DNA of 64,000 nt. Source: Vulcanimicrobiota bacterium. GTDB lineage: Bacteria; Vulcanimicrobiota; Vulcanimicrobiia; Eremiobacterales; Eremiobacteraceae. The stretch covers positions 640,001 through 704,000 of the forward strand of contig CAWDVP010000002.1 of assembly GCA_963805945.1 (NCBI GenBank), written 5' to 3'. Below, piece by piece: positions 1 through 64,000 of the stretch. Numbering within the stretch: position 1 is the first letter of the stretch; the number at the start of each line of letters is the position of its first letter. Both the position numbers and the translations under genes were made by a program. The notes beneath the pieces were generated by a model. The model had not been told where the DNA came from. It ran no database searches and saw only the letters and a program-made list of their open reading frames with translations.

Positions 1-1486
1 ACGCGGGCAGATGCCAGAAGCGTCCGGTCAGCGCCAGGCGGCCGTCATCGTGCCAGGCGGCGAGCAGCCGCGTCGCAAGCGCGTCAGCGATCGATAGTTC
101 GCGCGCGATCTCTTGTGCGGTGGCGCCGAGCATCCACGGCGTCTTCGCGTGCCGCCGTTCGAGATACAGCGCCAGCCTGTCGAATGCGGCATCAAACGCG
201 CTGCGGCTGACGTACGCGAGCGGCTTTTGCAGCGCGACGACGCTGCCCGCCGCGACGAGCGCTTCGATGTCGGAGTGCGCCTTTGCGAGCACGACGTTGA
301 GCGCGGCGGCCACCTGCGCGGGCTGCATCGGCTCGAGCCCGGATGCGGCGATGATGCGCAAGGCGTTGTCGCCGGCCACCTCCGGGCCAGCGCCGCCCGT
401 AGCGTCGCGAACGCCGACCGAGCCGCCGCGCGAGAGCGCGACCGCGCCGCCGAGCAGATCCTTGGGACTCATGCGCCGTACGATGAGCCGACTGCCTGGA
501 TAGAAGACGGTGGGCCGCTGCAGCACGAGGCGAGCCTGTTGGGGTTTGGTGTCGACCGGCGGCACGCGCTCGAAGATCAAAACACCCGGGATCTCATCGG
601 AGCCGATGTGCGCGCGCACCGGCGTGCGGCGTTTGAGCAGCCGCACAGCTTGTGGCAACGCGGTGAACTCGACGAGCAGTTCCGAGGTGGGAATGAACTC
701 GCGCGGCGCGACGAGCGCCTCGCCACGTCGTATGGCGCCGACCTCGATGCCCGGCAGGTTGACGGCGACGCGCGCGCCGCCGCTCGCGGATCGCAGCGCG
801 ACGCCGAAGGTCTGGATGCTGCGCACGCGCGCTTCGAGAGCGCTCGGTTGCAGCGCCAGCGTATCGCCCACGTTGATCGTGCCTTGCATCAGCGTGCCGG
901 TGACGATGGTGCCGTGGCCCGGCAGCGCGAACACGCGATCAACCGGCAGATATGCGGGCGCGTCGGGATCGCGAGCCGGCAGCGCGGCGAGCGCATCGTG
1001 GATCGCGGACTTGAGCTCCGCGATGCCTTCACCGGTCACATTTGACACCGCGATGACCTGAGCGTCCTGCGCCACCGTGCCCGCCGCCGCATCGCGTACC
1101 AGCTGCGCGGCGAGTTCAAGTTCGTCCGCGCCGACGAGGTCGCGCTTGGTGAGCACGATGATCGCGCGCCGCACGTTGAGCAGATTGACGATGTTGAGAT
1201 GATCGAAGGTCTGTGCGCGTGGGCCTTCGGCCGCATCGACGACGAGCAGCAGCAGTTCCATGCCTGCCGCGCCCGCGAGCATGTTGTGCAGGAAGCGCTC
1301 GTGGCCAGGCACGTCGACGATGCCCGCCTCGATGCCATCGTCGAAGCGCAGCGGCGCGAAACCGAGGTCGAGCGTCATGCCGCGCTGTTGCTCTTCGATG
1401 AGGCGGTCGGGATCGTGCCCGGTCAGGGCGATGACGAGCGAGCTCTTGCCGTGATCGACGTGGCCGGCGGTTCCGATTATGTGCAT
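1..1486 (-). CDS. selB: Selenocysteine-specific elongation factor SelB (C-terminal part runs off the window)
   Basis: Manual translation from ATG at 1486: MHIIGTAGHVDHGKSSL...EEQQRGMTLDLGF...DVPGHERFLHNMLAG; GTPase motifs; directly downstream of selA. Confidence 0.95.
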   Translation of the reverse strand, partial: MHIIGTAGHVDHGKSSLVIALTGHDPDRLIEEQQRGMTLDLGFAPLRFDDGIEAGIVDVPGHERFLHNMLAGAAGMELLLLVVDAAEGPRAQTFDHLNIVNLLNVRRAIIVLTKRDLVGADELELAAQLVRDAAAGTVAQDAQVIAVSNVTGEGIAELKSAIHDALAALPARDPDAPAYLPVDRVFALPGHGTIVTGTLMQGTINVGDTLALQPSALEARVRSIQTFGVALRSASGGARVAVNLPGIEVGAIRRGEALVAPREFIPTSELLVEFTALPQAVRLLKRRTPVRAHIGSDEIPGVLIFERVPPVDTKPQQARLVLQRPTVFYPGSRLIVRRMSPKDLLGGAVALSRGGSVGVRDATGGAGPEVAGDNALRIIAASGLEPMQPAQVAAALNVVLAKAHSDIEALVAAGSVVALQKPLAYVSRSAFDAAFDRLALYLERRHAKTPWMLGATAQEIARELSIADALATRLLAAWHDDGRLALTGRFWHLPA

Positions 1487-1502
1487 CGCGCCGGCGATCG
1501 TG

Positions 1503-2879
1503 TCAGCGCGTCGGGCCGCCGTCCGGAGGTGCGTGCTCTCCGGCGGTCGCGAGGGCGTGCCCAAGCGAGACCAATTCTCCCTCGCGGACCGTGCGCAGGT
1601 CGATGACTAAGCGTTCGCCGTCGACTTTTCCGATCACGGGCGGCTGATGCCGGCGCAGGCGCATGGCATAAGCGTCGGGCCCGCCAGCATAGGCGACCGC
1701 GACGCCGGCGGACGGGATCGCCACGTCCGGCAGCGTGCCGCCGCCGGTGGTGGAGACGGTCTTCACGGTCGTGATCTGCAGCGCCGGGTTGCGCGCGTGC
1801 ACGGTGAGCCGGAGCTGCTCGGCCCGCGCCAGCAGCGCGTCCTGGGTGAGCGCGAGCATGGCGAAGAGCGGCAGATCGGTGAGCTGCCCGTCGACGTATG
1901 CGGTGAGCGTCGCGCCCAACGCCGCCAGCGTCATCTTGTCGACGCGCAGCGCGCGCAGCAGGGGGTTGCGCCGGATCGCGGCGATGAGATCGGCGCGACC
2001 GGCGATGATGCCGCACTGCGGCCCGCCGAGCAGTTTGTCGCCGGACACCGCGACGAGGTCGAGACCCGCGGCGATCTCTTCCGCCAGCGTCGGCTCGTGC
2101 GGCAGGCCGAACGCGTGCAGCTCCACGAGCGCGCCGATGCCGAGGTCCTCGAACGAGATCACCTCGAGCTCGCGCGCCAACGCGGCGAGCGTCGCCGCGG
2201 AGACGCCGGCGGTGAAACCGCTGACGCGATAGTTGCTCGGATGCGTGCGCATGAACATCGCGGTGCTCGGGTTCCACGCATCGCGATAGTCGCGGACGTA
2301 GGTCTTGTTCGTCGTGCCGATCTCTACGAGGGTGGCGCCGCTCTTGCCGAGCACGTCGGGCAGACGGAATCCGCCGCCGATCTCGATGAGTTCGCCGCGG
2401 CTCACCACGACCTCGCGGCCGCGCGCGAAGGTGTCGAGCACGAGCAGCACCGCCGCCGCGCAGTTGTTGACGACGAGCGCCGCTTGCGCGCCGGACACCT
2501 CGCGCAACAGCGAGGCGACGCGGTCGTAGCGCGTGCCGCGCTCGCCGCTGCCGACCTCGTATTCCAGATTGGTGTAGCCTGCGCTCAAGGTCCGCACCGC
2601 ATCGAGTGAGGCGTCGGAGAGCGGCGCGCGGCCGAAGTTGGTGTGGAGCAGCACGCCCGTGCCGTTGATGACGTGGATGAGGCTTTCGGTGTGGGCGGCG
2701 CCGAGCCGCTCCAGCACGCGTTCGCGCAGCGCGTCGAAGCCGACCTCGATCGTGCCGCTGCGCGCTTCCTCGAGCACCGCCTGCACGTGCGAGCGCACGC
2801 CGCTGCGGCCGATGATCGAACCGTAGGTGGCGATCGCCGGGTCGGTGGTGAGGCGATGGACGGCGGGGATGTCTCTCAT
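1503..2879 (-). CDS. selA: L-seryl-tRNA(Sec) selenium transferase
   Basis: VINGTGVLLHTNFGRAPL, VVNNCAAAV, SRGELIEIGGGFRLP, SGDKLLGGPQ PLP-lysine motif. Confidence 0.97.
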   Translation of the reverse strand: MRDIPAVHRLTTDPAIATYGSIIGRSGVRSHVQAVLEEARSGTIEVGFDALRERVLERLGAAHTESLIHVINGTGVLLHTNFGRAPLSDASLDAVRTLSAGYTNLEYEVGSGERGTRYDRVASLLREVSGAQAALVVNNCAAAVLLVLDTFARGREVVVSRGELIEIGGGFRLPDVLGKSGATLVEIGTTNKTYVRDYRDAWNPSTAMFMRTHPSNYRVSGFTAGVSAATLAALARELEVISFEDLGIGALVELHAFGLPHEPTLAEEIAAGLDLVAVSGDKLLGGPQCGIIAGRADLIAAIRRNPLLRALRVDKMTLAALGATLTAYVDGQLTDLPLFAMLALTQDALLARAEQLRLTVHARNPALQITTVKTVSTTGGGTLPDVAIPSAGVAVAYAGGPDAYAMRLRRHQPPVIGKVDGERLVIDLRTVREGELVSLGHALATAGEHAPPDGGPTR

Positions 2880-2890
2880 TGAACAACCCT

Positions 2891-2943
2891 TGGAGCGGTC
2901 GAATTCATTCGACCGCCTCGGTCGAGTAAACTCGACCGCTCCA
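2891..2943. repeat. Inverted doublet of GGAG-headed REP-like palindromes
   Basis: TGGAGCGGTCGAATTCATTCGACCG followed by inverted copy CGGTCGAGTAAACTCGACCGCTCCA; related copies at 13079 and 36711. Confidence 0.8.
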
Positions 2944-2952
2944 TTTCAGGTT

Positions 2953-3285
2953 CTAGGCTGCGGCGAGGTGTTTCTCGACCATCGTCGAGAGATGCTTCTC
3001 CGGCACGTAGCCGACGATGCGGTCCACCGGCGCGCCGCCCTTGAACAGGATGAGGCACGGGATGCCGGACACATCGTATTGCGCCGCGAGGTTCGGATTC
3101 TCGTCGGTGTCGAGCTTGACGACCTTGAGGCGCCCTTTGTAGGCGTCCGCGATCTTGTCGACGATCGGCGCGATCATCTTGCACGGGCCGCACCAGTCGG
3201 CCCAGAAGTCCACGAGCACGGGCTCGTTCGACTTGAGCACTTCGGTGTCGAAATTGGTCTGATTGACGGCTGTTGCCTGGCTCAA
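2953..3285 (-). CDS. trxA: Thioredoxin
   Basis: VLVDFWADWCGPCKMIAP; 110 aa; AAGGAG RBS before TTG start. Confidence 0.97.
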   Translation of the reverse strand: MSQATAVNQTNFDTEVLKSNEPVLVDFWADWCGPCKMIAPIVDKIADAYKGRLKVVKLDTDENPNLAAQYDVSGIPCLILFKGGAPVDRIVGYVPEKHLSTMVEKHLAAA

Positions 3286-3330
3286 AGTGGTTTGCTTGCT
3301 CCTTCGAAAACGGGTGCCTTAGACGTGCGG

Positions 3331-5862
<2,532 letters not shown>

Positions 5863-5994
5863 GGTTAAAGGTCGCCTTTTCTAGGTCAAACGGGTAACGT
5901 GACTCAGTTCGATTTGCGGTCGCGGCGCTCCCGCTTTTTAGGCCCTATGGTGGCCCAAAGGTCGCGCTTGCATGTCCGAGAAATGGGCCCGCGG

Positions 5995-6453
5995 ATGTCT
6001 GAACTGTCTCTATCACTCCCCGACGCGGCCGCGACCAGAGCCCTGGGCAGGGCGATCGCCACGGCATGCCCGCGCGGCACGGTCATCTTGCTACGCGGTC
6101 CGCTCGGCGCCGGCAAGACCACCTTCGTGCAGGGATTCGTCGAAGCGCTCGGCACGGGCCCCGCGGCCAGTCCGACATTTGTGCTTGCGCACGACTATTC
6201 GTCCGCCACCCTGCCGTTATGGCACCTCGATCTCTACCGGCTTGAAGATCCGCGCGAAATCGAGCAACTCGACCTCGCGCAGTACATGCCGTCCGACGGC
6301 ATTACGCTCGTGGAATGGCCGGAACGTGCGCCGCATGCGTGGCCCGATGACCGCATCGAGGTGGATCTCACCATCAGCGGTGAGTCGCGCACGGCGCGAG
6401 TGCGTGGTCACGGCGGCGCCGAGGCCGCGCTGCAGACCGCGCAGCCGCGATGA
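5995..6453 (+). CDS. tsaE: tRNA t6A biosynthesis ATPase TsaE
   Basis: LRGPLGAGKTTF, SPTFVL, HLDLYRL, LVEWPE. Confidence 0.95.
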   Translation: MSELSLSLPDAAATRALGRAIATACPRGTVILLRGPLGAGKTTFVQGFVEALGTGPAASPTFVLAHDYSSATLPLWHLDLYRLEDPREIEQLDLAQYMPSDGITLVEWPERAPHAWPDDRIEVDLTISGESRTARVRGHGGAEAALQTAQPR

Positions 6454-7130
6454 TCGTGTTGGGCATCCTCACGTCGGGGCCGGTCGGCGCCGCCATCGTC
6501 GGCGGGCCGCGCGAAGCGGCCATCGCCGGCACCGGGCAAGCGCTCAGTTCGCTGCTCGACTGCGTCACCGGCGCGCTGGCGCAGACCGAGCTGTCGCTCT
6601 CCGAGGTGCAGGGCGTCGCCGTCTGCACGGGACCCGGTTCTTTCACCGGACTGCGCATCGGCGTCGCGTTCGCCGCCGCGCTCGCGCAAGCGCGCGACCT
6701 GCCATGCATCGGCGTCTCGACGTACGATGTTGCGGAGGCCGGCAGCCGCGCGCTCTACCCGCATGCCGCGATCGTCGCCGGCAAGCGTGGCTACTACTAC
6801 GCGCGTCTGCGCGCCGCGGCGGATGCAGAACCGCAGTTCGCTCGCGGCGATGCGGCGGAGATCGCGGTCGCCGTCGAGGCGATGGCGCGCGAAGCCGGGC
6901 GGCCGGTGGCGATGCACGGTGAAGGTGCGGTGGTCAATGCGCCGCGCGCGGGGATCATCGCGGGCGGCTCGATGGCGCGCGGCCCGGCGGAACTCGCGCG
7001 CGCGGTCGCGCTCGCGGGCGCCGCGGCGCTCGCTTCGGGCGCGCCGGCGGACTGGCGTCGCGTCGCCATAGATTATGGCCAGCGTCCGAACGCCGAGATC
7101 AATTGGGAGACCCGCCGGGCCAGGCCGTGA
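6450..7130 (+). CDS. tsaB: tRNA t6A biosynthesis protein TsaB
   Basis: VCTGPGSFTGLRIGVAFA; ATGA overlap with tsaE. Confidence 0.92.
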   Translation: MIVLGILTSGPVGAAIVGGPREAAIAGTGQALSSLLDCVTGALAQTELSLSEVQGVAVCTGPGSFTGLRIGVAFAAALAQARDLPCIGVSTYDVAEAGSRALYPHAAIVAGKRGYYYARLRAAADAEPQFARGDAAEIAVAVEAMAREAGRPVAMHGEGAVVNAPRAGIIAGGSMARGPAELARAVALAGAAALASGAPADWRRVAIDYGQRPNAEINWETRRARP

Positions 7131-7183
7131 AAGGTCTTTGTCAGAGGGGGCCGTCGTTTTGCGAGGGCGAATCTATCGTCCGA

Positions 7184-7696
7184 ATGAAGGCGCTGTCACG
7201 GACTTTGGACATCTCGCCGATGCGCATGGAGGATCTCAACGACGTCCTGCGCGTCGAGGCGCTGTGCTTCACCACGACCTGGCCGCGCAACGCCTTTGCC
7301 AACGAGCTGACGGACAACAAACTGGCCCACTACTTCGTCGGCCGCAACGATGACGCAATCGTCGCCTACGGCGGCCTGTGGGTCATCTTGGAAGACGCGC
7401 ACATAACCACGGTCGCCGTCGATCCGGCCTATCAGGGCGCGGGCTACGGCGAGCGGATGCTCGCGCAGCTGCTCGACGAGGCGATCGAGCGTGGCACGTC
7501 GTGGATAACGCTCGAAGTGCGCGAGTCGAACACCGTCGCGCAGAACCTCTATAAGAAGTACGGCTTCACCGTCGTGAACACGCGCCGCGCATACTATTCG
7601 GACAACGACGAGAACGCGCTCGTCATGTGGGCCGGCAACCTCAAGGGGACGATCTATCGCAACCGTCTGGCCTTGCTGAAAGAGAGCACGCGCTGA
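7184..7696 (+). CDS. rimI: Ribosomal protein S18 alanine N-acetyltransferase
   Basis: AHITTVAVDP, TLEVRESNTVAQNLYKKYGF, RRAYYSDNDENALVM; tsaE-tsaB-rimI synteny. Confidence 0.93.
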   Translation: MKALSRTLDISPMRMEDLNDVLRVEALCFTTTWPRNAFANELTDNKLAHYFVGRNDDAIVAYGGLWVILEDAHITTVAVDPAYQGAGYGERMLAQLLDEAIERGTSWITLEVRESNTVAQNLYKKYGFTVVNTRRAYYSDNDENALVMWAGNLKGTIYRNRLALLKESTR

Positions 7697-8316
7697 CGGT
7701 TCCCGCCGATGTCGATGCACGCACTGACGCCGGCGCCGGCGCGCAGTTCGTGTCGTTGTGCGCCGCGGTGCGCGGCCGGCTCGCGCCGCAGCGCTACCGG
7801 CACGTGCTCGGCGTCGCGCGCATGGCGGAGAAGCTCGCGCGCCGCCACGGCGTCTCAACGCTCAAGGCGCGCACCGCCGGCGTGCTCCACGACGTCGCGC
7901 GGCAATGGAATCCCGACGAATTGCTGGCCTATGCCGCGGTGCACGGTCTGGCGATCGACGAGACCGAGCGCGCGGCGCCGATCCTGCTCCACGCGCGCGT
8001 CGGCGCGGACGTCGCGAGGCGCGAGTTCGGCGTCGACGATCGCGACACGCTCGCCGCGATCGAGACGCACACGGTCGCCGTCCCCGGCATGTCCGATCTG
8101 CAGAAGATCGTGTTCATCGCCGATTCGTGCGAGCCGTCGCGCCGTTTCGAGGGACGCGCGGCGCTCGAAGCGGCCGCGCTCGTCTCCCTGGACGAGGGCA
8201 TGCGCGCATGCCTGAGCTCATCTTTTGGGTACCTACAGGCGAGAGGCATTCCCATCGCCCCGCACTCTTTGGAGGTCTACGATCAATTGATAGGACACGA
8301 TGAAAAAGCGATCTAA
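7693..8316 (+). CDS. yqeK: YqeK-family HD-domain Ap4A hydrolase (start uncertain)
   Basis: RYRHVLGV, GVLHDVAR, LLHARVGA, AIETHT, VFIADSCEPSR; upstream of rsfS. Confidence 0.88.
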   Translation: MTVPADVDARTDAGAGAQFVSLCAAVRGRLAPQRYRHVLGVARMAEKLARRHGVSTLKARTAGVLHDVARQWNPDELLAYAAVHGLAIDETERAAPILLHARVGADVARREFGVDDRDTLAAIETHTVAVPGMSDLQKIVFIADSCEPSRRFEGRAALEAAALVSLDEGMRACLSSSFGYLQARGIPIAPHSLEVYDQLIGHDEKAI

Positions 8317-8833
8317 GCCTGCGTCGGCTCGCCGCGCCGCACCCAAGCGCGCGAAGCCGCGCGCTCATGTCCCGCCGTCGGCGCGCCCGAAACGTGCGCC
8401 CAGCGTCGCCGCGCGCCGCGAGTCGCTCGCGCCGCGCAACAACGGCATCGCGAGCACGCGCGACACGATCGGTCTGCTCAGCGACGAAGACGCCCAGCTG
8501 CTCGCCCGCCGCTGCCGCGAAGCCGCGCTCGCGAAGAAGGCCGAGAACGTCGTGATGCTCGACATCCGCAAGCGTTCGAACTTCTGCGACTACTTCGTGG
8601 TGGCGACCGGCCGTTCGCTCATCCAGGCCCGTGCGGTCGCCGACGCGGTCGTCGAGGCGTGCGAGGACGAGTTCGGCTCGCCGGTCCGCACCGAGGGCTA
8701 CGACGAGGGCGGCTGGATCCTGGTGGACTACGGCCCGGTCATCGTACACGTGTTTCTGCCGCAGACGCGCGAGTTCTACAATCTCGAGCGCTTGTGGGGC
8801 AAGCCGCCCGCTGTCGCGAAGAGGGCGACATGA
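8300..8833 (+). CDS. rsfS: Ribosome silencing factor with basic N-terminal extension
   Basis: KKAENVVMLD, DYFVVATG, WILVDYGPVIVHVF, REFYNLERLWG. Confidence 0.95.
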   Translation: MKKRSKPASARRAAPKRAKPRAHVPPSARPKRAPSVAARRESLAPRNNGIASTRDTIGLLSDEDAQLLARRCREAALAKKAENVVMLDIRKRSNFCDYFVVATGRSLIQARAVADAVVEACEDEFGSPVRTEGYDEGGWILVDYGPVIVHVFLPQTREFYNLERLWGKPPAVAKRAT

Positions 8834-8961
8834 TCTTCGGCAAGATGAAGAAACGCACGCGCGAGAAGGTGTACCGCATCTTCACGGCCGCCTTTCTTGT
8901 CCTCTTCGTGCTCTCCGTGGCCGCCGCGCTGCTCATCACCGGGTTGCAGACGCCTAAGTAG
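8830..8961 (+). CDS. Small membrane protein, 43 aa (possibly DUF4044-like)
   Basis: MIFGKMKKRTREKVYRIFTAAFLVLFVLSVAAALLITGLQTPK; ATGA overlap with rsfS stop; basic N-terminus plus one TM helix. Confidence 0.7.
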   Translation: MIFGKMKKRTREKVYRIFTAAFLVLFVLSVAAALLITGLQTPK

Positions 8962-8973
8962 GCGAGGTCCACT

Positions 8974-9591
8974 GTGATGCCCACGCGTTCGCTCACCTCA
9001 GCCGCGGCGATGTTCGCGGTGGTCGCCTGCGTCTGCGCGACGGCTAGCGCCGCCGGCGATCATGTCTTCGACGGCGCGCACCTGCTCAAGCCCGAGACGA
9101 TCGCCGGCGTGAACACGCGCGTGGATCGGCTACAGGCGCAGACGGGCCAGACGATCACGGTCGTCACGGTGGACACGACCGGCAGCATGCCCGTGCAAGA
9201 CGCCGCAGCCAAGGAGGCGCAGGCGCGACATCTCAACGGCGCGATCGTCTATATCGCGCGGAAGGACCGGCAGCTTTCGATCGCTTACGGCGCGCGCACG
9301 AGCGAGATGTTCCCCGAAGCCATCCGAACATCGATCAAGCAGGCGATGCGCGCCTCGATCCGTGCCGGTGAGTACGACGCCGGCGTCACCACCGGGGTGA
9401 ACGCGATTTCGGACATCATCGCGCAAGGCCAATCCGGCGGGCACGGCGCGCCGCTCACGCAGCCCATCCAAAAGGCGCTGGTCCCGGCGCAAAGCGGTTC
9501 CGACTGGGGCTGGCTGTGGTGGGCGATTCTCCTCGTGGTCGGCTTCGTGCTCGTCCGCATGCTTTTCAGACCACGAGCGGCTGGTAGATGA
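8974..9591 (+). CDS. TPM-domain membrane protein
   Basis: Signal peptide, VFDGAHLLKPE...ITVVTVDT...GEYDAGVTTGV, C-terminal TM helix. Confidence 0.8.
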   Translation: MMPTRSLTSAAAMFAVVACVCATASAAGDHVFDGAHLLKPETIAGVNTRVDRLQAQTGQTITVVTVDTTGSMPVQDAAAKEAQARHLNGAIVYIARKDRQLSIAYGARTSEMFPEAIRTSIKQAMRASIRAGEYDAGVTTGVNAISDIIAQGQSGGHGAPLTQPIQKALVPAQSGSDWGWLWWAILLVVGFVLVRMLFRPRAAGR

Positions 9592-9716
9592 CGGAGTACG
9601 CCATCACCGCGATCGCGGTCCTCGCGTTTATCGCGGTCGCGAGCGCGATCGCGATGGTGATCATCGGCAGCGTGCGGCATGAACAGGACGACGAGCGGGT
9701 CGAGCATGATCCGTAA
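9588..9716 (+). CDS. Small single-TM protein, 42 aa
   Basis: MTEYAITAIAVLAFIAVASAIAMVIIGSVRHEQDDERVEHDP; ATGA overlap with TPM gene; not in ORF track. Confidence 0.55.
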   Translation: MTEYAITAIAVLAFIAVASAIAMVIIGSVRHEQDDERVEHDP

Positions 9717-9858
9717 GCTCGGCCCGGGCAAGTATCGGCTGTATTCGCGCAAGATCGACCCACGGACCGGCAAGCGCAGGAACCTTGGCACGTTCGGGAC
9801 TCGCGCGGCCGCCGAAAAGCACGAGCGCGCCGTGCAATTCTTCAAGCGCAAGGGCTAG
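9706..9858 (+). CDS. Small basic hypothetical protein, 50 aa
   Basis: MIRKLGPGKYRLYSRKIDPRTGKRRNLGTFGTRAAAEKHERAVQFFKRKG; typical codon usage; not in ORF track. Confidence 0.75.
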   Translation: MIRKLGPGKYRLYSRKIDPRTGKRRNLGTFGTRAAAEKHERAVQFFKRKG

Positions 9859-9879
9859 AGGTCGTTGGCGCGCCTGCTG

Positions 9880-9903
9880 TTATATTGACAAATGTCAATA
9901 TAA
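9880..9903. promoter_or_regulatory. ArsR/SmtB-type operator overlapping a TTGACA element
   Basis: Perfect 11-2-11 inverted repeat TTATATTGACA-AA-TGTCAATATAA, 16 nt upstream of arsR. Confidence 0.85.
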
Positions 9904-9919
9904 GCAGTAGGATTGGCCC

Positions 9920-10252
9920 ATGCCGATACCTCGCTGCTGCCCGCCGGCGACCATCGTCCGCGCGGATTATACCGAAGAAGCCGAGCTGCTCAAGGCCGCC
10001 GCAGATCCGCATCGATTGCTGATCATGGCGACTCTCGCGCGCAACGACGACGCCGTCTGTGCATGTGACTTCATCGATGCGCTCGGGCTCAACCAAGCGA
10101 CGGTATCGCATCACTTGAAGATCTTGCGCGACGCCAAGCTCGTGCGCGCCGAGCGCCGCGGCACATGGGTGCACTACACGCTCGCGCCGCGCGCGCGCCG
10201 GCGGCTCGTCGACGTGCTTGACGCGCTGCAGCCGAAAAGGATCGCCGCATGA
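9920..10252 (+). CDS. arsR: ArsR/SmtB metalloregulator
   Basis: ADPHRLLI, VCACDF, QATVSHHLKILRDAKLV, RRGTWVHY; N-terminal CC. Confidence 0.92.
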   Translation: MPIPRCCPPATIVRADYTEEAELLKAAADPHRLLIMATLARNDDAVCACDFIDALGLNQATVSHHLKILRDAKLVRAERRGTWVHYTLAPRARRRLVDVLDALQPKRIAA

Positions 10253-10680
10253 AGACCCATCTCAATCTCGCCACGCGCGATCTCGACGCGAGCGTCGCCT
10301 TCTATCGCACGCTCTTGGACGCCGCGCCCGCCAAACACCATGCCGACTATGCGCTGTTCCTGACGGAGGCTCCCGGACTGGAACTTGCGCTCTCGCTGAA
10401 TGCCGGAGCGAGCGCGGGATCAGATGTGCACTACGGCATCGCGGTCGATGCGCCCGCCGCCGTGGATGCCGCAATCGAGCGTCTACGGAACGCCGGCCTT
10501 GCGGTTGACATCGAAACCGACGAGACGTGCTGCTACGCGACGCAAGACAAAGTCTGGGCGACGGATCCGGACGGCCGCAGATGGGAGACGTATTACGTCA
10601 TCGCGGAGAGCGAGCAGCGCGACGGCGACAATGCGACCTGCTGCCGCGAAGCCGGCGCCGAAGCCGCGGCGTGCTGCTGA
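10249..10680 (+). CDS. arsI: ArsI/CadI VOC-family C-As lyase-like protein
   Basis: HLNL...SVAFY, HYGI, ETCCYATQDKVWATDPDGRRWETY, C-terminal CC pairs. Confidence 0.88.
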   Translation: MKTHLNLATRDLDASVAFYRTLLDAAPAKHHADYALFLTEAPGLELALSLNAGASAGSDVHYGIAVDAPAAVDAAIERLRNAGLAVDIETDETCCYATQDKVWATDPDGRRWETYYVIAESEQRDGDNATCCREAGAEAAACC

Positions 10681-10705
10681 ACCAGGCCGCTTTAGGAGGC
10701 GACTC

Positions 10706-11344
10706 ATGTCTTCCGACAAACGGACGCTCGTCGATCTCGCGCTCTCAGGCGCGTCGAACCTCTACGTCGAATTCAAAGGCATCTATTCCGTGGAGACGAT
10801 CCGGCGCTTTCTCGAGGAGAGCGCGGATGCACTTAAAGAATGCAAAGTCACCGACTATCTGCCGATCTTCGCCTATCGCTTCGCAAAAGAGCGCCTGACG
10901 GCGATGGCACAGGTGTCCGGGAGCATCCCCAAGACCATGCCTGAGGTGCTCTTCGTCTGCATCCAAAACGCCGGGCGCAGTCAGATGGCCGCGGCGCTGC
11001 TCGATGCCAAAGGCCAGGGCAAGGTCCACGTGCGCTCTGCGGGCAGCGCGCCGGCCGGCTCCATCAATGCGACGGTCGTCGAGGCGATGTCCGAGCTCGG
11101 GCTCGACCTCTCCAAGGAGTTCCCCAAACCGATGACCGACGATGTCGTCCAGGCCGCCGATGTCGTGATCACCATGGGCTGCGGCGACGCCTGTCCGATC
11201 TATCCGGGCAAACGCTACGAAGACTGGGATGTGGCGGACCCGGCGGGCCAGGACTTGGCGACCGTGCGCGCGATCCGCGACGATATCGGGCGGCGCGTCG
11301 ATCGGCTCATCGCGGACCTGGCGCCCGTCAAACAACCATCGTAG
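10706..11344 (+). CDS. arsC: Arsenate reductase (LMW-PTP fold) with N-terminal helical extension
   Basis: AGGAGG RBS; VLFVCIQNAGRSQMAAA, ITMGCGDACPIYPGKRYEDW. Confidence 0.92.
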   Translation: MSSDKRTLVDLALSGASNLYVEFKGIYSVETIRRFLEESADALKECKVTDYLPIFAYRFAKERLTAMAQVSGSIPKTMPEVLFVCIQNAGRSQMAAALLDAKGQGKVHVRSAGSAPAGSINATVVEAMSELGLDLSKEFPKPMTDDVVQAADVVITMGCGDACPIYPGKRYEDWDVADPAGQDLATVRAIRDDIGRRVDRLIADLAPVKQPS

Positions 11345-11998
11345 ATGGCCCTTCGCCAAGCGTTGGTCGCCGAGTTTATCGGCACGTTTTTCCTCGTGTT
11401 CGCCGGCGCCGGCGCGATCGTCGTCGACGCGATGACGCACGCCATCACGCACGTCGGCGTCGCGCTCGTCTTCGGTCTCGTCGTCGCGGCGCTCGTCTAC
11501 GCGCTCGCGCACGTCTCGGGCGCGCATTTCAATCCGGCGGTCACCATCGGCTTTTGGACCGCGGGTGAATTTCCGGGCAGACGGGTGCCTGCGTATATCG
11601 CCGCGCAGCTCGCGGGTGCGATCGCCGCAGCCGCGGCGCTGCGGGGGTTGTTCGGTACCGTGGCCTCTGTCGGCGCGACAGTCCCAAGCGGCGCCGTGAG
11701 CACCTCGTTCTGGCTCGAGCTGTTGATGACGTTCTTGCTCGTGTTCGTGATCTTCGGGTCGGCGGTCCACGGGCGTGCGATCAAGAGCTTCGCCGGCATC
11801 GCCATCGGCAGCACGATCGCGCTCGATGCGATGTTCGGCGGTCCTATCTCGGGCGCGTCGATGAACCCGGCACGTTCGCTCGGCCCCGCGCTCATGGCCG
11901 GACTGTGGCAGGACCAATGGCTCTATGTCGTCGCGCCCATCGCCGGCGCGCTGCTCGCGGTCGTCGCTTACAAGCTGATATCAGAGCGCGGCGAGTAG
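11345..11998 (+). CDS. MIP/aquaporin channel, probable arsenite channel
   Basis: SGAHFNPAVT and GASMNPARS motifs; last gene of ars cluster. Confidence 0.93.
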   Translation: MALRQALVAEFIGTFFLVFAGAGAIVVDAMTHAITHVGVALVFGLVVAALVYALAHVSGAHFNPAVTIGFWTAGEFPGRRVPAYIAAQLAGAIAAAAALRGLFGTVASVGATVPSGAVSTSFWLELLMTFLLVFVIFGSAVHGRAIKSFAGIAIGSTIALDAMFGGPISGASMNPARSLGPALMAGLWQDQWLYVVAPIAGALLAVVAYKLISERGE

Positions 11999-12937
11999 CG
12001 CTTGCGCATGTGCGGTGACGTCGCCGACAAGTAGGTAGTCCGCGATCTGGGCGATCGCCGCGTTGTCCGCGCCCACGAGGGCGACGATTGTGCCCGCGCC
12101 GCGCACCGCGGCGTTGTGTTCGGTCGAACCATCCACGCCGAACGCGATATAGAGCTCAGGCGCAACGTTCTGACCTGAAAGGGTCGCCGGGTCGATGACG
12201 ATTGCGCCGAGCGTCTTCGCGCACTCGCGGGCTGCCACGAGCGTTTCGGGCGTGTTGTCGGCGGCGACGGCGACGACGCAGTTCGCAGAACCTATCGGTG
12301 CCGCCGGCGCCGCTCCGACGATCTCGCCCGCAGCCTTCATGTCCAACGATTGCGCTGCGAACGGAGCATTGCGTCGCGGCACGAGCGTCACGATTGCCCG
12401 ACCGGGTCCGACGCGGCTTGTTGTCTTCACTATGCCGCCATAACGCAAGCGTACGGCGCGCAGACCGCCGCTGTCCTCGAGTTGCAGATCGCTGCATCCG
12501 GCGAGCAGCGTGGCGCCCGTTTTCGCGGCGAGCCGCGCCGCGATGGCAGGACCCGCGCCGTCGTGGGGCAGCGCTACAAGACCGGTGCTGTTCTTCTCGA
12601 TTTCTGTTGCAAGCGCGTCTGCCGCTGCGCCAGCATCGCTTGGATCGACACGCAGCGCCGATGTGCTCGAACCGGCGCGTTTTGCGGCACGTTCGATGAC
12701 CGAGACGATGGCGGATCGCTCGCCGAAGTCGACGATCGCGACGCCGCTCGCGGACGTGCTCGGCGCGGTGGCCGAAGCGATGGCCGCGGTCGGACACGCG
12801 CGTACGCAGGCGTCGCAATCGACGCAGTTCTCGAAGACGACCGCCTTGCCGTCGCGCACCTCGATCGCGTTGAAGGCGCACGCCTTGACGCACTCACCCG
12901 AACCGATGCACTTGCCGAGGTCGATGCTGACAGGCAT
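11981..12937 (-). CDS. etfA: Ferredoxin-fused, divergent ETF alpha-like subunit
   Basis: N-terminal CIGSGECVKAC and CVDCDACVRACP; RLAAKTGATLLAGC, RLRYGG, VAPELYIAFGVDG, IAQIADYLLVGD. Confidence 0.8.
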   Translation of the reverse strand: MPVSIDLGKCIGSGECVKACAFNAIEVRDGKAVVFENCVDCDACVRACPTAAIASATAPSTSASGVAIVDFGERSAIVSVIERAAKRAGSSTSALRVDPSDAGAAADALATEIEKNSTGLVALPHDGAGPAIAARLAAKTGATLLAGCSDLQLEDSGGLRAVRLRYGGIVKTTSRVGPGRAIVTLVPRRNAPFAAQSLDMKAAGEIVGAAPAAPIGSANCVVAVAADNTPETLVAARECAKTLGAIVIDPATLSGQNVAPELYIAFGVDGSTEHNAAVRGAGTIVALVGADNAAIAQIADYLLVGDVTAHAQALLAAL

Positions 12938-12939
12938 CG

Positions 12940-13725
12940 CTATACTAGCTGACGTTCGCGCAGCGCAGCGACGAGCGTCATCGCGCGTGCGGCCGCATCC
13001 GGGCCGTCGACGATCTCGTTGGCGCGTTTCTTGCGATTCGACTCAAGCGGACCGTCCGACGCGCCGGTCGTCGGTAATGGAGCGGTCGAATTTATTCGAC
13101 CGTCCGAAACATCGGCGAGCGATACTTCTTCGATCGGCTTCTTGGACGCGCGCATGAGCAGGATCGGCGAGATCGACCGCACGCTGATCCCGTAGGCGGC
13201 AGCCGCGATGACGATAGGAGCCGGAGCGCCGGAGCGCACGAGATCGGATCCGCGGATACAAGTCACGTCGAGTGAGTCGCCTGCCGCACCGACCTCGACC
13301 GCCTCGCACCGAAGTCCGGCGCCGAGAAACGCGGAGAGATAGCCGGCGACCGATCCGCTGCCGAGCGACGCGGTCGAGGCGCCGCAGAACACGACGTCGG
13401 CGCCGTCCTCTTGAAGCGCGGCGGCGAGCGCCGCGGCGATGCCGGCTTCGTCTGCCTGCTCGAGCAACGGATCTGTGATCGCGACGAGCCGCGCCGCGCC
13501 GAACGCGGCCGCCTCGCGCAGCGCCGAGGATGCGCCCACGCCCGCGCTATACGCGTCGAACGTCGTCTCGCGCGCCTTCGCCAAACGCGCCGCGAGCTCC
13601 ACAGCCATGCGGTCGGCCGGGTTGAGCAGCATCTCGGCGTCCTGCACGTCGAGCAGCTGACGAAAACGGTCCCACTTCACCTTGTCGGGATGTGGGACCG
13701 CCGCGACGCAGACCGCGATGCGCAC
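12940..13725 (-). CDS. etfB: Electron transfer flavoprotein beta subunit
   Basis: MRIAVCVAAVP, LNPADRMAVELA, ALREAAAFGA, DVVFCG. Confidence 0.88.
   Translation of the reverse strand: MRIAVCVAAVPHPDKVKWDRFRQLLDVQDAEMLLNPADRMAVELAARLAKARETTFDAYSAGVGASSALREAAAFGAARLVAITDPLLEQADEAGIAAALAAALQEDGADVVFCGASTASLGSGSVAGYLSAFLGAGLRCEAVEVGAAGDSLDVTCIRGSDLVRSGAPAPIVIAAAAYGISVRSISPILLMRASKKPIEEVSLADVSDGRINSTAPLPTTGASDGPLESNRKKRANEIVDGPDAAARAMTLVAALRERQLV
13079..13105. repeat. GGAG-headed REP-like palindrome inside etfB coding sequence
   Basis: GGAGCGGTCGAATTTATTCGACCGTCC, one mismatch over the first 24 nt versus 2892-2915. Confidence 0.75.
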
Positions 13726-13726
13726 G

Positions 13727-14896
13727 CTACTTGAGGAGCTCTTCCGCGATGATCATCCGCTGGATCTCGTTCGTGCCCTCGTAGATCGCGAGGATGCGCG
13801 CGTCTCGATAGCCGCGCTCGATGCCGGTCTCCTTCATGAAGCCCATGCCGCCGAAGATCTGCAGCACACGGTCGACGACATGGATCGCCATGTCTGAGCA
13901 GTAGCGCTTCACCATCGCGGCTTCCATCGAGAAGCGTTCGCCGCGATCGGCCTTCCACGCGCCGTTGTACACCATGTTGCGCGCCGCGTAGATCTCGGTG
14001 GCGATGTCGGCGAGCATGAACTGCACCGCCTGCTGCTTCGCGATCGGCTTGCCGAACTGGATGCGCTCCTTGGCGTGCGCGATGGCCTTCTCGAGCGCGA
14101 ACTGCGACGCGCCGACGCAGCCTGCGCCGAGCGACAGCCGTCCGAGGTCGAGCGTCTTCATCGCGGTGATGAAGCCCATGCCGACTTGACCGATGACGTG
14201 ATCGGCCGGCACTTTGGCGTCGGTGAAGATGAGCTCGCATGTGTGGCTGCCGTACAGCCCCATCTTGCGGTCGTTCGGTCCGCGCTTCACGCCCGGCTGG
14301 TTGAGATCGACCCAGAACGCGGTGATGCCGCCGCGCGCGCCGAGGCTCTTGTCGGTCACCGCGAACACCGTCGCGAAGTCGGCGATGTCGCCGTTCGTGA
14401 TGTAGTGCTTCACGCCGTTGAGCAGGAACGTGTCGCCGTCGCGCATGGCGCTCGTCTGGATGTTCGCGGCGTCCGAGCCCGCTGCGGGTTCGGACAGCGC
14501 GAAGCACGCGATCTTGTCGCCGGCGCTCAGGGCGGGGAAGTACTTGTCCTTGAGCTCCTTGCTGCCGTCGAGGTAGAGCGCCATCGCGCCGATGCTGCAA
14601 TGCGCGCCGATGAGGTTCGAGAAGCACGCGTTGGTGCGGCCGAGCTCCTCGAGCGCGACGCAGTAGCCGAGCTCGCCGATGCCCGCGCCGCCGTACTCCT
14701 CGGAGAACGACAGGCCGAACATGCCCATCTCTTTCATCTTCTCGATGGTCGCCTTCGGGATGTCGTCGGTGTCCTCGACCTGCTGGCTGATCGGCCACAG
14801 CTCTTTTTCCACGAACTCGCGGATCGAGCGCCGCAGCAGCTTGAGGTCCTCGGGCAGTTCGAAATTCAGACCTTCGGATTTGGTGGCGATTGCCAT
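13727..14896 (-). CDS. Acyl-CoA dehydrogenase
   Basis: CFALSEPAAGSDA, LNGVKHYITNG, RIQFGKPI, QIFGGMGF, IYEGTNEIQR. Confidence 0.96.
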   Translation of the reverse strand: MAIATKSEGLNFELPEDLKLLRRSIREFVEKELWPISQQVEDTDDIPKATIEKMKEMGMFGLSFSEEYGGAGIGELGYCVALEELGRTNACFSNLIGAHCSIGAMALYLDGSKELKDKYFPALSAGDKIACFALSEPAAGSDAANIQTSAMRDGDTFLLNGVKHYITNGDIADFATVFAVTDKSLGARGGITAFWVDLNQPGVKRGPNDRKMGLYGSHTCELIFTDAKVPADHVIGQVGMGFITAMKTLDLGRLSLGAGCVGASQFALEKAIAHAKERIQFGKPIAKQQAVQFMLADIATEIYAARNMVYNGAWKADRGERFSMEAAMVKRYCSDMAIHVVDRVLQIFGGMGFMKETGIERGYRDARILAIYEGTNEIQRMIIAEELLK

Positions 14897-14909
14897 GATG
14901 CGAACCTTT

Positions 14910-15707
14910 CTACGATCCGGTGAACTTGGGCTTGCGCTTGCCGAGGAAGGCGGCCACGCCTTCCTTGGCGTCGTTGCTCGCGAATATCGTGTGGACGCTG
15001 TCGGCTTCCGCTTTCAATCCCGCGGCGAAGCCCTGCTCGAGGCCGGTGTTGGTGGCGTCTTTGATGTGCTTCATCGCCAGCGGCGCGCCCATCGCCAGCT
15101 TGCGCGCGAGATTGCGCGCCTGCGTGAGCACTTCGTTGTCGGGCACGACTTTGTTGACCAGGCCGTAACGCATCGCGTCGTCGGCCTTGACGAGATCGCC
15201 GGTGAGCATCATCTCAAGCGCGCGACCTTTGCCGACGAGCCGCGGCAGACGCTGGCTGCCGCCCCAGCCGGGGATGATGCCGAGGTTCACTTCCGGTTGG
15301 CCGAACTTGGCCGACTCGGCGGCGATGCGGATGTCGCACGCCAGCGCGAGTTCGTTGCCGCCGCCGACGCACACGCCGTTGACCGCGGCGATGACCGGTT
15401 TGGGGAAGTGCTCGATCTTCGAGAAGAGGTCGTGTCCGCGCTGCACCGAGGCGCGCGCGCCCGCTTCGTCGAGCCCCACGAATTCGGAGATGTCGGCGCC
15501 GCCGACGAACACGTACTGACCTGCGCCGGTGATGACGATGGCGCGCGCATTGGCATCGCTTGCAAGTGCGTCGAAGGCCGCGTTGAGCTCTTCGAGGGTC
15601 GCCTTGGACAGCGCGTTGGCCGGCGGACGGTTGATGGTGATGACGGCGACGCCGCCTTGGACGTCGACGAGGATGTTGGAGTAGGTCGCGGTGGCCTCAG
15701 GCATCAC
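14910..15707 (-). CDS. Enoyl-CoA hydratase (crotonase)
   Basis: FVGGADISEF, KPVIAAVNG, GGGNELALACD, FGQPEVNLGIIPGWGGSQRL. Confidence 0.95.
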   Translation of the reverse strand: MMPEATATYSNILVDVQGGVAVITINRPPANALSKATLEELNAAFDALASDANARAIVITGAGQYVFVGGADISEFVGLDEAGARASVQRGHDLFSKIEHFPKPVIAAVNGVCVGGGNELALACDIRIAAESAKFGQPEVNLGIIPGWGGSQRLPRLVGKGRALEMMLTGDLVKADDAMRYGLVNKVVPDNEVLTQARNLARKLAMGAPLAMKHIKDATNTGLEQGFAAGLKAEADSVHTIFASNDAKEGVAAFLGKRKPKFTGS

Positions 15708-16030
15708 GAGTACTCCAAGAAGCCGCGGCCGGTCTTCTTGCCGAGCGCGCCTTTGGCGACGAGCTGTTCGAGCGTGGCGCTCGGTTTGTAGTTGTCGCCG
15801 TACTTCGCGTGCAGCGTGCGCAGCGTCTCGAGCACGGTGTCGAGCCCGACCGTGTCGGCCTGCTCGAGCGGCCCGGTCGCGAAGCCCGCGCCCGCGCGCA
15901 GCGCGAGATCGATGTCCTTGGCGCTTGCGATGTTCTCATCGAGCAGTCTGCCCGCTTCGGCGATCGCGGCGTAGGTGAAGCGCTCGACGAGCGCGGTTTC
16001 TTTGTCTTGTGTGACGGCCATGATGCTCAC
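15704..16030 (-). CDS. Standalone 3-hydroxyacyl-CoA dehydrogenase C-terminal domain protein
   Basis: EAGRLLDENIASAKDIDLAL, GPLEQADTVGLD, GALGKKTGRGF; no Rossmann domain. Confidence 0.85.
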   Translation of the reverse strand: MSIMAVTQDKETALVERFTYAAIAEAGRLLDENIASAKDIDLALRAGAGFATGPLEQADTVGLDTVLETLRTLHAKYGDNYKPSATLEQLVAKGALGKKTGRGFLEYS

Positions 16031-16890
16031 TCGCCTTTCGCGCTGGTGTGGGTGTAGAAGCCTTTGCCCGTCTTCACGCCGAGATTGCCGGCGGCGACGA
16101 GGTCGCGCAATTCCTTGGGCGCGGCGAAGCGCGGGCCGTACGCCTTCTCAAGCGTCGCCGCGACGTCGGCGGAGATGTCGAGCCCGAGCATATCGGCGAG
16201 CAGGAACGGCCCCATCGGCACGCCGCCGCGCTCGACGACGATCTTGTCGACCGTCTCGTGGTCGACGCCGAGCTCTTCGCGCGCCTTGATGATCTCGACC
16301 ATCGATGCCATGAGCACGCGGTTGACGACGAAGCCGGCGCACTCTTTGACCTTGACGGGGATCTTGCGCAGCTCTTCGGCGAACGAGACCGCGGTGTCCA
16401 TCGTGTCCTGGCTCGTCTGGGCGCCGGCGACCACTTCGATGAGCTTCATGACCGACGCCGGGTTGAAGAAGTGGAAGCCGACGACTTGACCGGGGCGCTT
16501 CGTCGCGCTTGCGAGCGCAGATATGGAAAGCGCCGAGGTGTTGCTCGCGAGGATCGCCGTGCTCTGACAGCGCTTGTCGAGCTCGGCGAAGACCGCCTGT
16601 TTGATCTCGAGCTTCTCCGGCACCGCTTCGACGACGAAGTCGACGTCGCCGAACTCGTCATAGGTGAGCGTCGGCGTGATGAGCGCCATCTTCTCGTCCA
16701 TCTCGGCCTGCGTGAGCTTGCCGGCCTTCACGCGCCGCGCGTACACGCCGCTCGCGGTCGCCATGCCGTGGTCGAGCGCCTTCTGATCGACGTCCTTGAG
16801 CAGCACCGGCAAGCCGGCCCACGAGATCACCTGCGCGATCTCGCCGCCCATCGCACCCGCGCCGACGACGGCGCACTTGAAGATATACAT
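16027..16890 (-). CDS. 3-hydroxyacyl/3-hydroxybutyryl-CoA dehydrogenase
   Basis: VVGAGAMGGEIA, VVEAVPEKLEIK, ASNTSAL, FHFFNP, GFVVNR. Confidence 0.95.
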   Translation of the reverse strand: MYIFKCAVVGAGAMGGEIAQVISWAGLPVLLKDVDQKALDHGMATASGVYARRVKAGKLTQAEMDEKMALITPTLTYDEFGDVDFVVEAVPEKLEIKQAVFAELDKRCQSTAILASNTSALSISALASATKRPGQVVGFHFFNPASVMKLIEVVAGAQTSQDTMDTAVSFAEELRKIPVKVKECAGFVVNRVLMASMVEIIKAREELGVDHETVDKIVVERGGVPMGPFLLADMLGLDISADVAATLEKAYGPRFAAPKELRDLVAAGNLGVKTGKGFYTHTSAKGE

Positions 16891-16894
16891 AGGA

Positions 16895-18104
16895 CTACGC
16901 GGCCTCCATGTTCTCGATGACGAGCGAACCGCCCTGACCGCCGCCGACGCACATCGTCACCAGACCGTAGCGTTTGCCGCTGCGGCGCATCTCGAAGACG
17001 AGCGTCGTGGTGAGGCGCGAACCGGTCGCGCCGATCGGGTGGCCTAAGGCGATCGCGCCGCCGTTGACGTTGACGATGCTGCGATCGAGCTCCATGAGCT
17101 TCTCGCAGGCGAGGTACTGCGCGGCGAACGCCTCGTTGAACTCGATGAGCTGGATGTCGTCGAGCGTGATGCCGGCGCGTTGCAGCGCTTTGGGCGTCGC
17201 CACCGTCGGTCCGAGGCCCATCGTCTTGGGGTCGCAGCCGGCGAACGCGTACGAGAGGATGCGCGCGATCGGCTTCAGGCCCAGTTCGCGCGCCTTCGCC
17301 GCGCTCGCGACGATGAGCGCCGCACCCGCGTCGTTGATCGGGCACGAGTTGCCCGGCGTCACCGTGCCGCCTTTCTTGAAGACGGTGGGATAGAGCGCGA
17401 GCTTCTGCACCGAGAGACCTGCCTGCGGCCCCTCGTCCTTGGCGACGGTCTCAGGCTCGCCGTGCTTCTTTGGCACTTGCACGTGCACGAGCTCGTCTGC
17501 GAACTTGCCGGTGCGCTGCGCGCGAAACGCTTTGTTGTGGCTCTCGACCGCGAGCTGGTCCTGCTGCTCGCGCGTGATGCCGAACTCTTCGGCGAGCACT
17601 TCGGCCGTCTGGCCCATGAGCATGCCGGTGTGATGATCGGTGAGCCCGGTCCAGATCGGGTCGAGCATCTCCGCCGGGCGCAGCCGCGCGCCCCAACGCG
17701 CCGACGGGATGATGTATGGCGCCATCGATTGGTTCTCAGTGCCGCCGACGAGATAGACGTCGCCGTCGCCTGAGGCGATGGCTTGCACCGCGTTGGCGAT
17801 CGATTGCACGCCGCTCGCGCAATTGCGCTGCACGCTGTACGCCGGGCGTGCCGATCGGGATGCCGACCTCGAGCGAGATCTGACGCGCGATGTTGGCGAA
17901 CTCGATGGGCTGGCCGCCGCTGCCGATGATGACTTCGTCGATGTGCTCGACGCCGATGCCCGCACGTTCGATCGCCGCCTTGGCGGCGGTGGTGCCGAGC
18001 TGGAGGGCGTCGTATTCACGATACGCGCCGCCGAAGTTGCCGACGGGCGTGCGCGCCGCGCTGAGGATGACCGTGTCGCGGTCGTTCAAGGATCCGTTCT
18101 TCAC
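16895..18104 (-). CDS. Acetyl-CoA acyltransferase (thiolase), apparent frameshift near 17845
   Basis: N-terminus SAARTPVGNFGG in one frame; QRNCASG, EFNEAFA, NGGAIALGHPIGATG, MCVGGGQG in another. Confidence 0.93.
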
Positions 18105-18565
18105 GATGCGAGCTCCGATGCGGCCGCGCGCGCCTTGCGGCGGCGGGTCGGTTTAGCCGGGGGTAGGTCGAGCACTTCGCTGCGCAAGCGCAGCATGGCT
18201 TCAATGAGGGCGTCTAAATGTGGACGCATGCGCACCTTGATCTGTTCGTAGCGGTCCTGGCCGGCGCGCGTGATGCGGTAGATGCGCCGGCTGCGGCGGT
18301 CCGGATGCTCCCAGGTGCCGACGACGAAGCCGCGCTCCTCGAGCCGGCGCAGCAGCGGATACATCGTGTTGGGGTTGACGGGCATGACCGAGCCGGTCAG
18401 CTGTTCGATGCGCTCCATGAGGCCGTAGCCGTGGTCGGGGTTCTTTGAAAGCAGATGCAGGATGAGCAGCGGCACGATGGTCTTGGTCTTCACCGGCCCG
18501 CGGAAGATGGCGGAGCCGAAGACGGCGTCTTGGATCGGGACGGTGCTATTACTTTTAATAATCAT
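18101..18565 (-). CDS. PadR-family transcriptional regulator
   Basis: ILHLLSKNPDHGYGLM, TMYPLLRRLEERGFV, RRIYRITRAG. Confidence 0.92.
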   Translation of the reverse strand: MIIKSNSTVPIQDAVFGSAIFRGPVKTKTIVPLLILHLLSKNPDHGYGLMERIEQLTGSVMPVNPNTMYPLLRRLEERGFVVGTWEHPDRRSRRIYRITRAGQDRYEQIKVRMRPHLDALIEAMLRLRSEVLDLPPAKPTRRRKARAAASELAS

Positions 18566-18630
18566 ACAATTGGAATGATACGAGTATAGCGGCCAGGGTC
18601 GCCCCGGTCAAGAGCGAACACCGATTCGCT

Positions 18631-20145
18631 GTGCTCGAGGAGATCCGCGACGCCCCCGTCTGGAAGCCCACGAAGCCGTGGGCCGACTGGCAGGCGGAAC
18701 GGGATGCGCGCCTCCACCGCTTCATCAATGAGCAGCTCTACCCGTACAGCCCCTTCTATAGGCGGCTGTTCGACCGCAATAAGCTCGACCCCAAGAGCAT
18801 CCGCACGATCGCCGACCTGCGACGCATCCCCTTCACCACGAAAGTCGATATCGCGCCCACCGCCGACAACCCCACGCGGCATCTCGATCTCGTGTTGCAA
18901 CCCGACGCCGAGAAGATACGCGCATTCGCACCCAAATCGAAACTGCTCGGGCTCGCGCTCACGCGTCTGCTGCACGGCGCGAAGGCGGCCGAGCAGCAGG
19001 TCCGCAACGAGTACGGCCCGCTGCAGGTGATCTTCACCACCGGGCGCACCGCATTGCCGACGCAGTTCGTGTACGCGATCGGCGACATGGATCGCTTCTA
19101 TCGGGTGGGGCGCCGGCTCATGGACGTCTTCGGCATCGAAGGCGACAACCGGTGTCTGAACATGTTCCCGTTCGCGCCGCATCTCGCGTTCTGGCAGACC
19201 TTCGCCGTCGGCATGGCGGGCGGCACGCTCACGCTCCACACGGGCGGCGGCAAGGTGATGGGAACGGCCGGCAACATCATGGCTCTCAATCGCATGCAGC
19301 CGCACGTGATCATGGGCGTGCCGGGCTATATCTATCATCTGTTGCGCCAAGCCGACAGCGAAGGGATCAAACTTTCGCAGCTGCACACCATCGCGCTCGG
19401 CGGCGAGCGCGTACCCATCCCACTGAAGGCCAGGCTCGGCGAGATCTGCGCGCACATGGGTCGCCCCGACGTGCGGGTGCACAGTGTCTACGGCTTCACC
19501 GAGTCGAGACAATGCTGGGCCGAGTGCAAGCCGCCGGACGCCGAGACGTCATATGGCTTCCACACCTATCCCGAGCTCGACGTGTTCGAGATCGTGAACC
19601 CAGAATCGGGCGAGCCGGTCGCCCCGGGCGAGCGCGGCGAGCTCGTGTACTCGACCCTGGAAGGGCGCGGCTCGTGCGTGCTGCGCTATCGCACCGGCGA
19701 TATCGCGGAGACCGGCATCGTCTACGATCCGTGTCCGGGCTGTGGCCGCGTCGTGCCGCGCATCTCGACGACGCTCTCGCGCCGCACGGATATGGGCGAG
19801 CTGCAGCTGACCAAAATCCGCGGCACCTTGGTGGATCTCAACAATTTCCTGCCCTCGATGGCGGCGATCCCCGAGGTGATCGAGTGGCAGCTCATCGTCA
19901 AGAAGCACAACGACGACCCCAACGATCTCGACGAGCTCGTGCTCTATATCGCGGTCGCGCCGCATGTGGATCACACGGCGATCAAGGAGACGGTGGCGCG
20001 CAAGCTGATGGCCGACACCGAGGTGACGCCCAACCATATCGAAGTGATCCCGCTGGCGCAGCTCGAGGAACGTCTCGGGCTGGACACGCAGATGAAAGAA
20101 TTGCGGATACGCGACTTGCGGGGTCATGCAAAGCCCGCCAAGTAA
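18631..20145 (+). CDS. Phenylacetate-CoA ligase-like (PaaK/ANL family) protein
   Basis: SPFYRRLF, DLRRIPFTTK, GGE, VYGFTE, GERGELVYSTL, LRYRTGD. Confidence 0.82.
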   Translation: MLEEIRDAPVWKPTKPWADWQAERDARLHRFINEQLYPYSPFYRRLFDRNKLDPKSIRTIADLRRIPFTTKVDIAPTADNPTRHLDLVLQPDAEKIRAFAPKSKLLGLALTRLLHGAKAAEQQVRNEYGPLQVIFTTGRTALPTQFVYAIGDMDRFYRVGRRLMDVFGIEGDNRCLNMFPFAPHLAFWQTFAVGMAGGTLTLHTGGGKVMGTAGNIMALNRMQPHVIMGVPGYIYHLLRQADSEGIKLSQLHTIALGGERVPIPLKARLGEICAHMGRPDVRVHSVYGFTESRQCWAECKPPDAETSYGFHTYPELDVFEIVNPESGEPVAPGERGELVYSTLEGRGSCVLRYRTGDIAETGIVYDPCPGCGRVVPRISTTLSRRTDMGELQLTKIRGTLVDLNNFLPSMAAIPEVIEWQLIVKKHNDDPNDLDELVLYIAVAPHVDHTAIKETVARKLMADTEVTPNHIEVIPLAQLEERLGLDTQMKELRIRDLRGHAKPAK

Positions 20146-20158
20146 GGGCAATTGAGCG

Positions 20159-20750
20159 ATGAACAAGGCGCGCTTCGAGGCGTTCTCCGATGGAGTCTTC
20201 GCGTTCGCGATCACGCTGCTCGTGCTGGGTTTCGTCCTTCCAGCGATCTGCACGCGCGCCTGACTCGAATCACGATCTGGCCGCGGCGCTGTTGGCTCTG
20301 GCCGAATCTCATCGCTTACGCGCTCAGCTTCGGCGTCATCGGCATCATGTGGCAGAACCACCATGCGCTGTTCCGCCAAGTCGAACGCATCGATCGCCGC
20401 ACGATCTTCTGGAACCTGCTCTTTGCTCGGCGGCACGGCGTTCATCCCGTTCGCGACGAGCGCGCTCGGCGACTACCCGACGATGCGCGCGTCCGCGTTC
20501 CTCTACGGCCTGACGCTTTCCACCACCGCCACGGCCTACAATCTCATGCTCGCGCACTTGGTGCGGGCGAAGGCGTTCCATTCGGTGAGCGAGCAGACCA
20601 TCAACGCGACCGTGCGCGCGTATCGCACCGGGTGGATCGTCTACATCGCCGCGACGCTGCTGGCGCTGGTGTTTCCGGTCGTCAGTTTCGCCGCGTACAT
20701 CATCATCGCGGCGTATTACCTCGTGCCGCGCGGGCTCGATTCCGACACGG
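20159..20750 (+). CDS. TMEM175-family potassium channel (frameshifted; end merges into corrupted sequence)
   Basis: MNKARFEAFSDGVFAFAITLLVL; YALSFGVIGIMWQNHHALF; FIPFATS spread over three frames. Confidence 0.85.
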
Positions 20751-22080
20751 GGGGGTTTGTGGTATTGGGGTGGTATAGAGTATAAGAATGGTAAAAGAGT
20801 GGGATTGAGATGTTTGGGAGTTGAGGGTGAGGGTGGGGTGAAGAGGGTGGTAAAGAAGAGTGTGTGGTAAGGGTGGGTGTGGATGTGGGAGGGGGAGATG
20901 AGTGTGGAGATGGTTGGGGGTGGGGGGGAAAGGGAGGCGGGGAGGGGGGCGGTGAGCGGGAGGGGGGCGGAGAAGGGGGGAGGGGGGCAAGCGGTTTTCG
21001 CGGGGGGGGGTGTTGGTGGGGGGGGTGTGGGAGGGTGGGAGTGTACAAGCGTTGAGAGTTCGCGGGTTGGTGGGGGAGAATAAGGTGCGTGCGGTGAGTG
21101 GAGGGGGAGTGAGCTGTATGCTGAGGTGGTAGTGGCGCTATGGGGCAAGTGAGGTGGGGAGGGAGTAGGAGAAGCAGCAGTAGCGTGTGGAGGTGTTGCG
21201 CGGTGCGTTGGGTGGCAAGGAGTGCGCGCTGGAGGATGTGCTGCTGGTGCGATTAGGTGTTGATTTGAGCTGGGTGGGTTGCTTTGGTATGGCGCTGGTG
21301 TGTGCTGCTGGTGTGTGTTGTCAGCGGTGTGGCGCGGAGATAGCATGAAGCGTAGCTGCTGCGTTAGTTGGCTGCGGGCACGCGGTGCTGTGGAGCATGG
21401 GTACTAGGTGTGGGGGTATGAAAGAGTGAGCGCGCAGCGGGTGGTGCGGTAGAGTTGCGGTGCGATGTAAGGCAGAACAGCGGTTTGGAGAATGCGTATA
21501 GACGATATGGAGAAGGAGTGCGTCGATAGACTGGCACGCGCGGCGCTAGAAGTGTGGAAAGAGGCGACGCTTGGAGCGGCTGTTGGCAGTACACGCAGTG
21601 GTGCTGACGTGGCGCACGCGGGTGCTGCACACACGCTGCGATGATGGTGGAGAGAGAGAGAGACTTAGAGTGGGTGCGTTGAGCGAGAGACGATGGAAAT
21701 GGCGCGTGGTGCGCGAGCGCGCAGATTTGCTGCGCGGATGCATTGAAGGTACAAAAGTGAGTTGGAGAGTGGTGCGCTGGCTGGGTGCGAGTGTAGATGG
21801 CAGCGGCGCTTTGTGAGGTGTGAGTGTTTGCGAATTCTGTGACGAGAGCGCAGGTGCTGCGCGGTATGTTGAAAGCGCTGCGGTGCAGAGCTGGTTGATG
21901 CGATTGGGTGTGAAGGAGTGCGGTGAGAGTGTTGTTACGCAGCGCAGCAGAGTTACGGTGTGCGGTGAGTGTGAGCGACGATGGTAACTGGAGGAGGTGC
22001 GCAGGTGATTCTAGCGAGTGTGGTTGTGGAGTAGCTGTGGGTGAGTGCGCAGGTGCGGGGCTACTGGTGCGTGACGTCTA
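20750..22080. other. G/T-skewed low-quality or low-complexity stretch, probable sequencing/assembly artefact
   Basis: Abrupt loss of C on + strand, G runs, no codon structure, gradual return to normal composition near 22100. Confidence 0.85.
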
Positions 22081-22099
22081 CATCGCACGATGCCGATGA

Positions 22100-22412
22100 G
22101 GGCTGCACGCGCGTCTGCTCACGACTCCTCGATACGTGGTTTCAAGCAGAGCGGGCGCAGCTATTTCGTGCTCTACGGGAACAGCCGCGCCCGGCGCCCG
22201 TGTACGACTTCGCATCGCTCACCACGCGCGCGCAGCGCGACGCCGCCACGGTCGTCGCCGTCCGTGCAGAAAACAGCAATGCCGCATACCAGAGCCCGGA
22301 GCCTTGGACGGAGCGAAACGGCTGGGTGCTGTGGGTGGCGTTGCTCGCCGCGGTCGTCATCATCGGCGGCCTCGCCATCCGCATGATGCGGACGCCTCCG
22401 CCTGCTGCGTAG
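22100..22412 (+). CDS. C-terminal remnant of a DUF3999-like membrane-anchored protein
   Basis: SYFVLYGN / APVYDFA / PWTERNGWVLWVALLAAVVIIGGLAIRMMR across frames. Confidence 0.55.
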
Positions 22413-22440
22413 CTGGCCGACTGAAAGGTCGGCCCCTACA
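22409..22440. repeat. GTAG-headed REP-like palindrome
   Basis: Minus strand TGTAGGGGCCGACCTTTCAGTCGGCC; between convergent genes. Confidence 0.75.
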
Positions 22441-23069
22441 TCATCCCCTTCGCTTGGCAGCGGGATGACCGCCGCGCGCACGTTGCGCGGCATCGCGTAG
22501 AAACACGTCAGCAGGAAGAACGCTATCACCGCGCCGCGCGGCCAGACGAAGGCGATCAGCGTCGCGGCCGGATACGCGAGCAGCCCCACGACGTTCCACG
22601 CCGTGTGCCTCACCGAGCGGCCGCCCGGACCATGGACGGACCGCCAGGCCTCGTGCCACAGCAGGTTATAGAGCAGCGACAAGACGGACAGCGTAACGCC
22701 ATAGAGGATGACGGCGGGCCGCGTGGTGCCGAACGAGCCCAACACATGCATCACGAACGGCACGAAGCAGACGACCAGCAAGAAGATCAGGTTGAGGATC
22801 GCGATCGCCAGCGTGATCCGGCTGACGTTCTTGAACATGGCGTGGTGATTGACCCAGAAGATGCCGATCGTCGCAAAGGCGACGACGTAGACGAGAAACG
22901 TCTCCAGCTGCGCGGCGAGCTCGTGCCACTGCGCCGCTTCGCCCGCACCTCTCATGTTCTGGACGCGCAGCTCCAAGATCAGCAGCGTGATGGCGATGGC
23001 GAAGACGCCGTCGGTGAAGGCCTCGAAGCGGTTCTTGCTGATGTTGAGGGTCTCATCGCGCAGCAGCAA
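22441..23069 (-). CDS. Second TMEM175-family potassium channel (stop probably near 22441)
   Basis: KNRFEAFTDGVFAIAITLLILEL, IFWVNHHAMF, FVPF; track ORF overruns to 22173, and one base fewer in the G run before 22443 would restore a TGA. Confidence 0.88.
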
Positions 23070-23075
23070 CCGGCC

Positions 23076-23588
23076 CTACCTTTCGCTCGCCTCGAGCGGC
23101 GGACGCCGGAACATCATGAGCAGGCCGGCGATCTGCAAGAGCACGAGCACGAAGTAGATGATGAGCGGGATCAGCACGCGGTCAGTCGGCAGGCGCGGAT
23201 CCGGGGTCGTGTTCGCAACCAGCACGGCCTGGATCACGACGTCGAACAAGACGATCGCGAACACTCCAAGCCACTGAAAGCGCGCGGCGAGTTCGCCCAG
23301 CGTCCGCTCGCGGCGCTCGGGCGCGAGCCAGTACTCCTTATACGGCATGTTGACGGATGCCGGCAAGCGGTAGAGCAAAGCCGGAAACCCAAGGAATATG
23401 GCGCTGAGCAGCGCGAGCATGACGCCGCACGAGGTGAAGAAGACCTCTTTGGTCTGCCAGCCGTTCGGCACGCCCGCGACGTTGAAGTGCGACGCCATCG
23501 GATCGGCGAGGATGAGCGGATAGTAGTGCACCATCTGCACGCAGGCCACCACCGCCAGGACGATGATGACGACGCCCGGGAAGCGCAT
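23076..23588 (-). CDS. DUF1648-domain membrane protein
   Basis: YPLILADPMASHFNVAGVPNGW, NMPYKEYWLAPERRE; four TM segments. Confidence 0.8.
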   Translation of the reverse strand: MRFPGVVIIVLAVVACVQMVHYYPLILADPMASHFNVAGVPNGWQTKEVFFTSCGVMLALLSAIFLGFPALLYRLPASVNMPYKEYWLAPERRERTLGELAARFQWLGVFAIVLFDVVIQAVLVANTTPDPRLPTDRVLIPLIIYFVLVLLQIAGLLMMFRRPPLEASER

Positions 23589-23665
23589 CGCCCTGGCGAT
23601 TCGCGCTCCAAGGGGTGCCTGCCTCGCGGGCATCCAATCCGGCCCGCAGAGCGTAGACAGCACAT

Positions 23666-24442
23666 ATGAAGCAACGCGTGTATCGCCATCCGATCGTCGT
23701 CCGCGTGACGCATTGGGTCATCGCGCTCGCCTTGCTCGTGCTCACGATGAGCGGGCTGCAGATCTTCATGGCGCATCCGAACCTCTATGCGTCGGACGCA
23801 TCGGTCTTCGACCATCCAGTGCTCTCGATCTACGCCGACTCAGACGCATCCGGCAACCCCGTGGGCCATCTGCAGATCGGTTCGCACGTCTTCACCACAA
23901 CGGGTTGGCTCGGCTGGACCAGTGACGGCATGGGTGGCCTCGACGCGCGCGCGTTCCCGGCCTGGACGACCATCCCGGCGTATCGCGCGCTCGCCGATGG
24001 CCGCCGCTGGCACATCTTCTTCGCCTGGCTGCTCGGCCTGTGCGCGCTCGCGTACGCGTATTGGGCGTTCGCGCTCGTGCCCAAGAAAGCGGATATCGAA
24101 GAGCTGCCGCACGCGCTCAAAGAGCACGCGCTGCCGTGGAAAGTGAAATCCAAAGCCGAGTACAACCCGATGCAGAAGATCGCGTACTTCTCGGTCGTGT
24201 TCGGGCTCGTGCCGCTGGCGATCGTGTCCGGCCTCGCGCTCTCGCCGTCGGTCGACGCGCACGCGCACTGGCTGCCGTGGCTTCTCGGCGGCCGGCAGTT
24301 CGCGCGCATCTGGCACTTCATCGCGATGTTCGGCATCATCGGCTTCTTCATCGGGCACTTCGTCATGGTCGCGTTGACCGGATTTTGGAACAACCTGCGC
24401 GCCATGATCACCGGCTGGTTCGTCGTGGAGAGAGCATCATGA
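23666..24442 (+). CDS. Cytochrome b/b6-domain membrane protein
   Basis: VRVTHWV, MSGLQIF, RRWHIFFAW, YNPMQKIAY, ARIWHF, HFVMV. Confidence 0.9.
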   Translation: MKQRVYRHPIVVRVTHWVIALALLVLTMSGLQIFMAHPNLYASDASVFDHPVLSIYADSDASGNPVGHLQIGSHVFTTTGWLGWTSDGMGGLDARAFPAWTTIPAYRALADGRRWHIFFAWLLGLCALAYAYWAFALVPKKADIEELPHALKEHALPWKVKSKAEYNPMQKIAYFSVVFGLVPLAIVSGLALSPSVDAHAHWLPWLLGGRQFARIWHFIAMFGIIGFFIGHFVMVALTGFWNNLRAMITGWFVVERAS

Positions 24443-25188
24443 ACGTGCGCCGCGCCCAATTCCTCGCGCTGCTCGCCGGTTCGACGCTCACCGGCTGCGC
24501 GCGCGTCGCGACCTCGCTCAACGACACCCAGTGGTTCCACGACCTGCTCGGATCACCGGAGCGGCTCGACATGGCGCTGCTCGGCGCGGGCCAGCCGCTC
24601 GCGCGCGAGTATGCGGATCGGTACATCTCGACTGATTTCCGCCACAACGGCTTCGATCCGCCCAGCGACGCCACGTACGTGCGCTGGACGCGCGACGGCT
24701 TCACAGGCTATCGGCTCTTCGTCTCGGGGCTCGTCGACAAGCCGACGTCGTACAGTTTGGCGGAGCTGCGCAGCCATTTCACGCCGGCGACGCAGACGAC
24801 GCGGCACGATTGCGTCGAAGGCTGGAGCGTCATCGGCAAGTGGCGCGGCGCGCTGCTGCGCGATGTGCTTGCCGCCTCAGCGCCGCAGGCAAACGCGAAG
24901 TACGTCGTCTTCCACTGCCTCGATGATGACGGTGCCGGGAACAAATACTACGAATCATTGGACCTGCGCCAAGCCGCGCATCCGCAGTCGCTGCTCGCCT
25001 ACGATCTCAACGATGCGCCGGTGCCGCCGAAGAACGGCGCGCCGCTGCGGCTCAAAGTGCCGGTGCAGCTCGGCTACAAGAGCGCGAAGCACGTCGCGCG
25101 CATCGAACTGGTCGCCGGATTAGGCGGCGAGCTCGGCAAGGGCGGCTACTGGGAAGACCGCGGCTACGAGTGGTTCGCGGGCATCTAG
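24439..25188 (+). CDS. Molybdopterin-dependent oxidoreductase (MsrP/sulfite oxidase family)
   Basis: Tat-like RRAQFL plus LTGC lipobox; TRHDCVEGWS, NGAPLRL, LGYKSAKHV, GYWEDRGY. Confidence 0.9.
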   Translation: MNVRRAQFLALLAGSTLTGCARVATSLNDTQWFHDLLGSPERLDMALLGAGQPLAREYADRYISTDFRHNGFDPPSDATYVRWTRDGFTGYRLFVSGLVDKPTSYSLAELRSHFTPATQTTRHDCVEGWSVIGKWRGALLRDVLAASAPQANAKYVVFHCLDDDGAGNKYYESLDLRQAAHPQSLLAYDLNDAPVPPKNGAPLRLKVPVQLGYKSAKHVARIELVAGLGGELGKGGYWEDRGYEWFAGI

Positions 25189-25193
25189 ACCCG

Positions 25194-25568
25194 TCAGGCG
25201 GTCTTGCGCTTGTGGAACGTCACCAAGTTACCCTCGGTGTCGTTGACCATCGCCATGCGGCAGGCGGGCGTCTCATGTTCCATTTGCACTGCGAGGCCGC
25301 GCGCCTTGACCGCCTTGACGGCCGCATCGAGATCGTCGACCGCGAACAGGATCCCATTGCTGGGCTGGAAGGGCATCACTGCGCCGCCGCCGCCCCATAA
25401 GCCGAACGCCGTGCCATCCGCGAACTCGTATTCCGCGCCGCGATTATCGGGATAGACCCTGGTGGGTTCCAGCCCGAGCACGTCGCGATAGAAGCCGATC
25501 GCGCGCGCAGCGTCTTTGACCATGTAACCGCTGAGGTCCAGTCCGGTGACCTTGAAAGGATGACTCAC
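25194..25568 (-). CDS. VOC/glyoxalase family protein
   Basis: VKDAARAIGFYRDVLGL, FAVDDLDAAV, DTEGN. Confidence 0.88.
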   Translation of the reverse strand: MSHPFKVTGLDLSGYMVKDAARAIGFYRDVLGLEPTRVYPDNRGAEYEFADGTAFGLWGGGGAVMPFQPSNGILFAVDDLDAAVKAVKARGLAVQMEHETPACRMAMVNDTEGNLVTFHKRKTA

Positions 25569-25615
25569 AATCGCTCTCCCGTCGTCTCGTGCCGGCGGTC
25601 GCGACCCGTGCGCGC

Positions 25616-26137
25616 CTAGCTACCCTCGCGGAGCAGCTGATTCACCGTCGCATCGACCACGTCGTCCTGCGAGTCGCCGATGACGGTCTTGCGCAGCACG
25701 CCGTGACGATCGAAGATCATCTGGGTCGGCCAGCCGGTGATGCCGTACGCGTTCCAGAGAGCGAAATCATTGTCGATCGCGACCGGCCAGGCGACGCCCT
25801 GCGCTTTCGTGGAGGTGATGACCGCCGAGCGGTCATGCTCGTACGTGGTCTCCGGGCTGTGCACGCTGAGGATCACAAGATCGCGCCGCGATTCGTTCTT
25901 GTAGAGCGCGCGCAGGTTCGGCTCGACGTTCTTGCAGTTGTAGCAGCCGAAGGTGTAAAAATCGAGCACCACGACCTTGCCGCGGACGTCGGCCGCGGTC
26001 GGCTTGCCGTTGAGCCAATCCGTGGCCGCGAGCACGCGGGTGAGGCTCGCCGAGGGGGCGGTCTGCGCCGCATGCGCTGCGTAGGCGGCGCCGCCGGCGA
26101 ACGCCAGCGCCGCGAGCGCGAGAACGAGCTTTTTCAT
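25616..26137 (-). CDS. Exported thioredoxin-like redoxin (DipZ-type domain)
   Basis: Signal peptide MKKLVLALAALAF; WLNG, RGKVVVLDFYTFGCYNC, VHSPE, DNDFALWNAY, WPT. Confidence 0.88.
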   Translation of the reverse strand: MKKLVLALAALAFAGGAAYAAHAAQTAPSASLTRVLAATDWLNGKPTAADVRGKVVVLDFYTFGCYNCKNVEPNLRALYKNESRRDLVILSVHSPETTYEHDRSAVITSTKAQGVAWPVAIDNDFALWNAYGITGWPTQMIFDRHGVLRKTVIGDSQDDVVDATVNQLLREGS

Positions 26138-26209
26138 ATCCCTTGGTACGTCGTCTGCGGCCGGATGGATGTTTAGGAGAAGGGCCGCGGGGCAAAGAAG
26201 CGGTCCGCC

Positions 26210-27016
26210 ATGTTCCGAGGTGCGAAAACCGGCGCGACGTATGTCGGCGAGAACCGGGTCCTGCTCAAGACCGCCAACGGGTTCAAGATGTACGTGGACG
26301 GGCGCGACGTCTCGATCGCGCCGCACCTCATCCTCGACGGCGTGTGGGAGGAGTGGACCGAGGCGGTGCTGCGCACGCTGCTGCGGCCGGGCATGACCGT
26401 GTTCGAAGTTGGCACGAACGTGGGGTTCTTCACGTTGATCATGGCGGCTGCAGTAGGGCCAGGCGGCAAGATCTTTTCATTTGAAGCGGACGCCGAGCTG
26501 GCGCAACTCGCGCGCGACAACATCGAGATCAACGGTCTGCATCGCACCGCGCGGGTCGTCGAGCGTGCCGCGGGTGAACACGCGGGCACCGTCACCTTCT
26601 ACAAGACCGATCGCCACCTCGGCGGCGGTTCGATCGTCGAAGGGCTGGAGCAGATCCCGCACAACCCATCGGACCATCGCCGCGCGGTCGAGGTCGCGAT
26701 GACGACGCTCGACGTGTTCTGCAAAGAGGTGAGCGCGCAGCCGGACGTGCTGAAGATCGACGCGGAGGGAGCAGAGTCGGCGATCCTGCGCGGCGCGAGC
26801 GAGCTGTTGGACTCGAAGCGGCCGCTTGCGATCGTCATGGAGTTCTTCCCGCGTTTCGTGCGCGCGGCGGGCGATGAGCCTGACGCGCTGTTGGCGCGCA
26901 TGGAGCAGCGCGGCTTCTCGCTCTACGTGATCGACGAGCGTCGCCGGCGCTTGGAACCCGTGAGCGCGCAAGCGCTGCTGCAGCGGGAGAACGCGGAGAT
27001 CGTCCTGCGCCGCTAG
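26210..27016 (+). CDS. FkbM-family SAM methyltransferase
   Basis: FEVGTNVGFFT, IFSFEAD, TTLD, VLKIDAEGAE. Confidence 0.9.
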   Translation: MFRGAKTGATYVGENRVLLKTANGFKMYVDGRDVSIAPHLILDGVWEEWTEAVLRTLLRPGMTVFEVGTNVGFFTLIMAAAVGPGGKIFSFEADAELAQLARDNIEINGLHRTARVVERAAGEHAGTVTFYKTDRHLGGGSIVEGLEQIPHNPSDHRRAVEVAMTTLDVFCKEVSAQPDVLKIDAEGAESAILRGASELLDSKRPLAIVMEFFPRFVRAAGDEPDALLARMEQRGFSLYVIDERRRRLEPVSAQALLQRENAEIVLRR

Positions 27017-27041
27017 ACGACATCGCCCGGAACGCGGAGAT

Positions 27042-30000
27042 CTAGGTCGAGGTCGGCGTCGCCTTCGCGCGGCGCTCGCGCCAGCGTTCCTCTGCGCCTG
27101 CGATGATGATGTAGAGCAGCGGGATGACGAGCAGGTTGAGCAGCGTCGAGATGAGCATGCCGCCGACGACCGCGGTGCCGATGGAGTGGCGGCTCGACTC
27201 GCCGGCGCCCGAGGCGAACACGAGCGGCATGATGCCGAAGATGAACGCGAACGACGTCATGAGGATGGGACGCAACCGTGTCATCGCGGCTTGGACGGCA
27301 GCTTGCGCGACCGGCATGCCCTGCTTGCGCAGCAAGTTGCCGAACTGCACGATCAGGATCGCGTTCTTGCTCGCGAGGCCGACCAACATCACGAGGCCGA
27401 TCTGGCAGAAGATATCGTTCTGGACGTCGTTGGTGCTGGGGAGGATGTGCAGCATCGTGAGCGTATGCCGTATCCAGATGCCGCCGAGCGCCCCGAGGAT
27501 CGCCAGCGGCACCGCCAAGATGATGATGAGCGGATCGACGAGGCTCTCATACTGCGCGGCGAGCACGAGGAAAACGAAGAGCACCGCTAAGCCGAAGATG
27601 ATGATGGTGACGCTGCCGGCCTCGATCTGATCGAGCGACGTGCCCGTCCACTCGTAGCTCATGCCCGGCGGCAGCGTCTGCGCCGCGACTCTTTGCATCT
27701 CAGCAAGCGCTTGACCGGACGAGGCACCGGGCGCCGGCTGGCCGTTGAACTCCATCGAGCGGAAAAGGTTATAGTGCGAGATGGTCGGCGGGCCGAGCGT
27801 GCGCTGCACCGTCACGAACGCCGACAGCGGGATCATCGCGCCGCTGTCGTTGCGGACGTACATCCGGCTCAGGTCGCCGATCTGCGACCGGAACGGCGCG
27901 TCCGCCTGGACGTACACGCGGTACGACTTGTCGAGATAGTTGAAGTCGTTGACGTAGTCCGAGCCCAACATGATCTGGAGCGTGTCGAACACGTCGCCGA
28001 GATTGACGTGCATCGCCTGCACGGCGTTGCGGTCGACGTTCACCTGCACTTGCGGGCTGTCGGCGCGGAACGTCGTGAACACCGAGCGCAGCATCGGGTC
28101 GGTATTGGCGTGGTATTCGATCAAGCCAGCGGCCTGCGCGAGCGCCGGAATGCCAAGCCCGGTCTGATCCTCGACCTGGAAGTCGAAGCCGCCGATGTTG
28201 CCGGCGCCTTGGATGGGCGGGAAATTGAAGGCGAACGCGGATGCCCCGGTGATGCCGAAGAGCTTGCCGCCCGTCCGCTCGATGATCGCGGCGACCGAAT
28301 GGTCGGCCCGCTTGCGCTCCGACCACGGTTTGAGCGTCGCGAACATGATGCCGTTGTTAGGCCCGACGCCGGTGAAGCTGAAGCCGGCGACGCTGAAGAT
28401 ATTGACGACGTCGGGTTCGGAGCGCACCACGCCCTGCACCTGAGCCATGATCTTGGTCATGTACTGGAGCGAGACGCCCGGCGGCGCCTGCGCGATGACG
28501 ACGAAGAAGCCCTGGTCTTCGTCGGGCACGAACGCGGTCGGCACGATCTTGATCATCAGCACGGTCGCGCACAGCAGCGCGGCGAACACGACCAGCACGA
28601 CCGCGGGCTTCGCCAGCACGGCGGGGAGCAGGCGCTTATAGCCCGCGCGGACGCCGGTGATGAAGTTGCCGATCGCCTGCATGAACTTGTTGTGGTGCGG
28701 CTCTTCTCTATCGAGCAGGATCGCCGCCAGCGCCGGCGCCAGCGTCAAGGCGGTGAAAGCGGAGATGGTGATGGTCGAGGCGATCGTCAGCGCGAACTGC
28801 TTGTAGAGCTCGCCCGTCGTGCCGGGGAAGAACGCGACCGGTATGAACACCGCCAGCAGCACGAGCGACGTCGCGATGACCGCGCTCGTGATCTCCGCCA
28901 TCGCCAGAGGCGCTGCCGTCTTCGCGTCCATGTTGTGCTCGTGGATATAGCGCACGATGTTCTCCACGACCACGATCGCGTCGTCGACGACGAGCGCAGT
29001 CGCGAGCGTGAGGCCGAAGAGCGTCAGCGTGTTGATCGAGAAGCCGAACGCCTTGAGCAGCGCGAACGTGCCGATGAGCGAGACGGGGATGGTGATCGCC
29101 GGGATCAGCGTCGCGCGCCAATCCTGCAGGAAGAAGAAGATGACGAGCACGACCAGCGAGATCGCCAGCGCGAGCGTCGTCATGACCTCCCTGATGGATT
29201 GGTTGACGAACACCGTCGTGTCGAAGGCGACGTCGTACTTGATGCCGGGCGGGAATGATTTCGAAAGCCGCTCGAGCGCCTGGTGGACGCCCTTGGAGAG
29301 GTTCAGCGTATTGGCGTCCGAGAGCTGCAGCACGCCCATGCCGACCGCGGTCTTGCCGTTGAAGTTGAGATTGGTCGAGTAGTCCTGCGCGCCGAGATCG
29401 ACGCGCCCGACGTCGGAGACGCGGACCAGGTAGTTCTGCCCCGATTTGACCACGATGTTCGCGAACTCGGCCGGCGAGGTGAGCCGGCCGGCCACCCGGA
29501 CGTTATAGGTGTACGCCTGCGTCGCGGGCGCGGGCTGCTGTCCGATGGCGCCCGCGGCGACCTGGACGTTCTGCTGCGAGAGCGCCGCGATCACGTCGTC
29601 CGGCGTGAGCTTGAACGCCTGCAGCCGCGCGGGGTCGAGCCACAGCCGCATGGCGTACTTGCGCTCGCCGAAGATGATGACGTTGCCGACGCCCTTCACG
29701 CGCTTGAGCGCTTGCGTGATGAAACGATCGGCATAGTTGCTCAAGAAGGTGTCGTCGTATTTCGGATTGTCCGACGTCAAGGCGATCGCCATGACGAACG
29801 ACGATGAGTTCTTGCTCACCGTGATGCCGGTCTGCTTGACCTGAGCGGGCAGCAGGCCTTGCGCCACGTTGACGCGCGTCTGCACGTCCTGAGCCGCTTT
29901 GTCCAAGTCGCGGCCAAGATTGAAGGTCGCGTTGATCGTGCTCGACCCGTCGTCCGAGCTCGCCGAGGAGATGTAGCGCAGCCCTTCCGCGCCGTTGATC

Positions 30001-30206
30001 TGTTCTTCCAGCGGGTTGGTGACGGATTGTTCCACCGCTTGCGCGTTCGCGCCGATGTACTCCGATTGCACGGTGACGGTGGGCGGCGCGATGTTCGGGT
30101 AGTCCGCGACCGGCAACGTCGGGATGGAGATGGCGCCGGCGAGCAGGATGACGGCCGAACACACGGCGGCGAAGATCGGCCGCGAGATGAAGAAATTGCC
30201 CGACAT
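27042..30206 (-). CDS. HAE1-family RND efflux permease
   Basis: FISRPIFA, YPNIAPP, VVDDAIVVVEN, KNAILIV, RLRPILMTS; 1054 aa. Confidence 0.97.
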   Translation of the reverse strand: MSGNFFISRPIFAAVCSAVILLAGAISIPTLPVADYPNIAPPTVTVQSEYIGANAQAVEQSVTNPLEEQINGAEGLRYISSASSDDGSSTINATFNLGRDLDKAAQDVQTRVNVAQGLLPAQVKQTGITVSKNSSSFVMAIALTSDNPKYDDTFLSNYADRFITQALKRVKGVGNVIIFGERKYAMRLWLDPARLQAFKLTPDDVIAALSQQNVQVAAGAIGQQPAPATQAYTYNVRVAGRLTSPAEFANIVVKSGQNYLVRVSDVGRVDLGAQDYSTNLNFNGKTAVGMGVLQLSDANTLNLSKGVHQALERLSKSFPPGIKYDVAFDTTVFVNQSIREVMTTLALAISLVVLVIFFFLQDWRATLIPAITIPVSLIGTFALLKAFGFSINTLTLFGLTLATALVVDDAIVVVENIVRYIHEHNMDAKTAAPLAMAEITSAVIATSLVLLAVFIPVAFFPGTTGELYKQFALTIASTITISAFTALTLAPALAAILLDREEPHHNKFMQAIGNFITGVRAGYKRLLPAVLAKPAVVLVVFAALLCATVLMIKIVPTAFVPDEDQGFFVVIAQAPPGVSLQYMTKIMAQVQGVVRSEPDVVNIFSVAGFSFTGVGPNNGIMFATLKPWSERKRADHSVAAIIERTGGKLFGITGASAFAFNFPPIQGAGNIGGFDFQVEDQTGLGIPALAQAAGLIEYHANTDPMLRSVFTTFRADSPQVQVNVDRNAVQAMHVNLGDVFDTLQIMLGSDYVNDFNYLDKSYRVYVQADAPFRSQIGDLSRMYVRNDSGAMIPLSAFVTVQRTLGPPTISHYNLFRSMEFNGQPAPGASSGQALAEMQRVAAQTLPPGMSYEWTGTSLDQIEAGSVTIIIFGLAVLFVFLVLAAQYESLVDPLIIILAVPLAILGALGGIWIRHTLTMLHILPSTNDVQNDIFCQIGLVMLVGLASKNAILIVQFGNLLRKQGMPVAQAAVQAAMTRLRPILMTSFAFIFGIMPLVFASGAGESSRHSIGTAVVGGMLISTLLNLLVIPLLYIIIAGAEERWRERRAKATPTST

Positions 30207-31540
30207 CAGTGCTTCGCTGCGCTTGCCGTGGGAGAGGCGCCAGGCTTGGTGGCGGCGCCCGGTTTACTAGGACCACCTGGCGGAGCCGCGCCTGGCGGCG
30301 GCATGACCTGCACCGGCGTCCCCGGTTGCAGCAGCGCCGAGTGGTTCAGGATCGCCTGCACGCCCGGCTTCAATCCAGCCCCGGTGACTTCGGCCTGTTC
30401 GTCGTTTTGGAGGCCGACCTCGACCGGCACCTCCTTCGCCTTGCCATCCTCGATGATGAACATCGAATAGCCTGCAGGCGTTTGATAGACGGATGCGCGC
30501 GGCGCGAGCAGCACGCCGGATTTGTGCGCGCGCGCGAACTGGACGGTCGCGACCATGCCGCCGTGCAGCACCAAGTCGGGATTGGGGAGCGGGATGCGCG
30601 CCGTATAGATCAACGTGCCGGGCGTGGTGGCTTCATTGAGGTACGCGACCTTGCCGTTCCACGTGCGCCCGGACGCGCCGGCGATAGAGACGTGGACGGG
30701 CGTGCCGACGTGCACGTAGGACATGTCCTCGCCCGAGATGCCGGCGTCGATGTACACCGGATCGAGCTGCGACACTTCCATCAGCACCGTGCCTGGCGAC
30801 GCGAGCGATCCGGGATCGACGTTGCGCGCGGTCACCACGCCGTCGAACGGTGCGCTCACCTGCGACTGCGCGATCTGGCGCTCCACGAATGCGAGCGACG
30901 CTTCGGCGTTGCGCAGCGAAGCGTTAGCGGCCGAATTGTTCCCACTCAGGCTGGCGTTGCGGGCCGCCACTTGTGCAGATTCATAGGCGGCGAGATCGGC
31001 ATTCGCCCGGCTGTGCGCGTCGTCGAGCGCCGATTGGGAGACGTAGCCTTGCTTGAACAGATCTTCGTCGCGCTTGAGGTTGAGCGCAGATGCTTGATAT
31101 GTCGTCCGAGCGGAGATCAGGTTGGCTTGGGCCGTCGTGACGCCGCCTGTGGTGTTGGCTTGGACCAGCGAGAGGTTCGCCGCTTGTTCGGACTGTTGGG
31201 CGCGCAGCGTGCTATCGTCGATCTGGACGAGCAGCTGACCTTTGTGGACGTGCTGGCCGATCTGCGCGCCGACCGTGAGCACGGCGCCCGAGACCACGGA
31301 TGAGAGCGAGGCGGAGAGCTTCGGCACGACGCTGCTCGTTACGCTCGCGTAATCGGCGATGTCGCCGCGCGTGATCGGCGCCGCCGCGACCGGGAACGCG
31401 AAACCGCCCGCGCCGCCGCCACCGCCTGGATAACCGCCCGGCTTGCCGCAGCCCGACGCGACGAGCGCGACCAGCGCCACGCCTAGGGCGGCCGTCGTAT
31501 AACGCCGGCGTTTGAAACTGTTTTGCATGGCGTGGCGCAT
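30206..31540 (-). CDS. RND membrane fusion (adaptor) lipoprotein
   Basis: VASGC lipobox, VHKGQLLVQID, VSAPFDGVV, coiled-coil hairpin. Confidence 0.93.
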   Translation of the reverse strand: MRHAMQNSFKRRRYTTAALGVALVALVASGCGKPGGYPGGGGGAGGFAFPVAAAPITRGDIADYASVTSSVVPKLSASLSSVVSGAVLTVGAQIGQHVHKGQLLVQIDDSTLRAQQSEQAANLSLVQANTTGGVTTAQANLISARTTYQASALNLKRDEDLFKQGYVSQSALDDAHSRANADLAAYESAQVAARNASLSGNNSAANASLRNAEASLAFVERQIAQSQVSAPFDGVVTARNVDPGSLASPGTVLMEVSQLDPVYIDAGISGEDMSYVHVGTPVHVSIAGASGRTWNGKVAYLNEATTPGTLIYTARIPLPNPDLVLHGGMVATVQFARAHKSGVLLAPRASVYQTPAGYSMFIIEDGKAKEVPVEVGLQNDEQAEVTGAGLKPGVQAILNHSALLQPGTPVQVMPPPGAAPPGGPSKPGAATKPGASPTASAAKH

Positions 31541-31657
31541 TCAAGCCCGCGGCGCGAATACCCCGCCGATTCGGCCGACGAAATCGAGCGGGACGCGCGA
31601 CCCGGCGCTAACTATCTCTTCGGGTAGGTAGCGGCCGCGTGCGCCGTGGCGCGAACG

Positions 31658-32338
31658 CTACAAGCGCACGTAGGGCGCGAGGCGGTCGAACTTCGACGGC
31701 CCGATGCCCGGCACGTTCTGCAGATCGTCGATGGTCTGGAACGGGCCGTTCTGCTGGCGGAAATCGACGATGCGCCGCGCCAAGCCCGGACCGACACCGG
31801 GCAGCTGCACGAGTTGCTCTTCGCCGGCGGTGTTGACGTCGAGCGTCTGTCCCGGCGCCAATTTGTTGGCGCCTCGTCCGCCGTGCGATCTGCTATGACG
31901 CGAGCGATGCACGGGTACGCCGGTATCGGCGGTGTACGGGCCTGAGTCAGTCGCGATGGTCTGGCCTTTGTGCGGCACGGTCACCTTCATCGCGTCGCGC
32001 AAGGGTTCGGCCAGGTTGATCTGATCCATGTCGGCATCCGCCGACTCGCCGCCGGCCTGTTTGACCGCGTCGACGACGCGGGCGCCCGGCGCGAAAAGGT
32101 AGACGCCGGCGCGCTTCACCGCGCCGCACACGTAGACCGCGAGTTCGCTCGGCGACGGGCTCGCGGCATCGGGCGAAATGCCGGGGCTCGGAAAGCCGTG
32201 CGCGTCGGCGACCAGTGTCGGCGGCACTGTGGCCTCGGCCGCAAGCGGGTGTGGCGCGCCCGCCGGCCGCGGCAGCATGAATCCGGCGGCGACGGCGACC
32301 GCCGCGCCGCCGATGAGCCAACGTCGATCGAATTGCAT
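31658..32338 (-). CDS. comEA: Competence DNA-binding protein ComEA
   Basis: N-terminal TM, SLBB domain VYVCGAVKRAGVY...RVVDAVKQAGG, HhH LPGVGPGLARRIV...VPGIGP. Confidence 0.93.
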   Translation of the reverse strand: MQFDRRWLIGGAAVAVAAGFMLPRPAGAPHPLAAEATVPPTLVADAHGFPSPGISPDAASPSPSELAVYVCGAVKRAGVYLFAPGARVVDAVKQAGGESADADMDQINLAEPLRDAMKVTVPHKGQTIATDSGPYTADTGVPVHRSRHSRSHGGRGANKLAPGQTLDVNTAGEEQLVQLPGVGPGLARRIVDFRQQNGPFQTIDDLQNVPGIGPSKFDRLAPYVRL

Positions 32339-32401
32339 CGTGGCCACGCCGGACACATCCCGCGAACGCGGGGCCGCGTCAAGGGCTTCATCGCGAGCCT
32401 A

Positions 32402-32410
32402 TGGTACAAT
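32402..32410 (+). promoter_or_regulatory. Extended -10 element, possibly leaderless leuS transcript
   Basis: TGGTACAAT ends 7 nt before the leuS ATG; no SD visible. Confidence 0.55.
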
Positions 32411-32417
32411 TGCCCCG

Positions 32418-34899
32418 ATGGCTGAGACACCGATTCCGCCGTACGAACCGCAGGCGATCGAACCGAAATGGCAACGCGCGTGGGCGCAGCGCGGCCAGAA
32501 CGAGATCCACGAAGATCCCACGCGGCCGAAATTCTACCTGCTCGAGATGCTGCCGTACCCGAGCGGCGATCTCCACGTCGGCCACGCGCGCAACTACACC
32601 CTCGGCGACGTCATCGGCCGCTATTGGCGCATGCGCGGCCGCAACGTGATGCACCCGATGGGCTGGGACGCCTTCGGCCTGCCCGCCGAAGGCGCCGCCA
32701 TCCAGCGCGGCATCCACCCGGCCGACTGGACCGAGACGAACATCGCGAACATGCGCCGCCAGCTGCAAGGGCTGGGCATCGCCTACGACTGGTCGCGCGA
32801 GATCGACACGTCATCGCCGGAATACTACCGCTGGACGCAGTGGCTGTTCTTGTTCATGCACCGCAAGGGGCTCGCGTATAAGAAGGAAGCGCCGGTCAAC
32901 TGGTGCCCGACCGACCAGACGATCCTCGCCAACGAGCAGGCCGAAGGCGGCGTCTGCTGGCGCTGCGGTTCGCGTGTCGAGCAGCGCATGGTCAACCAAT
33001 GGTTCTTCAAGACGACGGCGTACGCCGATCGGCTGCTCGAGGGGCTCGATCGCCTCGAGCATTGGCCGGAGCGCGTCAAGACGATGCAGCGCAATTGGAT
33101 AGGACGCAGCGAGGGCGTCACGTTCTCGTTCGAAGTCGGCAACGCGGCGCTTTCGACGTTCACCACGCGGCTCGACACGATCTTCGGCGTCACGTTCATC
33201 GCCGTCGCGCTCGACCATCCGCTCGTCGCGTCGTTCACCGCCGGTACGTCGAAAGAGGCTGCGCAGGTGCGACGAGTTCGTCGACGGACTGAAAAGCAAG
33301 AACGAGCTCGAGCGCACGATGATGGAGAAGCTCGGCGTCTTCTCCGGCGCGCACGCGCGCCATCCGCTCACCGGCGAGCGCATCCCCATCTGGGTCACCA
33401 ACTACGTGCTCAGCAGCTACGGTTCTGGCGCGGTCATGGGCGTGCCGGCGCACGATCAGAGAGATTTCGAGTTCGCCCATAAATACCGCATCGACGTGAA
33501 GACGGTGGTGACGCCGCCCGGCCAGCCGGATTTCGTCGCGCGCGATGCCGCATATGTCGACGATGGCGTGCTCGTGCGCTCGCAAGATTTCGACGGCCTG
33601 GCAAGCGCGCAAGCGCGCAAAGCGATCGCCGAACTGCTCATCGAGCGCGGCATCGGCGAGGAGACCGTCAACTACCGCTTGCGCGATTGGCTGATCTCCC
33701 GCCAGCGCTACTGGGGCGCGCCGCTTCCGTTCGTCAATTGCCCGACCCACGGGCTCGTGCCCGTGCCGGAGGACCAGTTGCCGGTGCTGCTGCCGTACGA
33801 CGTGCCGATCACCGGCGTGCAAGGCAGTCCGCTCGCGCAAGTGCCGTCGTTCGTGAACACGACCTGTCCGATCTGCGGCGGTCCCGCCACGCGCGAGACC
33901 GACACCATGGACACGTTCATGTGCTCGTCATGGTATTTCTTGCGCTACCTGAGCCCGCACGACGACAAAGAGCCATGGAGCAAAGAGGCTGCGTCATACT
34001 GGGCGCCGGTCGACCACTACATCGGCGGTATCGAGCACGCGGTCATGCATCTCATGTACGCCCGCTTCTTCTACAAGGTGCTCCACGATGACGGCCTCGT
34101 GCCCGAGGACGAGCCCTTCAAGCGGCTCTTCAATCAGGGGTTCGTGCTGGGCGAGAACAACGAGAAGATGAGCAAGTCGCGCGGCAACGTCGTGGGCATC
34201 GACGAGACGGCCGATCGCTACGGCGTCGACGCGCTGCGCGTTTTCGAGATGTTCGCCGGACCGCCCGACGGGGATTACCCTTGGTCGACGACCGGCATCG
34301 CCGGCGCCACCCGCACGCTGCACCGCGTGTGGAAGCTCGTGCTCGCGCATGCGAACGCGCTGCAACGGCCGCCGCCCGCGGGGCAGGGGGACGGCGTCGC
34401 GGATGCCGGCTTACGCTTCAGCGTCCATGCTAAGATCAAACAGGTGACCGATGAGATCGGCGACCGCATGCATCTCAATACGTGCGTCGCCGCGATCATG
34501 ACCTTGCTCAACGACCTCGAGGCGTACGCGGCCGCGCACGAGCACCCGTCGCAGTCGAGCGCTTTCGCCGAGGGTCTGCGCGCGCTACTGCTGTTGCTCG
34601 CGCCGTTCGCGCCGCACATCACCGAGGAGCTGTGGGAGCGCACAGGGCATAGCGGCAGCATCCATCTCGAAGCGTGGCCGCGCTATGAAGAGGCCGCGCT
34701 CGCGCGCAGCCTCATCCCGTTCGTGATCCAGGTGAACGGCAAACACCGCGGCACGATCGAGGCGGCGCCCGGCTCGAGCGAGGACGCCGTCTTCGAACGC
34801 GCGACGAAGGTGACGACGGTGAGCGCTCAGCTCGACGGCAAGAAGGTCCGCAAGCGGATCTTCGTGCCGGACAAGCTGCTCAATATCGTCGTCGCGTAG
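32418..34899 (+). CDS. leuS: Leucine--tRNA ligase, apparent frameshift near 33270
   Basis: MLPYPSGDLHVGH (HIGH), MQRNWIGRSEG, GAVMGVPAHDQRD, DWLISRQRYWG, KMSKS. Confidence 0.96.
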
Positions 34900-34905
34900 C
34901 GGACC

Positions 34906-35385
34906 TTACTTGGTGGCCTTCACCATGTTCATGCTCTCCGGACCCATGCCCGTGATCTGGAGGATCACTTCGCCCTTCGATTGGGCGTAGTGGTGCAGGT
35001 TCGGGGGAATCGAGACGAACGAACCGGCGGGCAGTGCCGTCATCTTCGCCGCGTTCCACGTATCGCCGAGACCGACGAGGAATGTGCCGCTGAGTATGGT
35101 CACCTGCTCGGTGTTCGTGTGCCAATGCGCCGGGAACTTGACGCCGTTATCAAGTTTGTAGCGCATGACGTACACGCCGGTCTTGGTCGGATCGCCGTAC
35201 AACACGGCGGTTGATACGCCTTTCATCTGGGGATACGGCGTCCACTTGACCGAACCGGCCGGCACCACCGTCGGCGTCATGGCCGCGTTCATCATCGCCG
35301 GCCCTGACGCCGCCGAGCGTGCGACCGACGTCAGGCCCACGAACACAAATGCCAGCGCGACGCAGAATAGAAAAGTCTTCTTCAT
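34906..35385 (-). CDS. Secreted cupin-domain protein (DUF4437-like)
   Basis: GGAGG RBS, signal peptide, LYGDPTKTG, PAHWHTNTEQVTILSG, HHYA. Confidence 0.85.
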   Translation of the reverse strand: MKKTFLFCVALAFVFVGLTSVARSAASGPAMMNAAMTPTVVPAGSVKWTPYPQMKGVSTAVLYGDPTKTGVYVMRYKLDNGVKFPAHWHTNTEQVTILSGTFLVGLGDTWNAAKMTALPAGSFVSIPPNLHHYAQSKGEVILQITGMGPESMNMVKATK

Positions 35386-35485
35386 CTGAAGCAACCTCCG
35401 GAACGCCACGGACAGACCCGTGGCGCAGCATGAGAACATTTGGTGCTTGGACACGCAGGGCACCTCCCCCGCGCAGGACCGGGCT

Positions 35486-36431
35486 TTAGCGCTTGGGCGC
35501 GCGACCCTTGAAGAAGTCGACGGTCTTGGCGATGCCCGCCGTCATCCCCACGCTCGGCTGCCAGCCGAGGACTGTCCTAGCTTTCTCGATCGCGAAGACG
35601 CATGTGCGTATATCGCCCGCCCGCTTCGGCGCGTGCTCCACTTCGACGTCGCGACCGGCGGCGGCTGCGATCGTCGCGTGCAGAGCGTTCACCGACGTGC
35701 CGACGCCGCCGCCGATGTTGATCGCCTCGTCGTCGGCGGCGTCGAGCGCCAAGATGTTCGCGCGCGCGACGTCGGCGACGTAGACGTAGTCGCGCGTCTG
35801 CTCGCCATCCCAATCGATGCGGACGCCGTGCGCGACGAGAACTTCGCGGCGAAGATCGCGATGACGCCCGCTTCGCCGTTGGGATCCTGGCGCGGTCCGT
35901 AGACGTTGCCGTAGCGCAACGCCGTGAAATCCAGGCCCGATCGTTGCGTAATAGCGCAGGTAATGCTCGCCGACCATCTTCGTGATGCCGTACGGCGATT
36001 CGGGCAGCTGCGGAGTATCGCCTCGTCGATCGGCAGGCTACTCCGGCTTGCCGTAGGTCGCGACGCTGAGGCGAAGATGATCTTGCGCGCGCCGGTCGTG
36101 CGCACGGCGACTTCGAGCACGTTGAGCAGTGCCGCGAGACGTTGACGTCGCGAGTCGTAGCGCGGGTCGCGCACGGTCGAGATCGCGACGCTGAGTGCTG
36201 CGCGGCGTGATGGCTCACGATCTCCGGCTGGAAGCCGTCGAAGATCCGGCCAGCGCTTCGTCGCGGATGTCGCCTGTCGCGAAGCGGCGCCTGCGGACAC
36301 GTTCTCGCGCCGGCCGCCGCCGTGCTCCCACAGGCTGTCGACGGCGAGCGACATCGTGCCCGGCGGCGACGATAGGCATCGACGACGTGCGAGCCGATGA
36401 AGCCGGCGCCGCCGGTGACGAGGATGCGCAC
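35486..36431 (-). CDS. NAD-dependent epimerase/dehydratase (GalE-like), multiple frameshifts
   Basis: MRILVTGGAGFIGSHVVD; LRYGNVYGPRQDPNGEAGVIAIF; GEQTRDYVYVADVARAN in different frames. Confidence 0.9.
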
Positions 36432-36443
36432 GTCTACGCGCGC

Positions 36444-36512
36444 TTAGAGGGTCAGGTGACCGCTGACCAACAGCAGGATCAGGATCAAAACGACGATGAT
36501 GAAGGTCGTCAC
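36444..36512 (-). CDS. 22-aa hydrophobic peptide, GHLxL family copy A
   Basis: AAGGAG SD, GTG start, MTTFIIVVLILILLLVSGHLTL, TAA; paralogous to 36552 and 42083. Confidence 0.8.
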   Translation of the reverse strand: MTTFIIVVLILILLLVSGHLTL

Positions 36513-36551
36513 GGATACCACTCCTTCCGTTTTGGTGATCTCGTCACGAGA

Positions 36552-36620
36552 TCAGAGATGCAGATGGCCGGCGACCGCCAGCAAGATCAAGATGAGCAGC
36601 GCGATGATGGCCCAAGTCAC
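36552..36620 (-). CDS. 22-aa hydrophobic peptide, GHLxL family copy B
   Basis: GAGGAGG SD, GTG start, MTWAIIALLILILLAVAGHLHL, TGA. Confidence 0.8.
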   Translation of the reverse strand: MTWAIIALLILILLAVAGHLHL

Positions 36621-36676
36621 GTCATGTCCCTCCTCGGACTAGACAGCGGACTGTCTGGACTTGCTTGTTCCCTCAA

Positions 36677-36692
36677 TCGAACATGTGTTCCT
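36677..36692. promoter_or_regulatory. Gram-positive-type LexA (SOS) box
   Basis: TCGAAC-ATGT-GTTCCT matches CGAAC-N4-GTTCG with one mismatch; between peptide pair and comEC. Confidence 0.7.
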
Positions 36693-36710
36693 ATCCGCCT
36701 TCTGAGGCTT

Positions 36711-36736
36711 GGAACGGTCGAATTCATTCGACCGTC
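36711..36736. repeat. REP-like palindrome of the GGAG family (GGAA variant)
   Basis: GGAACGGTCGAATTCATTCGACCGTC; core identical to 2896-2915. Confidence 0.75.
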
Positions 36737-36780
36737 GGGGAGCTGGACACCGAGCGATGTGGGTGGGACAGTGAAGTGTC

Positions 36781-39216
36781 GTGCACATCGCGGACACCCT
36801 GGCGCGCGGCCATCTTCTCGCGATGGCTTTCGCCGCCTACGCGCTTGGCATCATCGCCGCCGCTCATCACGTGCCGTTGCTGGCGAACGCGAGCATTGCG
36901 CTCGCGCTCGGCGTCATTCTACCCGGCGCTTTCGCCCTTGAAACGCACCTGCGTCGCGCCGCGTTGCTGTGCGCGGCCTGCTTGGCCGGTGGAGCAGCGG
37001 CGGCGATCGCCGCCGAGCATCATAGTCAAGCGCTAGGGCTCGACGCGCTCGACGGCAAGCACGTCGTCTGCGAGGTGGTCGCGCTGGAGCGCCCGCGTCC
37101 ATCGTCGTCTGGCCTGTCCGTCCGGGTCCGCATAGAGCAGGTCGCATCGACTGCCGGCCCGGCTGCCCGCTTGCGCGGCGTGGGCGCTGTGCTCGAGATG
37201 CCCGAGTCGAGCGAGGCACGCCGATTCGCCGGACAGCTGCTGCGGATCCGTGCGCGCATCGGCGTGCCGTCGGGGCCGCGCAACGAGGGCGAGCCGGCGG
37301 AACGCGACCAGCTCGCGGAGCAAGGCGTGACCCTCGTGCTCGTCGCGCAGCGTCCGCGCGACGTCGCGCCGCTCGGCGCAGCTGTAGGTTGGCAGGCGTG
37401 GTGGGCGCGGCTGCGTTCGCGCTTCGCCGCTGCGGTCGAGTCGCGTCTGCCGCCGCTAGAAGCGACCGTGCTCGAGGGCGTGCTGTGGGGCGATCGGGGC
37501 GAACTGCCCGCCGCGCTGCGCCAAGAGTTCTCGGACACCGGCGCCGTGCATGTGCTCACCACCGCGGGCCTGCACTTGGGCATCATGGCGGCGCTCGTCG
37601 CCGCGTTGCTGCTGCAGACGCCATTGCCGCGACCCGCTCGCTCCGCGCTCGTGATCGCGGCCGGTTGGGCGTACGCGATGCTCGCGGGCATGCATCTGCC
37701 GACGCTGCGCGCCGCCACGATGCTCACCGCAGGTATGCTCGCGGTCGAAAGCGGGCGCGGCCGCACCGCGTCGGCGGTGCTAGCCGCCGCGGCGTTCTCC
37801 GTGACGCTCGTCCATCCGCTCGCGCTGCTGTCGCCATCGTTCTCGATGTCGTTCGCCTGTGTCGGCGGCATCGCGCTGCTCAGCCCGGCGCTGAGCGCGC
37901 TCGGTCTGCGCGGCGGCGAGTGGTTGCCGCACTGGATGGCGGAGCTGGTGCGAACCGGCCTGTGCGTCCAGCTCGCGCTGTGGCCGTTGCAGGCGCTGTA
38001 CTTCAATGCGTTCACGCCGTATGCGGTGGCCGCCAATCTCGTCGTCGTGCCGATGGTCGGCTTCGTCATGGCGACGGGCACCGCGTATGCCGGCGCGGCG
38101 TTGTTCTTCGCGCCGCTCGCGCAGCCGCTCGGCAATCTCACCTGGTGGTGTCTCACCGCGCTCATCGCCGCGGTCGAACGGTTCGCTGAGCTGCCGTTCG
38201 CGCACGTCGACGTACCGCCGCCGAGCCACGCGTTCCTCGTCGCCTATTGGCTCGCGCTTGCGGCGTTCGCTCGCGCGGCGCACGCGGGCGTCGCATGGCG
38301 GCATATCGTGAAAGTCGGCATTCCCGCGGCGCTGGCTCTCGCACTCGTCTACTGCGCGCCGGGCATCGCCGCTGCGCTTGATCCGCGTTTGCACCTCGAC
38401 GCCATCGACGTCGGACAAGCTGACTGCCTGCTCGTGCGCGCACCCGGCATGCACGCGATGCTGGTGGATGGCGGCGGCAAGCTAGAACGCGGCGGCGGCG
38501 CTGTGGTCGCGCAGCCCATCGGCGATCGCATCGCGGCGCGCACCGTCATGCCGTTTCTGCTGCGGCATTGGGTGCTGCATCTCGATGCAGTCGTGCTGAC
38601 GCATCCGCATGGCGACCACGCCGGCGGTCTGCCGGTCATCCTCGCACGGGAGCGGGTCGGTGCGCTCTATGACTCCGCGCAGCTCTACGGCGGCCCGGCA
38701 TATCAACGCGCGCTGGAGATCATGCGCGAGAAAGGCATCCCTTGGTTAGCAGCGCGGCGCGGCACGCGCTTCGATCTCGGGCCGCAGACGCACGTCGTCG
38801 TCCTCGCACCCGAGCTGCCGCTCATCACCGGCACGAGTTCGGATATCAACAACAATTCCGTCGTCCTGCGGGTGGAGTTCGGCCGCACTGCGCTGCTGCT
38901 CACCGGGGACGCCCAATCGGAAGCCGAGGTTCGGCTGCTCTCGCACGGTGGCGGCGATTTACGCGCCGACATCCTCAAGGTCGGCCATCACGGGAGCGCG
39001 TATTCATCGACGCCGGAATTCTTGGCCGCCGTCCGCCCGAAGATCGCGCTCATCTCGTGCGGCAGGCACAACGTGTTCGGCCACCCAAGCCCGGGGACAC
39101 TGGACGCGCTCCGCGCCGAAGGCGCCGCGATATACCGCACGGATACGGATGGCGGCATTTCGATCGAGACCGATGGCGCGAGCATCGAAACGAAGACGGC
39201 CGCCGCACCGGAATAA
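36781..39216 (+). CDS. comEC: DNA uptake competence protein ComEC/Rec2
   Basis: HVLTTAGLHLG, PTLRAATM, IDVGQAD, LTHPHGDHAGG, NNNSVVL, LKVGHHGS, FGHPS. Confidence 0.95.
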   Translation: MHIADTLARGHLLAMAFAAYALGIIAAAHHVPLLANASIALALGVILPGAFALETHLRRAALLCAACLAGGAAAAIAAEHHSQALGLDALDGKHVVCEVVALERPRPSSSGLSVRVRIEQVASTAGPAARLRGVGAVLEMPESSEARRFAGQLLRIRARIGVPSGPRNEGEPAERDQLAEQGVTLVLVAQRPRDVAPLGAAVGWQAWWARLRSRFAAAVESRLPPLEATVLEGVLWGDRGELPAALRQEFSDTGAVHVLTTAGLHLGIMAALVAALLLQTPLPRPARSALVIAAGWAYAMLAGMHLPTLRAATMLTAGMLAVESGRGRTASAVLAAAAFSVTLVHPLALLSPSFSMSFACVGGIALLSPALSALGLRGGEWLPHWMAELVRTGLCVQLALWPLQALYFNAFTPYAVAANLVVVPMVGFVMATGTAYAGAALFFAPLAQPLGNLTWWCLTALIAAVERFAELPFAHVDVPPPSHAFLVAYWLALAAFARAAHAGVAWRHIVKVGIPAALALALVYCAPGIAAALDPRLHLDAIDVGQADCLLVRAPGMHAMLVDGGGKLERGGGAVVAQPIGDRIAARTVMPFLLRHWVLHLDAVVLTHPHGDHAGGLPVILARERVGALYDSAQLYGGPAYQRALEIMREKGIPWLAARRGTRFDLGPQTHVVVLAPELPLITGTSSDINNNSVVLRVEFGRTALLLTGDAQSEAEVRLLSHGGGDLRADILKVGHHGSAYSSTPEFLAAVRPKIALISCGRHNVFGHPSPGTLDALRAEGAAIYRTDTDGGISIETDGASIETKTAAAPE

Positions 39217-39238
39217 GAAGTCGAAGGAACTAGGAACA

Positions 39239-40388
39239 ATGCCTACACGCATAGTGGTGCTCGGCGCCGGCTTCGGAGGACTCGAGCTGACGACGATCCT
39301 TTCGGATGCGTTCGGCGACGGACTCGATCTCGTGCTCATCGACAAGAGCGACGCGTTCGTCTTCGGCTTCTCGAAGCTCGACGTCATGTTCGGACGGATC
39401 GAGCTCGCGCAGGTGCGCCACCCATATCGCGACGTCGTCAAACCAGGTGTGCGGTTCGTCCAGACGACGGTGCGCTCCATCGACCCAGCCGCGCGGCGCG
39501 TGAAGACCGACGCGGGGACGTTCGACGCGGACGTCCTCGTCGTCGCGCTCGGCGCGGATTACGACATCGCGGCGACGCCCGGGCTCGCGCAAGGCAACGA
39601 GTTCTACTCGATCGCGGGCGCGAATCGCGCTGCGCGACGTTTTGCCGCGCTTCGAGCGCGGCACGGCGATCATCGGCGTGACCTCGACGCCGTACAAATG
39701 CCCGCCGGCGCCAAGCGAGGCGGCGTTTCTGCTGCACGACTACCTCACCACGCGCGGCCGGCGCGCCGCGGTCGATATCTCGGTGGTGATCCCGTTCGGC
39801 CGGCCCATTCCCCCGTCGCCTGACACCTCGAAGGCGATTCTCGCCGGCTTCGCCGAGCGCAACATCCGCTGGGTCCCCGAGCGCGAGGTGAGCGCTCTCG
39901 ACCCGAACCGAAAGGTCGCGATGTTGGACGACGGCACGGAGATGCCGTACGACTTGTTCCTCGGCGTGCCCGTGCATCGGGTGCCGAAGGTCGTCGAGGA
40001 ATCCGGCCTGGCCGTCGACGGCTGGGTACCGGTGAATCCCAAGACGCTGGAGACGCGCTTTCCGGGAGTCTATGCCGTCGGCGACGTGGCGCTCGTGGGC
40101 ACGCCGAAGGCCGGCGTGTTCTCGGAGGGCCAAGCGCGCGTGGTGGCGGCGGAGATCACCGCGCAACTCAAAGGCGGTCCGTCAGCACAGCCCTACTCGG
40201 GGATCGGCGCGTGCTACATCGAGTTCGGCGGCGATGTCGTCGGGCGAGTCGTGGTGGATTTCTTCAGCGGCCCTGAACCGACGGGTACGTTTGACGCGCC
40301 GTCCGCGGCGCTCGTCGCAGACAAGGCGGAGTTCGGCTCCAGCCGCATCGCGCGCTGGTTCTCACGACCGCACGACGCGCGCGGCTGA
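39239..40388 (+). CDS. FAD-dependent oxidoreductase, sulfide:quinone reductase/FCC-like, frameshift near 39625
   Basis: IVVLGAGFGG, YKCPPAPSEAA, VYAVGDV, PKAGVFSEGQA, ACYIEFG. Confidence 0.85.
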
Positions 40389-40412
40389 TCTGCTAGAAAG
40401 ATCTGGAAGACT

Positions 40413-41165
40413 ATGCTGCAAGCAGGATCACCCGCACGCGATGCGACGCGCATCGTACCGCTTATGGGTCTCGCAGGCGCGCTGCGAGCCGTGCCCAGCG
40501 CGAAGCTCACCTATCGCGGCGGCCCGCTCATCGCCAACGCCGAAGTGACCACCGTCTTCTGGGGCGGGTGGTGGCTCAAAGCGCCGCAGGCCGACATCGT
40601 CACGCGCCTCAACAAGTTCTTCGACGACATCTTGGTGAGCGCGCTCATGGACCAACTCGCAGAATATAGCGTGCCGGGCACCGCGATCGGCCACGGCAAG
40701 CGCGTCGCGACCGCAACGGTCGATACCGCGCCGCCGGCGACGGTCGATGACGCGGGCATCACCTCGTTCCTGCAAGGGCTGATCGCCGCGAAGAGCGTGC
40801 CGGCCGCCAACGCCAACTCGATCTATTTCGTGTACTTGCCCTCCGGCGTCAGCGTGACGATGGGCGGCCAGGCGTCATGCAGCTCGTTCTGCGGCTATCA
40901 CGACATCATCGGAGGGAAGATCGCGTACGCGGTCGAGCCGTACCCCGATTGCACAGGCTGTATGGGCGGTCTTGCGGCGTTCGACGCCCTCACGGTCACC
41001 TCGTCGCACGAGTTGTGCGAGGCGGTGACCGATCCCGTCCCCGGTCACGGCTGGTACGATGATGTCAACGGCGAGATCGGCGACATTTGCGCCTGGCAGT
41101 TCAAGAAGGTCGCCGCCTACACCGTGCAGCTCGAATGGTCCAACAAGGCCGGCGCCTGCGTGTGA
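40413..41165 (+). CDS. Hypothetical protein, EXORDIUM/Phi-1-like zincin candidate (start uncertain)
   Basis: LTYRGGPLI, FCGYH, SHELCEAVTDP, GWYD, GEIGDIC. Confidence 0.6.
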   Translation: MLQAGSPARDATRIVPLMGLAGALRAVPSAKLTYRGGPLIANAEVTTVFWGGWWLKAPQADIVTRLNKFFDDILVSALMDQLAEYSVPGTAIGHGKRVATATVDTAPPATVDDAGITSFLQGLIAAKSVPAANANSIYFVYLPSGVSVTMGGQASCSSFCGYHDIIGGKIAYAVEPYPDCTGCMGGLAAFDALTVTSSHELCEAVTDPVPGHGWYDDVNGEIGDICAWQFKKVAAYTVQLEWSNKAGACV

Positions 41166-41192
41166 GCGGCCGGCCCTAGTCGGAGGATGCGG

Positions 41193-41945
41193 CTATCTCA
41201 CCACGACGGTGAGGGACATGTTGTTATGCCCGACGCCGCACTCGATCGCGCAGTGGATGACGTACGTCCCCACGGTCCTCGGCGTAAAGGTCACGCGCAC
41301 GGGTTGACCCGGTCTGATCGTCGTGAGCGGGATGCCGAGCGCGTCCGATTGGATGCCGTGCACGCCTGAAGTTGAGGTCAATCGCAGCGTCTCTGGTGTG
41401 CCGACGGCGATGGTGATCGTGTTCGGCGTGAACTGCCAGTCGGATGCGACGATGTTGGTCAGATTGCTGACCGTCGGAGTCGCGGTCGGCGGAGGAACTG
41501 CCGATGCCGGCGCTCCGGCCGAGGCCACGGTCACCGTCTGCGAGTTATCGTCATAGTTGACGCTCGCTCCGAGCGCTTCGGAGATGAACCGCAGCGGCAC
41601 CAACGTGCGCGCGCCGACCAAGAACGGGGCGACGTCGAGCGTGGTCGGCTGACCGTTCACGGTCGCCGTCGTCGAGCCGATATGCAATTGGATGTTGCGG
41701 CCGTTGCCGGTGGCGTTGATCGCGCCGTTGTCGTAGACGACGCTCGCGCCCAGGCGCTCGAAGACGCCGCGCAGCGGCACGAAGACCCGCCCGCTTCGCT
41801 CGATCGGCGGCTGATCGAACGTCATCGCCTGGCCGTTGACGACGATGCGCACGTCGGCCAAGGCCGGTGCCGATGAGAATAAGCCGAGGATCAGACTGAG
41901 AAACAAGACTCCGGTGACGAGCGTGAGAAAACGAAGGATTCGCAT
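41193..41945 (-). CDS. Secreted copper-amine-oxidase N-terminal (stalk) domain plus CuA-type cupredoxin
   Basis: GRVFVPLRGVFERLGA, RTLVPLRFISEALGA; GVHG and HCAIECGVGHNNM. Confidence 0.85.
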   Translation of the reverse strand: MRILRFLTLVTGVLFLSLILGLFSSAPALADVRIVVNGQAMTFDQPPIERSGRVFVPLRGVFERLGASVVYDNGAINATGNGRNIQLHIGSTTATVNGQPTTLDVAPFLVGARTLVPLRFISEALGASVNYDDNSQTVTVASAGAPASAVPPPTATPTVSNLTNIVASDWQFTPNTITIAVGTPETLRLTSTSGVHGIQSDALGIPLTTIRPGQPVRVTFTPRTVGTYVIHCAIECGVGHNNMSLTVVVR

Positions 41946-42036
41946 ATGATGCCTCTTTCTGATAGAGGCATACCCAATTCTGAGGCGCGGCAACCAGGTC
42001 TAATCGTGCATTCGGCTCGCGGCGGGCGTGTTGCGA

Positions 42037-42067
42037 CACGGCCGACCTTTGGGTCGGCCGTGCCTAC
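42037..42067. repeat. GTAG-headed REP-like hairpin, possible terminator of peptide copy C
   Basis: Minus strand GTAGG-CACGGCCGACC-CAAA-GGTCGGCCGTG; 11-bp perfect stem. Confidence 0.7.
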
Positions 42068-42082
42068 GACCGGTCGAGGGGT

Positions 42083-42151
42083 TTAGAGCTTGAGGTGTCC
42101 GGTCACCGCGAGTAGGATCAAGACCAGTAAGACGACGACGAGAACGTCCAT
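42083..42151 (-). CDS. 22-aa hydrophobic peptide, GHLxL family copy C
   Basis: AAGGAGGT SD, ATG start, MDVLVVVLLVLILLAVTGHLKL, TAA. Confidence 0.82.
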   Translation of the reverse strand: MDVLVVVLLVLILLAVTGHLKL

Positions 42152-42190
42152 GTGCGATCCACCTCCTTGATAGATAGGATCGCTATGCTT

Positions 42191-42216
42191 ATACCCGCTT
42201 TGCGCCGCGATTAAAC
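42191..42216 (-). promoter_or_regulatory. SigB/SigF-type stress promoter
   Basis: GTTTAA-N14-GGGTAT, matching the B. subtilis SigB consensus, 39 nt upstream of peptide C. Confidence 0.75.
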
Positions 42217-42222
42217 CCCTGC

Positions 42223-42747
42223 TCACTTGCCGCTATGGCCCGCAAATCGGACTTGCGCCACCAGGGCGTTGAGGGCCGCTGCGGAGGACGCCGAGATGCC
42301 GCGCGCCGCCAAGATCGCCAGCGACGCGTAGTGGGAAGAATCGAGCTTGACGAGCACGAGTCGCATGTCGATCACGACGCCTCTGTCGTTGCTCATCGTC
42401 GTGATGAACGCTTCACCGGGGATGCCCGCGATGGATCCAGGCTCGCTCTTCGTGTACGGGGCTGCGCCCGCGGCCTTGATGATCTTCACCGCGACCTCGG
42501 GCGCCGTCGCCGTGGCGACCGATGGATCGACGATAAACGATAACAGCAGCGCGCTGGATCTGTCGTCTGCGGTGACGCGCATGTTGCCGAAGTTGTCCTG
42601 CGCCGATGACCAGCCGGTCGGCAGATCGAAGGCATAGGCCGGAGTGCCGGTGGCGGGGAAGCGTATCGAGTCGGCGCGCGCTCCGGAGATGCCCAACACC
42701 GTCAGGCCGAGCAGTACGAACAAGATCGCAGAGCTGGTGCGGATCAT
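42223..42747 (-). CDS. Secreted hypothetical protein
   Basis: AGGAG RBS, signal peptide ending ARA, FDLPTGW motif. Confidence 0.75.
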   Translation of the reverse strand: MIRTSSAILFVLLGLTVLGISGARADSIRFPATGTPAYAFDLPTGWSSAQDNFGNMRVTADDRSSALLLSFIVDPSVATATAPEVAVKIIKAAGAAPYTKSEPGSIAGIPGEAFITTMSNDRGVVIDMRLVLVKLDSSHYASLAILAARGISASSAAALNALVAQVRFAGHSGK

Positions 42748-42871
42748 CGGTCACTCCTGATGCGGCGGCGCAACGAAACGGCTTCGAGCCGCGTTTGCGG
42801 TTTGAGAAGCCTTCTCTCTTCTTATTCACGGCTCTTCGCGCCGTGATGTGACCTTGAAAGGTCGGAACTCG

Positions 42872-43912
42872 ATGAAGCTCCCCGCTCGCAGCCTTGTCGC
42901 CGCGCTTTCGCTCGGCGTGCTGCTCGTCCTGAGCAGGCAACCGGCGGCTGCTGCGACGGCCTACCTCACGCTGTCGGGTCCCAACCCGTTCAACGGCACG
43001 TGCCCGGCCACGCTCAACTTCACCGGCCATATCGACGGCCCCGCCAGCTCGAGCGTCACGTACAACTTCGCCTGGTTCACCAATGGCGCGTGGTTCCGCC
43101 CCGCCGCCGTCACCGCCACGATCCCGGCAGGCGGCTCGCTGCCGTTGACGGGCGCCGTGACCGCCGACACCGCGCACCAAGGGCTGCAATCCTACGAGGT
43201 CGACATCTCTGCGCCGGCGGGCAGCGACAGCGCCACGCACGGCAAAGTGTTCTACACGGTCCATTGCTCGACGCTCGTCGCCGTGCCCACGACACCGCTC
43301 CCGCTGCGGCCGGTGATAGTGCTCCCCGTCTCCGCGAGCATCGCGTACTTCCGCGACGCGACGGGAGCCAACTTCATCTGCGGACGGTTGACGCACTACG
43401 GCACCATCCCGACGGATTTCGGCGGCGCGGTCGCCGTAGGGTACACCCATTCCCAGACAGGCGGTCCGAACGGCGACCCATGCGGCGTTCACGACGACGT
43501 CATCTACCGCATCATGCTCGCGTCGGGGTTTTCGGCGATTCACGGCCGGCTCAGTTCGGTCGTGCTCACCGCGACGCACACCGGCACCGACGCCAACACG
43601 GCGTGCAAGCTGGACGCGCTGACCCGAGTGTCCGGCGCGTTCCGCGAAGGCGACGTCCACGATGCGAGCGGCTTCTCCACCGCCACCGGCGTGTCGTGGT
43701 ACTCCTCGAATCCCACCTCGGTGCACTATCAGATCTATCCCACGACGGATCCCATCGCCGGCCCCGCCACCAACGCGCTGTTACAAGCGCTCTTCGGCGG
43801 CGGCGGCACGCTGCAGCTCATGCTGCGCGGGCCGAATGAGCACATCGACCGCGATAATCTGCGCTGCCTGCTCAAGTTCACGACCTTCAAGCTCAACGTC
43901 ATCGCGGGCTAA
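42872..43912 (+). CDS. Secreted beta-rich hypothetical protein (Ig-like N-domain candidate)
   Basis: Signal peptide, FNGTCPATLNFTGHI, paired Cys, Thr/Gly-rich. Confidence 0.7.
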   Translation: MKLPARSLVAALSLGVLLVLSRQPAAAATAYLTLSGPNPFNGTCPATLNFTGHIDGPASSSVTYNFAWFTNGAWFRPAAVTATIPAGGSLPLTGAVTADTAHQGLQSYEVDISAPAGSDSATHGKVFYTVHCSTLVAVPTTPLPLRPVIVLPVSASIAYFRDATGANFICGRLTHYGTIPTDFGGAVAVGYTHSQTGGPNGDPCGVHDDVIYRIMLASGFSAIHGRLSSVVLTATHTGTDANTACKLDALTRVSGAFREGDVHDASGFSTATGVSWYSSNPTSVHYQIYPTTDPIAGPATNALLQALFGGGGTLQLMLRGPNEHIDRDNLRCLLKFTTFKLNVIAG

Positions 43913-43961
43913 GCCGCAGGAGGGGCGGCCGTCGAGTGAACCAAAGGCCGCCCTCCCTCGT

Positions 43962-44579
43962 ATGAATGACATGAAGCTCTTCTCACTCGGTCTGATCCTG
44001 GTAAGCGCGATGGTCCTCACGATGACGATGGCATCGCAGGCGCGGGCCGAGACCACCGTGCTCGCCGGCGGCTGCTTCTGGGGCATGGAAGGCGTCTTCG
44101 AGGACCTTAAAGGCGTCTCCAAGGTCGTGTCCGGCTACGCCGGCGGCAAGAAAGAGACCGCGCAGTACGATCTGGTGAGCACGGGGGACACCGGCCACGC
44201 GGAATCCGTGCAGATCACCTTCGATCCCGCGAAGATCTCGTTCCAGCAGCTGCTCGAGGTGTACTTCCTCGTCGCGCACGATCCGACGGAGCTGAACTAC
44301 CAAGGCCCCGATCACGGCACGCAATACCGCTCGGAGATCTTCTACACGAGCGATGCGCAGAAGAACCAGGCGCAAGCCTACATCGTACAGCTCGAACGCG
44401 AGAAGAAGTTCTCCAAACCGATCGTGACCGTCATCGCGCCGCTCCAGGGTTTCTACGCGGCCGAGGCCTACCACCAGCACTTCATGGCGCTCAACCCGTA
44501 CTATCCGTACATCGTCTTCAACGATGCGCCGAAGATCGTTGCGCTCAAACAGCAGTTCCCGCAACTCGTCAAGAACTAG
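43962..44579 (+). CDS. msrA: Exported peptide-methionine (S)-S-oxide reductase
   Basis: Signal peptide; LAGGCFWGMEG, TGHAESVQ, HDPT, GTQYRS, AEAYHQ. Confidence 0.95.
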   Translation: MNDMKLFSLGLILVSAMVLTMTMASQARAETTVLAGGCFWGMEGVFEDLKGVSKVVSGYAGGKKETAQYDLVSTGDTGHAESVQITFDPAKISFQQLLEVYFLVAHDPTELNYQGPDHGTQYRSEIFYTSDAQKNQAQAYIVQLEREKKFSKPIVTVIAPLQGFYAAEAYHQHFMALNPYYPYIVFNDAPKIVALKQQFPQLVKN

Positions 44580-44650
44580 CGCCGCCGTCGCGCACGTAGG
44601 TTCGGTGATCCACCGGATCGGCCATATTGCATTTCCTCTAGCACAAGGCT

Positions 44651-45985
44651 ATGATTGCCACAGGTATGGACGCTGACGCCATCGTTATCGGCGCCGGCGC
44701 AGCTGGCTTGGCGGCTGCCCGAAGTCTGGCAGGCCAGTCGCTGCGCGTGGTCGTCGTAGAAGCGCGCGACCGCTTTGGCGGCCGCGTGTGGTCGGCCGCT
44801 TCGGGTCGCAGCGCGGTGCCGGCAGAGCTTGGAGCTGAGTTCATCCACGGTCCGGCCGCGGAGACGATGGCCCTGCTCCGCGAAGCCGGAACCGCTGCCG
44901 TCGACACGGTCCGCGAGTCGTGGACGCTGTGCGCAGGCGGGGAGCTGCGACGTGGGGACGACGAGTTCATGTCGTCCGCCCGCATCTTCGGACAAGCGCT
45001 CACGCTCGCAAACGACGAGAGCGTGGAGCGGTTTCTGCGGCGCTTTGACGATGACAGGGCATTGCGACAGACGGCGGAGACGGCCCGCGCATTCGTCGAA
45101 GGCTTCGACGCCGCCGATCCCGCGATCGCGAGCGCGCGAGCGATCGCGGACGAGTGGCGATCGGGCGTCGATTTCGCTAGCGCGCGGCCGCTCGGCGGAT
45201 ACTTCCAGCTGTTCGAGCTTCTGCGCATGGCCTGCACTCGCGCCGGCTGTCAGATCCTTCTATCGACCGCAGTGCGTCGAATCTCATGGCGCAGGGGCGC
45301 TGTCACGGTTGAAGCGAGAAGCGGCTCGGGGGAAGCGCTGTCGACTTGCGCTCGGGCTGCCGTCGTGACGCTGCCCGTCGGCGTCCTGCGTCATCGCGGC
45401 GACGAGACGGAAGTCGTGTTCGACCCCGAGCTGCCGAAAGCGAAGCGCAAAGCGCTTGCGAGCATCGAGATGGGCGACGCGGTGAAGGTGGTTCTGCTGT
45501 TCCGGACCGCGTTTTGGGAACGGATCCGCAATGGGAGCTATCGCGACACTGCGTTCTTCCGCCGCGCGGGCCCGACATTCCCGACATACTGGACGCAGTT
45601 TCCAGTCCGCAGCGAGTTGATCGTCGCATGGGCCGGTGGCCCGAAGGCGACCGCGTTGAAGGGCGCCTCGGCGGCGGAACTCGTCGATCTCGCGCTGGAC
45701 GGCCTCGGCGCGTTGTTCGGCGAGCCCGCACTCGTCCGCGAGGAATTCGAAAAAGGGCTTGTGCACGATTGGGGCGCCGATGCGTTCGCGCGCGGCGCAT
45801 ACAGTTACATCGCCGTCGGCGGCGGGAACGCGCACAAGGCGCTCGCGGCACCCTTGAACGACACGCTGTTCTTCGCGGGCGAAGCCACGTCGGACGACGG
45901 TCAGGCCGGAACGGTGAACGGCGCGCTCGAAACCGGCGAACGCGCCGCTCGCGAGGCCGCGATGTCGCTCGGTGTATCACGGTGA
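44651..45985 (+). CDS. Flavin monoamine oxidase family protein
   Basis: IGAGAAGLAAA, EARDRFGGRV, ELGAEFIHG, RGAYSY, FFAGEAT, GTVNGALETG. Confidence 0.9.
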   Translation: MIATGMDADAIVIGAGAAGLAAARSLAGQSLRVVVVEARDRFGGRVWSAASGRSAVPAELGAEFIHGPAAETMALLREAGTAAVDTVRESWTLCAGGELRRGDDEFMSSARIFGQALTLANDESVERFLRRFDDDRALRQTAETARAFVEGFDAADPAIASARAIADEWRSGVDFASARPLGGYFQLFELLRMACTRAGCQILLSTAVRRISWRRGAVTVEARSGSGEALSTCARAAVVTLPVGVLRHRGDETEVVFDPELPKAKRKALASIEMGDAVKVVLLFRTAFWERIRNGSYRDTAFFRRAGPTFPTYWTQFPVRSELIVAWAGGPKATALKGASAAELVDLALDGLGALFGEPALVREEFEKGLVHDWGADAFARGAYSYIAVGGGNAHKALAAPLNDTLFFAGEATSDDGQAGTVNGALETGERAAREAAMSLGVSR

Positions 45986-45988
45986 TCG

Positions 45989-46528
45989 ATGGCTGAAACC
46001 GCATCGGCTTTCCTCGCTCCCTGGTCGACCTTCTACGTGATGGTCGGTTCAGCGGCTGCCGCCCTGACCGGTCTCATGTTCGTCGTCATCACCCTGGTCA
46101 CGCGCATAGAGCACGTGGAGAAGAGGAGCGATGGGATCGCGACGTTCAGCACGCCGATCGTCGTGCACTTCGGCGCGGCATTGCTCGTCTCGATGATCCT
46201 CAGCGCGCCTTGGCACTTGCTGCTTCATCCTGCCGTGCTCGTCGGGTGTGTCGGCGCGGGCGGCTTGGCGTACTTGTCGCGTGTGACGAACGTGGTGAAA
46301 CGACTGGCCTACGAACCGGATTTCGAGGACTGGACCTGGTATACGGTCATCCCATTCCTCGGCTATGGCGCGCTCTTGGCGGGCGCGATCATGCTTCTAG
46401 GGATCCCGGTGAAGGCGCTGTTCGTGCTCGCCGCCGGCGCCGCGCTACTGATCTTCGCGGGCATTCGCAATGCGTGGGACATCGTGACATATATCGCGAT
46501 AGGGCTCCGTGAGGGACCACCGGGCTAA
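45989..46528 (+). CDS. Multi-pass membrane hypothetical protein
   Basis: FYVMVGSAAAALTGLMFVVI...GIRNAWDIV; five TM segments. Confidence 0.8.
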   Translation: MAETASAFLAPWSTFYVMVGSAAAALTGLMFVVITLVTRIEHVEKRSDGIATFSTPIVVHFGAALLVSMILSAPWHLLLHPAVLVGCVGAGGLAYLSRVTNVVKRLAYEPDFEDWTWYTVIPFLGYGALLAGAIMLLGIPVKALFVLAAGAALLIFAGIRNAWDIVTYIAIGLREGPPG

Positions 46529-47370
46529 GCGGTGACGCGGGCGCTATACTCCCACATGCGACGCGCGAGCTCGGCGTCGTTCGCGAGCGGGTTCGGCGCA
46601 GCGGGTCGACAGAGTCTGTAGAAGCCGCCGCTCTGCCCGGCCAGTTCCGGCGCGGAGGCGACATAGACCGATGTCTTCGCCCCGTCCTCGGGCGAGATGC
46701 CCCACGGCCTCACGAAGAACCAGCCGAAGCCCACGACGCCGCCGACCTCGCCGAAATCGGTCGCGACCAACCCCGGATGCAACGCGTTGACGGTGACCAC
46801 CGCCGGATCGAGCCGCCGTGCGAGCTCTTTGGTGAACAACATGTTGGCGAGCTTCGACCGCTCGTAGGCGGTCGGCGGCCAGAAGCTGTGCTCGGCGTTG
46901 AGATTCGCAAAATCGATGACGGCGGACAGGTGCGCGTCGGAGTTCACGTTGACGATGCGCGCCGGCGCGTTCGCGCTGAGCACGGGCAGCAGCGCCTGGC
47001 TGAGCACGAACGGTGCGAGATGGTTCACCGCGAAGGTGAGCTCGAAGCCGTCCTTCGTGATGAAGCGCCGCGGCGCGATGAGGCCGGCGTTGTTGACGAG
47101 CACGCTGAGAGTTGGAAAAGACCGCGCGAGCGTCTGCGCAAGGCCGCGCACCTCTTCGAGACTCGAGAGATCGGCGAATGCGATATCGGTGCGCGCCGCC
47201 GGCAACGCTCGTGTGACGAACGCCTGCGCTTCTTCGGCGCGCTCGCGTGTGCGGGCGATCAACACGACGTGCGCGCCCTGCTCGGCGAGGCGCAGCGCGG
47301 TATACTTGCCGATGCCGCCGTTGGCACCGGTGATCGCGACGACGCGCCCGGACATCGCTTGCGACACCAT
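46525..47370 (-). CDS. SDR-family oxidoreductase (retinol dehydrogenase-like)
   Basis: ITGANGGIG, LVNNAG, NHLAPF, YERSK, LHPGLVAT. Confidence 0.92.
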   Translation of the reverse strand: MVSQAMSGRVVAITGANGGIGKYTALRLAEQGAHVVLIARTRERAEEAQAFVTRALPAARTDIAFADLSSLEEVRGLAQTLARSFPTLSVLVNNAGLIAPRRFITKDGFELTFAVNHLAPFVLSQALLPVLSANAPARIVNVNSDAHLSAVIDFANLNAEHSFWPPTAYERSKLANMLFTKELARRLDPAVVTVNALHPGLVATDFGEVGGVVGFGWFFVRPWGISPEDGAKTSVYVASAPELAGQSGGFYRLCRPAAPNPLANDAELARRMWEYSARVTA

Positions 47371-47450
47371 GCGCGGGTCTTCCCGGTCATCGGCGGTTGG
47401 CCTTCGCGCCGAAACGGAATGGCGCTGCGCGTTCGCCAAGCCGGACGGCC

Positions 47451-48290
47451 ATGGGGGTCATCCTTGCACTGCTCGCGGCATGCGTCTATGGCATCGCCGA
47501 TTTTCTCGGGGGTCTCGCGACCAAACGCAGCGCGGTGTGGACGGTGGTGGTGCTCACCGGCTCGGTCGGGCTGGTCACCGCATTGGCGCTCCTGCCGCTG
47601 CTGCATCAAGGGCCGCCGCTGCGCAGCGATCTCGAGATCGGCGTCCTCATCGGCGTGGTGGGCGCGGCCGGCTTCGCGTCGTTCTATCGCGGCCTCGCGG
47701 TCGCGCGCATGAGCGTCGTCGCGCCGATCACCGCGGTCATCGCGGCGATCGTGCCGGTGGGCTACGGTCTGCTGCGCGGCGAGCATCTCTCGCCGCTCGC
47801 GTTCTTCGGCATCGCGCTCGCGCTGCTCGCGGTCGCGCTGGTGTCGCGCTCGAGCGATGAAGATGTCGCCGGCGATCCCGAGCCCGCGCGTTCCGGCCTG
47901 CTGCTCGCGCTCGTCGCCGGCCTCGCGTTCGGCCTCATCTACGTGCTGCTCGCGATGTCGTCGCGCGGCGTGTGGCCGCTCGTCGCATCGCGCGCGACGA
48001 GCGTCACGCTCGTCTTGATCTTCGCGCTCGTCACGCGACGGCTCACGCGGCCCGCGCCCGGTTCGCTGCGCATCATCGTCGGCGCCGGCGTGCTCGACAT
48101 GGCGGCCAACGTGTTCTATCTCGTCGCGCTGCGCTACACGCTGGTGAGCATCGCCGCGGTCGTCGCATCGCTGTATCCCGCGAGCACGGTGATGCTCGCG
48201 CGCATCGTGCTGCACGAACGCCTCGGCCTGGTGCAATGGGCGGGCGTGGCGTGCGCGATCGTGGGCGTGGTGTTGTTGTCCGCCGGCTGA
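47451..48290 (+). CDS. EamA/DMT-family transporter
   Basis: YGIADFLGG, MSVVAPI, VASLYPA, LHERLG; about ten TM segments. Confidence 0.9.
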   Translation: MGVILALLAACVYGIADFLGGLATKRSAVWTVVVLTGSVGLVTALALLPLLHQGPPLRSDLEIGVLIGVVGAAGFASFYRGLAVARMSVVAPITAVIAAIVPVGYGLLRGEHLSPLAFFGIALALLAVALVSRSSDEDVAGDPEPARSGLLLALVAGLAFGLIYVLLAMSSRGVWPLVASRATSVTLVLIFALVTRRLTRPAPGSLRIIVGAGVLDMAANVFYLVALRYTLVSIAAVVASLYPASTVMLARIVLHERLGLVQWAGVACAIVGVVLLSAG

Positions 48291-48294
48291 TCCG

Positions 48295-48358
48295 TATGTA
48301 GGGGTCGACCTTTGTCGACCTCGTTAGCATATGTAGGGGTCGACCTTTAGGTCGACCC
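48295..48358. repeat. Direct tandem pair of GTAG-headed REP-like palindromes
   Basis: TATGTAGGGGTCGACCTTTGTCGACC and TATGTAGGGGTCGACCTTTAGGTCGACCC between convergent genes. Confidence 0.8.
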
Positions 48359-48362
48359 TCGC

Positions 48363-48743
48363 TTAGCGGCGGCAGCACACCTCGAGCTTGTTGCCTTCCG
48401 GGTCTTCGAAGAACACCGCGTAGTACGGCTGGATGTAGGTCGGACAATCCTCCGGCCCTTCGACGTTCTTCGCGCCGGCTCGCGCGAGCAGCGCGCCGAT
48501 CGCGTCGACGTCCGCCCGTGAAGCCGCGGCGAAGGCGATGCGCGTCTCACTCGGCGCATGCCCGGAGTACTCGTCGATGGCGAAGAACTGGCCGGCGTCG
48601 TCCGGGCAGTAGTACTCGACCACACGAGCGCTTTCGTCCACCTTGGTGAAGCCGAGCGCGGGCATGAGCGCGTCGTAGAACGCGCGCACGCGCTGCAGGC
48701 TGCCGACGCGATGGTCGATGTGGTCGAAGGGATATTTCCTCAC
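48363..48743 (-). CDS. VOC/glyoxalase family protein
   Basis: GTG overlaps upstream stop; FDHID, FYDALMPALGF, IAFAAASRADVD, YYAVFFEDPEGNKLEV. Confidence 0.88.
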   Translation of the reverse strand: MRKYPFDHIDHRVGSLQRVRAFYDALMPALGFTKVDESARVVEYYCPDDAGQFFAIDEYSGHAPSETRIAFAAASRADVDAIGALLARAGAKNVEGPEDCPTYIQPYYAVFFEDPEGNKLEVCCRR

Positions 48744-49954
48744 GGCGCGACCTTGGCCGGCGAGCCGTTCGTCTTCGCCACTCCGGGGCGCTTCGCGAAG
48801 AACTCGGTCCACGCGCGGAAGCCCTTCTTGAGCAATGGCCGCTCCAAGATGTACGTGATCAATGTGGACACGACGATCGACACGACGATCGTGACGACGG
48901 TGAACGACCACTGCCACCGGAGATCGGTGAAGAAGTGCTCGGTGCGCACGGACGGGATGTTGTGGCGTCCGAGGAAATTCGCGATGAGCTGATGCCACAG
49001 GTACAGGTTGTACGAGATGATCGACAGGAACACGAGCACGCGGTTGGCGATCACCTTGCGCCACCATTCGAACGCCAGACACGAGCTCACGGTGAGCAGG
49101 ATGAACGTCAAGCCGAGCAGCGTGAGATGCGAGTTCGTCCACAGCTGCTGCCAGTACAGCACGACGCGGATCTCGAACAAGCTGTAGAGCAGCACGCCGT
49201 ACACGACGAAGCCGGTCATCCCCAGCAGCGTGAACGCGAGCCGCCAGCTCGCGGGGTCCGGCAAGCGGTTCTTCGCCAGCACGAACAGCCACGACGCGAG
49301 CATGCCGCAGCCGAAGAGATCCAGGAACGCCGGCATCTGCGACATCACGACGTAGTCGCCGAGGTAGTGCGGCGCGAGCACCAGCCGGTAGGTGTTGGCG
49401 ATCGCGAGCATCGCGCCGAACGTGAGCAGCGGCCAGCGCCGGAAGCACCAGCAGATGAGCGGGAACGCGACATAGAACTGGACCTCGATCGCGAGCGTCC
49501 ACCACACGCCGTTGATGGCGCCGAAGCTGTCGCGGAACCAGTTCTGGATGAAGAGCATGTGCGTGACGTATTGGAACACGAGGTGGGCGCCGACGAACGC
49601 GGCGACGATCCACGGCGTGAGCACCAGCAGTTGGAAATAGTACGACGGCACGATCTTGATGAACCGCCGGTAGGCGAACTCTCTGACCGTCTGGAGCTTC
49701 TTGCCTTCGAAGATGTGGCGCGCGTACGGATAGAACAGCACGAAGCCGCTGATGAAGAAGAACAGATCGACGCCCGTGAAGCCGGTCTCCACCGCGAACT
49801 GGAAGCTGATGTGCTTGCCGAACGCGTTGAACTCCGTCCCGAGCCAGCTCCACTCCCACACGTGATACCACAGCACGATGAGGATCGCCAGGCCGCGCAG
49901 CCCGTCGAGCACGTCGAGACGCGCGTCAGGCGTCGGGCGCGTGGACTCAACCAT
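48740..49954 (-). CDS. Acyltransferase-3 family membrane protein (copy 2)
   Basis: LDGLRGLAIL, GVDLFFFISGF, WTLAIEVQFY, ISYNLYLWH, ERP. Confidence 0.93.
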   Translation of the reverse strand: MVESTRPTPDARLDVLDGLRGLAILIVLWYHVWEWSWLGTEFNAFGKHISFQFAVETGFTGVDLFFFISGFVLFYPYARHIFEGKKLQTVREFAYRRFIKIVPSYYFQLLVLTPWIVAAFVGAHLVFQYVTHMLFIQNWFRDSFGAINGVWWTLAIEVQFYVAFPLICWCFRRWPLLTFGAMLAIANTYRLVLAPHYLGDYVVMSQMPAFLDLFGCGMLASWLFVLAKNRLPDPASWRLAFTLLGMTGFVVYGVLLYSLFEIRVVLYWQQLWTNSHLTLLGLTFILLTVSSCLAFEWWRKVIANRVLVFLSIISYNLYLWHQLIANFLGRHNIPSVRTEHFFTDLRWQWSFTVVTIVVSIVVSTLITYILERPLLKKGFRAWTEFFAKRPGVAKTNGSPAKVAP

Positions 49955-51173
49955 CGCTGCTCGCCGGCGCGGGCGCGGGCGCCGGTGCGGCTGTCGGCGC
50001 GATCGGTCGCCGCGTGAAGAGATCGCTGATCGCCCGGAATCCTTTCTTGAGCAGCGGCCGCTCGATGAAGTAGGTGATCGCGGTCGAGACGCCTACCGAG
50101 ACGACGAGCGACCAGACCGTGTACTGCCACTTCCAATGATCGTCATAATGCGGGTCCGGCGTGAGCGGCGTGGGGATGCGGTGGTGGAGCATCCACAACA
50201 TGATGACGTTATGCCACAGGTAGAGATTGTACGAGATGACGCCCAGGAAGAGGAAGAACTTGTTGGCGATGATCGCGCGCAGCCAGGGATACGAGAGGCA
50301 GGCCGCCACCGCGAACACCGCGAGCAAGGCGCCCAGATACGTGCGGTTGTGCGCCTGCCATGCGTAATAGCCGTTCTGCACATAGAGCAGCGTCAGCAGG
50401 TTGTTGAGCATCGCGTAGATGCCGGCGAAGGCGCCGGCCGCGACGAGCGTCGCCAGCGGACGGAAGCGCTCGATGTCCGGTACCTTGTTGCGCAGCAAGA
50501 CGAAGAACCACGACGCGAGCATGCCGCTGGCGAAGAGATCGAGATACGCCGGCATCTGGTTCAGGCTCACGTAATCGCCGATGCAGCAGTTGGCGTAGTG
50601 CGCGCGGTAGAGGATCGCGCCGCCGGCCATCGCGAGGTACACGAGCGGCGGCCAGCGCCGGAACGCCCAGCACAGCAGCGGGAAGAAGAGATAGAACTGC
50701 ACCTCGACCGCGAGGCTCCACAACACGCCGTTGACGCCGACCCAGGTGTCGACCCAGAAGCTGTGGATGAAGAAGAGATGGGTGAAGCCTTGCCACAGCA
50801 CCTCGCGCCACGAGTGGAAATCCCCCAGCAGCAGCATCGCGGCGACGAGCGCGATGACGTAGCTCGGCACGATCTTGATGAAGCGGCGATAGGCGAACTC
50901 CTTGACGGTCTGGAGCTTCTTGCCTTCGAACATGTGGCGTGCATAGGGATAGAACAGCACGAAGCCGCTGATGAAGAAGAACACCTCGACGCCCATGCCG
51001 CCGGTGCCGGGCACGATGAGCAGGTTGAACTGGTGGCCCCACAGGTTGAAGTACGGGCTCAACCACGAGAAGAGCCACAGATGCCACCAGACCACCATGA
51101 GAATGGCGATCCCGCGCATGCCGTCGAGCACGTCCAGCCGTGCATCGGAAGTAGGACGGACCGTTGTAGCCAT
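49947..51173 (-). CDS. Acyltransferase-3 family membrane protein (copy 1)
   Basis: LDGMRGIAIL, GVEVFFFISGF, WSLAVEVQFY, ISYNLYLWH, IERP. Confidence 0.93.
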   Translation of the reverse strand: MATTVRPTSDARLDVLDGMRGIAILMVVWWHLWLFSWLSPYFNLWGHQFNLLIVPGTGGMGVEVFFFISGFVLFYPYARHMFEGKKLQTVKEFAYRRFIKIVPSYVIALVAAMLLLGDFHSWREVLWQGFTHLFFIHSFWVDTWVGVNGVLWSLAVEVQFYLFFPLLCWAFRRWPPLVYLAMAGGAILYRAHYANCCIGDYVSLNQMPAYLDLFASGMLASWFFVLLRNKVPDIERFRPLATLVAAGAFAGIYAMLNNLLTLLYVQNGYYAWQAHNRTYLGALLAVFAVAACLSYPWLRAIIANKFFLFLGVISYNLYLWHNVIMLWMLHHRIPTPLTPDPHYDDHWKWQYTVWSLVVSVGVSTAITYFIERPLLKKGFRAISDLFTRRPIAPTAAPAPAPAPASSDG

Positions 51174-51254
51174 AACGTCGACGACCTGCGGCTTCGGCGG
51201 CGGCGGGCGCGCAGCCTAGGGATGGCCGCCACACCCCCATAAGTGCGCGGCGGC

Positions 51255-52133
51255 ATGGACCTCACACGCGGCCGGCTCATCGTGTGTCCGACGCCGCTCG
51301 GCAATCTGGAAGATATGACCGCGCGCGCGCTGCGCGCGTTACGCGAGTGCGACGTGGTCGTGGCCGAAGACACCCGCGTGACCGGCAATCTGCTGCGGCA
51401 TTTCGGCATCGTCAAGCCGCTGCGTTCGCTGCACGAGCGCGTCGAAGCGCAGCGCTTGCGCGAGATCCGCGGCCTGCTCGAGGAAGGCAAGACGGTCGCG
51501 TTCGCCACCGACGCCGGCATGCCGGGCATCTCCGATCCCGGCGGCGCGCTCGTGCGCATGGCGCGCGAAGCCGGTGCCGCGATCGACGTGCTGCCGGGTC
51601 CAACGGCGTTCGTCGGCGCGCTCGTGCTCAGCGGCTTCGATGTCAGCCGCTTCCGCTTCGACGGCTTCCCGCCGCGCAAGCAGGGCGAACGGCGCGCGTA
51701 CTTGCACTCGCTCGCGGCCGAGACGTGCGCGGTCGCGTGGTACGAGGCGCCGACGCGCGTCATCGCGCTGCTCGACGACGTCGAACGCGAGTTGCCCGAC
51801 CGGCGCGTCTTCGTGCTGCGCGAATACACCAAGAAATTCGAACAGCACGTGCTGGGGACCGCGCGCGAAGCGAAAGCGGCGATCGCACGCCCGCCGCGCG
51901 GCGAGTTCAGCGTCGTGCTCGAGGGCGCGCGCGTTGTCGCGGCGCCGGACGAGATTCCACCCGAGGCGATCGTGGCGGTCCGCAAACTCATCGCGCGCGG
52001 CAGCGGTGCGCGCGACGCGGTCGAGGCGGTGGCGCTCGCGACAGGCCTGCCGAAGCACGCGCTGTACAAACTCGCGCACCCGCCCGCGATATCTACTGGG
52101 TCGGCGCCGCGCGCGCCTCGCGTCAAGAAATAG
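51255..52133 (+). CDS. rsmI: 16S rRNA C1402 2'-O-methyltransferase
   Basis: PTPLGNLEDMTARA, AEDTR, TDAGMPGISDPG, YEAPTR, RGEF. Confidence 0.95.
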   Translation: MDLTRGRLIVCPTPLGNLEDMTARALRALRECDVVVAEDTRVTGNLLRHFGIVKPLRSLHERVEAQRLREIRGLLEEGKTVAFATDAGMPGISDPGGALVRMAREAGAAIDVLPGPTAFVGALVLSGFDVSRFRFDGFPPRKQGERRAYLHSLAAETCAVAWYEAPTRVIALLDDVERELPDRRVFVLREYTKKFEQHVLGTAREAKAAIARPPRGEFSVVLEGARVVAAPDEIPPEAIVAVRKLIARGSGARDAVEAVALATGLPKHALYKLAHPPAISTGSAPRAPRVKK

Positions 52134-52898
52134 ATGCACCCCGAGTGGTGGGTGCTCGTGGCGCTCGGCGTCACCGCGTTTTTCGCCGGCGCGGTGGATG
52201 CGATCGGCGGGGGCGGCGGACTGCTCAACGTGCCGGCACTGTTGCTCGCCGGGCTGCCGCCGCAGCTGGCCCTCGGCACCAACAAACTCGCCGGCATCGC
52301 CGGCACTGCGACCGCGACCGCGACCTTCGCGGCGGCGCGCGCGATCCGTTGGCCGATCGTCATCGCCGGTGCCGTTGCAGCATTCGTCGGCGGGCTGCTC
52401 GGCGCACGGACGGTGCTGCACATCGATCCCGCGCTGCTGCGCATCGTCGTGTCGGTGCTGCTGCTCGTCGCGTCGGTCGTCGTCGTGCTGCGGCCGCAGA
52501 TCGGTGAACGTCCAGCCGCGAGCGTCGCCGAGCGTTCGATCTGGCGCTCTGGCGCGATCGGCTTGGCGACGGGCTATTACGACGGCTTCTTCGGCCCCGG
52601 CGCCGGCACGTTCATGGTGTTCTTGTTCGTCGCGCTGCTCGGGCTGGATTTCCTCGCCGCGACCGGCGTCGCCAAAGCCGCGAACCTCGCCTCGAATCTC
52701 GGCGCGATCATCGTGTTCGCGCTCGCCGGCACGATCGACTATCGCATCGGCCTCATCATGGCGGGAGGCGCGATCGCCGGCAGCTTCACCGGCTCGCGTC
52801 TCGCGCTCGCCCGCGGCGCCGCGTTCGTGCGCTACGTGTTCCTCGGCATCGCGGTCGCACTCGCCCTACGGTTGTTGTGGCAGGCACTGCACGGCTAG
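52134..52898 (+). CDS. TSUP/TauE (YfcA-like) transporter
   Basis: AGAVDAIGGGGGL, ALGTNKL, GYYDGFFGPGAGTF. Confidence 0.92.
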   Translation: MHPEWWVLVALGVTAFFAGAVDAIGGGGGLLNVPALLLAGLPPQLALGTNKLAGIAGTATATATFAAARAIRWPIVIAGAVAAFVGGLLGARTVLHIDPALLRIVVSVLLLVASVVVVLRPQIGERPAASVAERSIWRSGAIGLATGYYDGFFGPGAGTFMVFLFVALLGLDFLAATGVAKAANLASNLGAIIVFALAGTIDYRIGLIMAGGAIAGSFTGSRLALARGAAFVRYVFLGIAVALALRLLWQALHG

Positions 52899-52920
52899 CC
52901 GCACAAGCAACACGTGACGT

Positions 52921-54456
52921 ATGAGCAAAGATAGCTATTACCTGACCACGCCGCTGTACTACACGAACAGCACGCCGCACATCGGCCACGCCTACAGCAC
53001 GATCGCCGCCGACATCCTGGCGCGTTTTCACCGCGTCACGGGCAACGGCCGCGCGCATTTCCTCACCGGGACCGACGAACATGGCCCCAAAGTCGCCGAT
53101 GCCGCCGCCGCCGCGGGCAAGACGCCCAAGCAGTTCGTCGACGAGATCGTCGAGCGCTGGAAGGCGCAGTGGCTCGAGCTCAACATCGGCTACGACCAGT
53201 TCATCCGCACCACCGATCCGGACCATGAAGCCGCCGTGCAGCAGATCTTCACCACGCTGCGCGAGAAAGGCGACATCGTCGCCGGTCCATACGAAGGCTG
53301 GTACTGCCGCAACGACGAGACCTTCTGGGTGGAGAGCAAGCTCAAAGATGGGCGTTGTCCGAATCCGGAGTGCGGCCGCCCGGTGGAATGGGTCTCGGAA
53401 GACGCGTGGTTCTTCCGGCTGTCGGCGTATCGGGATACGCTGCTCGAGCATTTCCGCGCGCATCCGGACTGGGTGCGCCCGCAGAGCGCATACAACGAGA
53501 TGATGGCGATCATCGAAGGCGGGCTCGAGGATCTGTGCGTTACGCGCACGAGCGTGCCGTGGGGCGTGCCGATGCCTGATGGCGGCGGCACCATCTACGT
53601 GTGGTTCGACGCGATCTGCAACTACGCGACCGCTGCCGGCTACCCGCACGACATGCAACGCTTCGAGCGGCTGTGGCCGGCGGACGTGCATCTCATCGGT
53701 AAGGAGATCGCGCGCTTCCACACGATCATCTGGCCCGCGCTGCTGCTCGCGCTCGGATTGCCGCCGCCGAAACTCGTCTTCGCCAACGGCTGGATCACCA
53801 TGGACGGCGCCAAGATGAGCAAGAGCCTCGGCAACTTCATCACCGCGGGCGAACTCGTGGAGCGATTCTCTGTGGACGGCGTGCGCTATCTGCTGTTCGC
53901 GCAGGCGACGTTCGGCACCGACTTCAGCCTCAGCGACGAGGGGTTGCTGCACCGCTACAACGCCGACCTCGCCAACGATCTCGGCAATCTCGTGCAGCGC
54001 ACGCTCTCGATGCTGCAGCGCTATCGCGCCGGCAAAGTGCCGAAGTCCGCTGACTCGTCGTTGGCTAAAGGCTTCGACGATGCGCGCGACGCGGTGGTCA
54101 GCGCACTGAACGCGTTGGATTTCCGCGGCGCGCTGGCCGCGACGTGGGAGCGCGTCGGTGCGCTTAACCTGCACGTCGAGCAGAGCAAGCCGTGGGAGCT
54201 CAACAAGAAGGGCGATGAGGCGGGGCTCGACGCGGTGCTCTACGAGCTGTGCGAAGGCGTGCGTTGGCTCGGCGCGTTCGTGTATCCGTTCATGCCGTCC
54301 ACCGGCGAGGCGATCTGGAAAGCGCTCGGACAAAGCGGCGTGCCCGGCGACCGCTGGGAGCAGACGTTGCGCTGGGGCGGGCTCGCCGCCGGCACGCAGA
54401 CCACGCTGCCGCCTGCGCTCTTCCCCCGAGCTGAGGCGGACGTCAAAGCTTCGTGA
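52921..54456 (+). CDS. metG: Methionine--tRNA ligase (short form)
   Basis: YTNSTPHIGHAY, TGTDEHG, YVWFDA, KMSKS; no C-terminal Trbp domain. Confidence 0.97.
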   Translation: MSKDSYYLTTPLYYTNSTPHIGHAYSTIAADILARFHRVTGNGRAHFLTGTDEHGPKVADAAAAAGKTPKQFVDEIVERWKAQWLELNIGYDQFIRTTDPDHEAAVQQIFTTLREKGDIVAGPYEGWYCRNDETFWVESKLKDGRCPNPECGRPVEWVSEDAWFFRLSAYRDTLLEHFRAHPDWVRPQSAYNEMMAIIEGGLEDLCVTRTSVPWGVPMPDGGGTIYVWFDAICNYATAAGYPHDMQRFERLWPADVHLIGKEIARFHTIIWPALLLALGLPPPKLVFANGWITMDGAKMSKSLGNFITAGELVERFSVDGVRYLLFAQATFGTDFSLSDEGLLHRYNADLANDLGNLVQRTLSMLQRYRAGKVPKSADSSLAKGFDDARDAVVSALNALDFRGALAATWERVGALNLHVEQSKPWELNKKGDEAGLDAVLYELCEGVRWLGAFVYPFMPSTGEAIWKALGQSGVPGDRWEQTLRWGGLAAGTQTTLPPALFPRAEADVKAS

Positions 54457-55229
54457 CCCTGGTCGACACCCACGCGCATCTCGACGGCTCGGATTTCGAC
54501 GCCGACCTCGCCGACGTGCTCGCACGCGCGCGCGCCGCGGGCGTCGCCGCGATGGTGTCGTGCGGACAAGACGAGGCGACGAGCTCGGCGACGCTGGCCC
54601 TCGCGCGCGCGCATACGGTCATCGCGCCGGCGGTCGGCGTGCATCCGCACGAAGCCAAGTCCGCCGGCGATCTGCGCTGGCTCGAGACGATGCTCGACGA
54701 CGAGCGGGTCGTCGCGGTCGGCGAGATGGGCCTTGATTACCATTACGATTTCTCACCGCGCGACGTGCAGCGCGCGGTCTTCGCGCGCCAGCTCGACATC
54801 GCACGCGCGCGCGATCTCCCCGTCATCATGCATTGCCGCGAATCGGAAGAGGATCTCGTCGCCACCCTGCGGGCCGCGCGTTTCGACTCTAGCAGGCGCG
54901 GCGTCTTGCATTGCTTCACCGGCACGTTCGAGTTCGGCGAGCGGCTCATCGGTGAGTTCGGCGTCTACTTGGGTCTCGGCGGCGCGGTGACGTTCAAGAA
55001 CGCGAAGGAGCTGCATGACGCGGCTGCGCGTCTGCCGGTCGAGCATCTCGTGCTCGAAACGGATTGCCCGTTCATGACGCCGGCGCCGTATCGCGGCAAG
55101 CGCAACGAGCCGGCATACGTGACGCTCACGTGCGCGCGCCTGGCCGAATTGCGTGGGGCAGACGTAGAGTCCATCGCCGCGGCGACGACGGCGAACGCGC
55201 TGCGCCTCTTCCCGAAATTACTTATGTAG
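54453..55229 (+). CDS. tatD: TatD-family nuclease
   Basis: DTHAHL, GVHPH, VGEMGLDY, HCRE, LHCF, LETDCPF. Confidence 0.95.
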   Translation: MTLVDTHAHLDGSDFDADLADVLARARAAGVAAMVSCGQDEATSSATLALARAHTVIAPAVGVHPHEAKSAGDLRWLETMLDDERVVAVGEMGLDYHYDFSPRDVQRAVFARQLDIARARDLPVIMHCRESEEDLVATLRAARFDSSRRGVLHCFTGTFEFGERLIGEFGVYLGLGGAVTFKNAKELHDAAARLPVEHLVLETDCPFMTPAPYRGKRNEPAYVTLTCARLAELRGADVESIAAATTANALRLFPKLLM

Positions 55230-55248
55230 GGCCGACCTCTAGGTCGGC
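55223..55248. repeat. GTAG-headed REP-like palindrome supplying the tatD stop codon
   Basis: TATGTAGGGCCGACCTCTAGGTCGGC; TAG at 55227-55229 ends tatD. Confidence 0.75.
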
Positions 55249-55319
55249 TCATGCGAAGCTCGGGAGAAGTGATGCCCCTCATCCAGGAGCGGGTGGGGGA
55301 CGGCGCAAAGGTCAACGCG

Positions 55320-56618
55320 ATGCATGTCCCTCGCCGATTCTCTTCCACGTGGGTCGCGGTTCTTTTCGCCCTCGGCATCGCTGCGAGTGGCGGCGGTTGC
55401 GGCGGTTCTTCGAGCGTGATGTCGGGGAATGGCGGCTCCGGAACGCCGACACCGGTGCCATCGATTCGCGACGACTGGCCGATGTATGGGCACGACGCGC
55501 GGCACACGTCGGCCTCGGTCGGCAGCATCGCAGGATCGCTCAAGGTGGCGTGGCGGTATAACCCAGTGGCCGCGCCGAGCGACACGTTCAGCACGGTCTA
55601 CAACGCGGTCGGCACGATCTCAGGCGTCTACGTGCATTGGTTTCAAAGCGGCGTGTCGATCTTGAGCGCCGGCCCCTCCGTCGACGCCGTGTCGACTGGA
55701 GGCGGGCGGACATGGACCTTTGTGGAACTGCGCGATTACGACGAAGGTCATTGGCTTAGCATCTTCAACAACGGCGTCGTCCTCCAAGATGACGGAGAGC
55801 CGAACCTCGATACAGGCACCGGCAAGGTCGTGAAGTATCTCGCGAGCAGCTACGATTCGTGGGGCGAGACGATACCTGATCCGTCGGGGTTCTACGGCGC
55901 GAACACATTTATCGCCGATGGACCGAATCTGTTCGTCTACTCATTTGATGCGAGCAACGCATTGCGCTGGAAAGCCCTTCAGCAGACGGGCACCAAGTAC
56001 TCGCAGGACGCGAATGGTGGGATCTTGCTCTCCAACGGCGTTCTGTTCTACGCCGCCAGCTACTCCGACCCGGTGCCGCATGCGTCAGGCATCTATGGGC
56101 TCAACTCTTCCACGGGTACGCAGGTCGCATATGTGGCGGCCAACCCATCGTCGGAGATGAGCGCCGACGCGAGCAATATCTATCTCGTCGAGAACAACAC
56201 GAGCCTCGTCGCGCGAACGCAGTCCAATCTCGGGGCCGTGTGGTCGACGAATATCGGGTTCGGGTCGTATGCGGCGCCGGTGCTGGCAAACGGTCTCGTC
56301 ATCGTGGCGACCGGGAGCGGGGTCGGGGCGTATAACGCCAGCACTGGGAAGGTGGCGTGGACGTCGCCGGTCTCCGTCTCTTACGGCGGGCAGTACGGCA
56401 CCGCGATGTGCGCGGCGCTCGGCAGCAACACGCTGCTCGTCACCGGCAACGACGGCCTCCACGTCTTAAACCTGGCGACCGGAGCCGAGATCTGGCACGG
56501 CGCCGTGGCGGGCGCGCAGGGAACCGTCGCAAACCCGGTGATCGTGAACAACCCGGCTCTAGGCGTGACGGTCTACGTCACCGACAGTCGCGGCGTCATC
56601 GCGCTGATCCCAGGCTAG
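55320..56618 (+). CDS. Secreted/lipoprotein PQQ-like beta-propeller protein
   Basis: Signal plus GGGC, DWPMYGHDARHT, repeated A-x-N-x-x-TG-x-x-x-W motifs. Confidence 0.8.
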   Translation: MHVPRRFSSTWVAVLFALGIAASGGGCGGSSSVMSGNGGSGTPTPVPSIRDDWPMYGHDARHTSASVGSIAGSLKVAWRYNPVAAPSDTFSTVYNAVGTISGVYVHWFQSGVSILSAGPSVDAVSTGGGRTWTFVELRDYDEGHWLSIFNNGVVLQDDGEPNLDTGTGKVVKYLASSYDSWGETIPDPSGFYGANTFIADGPNLFVYSFDASNALRWKALQQTGTKYSQDANGGILLSNGVLFYAASYSDPVPHASGIYGLNSSTGTQVAYVAANPSSEMSADASNIYLVENNTSLVARTQSNLGAVWSTNIGFGSYAAPVLANGLVIVATGSGVGAYNASTGKVAWTSPVSVSYGGQYGTAMCAALGSNTLLVTGNDGLHVLNLATGAEIWHGAVAGAQGTVANPVIVNNPALGVTVYVTDSRGVIALIPG

Positions 56619-56627
56619 CTGCTCGGG

Positions 56628-57143
56628 TTAAGACCCCGGCGCCGGAATCGTCACGCGGAACGGTTTGAACGCGCCCTTGGCGCACGAACCGCACTGGAAG
56701 ATCAACTTCGTGGGCACGTAGGATTTGTCGACGGGGAAGAGCGCCGTCTGCTTCACCGAGGCACCCTGCTGGATCGTCAGCGACACGGGCGTGAAGAAGT
56801 GCCCCGGGATCTCGAATGAGATGTCATCTTTGTCCGCGAGGGTGTAGCTCACGAGCTCGCCCCACGACGAAGTCGTGCCGTTGCGGATGATGGCGGTGAC
56901 CACCATGACCTTCTGACTCGCAAGCGGCACCACCGATTCGGGGTGATCCGCCGGCGTCGCGTCGCGGACTTCCACGACTTTGAAGCGGAGAACGCCGTTC
57001 CAGAGCGTGTCGCCGACCTTGCCGGAGATCGCGTTGAGCTGATTGGCGCCGCCGGGCACGGGCGTGGGTGCGGCGGCGACCTGCACCGCTCCGGCCAGAG
57101 CGAGCAGCGTCGCAAACGCGAGAACGCGGAGCGATGATGGCAT
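56628..57143 (-). CDS. Secreted hypothetical protein (DUF4352-like beta sandwich candidate)
   Basis: Signal peptide, GKVGDTL, VTAIIRN, C-terminal CGSC. Confidence 0.65.
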   Translation of the reverse strand: MPSSLRVLAFATLLALAGAVQVAAAPTPVPGGANQLNAISGKVGDTLWNGVLRFKVVEVRDATPADHPESVVPLASQKVMVVTAIIRNGTTSSWGELVSYTLADKDDISFEIPGHFFTPVSLTIQQGASVKQTALFPVDKSYVPTKLIFQCGSCAKGAFKPFRVTIPAPGS

Positions 57144-57223
57144 GGAAGATCCTTTCAGCGAAACGATGCGGACGGTGCAGGCGCGTTCGCCGGTCTCACG
57201 CCATACCCCGCCCGCTCGCTTGC

Positions 57224-57367
57224 TTAGTACGCGTGTGCCACGTGCACGTTGGCGTTGATCTTCGCCTGCGGCTGATCGAGTCGCGATGCGAACATCGGAA
57301 CGAGCAGCACCGCGACGAGGATCACCGCACAGACGGCGTCGATGATGTGTTGTGTTGAGAAGCGCAT
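57224..57367 (-). CDS. Small single-TM protein, 47 aa
   Basis: GGAGG SD; MRFSTQHIIDAVCAVILVAVLLVPMFASRLDQPQAKINANVHVAHAY; not in ORF track. Confidence 0.65.
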   Translation of the reverse strand: MRFSTQHIIDAVCAVILVAVLLVPMFASRLDQPQAKINANVHVAHAY

Positions 57368-57488
57368 GGTTCAAACCTCCGTGAGAGAGCGAGTGTTGAT
57401 GCTCTTATGGTACTCACGGGATGCGGGACGGACATCGTGGGAAACACCGAAGAAGGCCTGGCTGCAGTACGGATATTGTCGGTGCCGT

Positions 57489-58457
57489 TCAAGCCTGGCC
57501 GAGCGTTGCGTCCTGGAGCGCGGGAGGGCTGGAGCGTAAAACGGGCTCGGCCAGCGACCACATGCGGTCGAAATCCGCTCGCAGCGCCGTGGCACCGTCG
57601 CCGAAGTCAGCGGCCGGGGCGATGACGCCGATCTCGCGCGCCTCTTCAAGTCCGTTCCTTGTAAGGTTCGCGGACCCCACATAGATGCGATCGCCCGCAT
57701 CGATGTACTTCTCGTGTAGATGGGCGCCGGGCAGCGTGCGCAGCGCGACGCCTGAGGCGGCGAGGATGCGTAGCGATGCCGGCGATGCAGTCCCCTCACG
57801 CTTCACCAGCACTTCATCGAGCAGTCCGCGTTGCCGGCGCGCGACCAGTGCCCCGATGATCTGCGGATCGGAGAGGTCCTCCATTGCGATGCGCTCCGCA
57901 ACGGGCGCGTCAAGCAGCGAAGCGATCCGCTGCCTGGTGGCTGCGTCAGGCCCAGCGACGATGCGCTGCGCAGATGTGCCTTGGCCCTCGATCGCCGCGC
58001 GTACGACCGCAACGTCTTCAGCGGCGCGATCTTCGACGAGCACCTCACCCGGCTGCGAGAATCCGTCGGCATTAGGATTGGCGGTCGCGATGAACGCGCG
58101 AGAGCCATCCACGACCGCGGCTTTACCGTGCTCGAGAGCCAGCTCGTCGCCCTCGACGATGACGTGCACGCTGCTATCGAAGAGCTTCTCGTAGCCCGCG
58201 GCCGCGTCGCGCACGTGCGCGGACTGCGGTACGTGCTCGCCGCGATGCGCGTAACGGCCGCGATCGCCTTCGAGGAACAGCGTCACCGCGACGCCGCGGC
58301 GAGCGGCATCGTTCAATGAGGCGACGATAGAGGCGTCGCCGACGCTGTAGAATTGCGCTTCAATGGAGCTTCGCGCAGAATCGAATGCCGAGCACAGCTC
58401 GGCGCGCGCTGCGCTGCCCAGAGTGACGCGAAGATCTCCCACAGCAGAGCTTGTCAC
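57489..58457 (-). CDS. Phospholipase D superfamily protein (start uncertain)
   Basis: HGKAAVVD...TAN and variant HEKYIDAGD...GSANLT motifs. Confidence 0.8.
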   Translation of the reverse strand: MTSSAVGDLRVTLGSAARAELCSAFDSARSSIEAQFYSVGDASIVASLNDAARRGVAVTLFLEGDRGRYAHRGEHVPQSAHVRDAAAGYEKLFDSSVHVIVEGDELALEHGKAAVVDGSRAFIATANPNADGFSQPGEVLVEDRAAEDVAVVRAAIEGQGTSAQRIVAGPDAATRQRIASLLDAPVAERIAMEDLSDPQIIGALVARRQRGLLDEVLVKREGTASPASLRILAASGVALRTLPGAHLHEKYIDAGDRIYVGSANLTRNGLEEAREIGVIAPAADFGDGATALRADFDRMWSLAEPVLRSSPPALQDATLGQA

Positions 58458-58527
58458 GCGGGGAGCGTGGTTCGTCAAGCGTGCGGCCAGGAAAGCCCCA
58501 GAAACCGTGGAAACGCATACACGATTC

Positions 58528-59274
58528 ATGAGCACAGATAAAGGAAGCGTGGTCCGCGAGCTCTTCGACCGGATCGCCGCCCGCTATGACCGCGCCAACA
58601 CCGCCATGACGGGCGGTCTCGACGAGCTGTGGCGCCGCAGCGCCGTCGACCAGCTGCACGTCGCCGATGACGGGCATCTGCTCGACCTGTGTTGCGGCAC
58701 GGGCGCCCTGTCGCGCGACATGGCGCGCAAGGTCCCTGAAGGGCTGGTCGAAGGCGTGGACTTCAGTCCGAACATGCTCGAGGTCGCGCGTGCGAACAAG
58801 ATCCCGGCCAACGTCGTCTATCACCAAAGCGACGTCTTGCAGCTGCAGTTCGGCGACAACATCTTCGACGGCGCCGCGATGGGCTACTCGATGCGCAACA
58901 TCGTCGACATCGCTGCGTGTTTGCGCGAGATCGCGCGCGTGCTCAAACCCGGCGCGTCATTCGTCAACCTCGAGATCAGCAAACCGCCGAACCCGCTGTG
59001 GCGCAAGATGTTCTACGCCTACTTCTACAACGTGTTGCCCATCGTCGGCAAGATGGTCGGCGGCGACGCCGCGGCGTACAGATATCTGCCGCAGTCGCTC
59101 GTCAACTTCCCGGATGCGGATGGACTCGCGGCGCTCTTCCAGCACAACGGCTTCGCGCACGTGCGCTACGTGCGGCTCATGGGCGGCGTCGCCGCGCTGC
59201 ACATCGGCACGAAGGAACGCGTGGCGATCGCACCCGACCCGAACCGGCCGATCACGGCGGACCTGCTCGCATGA
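58528..59274 (+). CDS. menG: Demethylmenaquinone methyltransferase
   Basis: FDRIAARYDRAN, LDLCCGTG, GVDFSPNML, RVLKPG, YRYLPQS. Confidence 0.92.
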   Translation: MSTDKGSVVRELFDRIAARYDRANTAMTGGLDELWRRSAVDQLHVADDGHLLDLCCGTGALSRDMARKVPEGLVEGVDFSPNMLEVARANKIPANVVYHQSDVLQLQFGDNIFDGAAMGYSMRNIVDIAACLREIARVLKPGASFVNLEISKPPNPLWRKMFYAYFYNVLPIVGKMVGGDAAAYRYLPQSLVNFPDADGLAALFQHNGFAHVRYVRLMGGVAALHIGTKERVAIAPDPNRPITADLLA

Positions 59275-60278
59275 TAGAAGAGTCCGGCTCCGCCATCCAC
59301 GCGGTCGTCGAGGAATTCGTCCGCGAAGAGCTCTCGCATGAGAACGCGCACATCGCCGGCGCGGTGTGGAACATGCTCGACGCCGGCGGCAAGCGGCTGC
59401 GCCCGCGCATCACCATGCTCGCCGGCCGCGCGACCAATCCGAACGCGCCCGACGATCCGGTGCTCGCGTCATACATGGAGCTCATCCACGTCGCGACGCT
59501 GATCCACGACGACGTCCTCGACAACGCCGACATCCGCCGCGGCCGCGAATCCACCAATCACGCCTTCGGCAATCGCTTCTCGGTGCTCGCGGGCGACTAT
59601 CTCTTCTCGTGGGTGTTCAAGAAGATCACGCTCGGCTACGCCTCGCCGATCCCGACGATCCTCGCCGCCATGCTCGCCGAGATCTGCAACGGCGAAGTGA
59701 AGCAGTTGCGCGCGAGCGGCGATCTCGACATGACGCCGGAGCGCTATCTCGAGATCATCGGCAAGAAGACCGCGGAGCTGTTCGGCTCGTGCGCCGAGGT
59801 CGGCGCGATCAACGCGCTGCTCCATGCCGGTCGCGCGCCCGGGCCGGCGCTGCGTGACGACACGAGCGTGCGCGCGCTGCGCGAATACGGCCGCCTGTAC
59901 GGGCTCGCGTTCCAGATCCGCGACGATCTGTACGACGCGACCGCATCGCAAGCCGAACTCGGCAAACCCGCCGGCACCGATCTGCGCGAGAAGAAGATGA
60001 CCATGCCGCTCATCGAGGCGATCGCCGATGGCGGCGCACAAGCGCGCGGCCTCGTCGCCGCGCTTTTCAGGTTCGAAGATGCCGGCGCGCCGGAGGCGCA
60101 GGCAGCGCTCGAGCGCGTCGCCGGGTTGCTGAAAGGCAAGGAAGTTTCCAAACGCAGCAAACGCGCCATCGAGGACTATGCCAAAGCGGCGGAAGCGGCC
60201 CTCGGGGACCTCGCGCCGTCGCCCTCGCGCGACGAATTGGCCGGACTCGCCCGTTCTCTTAGCGTATTTTCATCGTAA
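59271..60278 (+). CDS. Polyprenyl diphosphate synthase
   Basis: GGKRLRP, LIHDDVLD, RRG, KTA, FQIRDDLYD, GKPAGTDL. Confidence 0.94.
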   Translation: MIEESGSAIHAVVEEFVREELSHENAHIAGAVWNMLDAGGKRLRPRITMLAGRATNPNAPDDPVLASYMELIHVATLIHDDVLDNADIRRGRESTNHAFGNRFSVLAGDYLFSWVFKKITLGYASPIPTILAAMLAEICNGEVKQLRASGDLDMTPERYLEIIGKKTAELFGSCAEVGAINALLHAGRAPGPALRDDTSVRALREYGRLYGLAFQIRDDLYDATASQAELGKPAGTDLREKKMTMPLIEAIADGGAQARGLVAALFRFEDAGAPEAQAALERVAGLLKGKEVSKRSKRAIEDYAKAAEAALGDLAPSPSRDELAGLARSLSVFSS

Positions 60279-60377
60279 GTGCAGGGCATCTGCGGCCGAT
60301 TCTCATACAATGGATGAGAGAAGGCGACGGCGTTCCCGGACGCTCGGACTTCGCCGCCTGAAAGGAGCCCCACCGCC

Positions 60378-60644
60378 ATGTCGCCCGTTTTCGCCATCAT
60401 CGACGCACCGATCATCGCCATCATCATCGGCGCCGCCGTGATCCTCTTCGGCGCGGAGCGCCTGCCCAAACTCGCGCGCTCCATGGGTCAAGCGAAGAAA
60501 GAATTCGAAGCCGCCGCCGCGGCCAAGACCCTGCCCCCTGACCCGGAAGCGCCGGCCACGCCGCCCGCCCCGCCGGCCGCTCCGCCCGTCGCGAACATAC
60601 CGCCGGCCACACCCCCGACCACGCCGCCGAGCCCGCAACAGTAG
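60378..60644 (+). CDS. tatA: Twin-arginine translocase TatA
   Basis: AAAGGAG RBS; ILFGAERLPKLARSMGQAKKEF; Pro-rich tail. Confidence 0.93.
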   Translation: MSPVFAIIDAPIIAIIIGAAVILFGAERLPKLARSMGQAKKEFEAAAAAKTLPPDPEAPATPPAPPAAPPVANIPPATPPTTPPSPQQ

Positions 60645-60652
60645 CCCGTCTC

Positions 60653-61414
60653 TTGAGCGAGGCCGACCAGGGCGACCTCAAGGACGGCGCAGAGATGACG
60701 TTTACGGAGCACCTCGCGGAGCTCCGTACGCGTTTGATCATCTCGATCGGCGTCGTCTCGGTCCTCTCACTCGTCGCGTTCCCCTTGATGCCCCATGTGC
60801 TCAAGCTGCTCGAGGCGTACTTCATCCCCGGGATCCAACTGCACGTCTTCTCGCCCGCCGAGATCATCCGCGTCTACATCAAGCTGTCGGTGCTGCTCGG
60901 TTTGATCGTCGGCTTTCCCATCGTGCTCTACCAGCTCTACGCGTTCGTCGCGCCTGCGCTCGACAAACGGGTGCGCACGCGCGTGGTGTGGTACGCCCTG
61001 CCTTCGCTGCTCATGTCGGTCGCGGGCATCGCGTTCTGCGGTCTGGTCGTGCTGCCGATCGTCATGCGCGCGCTCTTCGCGCTCACGCAGAGCTCGGGGC
61101 TCGAGGGCACGTATCAGCTCGATCCGACCATCGGCTTCATCGTCATCCTGCTCGGCATCTTCGCCATCATGTTCCAGCTGCCGATCGTGCTCTCGCTGCT
61201 CGCCAGCGTCGGCATCGTCAACGCGAAGATGCTCAGCGAGAAATGGCGTCACGCGGTGATCGCGATCCTCATCCTCGCGGGCATCGGCGCGCCGGACGGC
61301 AACCCGCTCACCATGGCGCTGCTCGCGCTGCCGCTCATCGGGCTGTACATGCTCAGCATCGTCGTGGTGCGGATCACTGAGCCCAAGGTCGCACGCGAGG
61401 AATCGCTAGCCTAG
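60653..61414 (+). CDS. tatC: Twin-arginine translocase TatC
   Basis: MTFTEHLAELRTRL, YAFVAPAL, FQLP, WRHAV, APDG. Confidence 0.94.
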   Translation: MSEADQGDLKDGAEMTFTEHLAELRTRLIISIGVVSVLSLVAFPLMPHVLKLLEAYFIPGIQLHVFSPAEIIRVYIKLSVLLGLIVGFPIVLYQLYAFVAPALDKRVRTRVVWYALPSLLMSVAGIAFCGLVVLPIVMRALFALTQSSGLEGTYQLDPTIGFIVILLGIFAIMFQLPIVLSLLASVGIVNAKMLSEKWRHAVIAILILAGIGAPDGNPLTMALLALPLIGLYMLSIVVVRITEPKVAREESLA

Positions 61415-61451
61415 GAATGGCCCGCAAAGCGGCAGAACAGCGCGGCGTTCC

Positions 61452-62868
61452 ATGAAAGCTCGCACGCAACCCGCGCCGCGCAAAGAACGCGGCCTGTACG
61501 ACCAGACCCTCGACGTGCTCTCCAACGTCATGTTCCCGGTCGTCGTGTTCTTGGTGTGGGCCGCGTTCACCATCGTCGGCACGAGCGTCGACCAGAACCA
61601 AGCGCCCGAGCAATACTATCAAGAGTACCCGGCCGCCATGGCCAACGCGATCCTGCGCCTGCATCTCACCAACGTCTTCCACTCGTGGCCCTATCTCGCG
61701 CTCGTGCTGCTGCTGCTGCTCTCGATGGCGGTATGCACCTTCCGGCGCGTCATCCCGAAGCGCTTTCCCAAAGACCGCGCGCTCGCGATCGAGAACCTCG
61801 GCCTGTACGCCTCGCGCGAGTCGACGCTCGGTTTCGAGCAGACCTGCGATGCCGTCGATGAGTTCGCAAGCGCGCGCGGTTTCGCGGTGCGCCCGCAAGA
61901 GATCGACGGCACGCATTGGCTCTTCGCCGACAAGCACAAATGGGCGCGCTACGGGGTGCTCGTCGCGCACGTCGGCTTCGCCGTCATCTCGATCGGCGTG
62001 TTCTTGGGCTGGCTCGCGGGCTATAAGGGCGAGATGCAGCTCTACACCGGGCAGACCGCCACGATCGAGCAGGCGGGGCTCGACGTCACGCTGCGGCGCT
62101 TCATCGGGCGCTTCGAGCCGGTGTCGACCAAGAACGGCGTGATGTATCAGGCCAAGCTCTTCCAATCCGACCTGCGCATCGCCGATGCGAACGGCGCGCA
62201 AGAGACCAATGTCATCGTCAACCATCCGTATGTCTCCAGCGGCCACGTGTATCTGTATCAGGCGTCGTACGGCTTCGGCGGCAATCTCGCGTTCCAGCGC
62301 AACGGCACGCCGGTGACGCTGACCAAAGAGCCCGGCCGGCTCGCGCCGGGCGACTCGATTTTGTTGCCGGGCACGAGCCGTGCGGTCGAGTACGCGACGA
62401 TGCTCGGCCCGTCGGATCCGTCGCAGACGCCGAGCGGCGTCGCGGTGCCGGCGCACGACACGTACGCGCTGTGGGTCATCCACGACAACATTCCGACGAC
62501 CGATCGACCCGTGCTGCTGCAAGTCGGCAGGACCTTCGACGCGGGCGACGGCTACACGATCACCGCGCTGCCGCCGATCGCGTGGTCGGGCCTCACCGTA
62601 TCGCTACGATCCGGGCGAGGCGTGGGTCGGCATCGGCGCGCTCATCCTCACGCTCGGCTTCGTCATGTCGCTCATGTTCATGCCGATCAAGCTGTACGCG
62701 CGCGTGCGCAAGGGCGAGCGCGGGCCGCTCGTCGATATCGCCGCCACGACGACGAAGGGCAACGCGATGTATGAGGATGAATTCGCCTCGATGGTGAAGC
62801 GGTTGGAAGATCGGCTCTCGCGGCCCTCGCCCGGAACCGCGCCTGAAACGGTGAACGCCTTTGCCTAA
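61452..62868 (+). CDS. resB: Cytochrome c biogenesis protein ResB/CcsB, frameshift near 62598
   Basis: IVGTSVDQN, NVFHSWPY, VCTFRR, VAHVG, VNHP, YQASYG; YRYDPG plus TM helix in next frame. Confidence 0.9.
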
Positions 62869-63808
62869 CTACACGCAGTACAACACCAATACCGCTGCCG
62901 TCATGGACGCGCACGTCGCGGCGTACATGGCATGGTACGAAGCGGCCGTCATGCTGTACTTCGTCGCGGCCATCATCTTCGCCGTCTACTGGTTCATCCG
63001 CAACTGGAGCGTGCTCGGCGCGGGGGTGGTCGTCGCGTCCATCGGCATCATCGCGCAGATCGTGAGCCTCGGCCTGCGCTGGGGCTATAGCCAGCACGTG
63101 CCGTGGAACGATCTCTACGGCTCGCTGTCGGTGGTGTCGCTGTTCACCGCGGTCATCTTCTTGATCTACGGCTTCCGCTATCAGATCTGGTTCGCGGCGC
63201 CGTTCGCCTTCCTCGTGTCCGACGGGCTGCTCGCGTACGCCAAGGGCTGGAACAAAGGGCTCGAGCCGCTCGTGCCGTCGCTGCAGAGCAGCTGGATCTA
63301 CATCCACGTGCCGGTCGTGCTCGCGTCGTACGCGGCATTCCTCATCGGCGCGGTGCTCAGCGTCATCTATCTATTGAAGAAGAACGACGAGGACCGCACT
63401 TTGCGCATGGCAGGCCAGTCGGTCGGCGCGGCCGTCTCGGCGCAGACCGCCGAGCTGGGCGCGCCAAGGCCGCTGTGGCTGCGCTGGCTCGACAGCGTGC
63501 CCGCATCGACGAGGCTCGACGTCGCAGCGTATCGCGTGAATTCGGTCGGCGAGATCCTGCTCACCGCCGGCATCATCCTCGGCGCGCTATGGGCGCACGT
63601 CGCCTGGGGCAGTTACTGGCAGTGGGATCCCAAGGAGACCGCCGCGCTCACCAACTGGATCGTGTACGCGGCGTACGTGCATCTGCACACGCGGCCGTCG
63701 ATGCGCGGCACGGTGGCGGCCTGGGTGTCGATCGCGGGCTTCCTCACCGTGCTGTTCAGCTACTTCGCGGTCAACATCGTCATCAGCGGGTTGCACTCGT
63801 ACAAATAA
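62861..63808 (+). CDS. ccsA: Cytochrome c biogenesis protein CcsA/ResC
   Basis: PSLQSSWIYIHV, WAHVAWGSYWQWDPKET, YVHLH, GLHSY. Confidence 0.96.
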   Translation: MPNYTQYNTNTAAVMDAHVAAYMAWYEAAVMLYFVAAIIFAVYWFIRNWSVLGAGVVVASIGIIAQIVSLGLRWGYSQHVPWNDLYGSLSVVSLFTAVIFLIYGFRYQIWFAAPFAFLVSDGLLAYAKGWNKGLEPLVPSLQSSWIYIHVPVVLASYAAFLIGAVLSVIYLLKKNDEDRTLRMAGQSVGAAVSAQTAELGAPRPLWLRWLDSVPASTRLDVAAYRVNSVGEILLTAGIILGALWAHVAWGSYWQWDPKETAALTNWIVYAAYVHLHTRPSMRGTVAAWVSIAGFLTVLFSYFAVNIVISGLHSYK

Positions 63809-63823
63809 GCGGCGCCGCCCTAC

Positions 63824-64000
63824 TCACAGCAAGCGCAGTTCCGCCAATAGCCGGGCCACCTTCGCCACGCTTTGGGTACTTGGCGCGGCGCTGATATTTC
63901 TGCTTTGATTGCATAGCTTGTGAGCTAACCGCAGGTCGCTCAGCTCTCCCCTTCGACCGCCTCTTGAGATGGGTACTATGTGATCCACGGTTGGCGCGCA
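63824..64000 (-). CDS. HNH endonuclease, C-terminal part (start beyond window)
   Basis: Manual translation CAPTVDHIVPISRGGRRGELSDLRLAHKLCNQSRN...ELRLL*; lower GC than neighbours. Confidence 0.8.
   Translation of the reverse strand, partial: CAPTVDHIVPISRGGRRGELSDLRLAHKLCNQSRNISAAPSTQSVAKVARLLAELRLL

What the first reader, a model, noticed from the sequence alone, without database searches (positions are those of the whole stretch)
36444..42216. Candidate new system: three paralogous 22-aa GHLxL membrane peptides under SOS/stress-type control next to comEC
Seen: MTTFIIVVLILILLLVSGHLTL (36512-36444), MTWAIIALLILILLAVAGHLHL (36620-36552) and MDVLVVVLLVLILLAVTGHLKL (42151-42083). All are exactly 69 nt, have strong SDs, and share LILLxVxGHLxL despite diverged codons, which points to protein-level selection. 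None is in the ORF track. A and B are tandem, 57 nt from a LexA-type box and divergent from comEC; C follows a consensus SigB-type promoter and precedes a strong hairpin. Known analogues: small hydrophobic toxins or division inhibitors (TisB, DinQ, SidA are LexA-controlled; Ibs is similar in size). From memory the tail also resembles the last helix of DUF3309 proteins, unverified. Inference: an undescribed family of stress-induced type-I-toxin-like, membrane-regulatory or signalling peptides, possibly linking DNA damage, dormancy and competence.
Basis: partly seen in the sequence, partly recalled or inferred. Interest (0 to 1): 0.88.

Follow-up and report, generated by a model that had tools for sequence, protein, structure and literature searches.

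The report
Conserved 22-residue membrane peptide gene family
Three tiny unannotated genes in this window belong to a real, uncatalogued family of 22-31-residue membrane peptides found in many copies across genomes of the uncultured soil phylum Eremiobacterota, probably stress-induced membrane helpers and not toxins.

Summary
Three 69-nt ORFs, A 36444-36512, B 36552-36620 and C 42083-42151, all lie on the minus strand. Each has a Shine-Dalgarno site and ends in G-H-L-x-L.

They are not chance. A truncated scan of species-representative genomes found 51 more copies in 23 assemblies. Seventeen of these are titled Eremiobacterota or Vulcanimicrobiota, and the other six share the same gene order. 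Start, ribosome site and stop are kept in all copies, and orthologues differ mostly by synonymous changes.

Pfam, NCBIfam, PDB and Rfam hold no match. Database relatives are unnamed hypothetical proteins.

In the window's clade the epimerase start follows the peptide stop by 7-12 nt, with no ribosome site of its own.

Stand-alone paralogues such as C carry a conserved SigB-type promoter, GTTT-N16-GGGTAT. The LexA-type palindrome is kept only in the two-peptide clade (6 of 24 genomes) and overlaps a promoter-like GGAAC element shared by all.

Nothing supports a toxin-antitoxin or competence role. Best reading: stress-regulon single-pass membrane micro-proteins, a new family of a known kind.

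The parts
36552..36620 (-). Peptide B ORF: GTG start, 22 codons plus TGA. First cistron of the operon.
   Evidence: Orthologues occupy the same place in 5 related assemblies.
36444..36512 (-). Peptide A ORF: GTG start, 22 codons plus TAA. Second cistron; its stop lies 12 nt before the epimerase GTG.
35486..36431 (-). GalE-like NAD-dependent epimerase/dehydratase gene downstream of A. In the window it is split over three reading frames by two frameshifts.
   Evidence: Pfam PF01370 pieces in three frames. Intact single-frame orthologues exist in relatives. A family ORF lies 7-71 nt upstream in 23 of 23 assemblies.
36655..36693 (-). Conserved promoter-like element upstream of B: GGAAC, about 15 nt, GG(G)AA, then AAGTCCAG.
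   Evidence: Alignment of 24 upstream regions. Of the 23 rows with sequence at this place, 17 have GGAAC, 5 have GAAAC and 1 has GGAAG.
36679..36690 (.). LexA-type palindrome GAAC-N4-GTTC, overlapping the GGAAC element.
   Evidence: A near-identical 18-mer sits at the same place in the 5 two-peptide relatives. It is absent from the single-peptide loci.
42083..42151 (-). Peptide C ORF: ATG start, 22 codons plus TAA. Stand-alone gene.
   Evidence: Against the L050 orthologue, 10 codons differ synonymously and 0 non-synonymously.
42191..42216 (-). SigB-type promoter GTTTAA-N14-GGGTAT upstream of C.
   Evidence: 1 site, 0.01 expected. In 280,622 bases of window plus related loci, 7 of 8 such sites lie within 80 nt upstream of a family ORF. 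The consensus is as given in passages of PMC9847131.
42035..42064 (-). 13-bp G+C-rich hairpin after C, a likely transcript end without a T-run.
   Evidence: -31.8 kcal/mol, z = -3.98. Not called by the terminator scan. Stand-alone paralogues in relatives are followed by hairpins with T-runs (sequences).
42152..42185 (-). 5' leader of C, with a hairpin that pairs part of the ribosome-binding site.
   Evidence: -14.3 kcal/mol, z = -3.94. One search shows a similar fold in L006 only, so it is not a family-wide feature.

Best explanation
A, B and C are translated genes of an uncatalogued family of 22-31-residue single-pass membrane micro-proteins, found so far in Eremiobacterota/Vulcanimicrobiota.

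Shown:
- The ORF, its ribosome site and its stop are kept in 54 of 54 copies from the window plus 23 assemblies.
- Orthologues differ mainly at synonymous sites.
- The last ten residues are almost invariant: L-I-L-L-A-V-T-G-H-L-(K/R/H/T)-L.
- One copy, or a tandem pair as in the window, always heads an operon with a GalE-like sugar-nucleotide epimerase next to comEC.
- Extra copies are monocistronic, with a SigB/SigF-type promoter and a hairpin.
- Still other copies overlap the stop codon of large exported BNR/sortilin-like proteins.

Inferred:
- The peptide is one membrane-spanning helix. By the positive-inside rule, the acidic N-end faces out and the His-Leu-Lys/Arg-Leu end faces the cytoplasm.
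- It is made at a basal level with the epimerase and is strongly induced by a general-stress sigma factor.
- It acts in the membrane without killing the cell. It probably uses the small-residue/His face (Ala15, Thr17, Gly18, His19) to pack against itself or a conserved membrane partner. This resembles other stress-induced small membrane proteins and the last helix of DUF3309.
- In the window's clade, translation of A probably also delivers ribosomes to the epimerase start, which lies 7-12 nt downstream and has no ribosome site.
- A LexA-like operator may additionally repress the operon promoter in that clade.
For: Family and conservation:
- The genome scan returned 120 loci. 36 of them (23 assemblies) carry HMM-confirmed family ORFs, 1 carries a DUF3309 gene, and the other 83 lack a family ORF by the HMM, most of them being low-G+C loci.
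- All 54 copies have a start codon and a purine-rich ribosome site. In 43 of 54 the site has a core of at least 4 nt. Lengths are 22 (35 copies), 23 (10), 24 (2) and 18, 26, 27 (1 each), 29 (4) residues.

Coding signal:
- Column entropy by codon position is 15.2, 3.5 and 25.1.
- Pooled pN/pS is 0.31 in frame, against 0.78 and 6.1 in the other sense frames and 0.55, 0.53 and 3.8 in the antisense frames.
- In 15 comparisons of the window's ORFs with orthologues, 140 codons differ synonymously and 56 non-synonymously. C against L050 gives 10 and 0.
- Codon 15, which the search pattern left free, is Ala in 42 of 53 copies and uses all four GCN codons.

Context:
- A family ORF lies 7-71 nt upstream of the epimerase in 23 of 23 assemblies. 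comEC is seen in the 17 whose locus reaches that far.
- 7 of 8 GTTT-N15-17-GGGTA[TA] sites lie within 80 nt upstream of a family ORF, in windows that make up 0.77% of the sequence searched.

Stands alone:
- A full HMMER search of 1.84 billion cluster representatives gave 47 hits at E <= 0.001. They are 25-151 residues long, and 46 of the 47 match at the extreme C-terminus. None was fused to a long protein with a second matched region, and no DUF3309 appeared.
- None of the family hits has a Pfam domain; the Pfam-bearing rows there are the DUF3309 proteins at E >= 0.004.
Against: - There is no expression, translation or localisation data.
- The copies were found with a pattern that fixes 11 of the 22 codons, so part of the apparent purifying selection comes from how they were found. 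On the 8 pattern-free codons, pooled pN/pS across all paralogues is only 0.61.
- No partner protein is identified, and contexts other than the epimerase vary.
- The hydrophobic run is short, about 15-17 residues.
- It was not checked whether these genomes encode a SigB/SigF-type sigma factor.
- A toxic effect on overexpression cannot be excluded from sequence.
Confidence: 0.55

Rival explanations
1. Type-I-toxin-like or SOS-induced membrane-depolarising peptides. Stress or DNA damage switches them on, they damage the membrane, and growth stops.
For: - Their size, hydrophobicity and tandem or multiple copies fit small toxins such as TisB, DinQ and Ibs (class features recalled, not tested).
- A LexA-type palindrome lies 58 nt upstream of B. 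A near-identical 18-mer is kept in the 5 two-peptide relatives. Its right half matches the Gram-positive LexA consensus given in passages of PMC2248561.
- The leader of C, and that of L006, pairs part of the ribosome site.
- One weak sigma-70-like site (9 of 12) lies on the antisense strand at 41923-41950 and points towards C (0.2 expected).
Against: - The family sits at one fixed syntenic place in 23 of 23 assemblies whose ComEC is only 60-71% identical to the window's. I recall type I toxins as patchy and fast-evolving.
- The universal copy is co-transcribed with an epimerase, and in 8 genomes (6 of the two-peptide clade, plus L040 and L044) it lies 7-12 nt from the epimerase start.
- Other copies overlap the stop of 1000-residue exported proteins.
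- No conserved antisense promoter or RNA family was found.
- The palindrome is missing from the 18 single-peptide assemblies.
- Pairing of the ribosome site is not conserved.
Confidence: 0.2
2. Cis-acting leader ORFs. What matters is the act of translating them, which loads ribosomes onto the downstream epimerase. The peptide product has no role of its own.
For: The epimerase start (TTG or GTG) lies 7-12 nt after the peptide stop, with no ribosome site of its own, in the window, L006, L050/51, L056, L072, L076, L040 and L044.
Against: - The same peptide sequence is kept in monocistronic copies with their own promoter and terminator and no downstream gene.
- In 15 assemblies the gap is 39-71 nt, and the epimerase has its own purine-rich site.
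- The amino-acid sequence, not only the reading frame, is conserved.
Confidence: 0.1
3. Precursors of exported hydrophobic signalling peptides, like the streptococcal SHP/ComS kind (recalled). The conserved C-terminal part would be the mature signal, possibly tied to competence through the neighbouring comEC.
For: - They are 22-31-residue unannotated hydrophobic ORFs with a variable N-end and a conserved C-end.
- They lie next to comEC, with comEA nearby at 31658-32356.
Against: - The C-end is almost invariant across the whole phylum. I recall pheromones diversifying between species.
- There are several paralogues per genome.
- No Rgg/ComR-type regulator or peptide exporter was seen beside them.
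- They lack the basic N-end typical of such precursors.
Confidence: 0.05
4. Not genes at all: chance ORFs or a conserved RNA or DNA element.
For: They are very short and of low complexity, and no gene caller lists them.
Against: - The pattern has 0 matches in 100 shuffles of the window.
- Variation is highest at third codon positions and pN/pS is lowest in this frame of the six.
- Start, ribosome site and stop are kept in 54 of 54 copies.
- No Rfam family matches.
Confidence: 0.03

Closest known systems
DUF3309 (Pfam PF11752), about 50-residue membrane proteins of unknown function
   Same: The last helix of DUF3309 ends in a similar hydrophobic run followed by (T/L)-G-(H/R/Y)-(L/I), often right at the C-terminus. 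One pattern hit, L084, is a DUF3309 protein (E = 7e-20) ending in T-G-H-L-N-F. Profile-profile comparison aligns 15 columns of that helix with probability 57% and pairwise E = 1e-4.
   Different: DUF3309 has two helices joined by an invariant W-G-Y-G-P-S-G-G loop, which the peptides lack. None of 46 family members hits PF11752 even at E <= 10. No DUF3309 protein reaches E <= 0.001 with the family profile in 1.84 billion representatives. The likeness could be convergence between hydrophobic helices.
Enterobacterial stress-induced small membrane proteins (YncL, YoaK and similar)
   Same: One-helix proteins of about 30 residues linked to stress responses. They were the nearest named clusters in the ESM Atlas for the 31-residue family member P0145.
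   Different: Atlas scores of 0.78 and 0.75 are below the 0.9 the tool treats as more than a lead. No sequence-level match exists. They occur in a different phylum and lack the G-H-L-x-L end.
LexA-controlled small hydrophobic toxins and type I toxins (TisB, DinQ, Ibs; properties recalled, listing of PMC3567139 and PMC8309996 seen)
   Same: Size, hydrophobicity, multiple or tandem copies, and a LexA-type box in one clade.
   Different: No antitoxin RNA was found. The family is conserved phylum-wide at a fixed locus, is operonic with an epimerase, and has an almost invariant C-terminal motif.
SigB general-stress regulon genes of Bacillota
   Same: The promoter of C matches GTTTAA-N14-GGGTAT exactly, the Bacillus subtilis SigB consensus (passages of PMC9847131).
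   Different: The organism is an Eremiobacterota, not a Bacillota member. Its sigma factor for this motif is unidentified, and no orthologous small gene is known in the Bacillus regulon.

Membership tests
DUF3309 (PF11752) | Scores above the Pfam gathering cut-off for PF11752 | tested here: not met
   0 of 46 members match PF11752 at E <= 10. The L084 control scores 71.3 bits.
DUF3309 (PF11752) | Two helices joined by the invariant W-G-Y-G-P-S-G-G loop, about 50 residues | tested here: not met
   The peptides are 22-31 residues with one hydrophobic run and no such loop.
DUF3309 (PF11752) | Homology of the C-terminal helix | tested here: inconclusive
   hhalign gives probability 57% over 15 columns. 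These are low-complexity hydrophobic columns.
Type I toxin-antitoxin system | Small hydrophobic membrane peptide ORF | tested here: met
Type I toxin-antitoxin system | Overlapping or adjacent antisense RNA antitoxin | tested here: inconclusive
   No sigma-70-like site lies near A or B. One weak antisense site lies at 41923-41950 near C. No Rfam family matches. Downstream regions are not conserved apart from terminators. No transcript data exist.
Type I toxin-antitoxin system | Toxicity on overexpression | not testable with these tools
   Needs an experiment.
LexA (SOS) regulon | Operator matching the LexA motif of the organism | tested here: inconclusive
   The window has GAACACATGTTC and relatives have GAAACATATGTTCG, against the Gram-positive consensus CGAACRNRYGTTYC. 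The LexA motif of this phylum is unknown, and the window holds no lexA or recA to calibrate it.
LexA (SOS) regulon | Operator conserved upstream of orthologues | tested here: not met
   It is kept in 6 of 24 genomes only (the two-peptide clade). The other 18 keep only GGAAC, apart from a relaxed half-match in L044.
SigB/SigF-type general stress regulon | Promoter matching GTTTAA-N12-17-GGGTAT at the right distance | tested here: met
   An exact match lies 39 nt upstream of C's start codon.
SigB/SigF-type general stress regulon | Promoter conserved upstream of relatives | tested here: met
   7 of 8 sites in 280,622 bases lie within 80 nt upstream of family ORFs, in 7 genomes.
SigB/SigF-type general stress regulon | A cognate sigma factor in the genome, and induction by stress | not tested
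Induction needs an experiment.

The most novel reading that the evidence does not exclude
The family is a new functional class of micro-protein, not just another membrane filler. The Gly-His is kept in every copy, including the 9 that the search pattern did not select, and it sits four residues after a conserved Ala at the cytoplasmic end of the helix. It could form a two-histidine cofactor or metal site between two peptides, as in the small subunits of cytochrome b559 (comparison recalled). Alternatively it could be the contact by which a stress-induced peptide switches a conserved envelope machine, such as ComEC or the glycan pathway fed by the co-transcribed epimerase. In one clade LexA would add a DNA-damage input.
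Probability: 0.12. Interest if true: 0.85.

Novelty: new member of a known kind. Interest (0 to 1): 0.5.

Why it matters
Genes this short (69 nt) fall below the length limit of standard gene callers, so a whole conserved family has gone unseen in a phylum known almost only from metagenomes. It offers several things:
- A clean marker of a SigB-like general stress regulon in Eremiobacterota.
- An example of a micro-protein that heads a sugar-nucleotide epimerase operon and is probably translationally coupled to it.
- A very short, nearly invariant C-terminal motif, A-V-T-G-H-L-K/R-L, that can be tested by mutation.

It also shows that a toxin label should not be given from size and hydrophobicity alone.

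Tried and rejected
Searches that found nothing:
- Pfam and NCBIfam on the three peptides, and Pfam on 46 members. No hit was better than E = 0.7.
- PDB sequence search with the family profile: 0 hits at E <= 10.
- tblastn of C against plasmids: no match.
- Rfam on 35000-43500: only two sub-threshold chance hits.
- Full-text search for three 8-10-residue strings of the motif: 0 papers. Searches on DUF3309 (2 papers, listing only) and on Eremiobacterota with small proteins or competence gave nothing relevant.

Tools that could not be used:
- Complex prediction, for four copies of a 31-residue member, was not available. Self-association therefore stays untested.
- Structure prediction was not run, because the window's peptides are under the 30-residue minimum.

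Ideas considered and dropped:
- Branched-chain amino-acid attenuator leaders. The neighbouring leuS is on the other strand, and stand-alone copies have nothing downstream.
- Ribosome-site sequestration as a family feature. It is seen in the window and L006 only.
- A conserved hairpin between B and A. Its fold is no better than shuffles (z = -0.26), and it is absent in relatives.

Not checked:
Copy number per genome and the family's full range are therefore lower bounds.
- The window's own genome was not among the loci returned.

Full report
**1. The observation**

A is 36512-36444 and B is 36620-36552, both starting with GTG. C is 42151-42083 and starts with ATG. Each is 22 codons plus a stop, and each is preceded by a strong purine-rich ribosome site.

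A degenerate pattern for their shared last 14 codons plus stop matches only these three places in the window. It matched none of 100 shuffles. A family HMM over all six frames also finds only these three in the window.

comEC (36781-39216, +) is divergent from B and A. The window has 66% G+C.

**2. Is it a real family?**

Protein databases could not be queried with 22 residues.

Of the 120 loci:
- 83 lack a family ORF by the HMM; most are low-G+C chance matches, some with stops in the frame.
- 1 (L084) is a DUF3309 gene.
- 36, from 23 assemblies, carry ORFs that an HMM built from the tails confirms.

Seventeen of the 23 assemblies are titled Eremiobacterota, Eremiobacteraceae or Vulcanimicrobiota. 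Six carry other titles: Acidiferrales, Proteobacteria (three), Binatus and unidentified. These six have the same gene order and similar identity to the window, so I take the titles to be binning labels and not evidence of a wider range. Vulcanimicrobiota is the NCBI name of this phylum.

Counting overlapping loci once, there are 54 copies including the window's three. They comprise 53 distinct DNA sequences.

**3. Coding evidence**

All 54 copies have a start codon and a purine-rich site at the right distance, and 43 of them have a core of at least 4 nt. Predicted lengths are 22 residues in 35 copies, 23 in 10, 24 in 2, 29 in 4, and 18, 26 and 27 in one copy each.

- Variation is concentrated at third codon positions. 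Summed column entropy is 15.2, 3.5 and 25.1 for positions 1, 2 and 3.
- Pooled pN/pS is 0.31 in the proposed frame. The other five frames give 0.78, 6.1, 0.55, 0.53 and 3.8.
- The window's ORFs, compared with their five positional orthologues each, show 140 synonymous and 56 non-synonymous codon differences in all. C against L050 has 10 synonymous differences and none non-synonymous.

There is a caveat. The search pattern fixed 11 of the 22 codons, so part of this signal comes from how the copies were found. On the 8 free codons, pooled pN/pS across all paralogues is 0.61.

Three results do not depend on the pattern:
- Free codon 15 is Ala in 42 of 53 copies, spelled with all four GCN codons.
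- Free codon 17 is Thr or Ser in 50 of 53 copies.
- Nine further copies that the pattern missed were found in the flanks by the HMM, and all nine keep G-H-L-x-L.

**4. What is known about such sequences**

Pfam and NCBIfam give nothing for the three peptides. Pfam gives nothing better than E = 0.7 for 46 members. PDB gives nothing, and Rfam gives nothing significant over the region.

I searched 5.8 billion proteins with a mixed profile of five DUF3309 rows and 35 peptide rows. About 70 short hits came back at E < 0.001. None of these family hits has a Pfam domain, and the only name any source gives is 'hypothetical protein'. I read the first 60 of them. They show the same C-terminal motif, many have over-extended N-termini, and there are N-extended subtypes of 26-31 residues.

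A full HMMER pass over 1.84 billion cluster representatives with a peptide-only profile found 47 hits at E <= 0.001. In 46 of the 47 the match lies at the very C-terminus of a short protein, the exception being P0168, which runs on for 16 more residues. No hit was fused to a long protein with a second matched region, and no DUF3309 protein appeared.

Full-text search for three 8-10-residue strings of the motif found no paper.

**5.

tblastn with the window's proteins shows one conserved block: comEA, leuS, epimerase, then comEC. The peptide ORF or ORFs lie between the epimerase and comEC.

In 23 of 23 assemblies a family ORF ends 7-71 nt upstream of a GalE-like NAD-dependent epimerase/dehydratase on the same strand. 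comEC is seen divergent in the 17 loci that reach that far. The epimerase scores best against GalE but below the cut-off.

Eighteen assemblies have one ORF there. Five assemblies and the window have a tandem pair, B-type then A-type.

In this two-peptide clade, and in L040 and L044, the epimerase start (TTG or GTG) lies only 7-12 nt after the peptide stop and has no ribosome site. This looks like translational coupling, which is an inference.

Other paralogues sit elsewhere:
- 26-29-residue forms overlap the stop codon of roughly 1000-residue BNR/sortilin-like proteins.
- 22-residue forms stand alone.

**6. Regulation**

*SigB-type promoter.* Upstream of C is GTTTAA-N14-GGGTAT. This equals the Bacillus subtilis SigB consensus as quoted in passages of PMC9847131. 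Across 280,622 bases of the window plus related loci, 7 of 8 GTTT-N15-17-GGGTA[TA] sites lie within 80 nt upstream of a family ORF. Those windows cover 0.77% of the sequence searched. The sigma factor itself was not looked for.

*Transcript ends.* Stand-alone copies in relatives are followed by G+C-rich hairpins with T-runs. C has a strong hairpin without a T-run.

*Element upstream of the epimerase-linked copy.* All loci share GGAAC, about 15 nt, GG(G)AA and then AAGTCCAG. Of the 23 rows with sequence at this place, 17 have GGAAC, 5 have GAAAC and 1 has GGAAG.

*LexA-type palindrome.* The palindrome (36679-36690) overlaps that GGAAC.
- By itself it is not significant in the window: 2 sites found against 0.96 expected.
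- The 18-mer GGGAAACATATGTTCGAT, or a one-base variant, is kept at the same place in the five two-peptide relatives.
- Its right half matches the Gram-positive LexA consensus quoted in passages of PMC2248561, and its left half has two mismatches.
- The single-peptide loci lack it, apart from a relaxed half-match in L044.
- The window holds no SOS gene that could calibrate the phylum's LexA motif.

LexA control is therefore possible in one clade and unproven.

**7. Toxin, leader, signal or membrane helper?**

*Type I toxin.* I found no antisense promoter near A or B. Near C there is only one weak site, 9 of 12, at 41923-41950. The ribosome-site pairing seen in C's leader recurs only in L006. 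Fixed synteny across genomes whose ComEC is 60-71% identical, and co-translation with an epimerase, do not fit the usual picture of such toxins, which I recall and did not test.

*Pure leader role.* This fails to explain the same peptide being kept in monocistronic genes.

*Pheromone role.* This fits poorly with a motif that is invariant across the phylum.

*Best reading.* I therefore favour stress-regulon single-pass membrane micro-proteins whose conserved Ala-Val-Thr-Gly-His face contacts a partner or another copy. The ESM Atlas gave only low-score leads to enterobacterial stress-linked small membrane proteins, YncL at 0.78 and YoaK at 0.75. A test of self-association could not be run.

**8. 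Relation to DUF3309**

L084 is a true DUF3309 protein ending in T-G-H-L-N-F. DUF3309 proteins often end in (T/L)-G-(H/R/Y)-(L/I). Profile-profile comparison aligns 15 columns with probability 57%.

However, the peptides lack the defining loop and the first helix, and they fail the Pfam model. They are not members. Shared ancestry of the helix is open.

**9. Verdict**

This is a real, conserved and uncatalogued micro-protein family, so a new family within the known kind 'bacterial small membrane proteins'. Its function is unknown, and I commit to a stress-induced, non-lethal membrane role at 0.55. The SOS, toxin and competence framing is not supported beyond one clade-specific palindrome and conserved gene order.

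Noticed in passing
window 32178-34899, 35486-36431, 38948-40388, 16895-18104: Several genes are split between reading frames: leuS (one frameshift), the epimerase (two), a Pyr_redox_2 oxidoreductase (one) and probably a thiolase. Relatives have single intact frames for leuS and the epimerase. The window therefore carries many indels, either assembly errors or pseudogenes. The three peptide ORFs are intact.
   Followed up: partly
window 41970-41995 (-): A second SigB-like promoter, GGTTGC-N14-GGGTAT, lies just upstream of the gene for a secreted-looking protein with Cu_amine_oxidN1 and cupredoxin-like domains (about 41945-41193). C therefore has a neighbour that may share its regulon.
   Followed up: partly
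L050:1824-1892, L056:5178-5246, L076:5176-5244: A fourth, more divergent 22-residue paralogue type lies directly after the C-type gene in three relatives, with its own GTTT-N16-GGGTAT promoter and terminator. The window has no copy at that place.
   Followed up: partly
L026:4965-5045, L047:5001-5090 (-), also L061 and L079: N-extended paralogues of 26-29 residues start at or overlap the stop codon of a roughly 1000-residue BNR/sortilin-like protein gene. One or two SigB-promoter 22-residue copies follow them, and TonB-dependent receptor genes lie nearby.
   Followed up: partly
window 31658-32356 (-): A ComEA-like gene (SLBB plus helix-hairpin-helix domains) lies on the far side of leuS from comEC. 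This comEA, leuS, epimerase, peptide, comEC order recurs in relatives.
   Followed up: partly
L004, L022, L035/L114/L115, L037, L056, L071/L085: Six assemblies titled Acidiferrales, Proteobacteria, Binatus or unidentified have the same synteny as the Eremiobacterota-titled ones and 62-67% ComEC identity to the window. Their titles look like mislabelled bins.
   Followed up: no
L006:4940-4973: The leader of the C-type copy in L006 holds a perfect hairpin in which CCTCC pairs with the GGAGG ribosome site. The window's C leader also pairs part of its ribosome site. Other orthologues do not.
   Followed up: partly
window 41711-41845 (+): A weak, sub-threshold Rfam match to the radC RNA motif (25.2 bits against a gathering score of 40, E = 0.11), inside the Cu_amine_oxidN1 gene on the opposite strand. 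It is probably chance.
   Followed up: no
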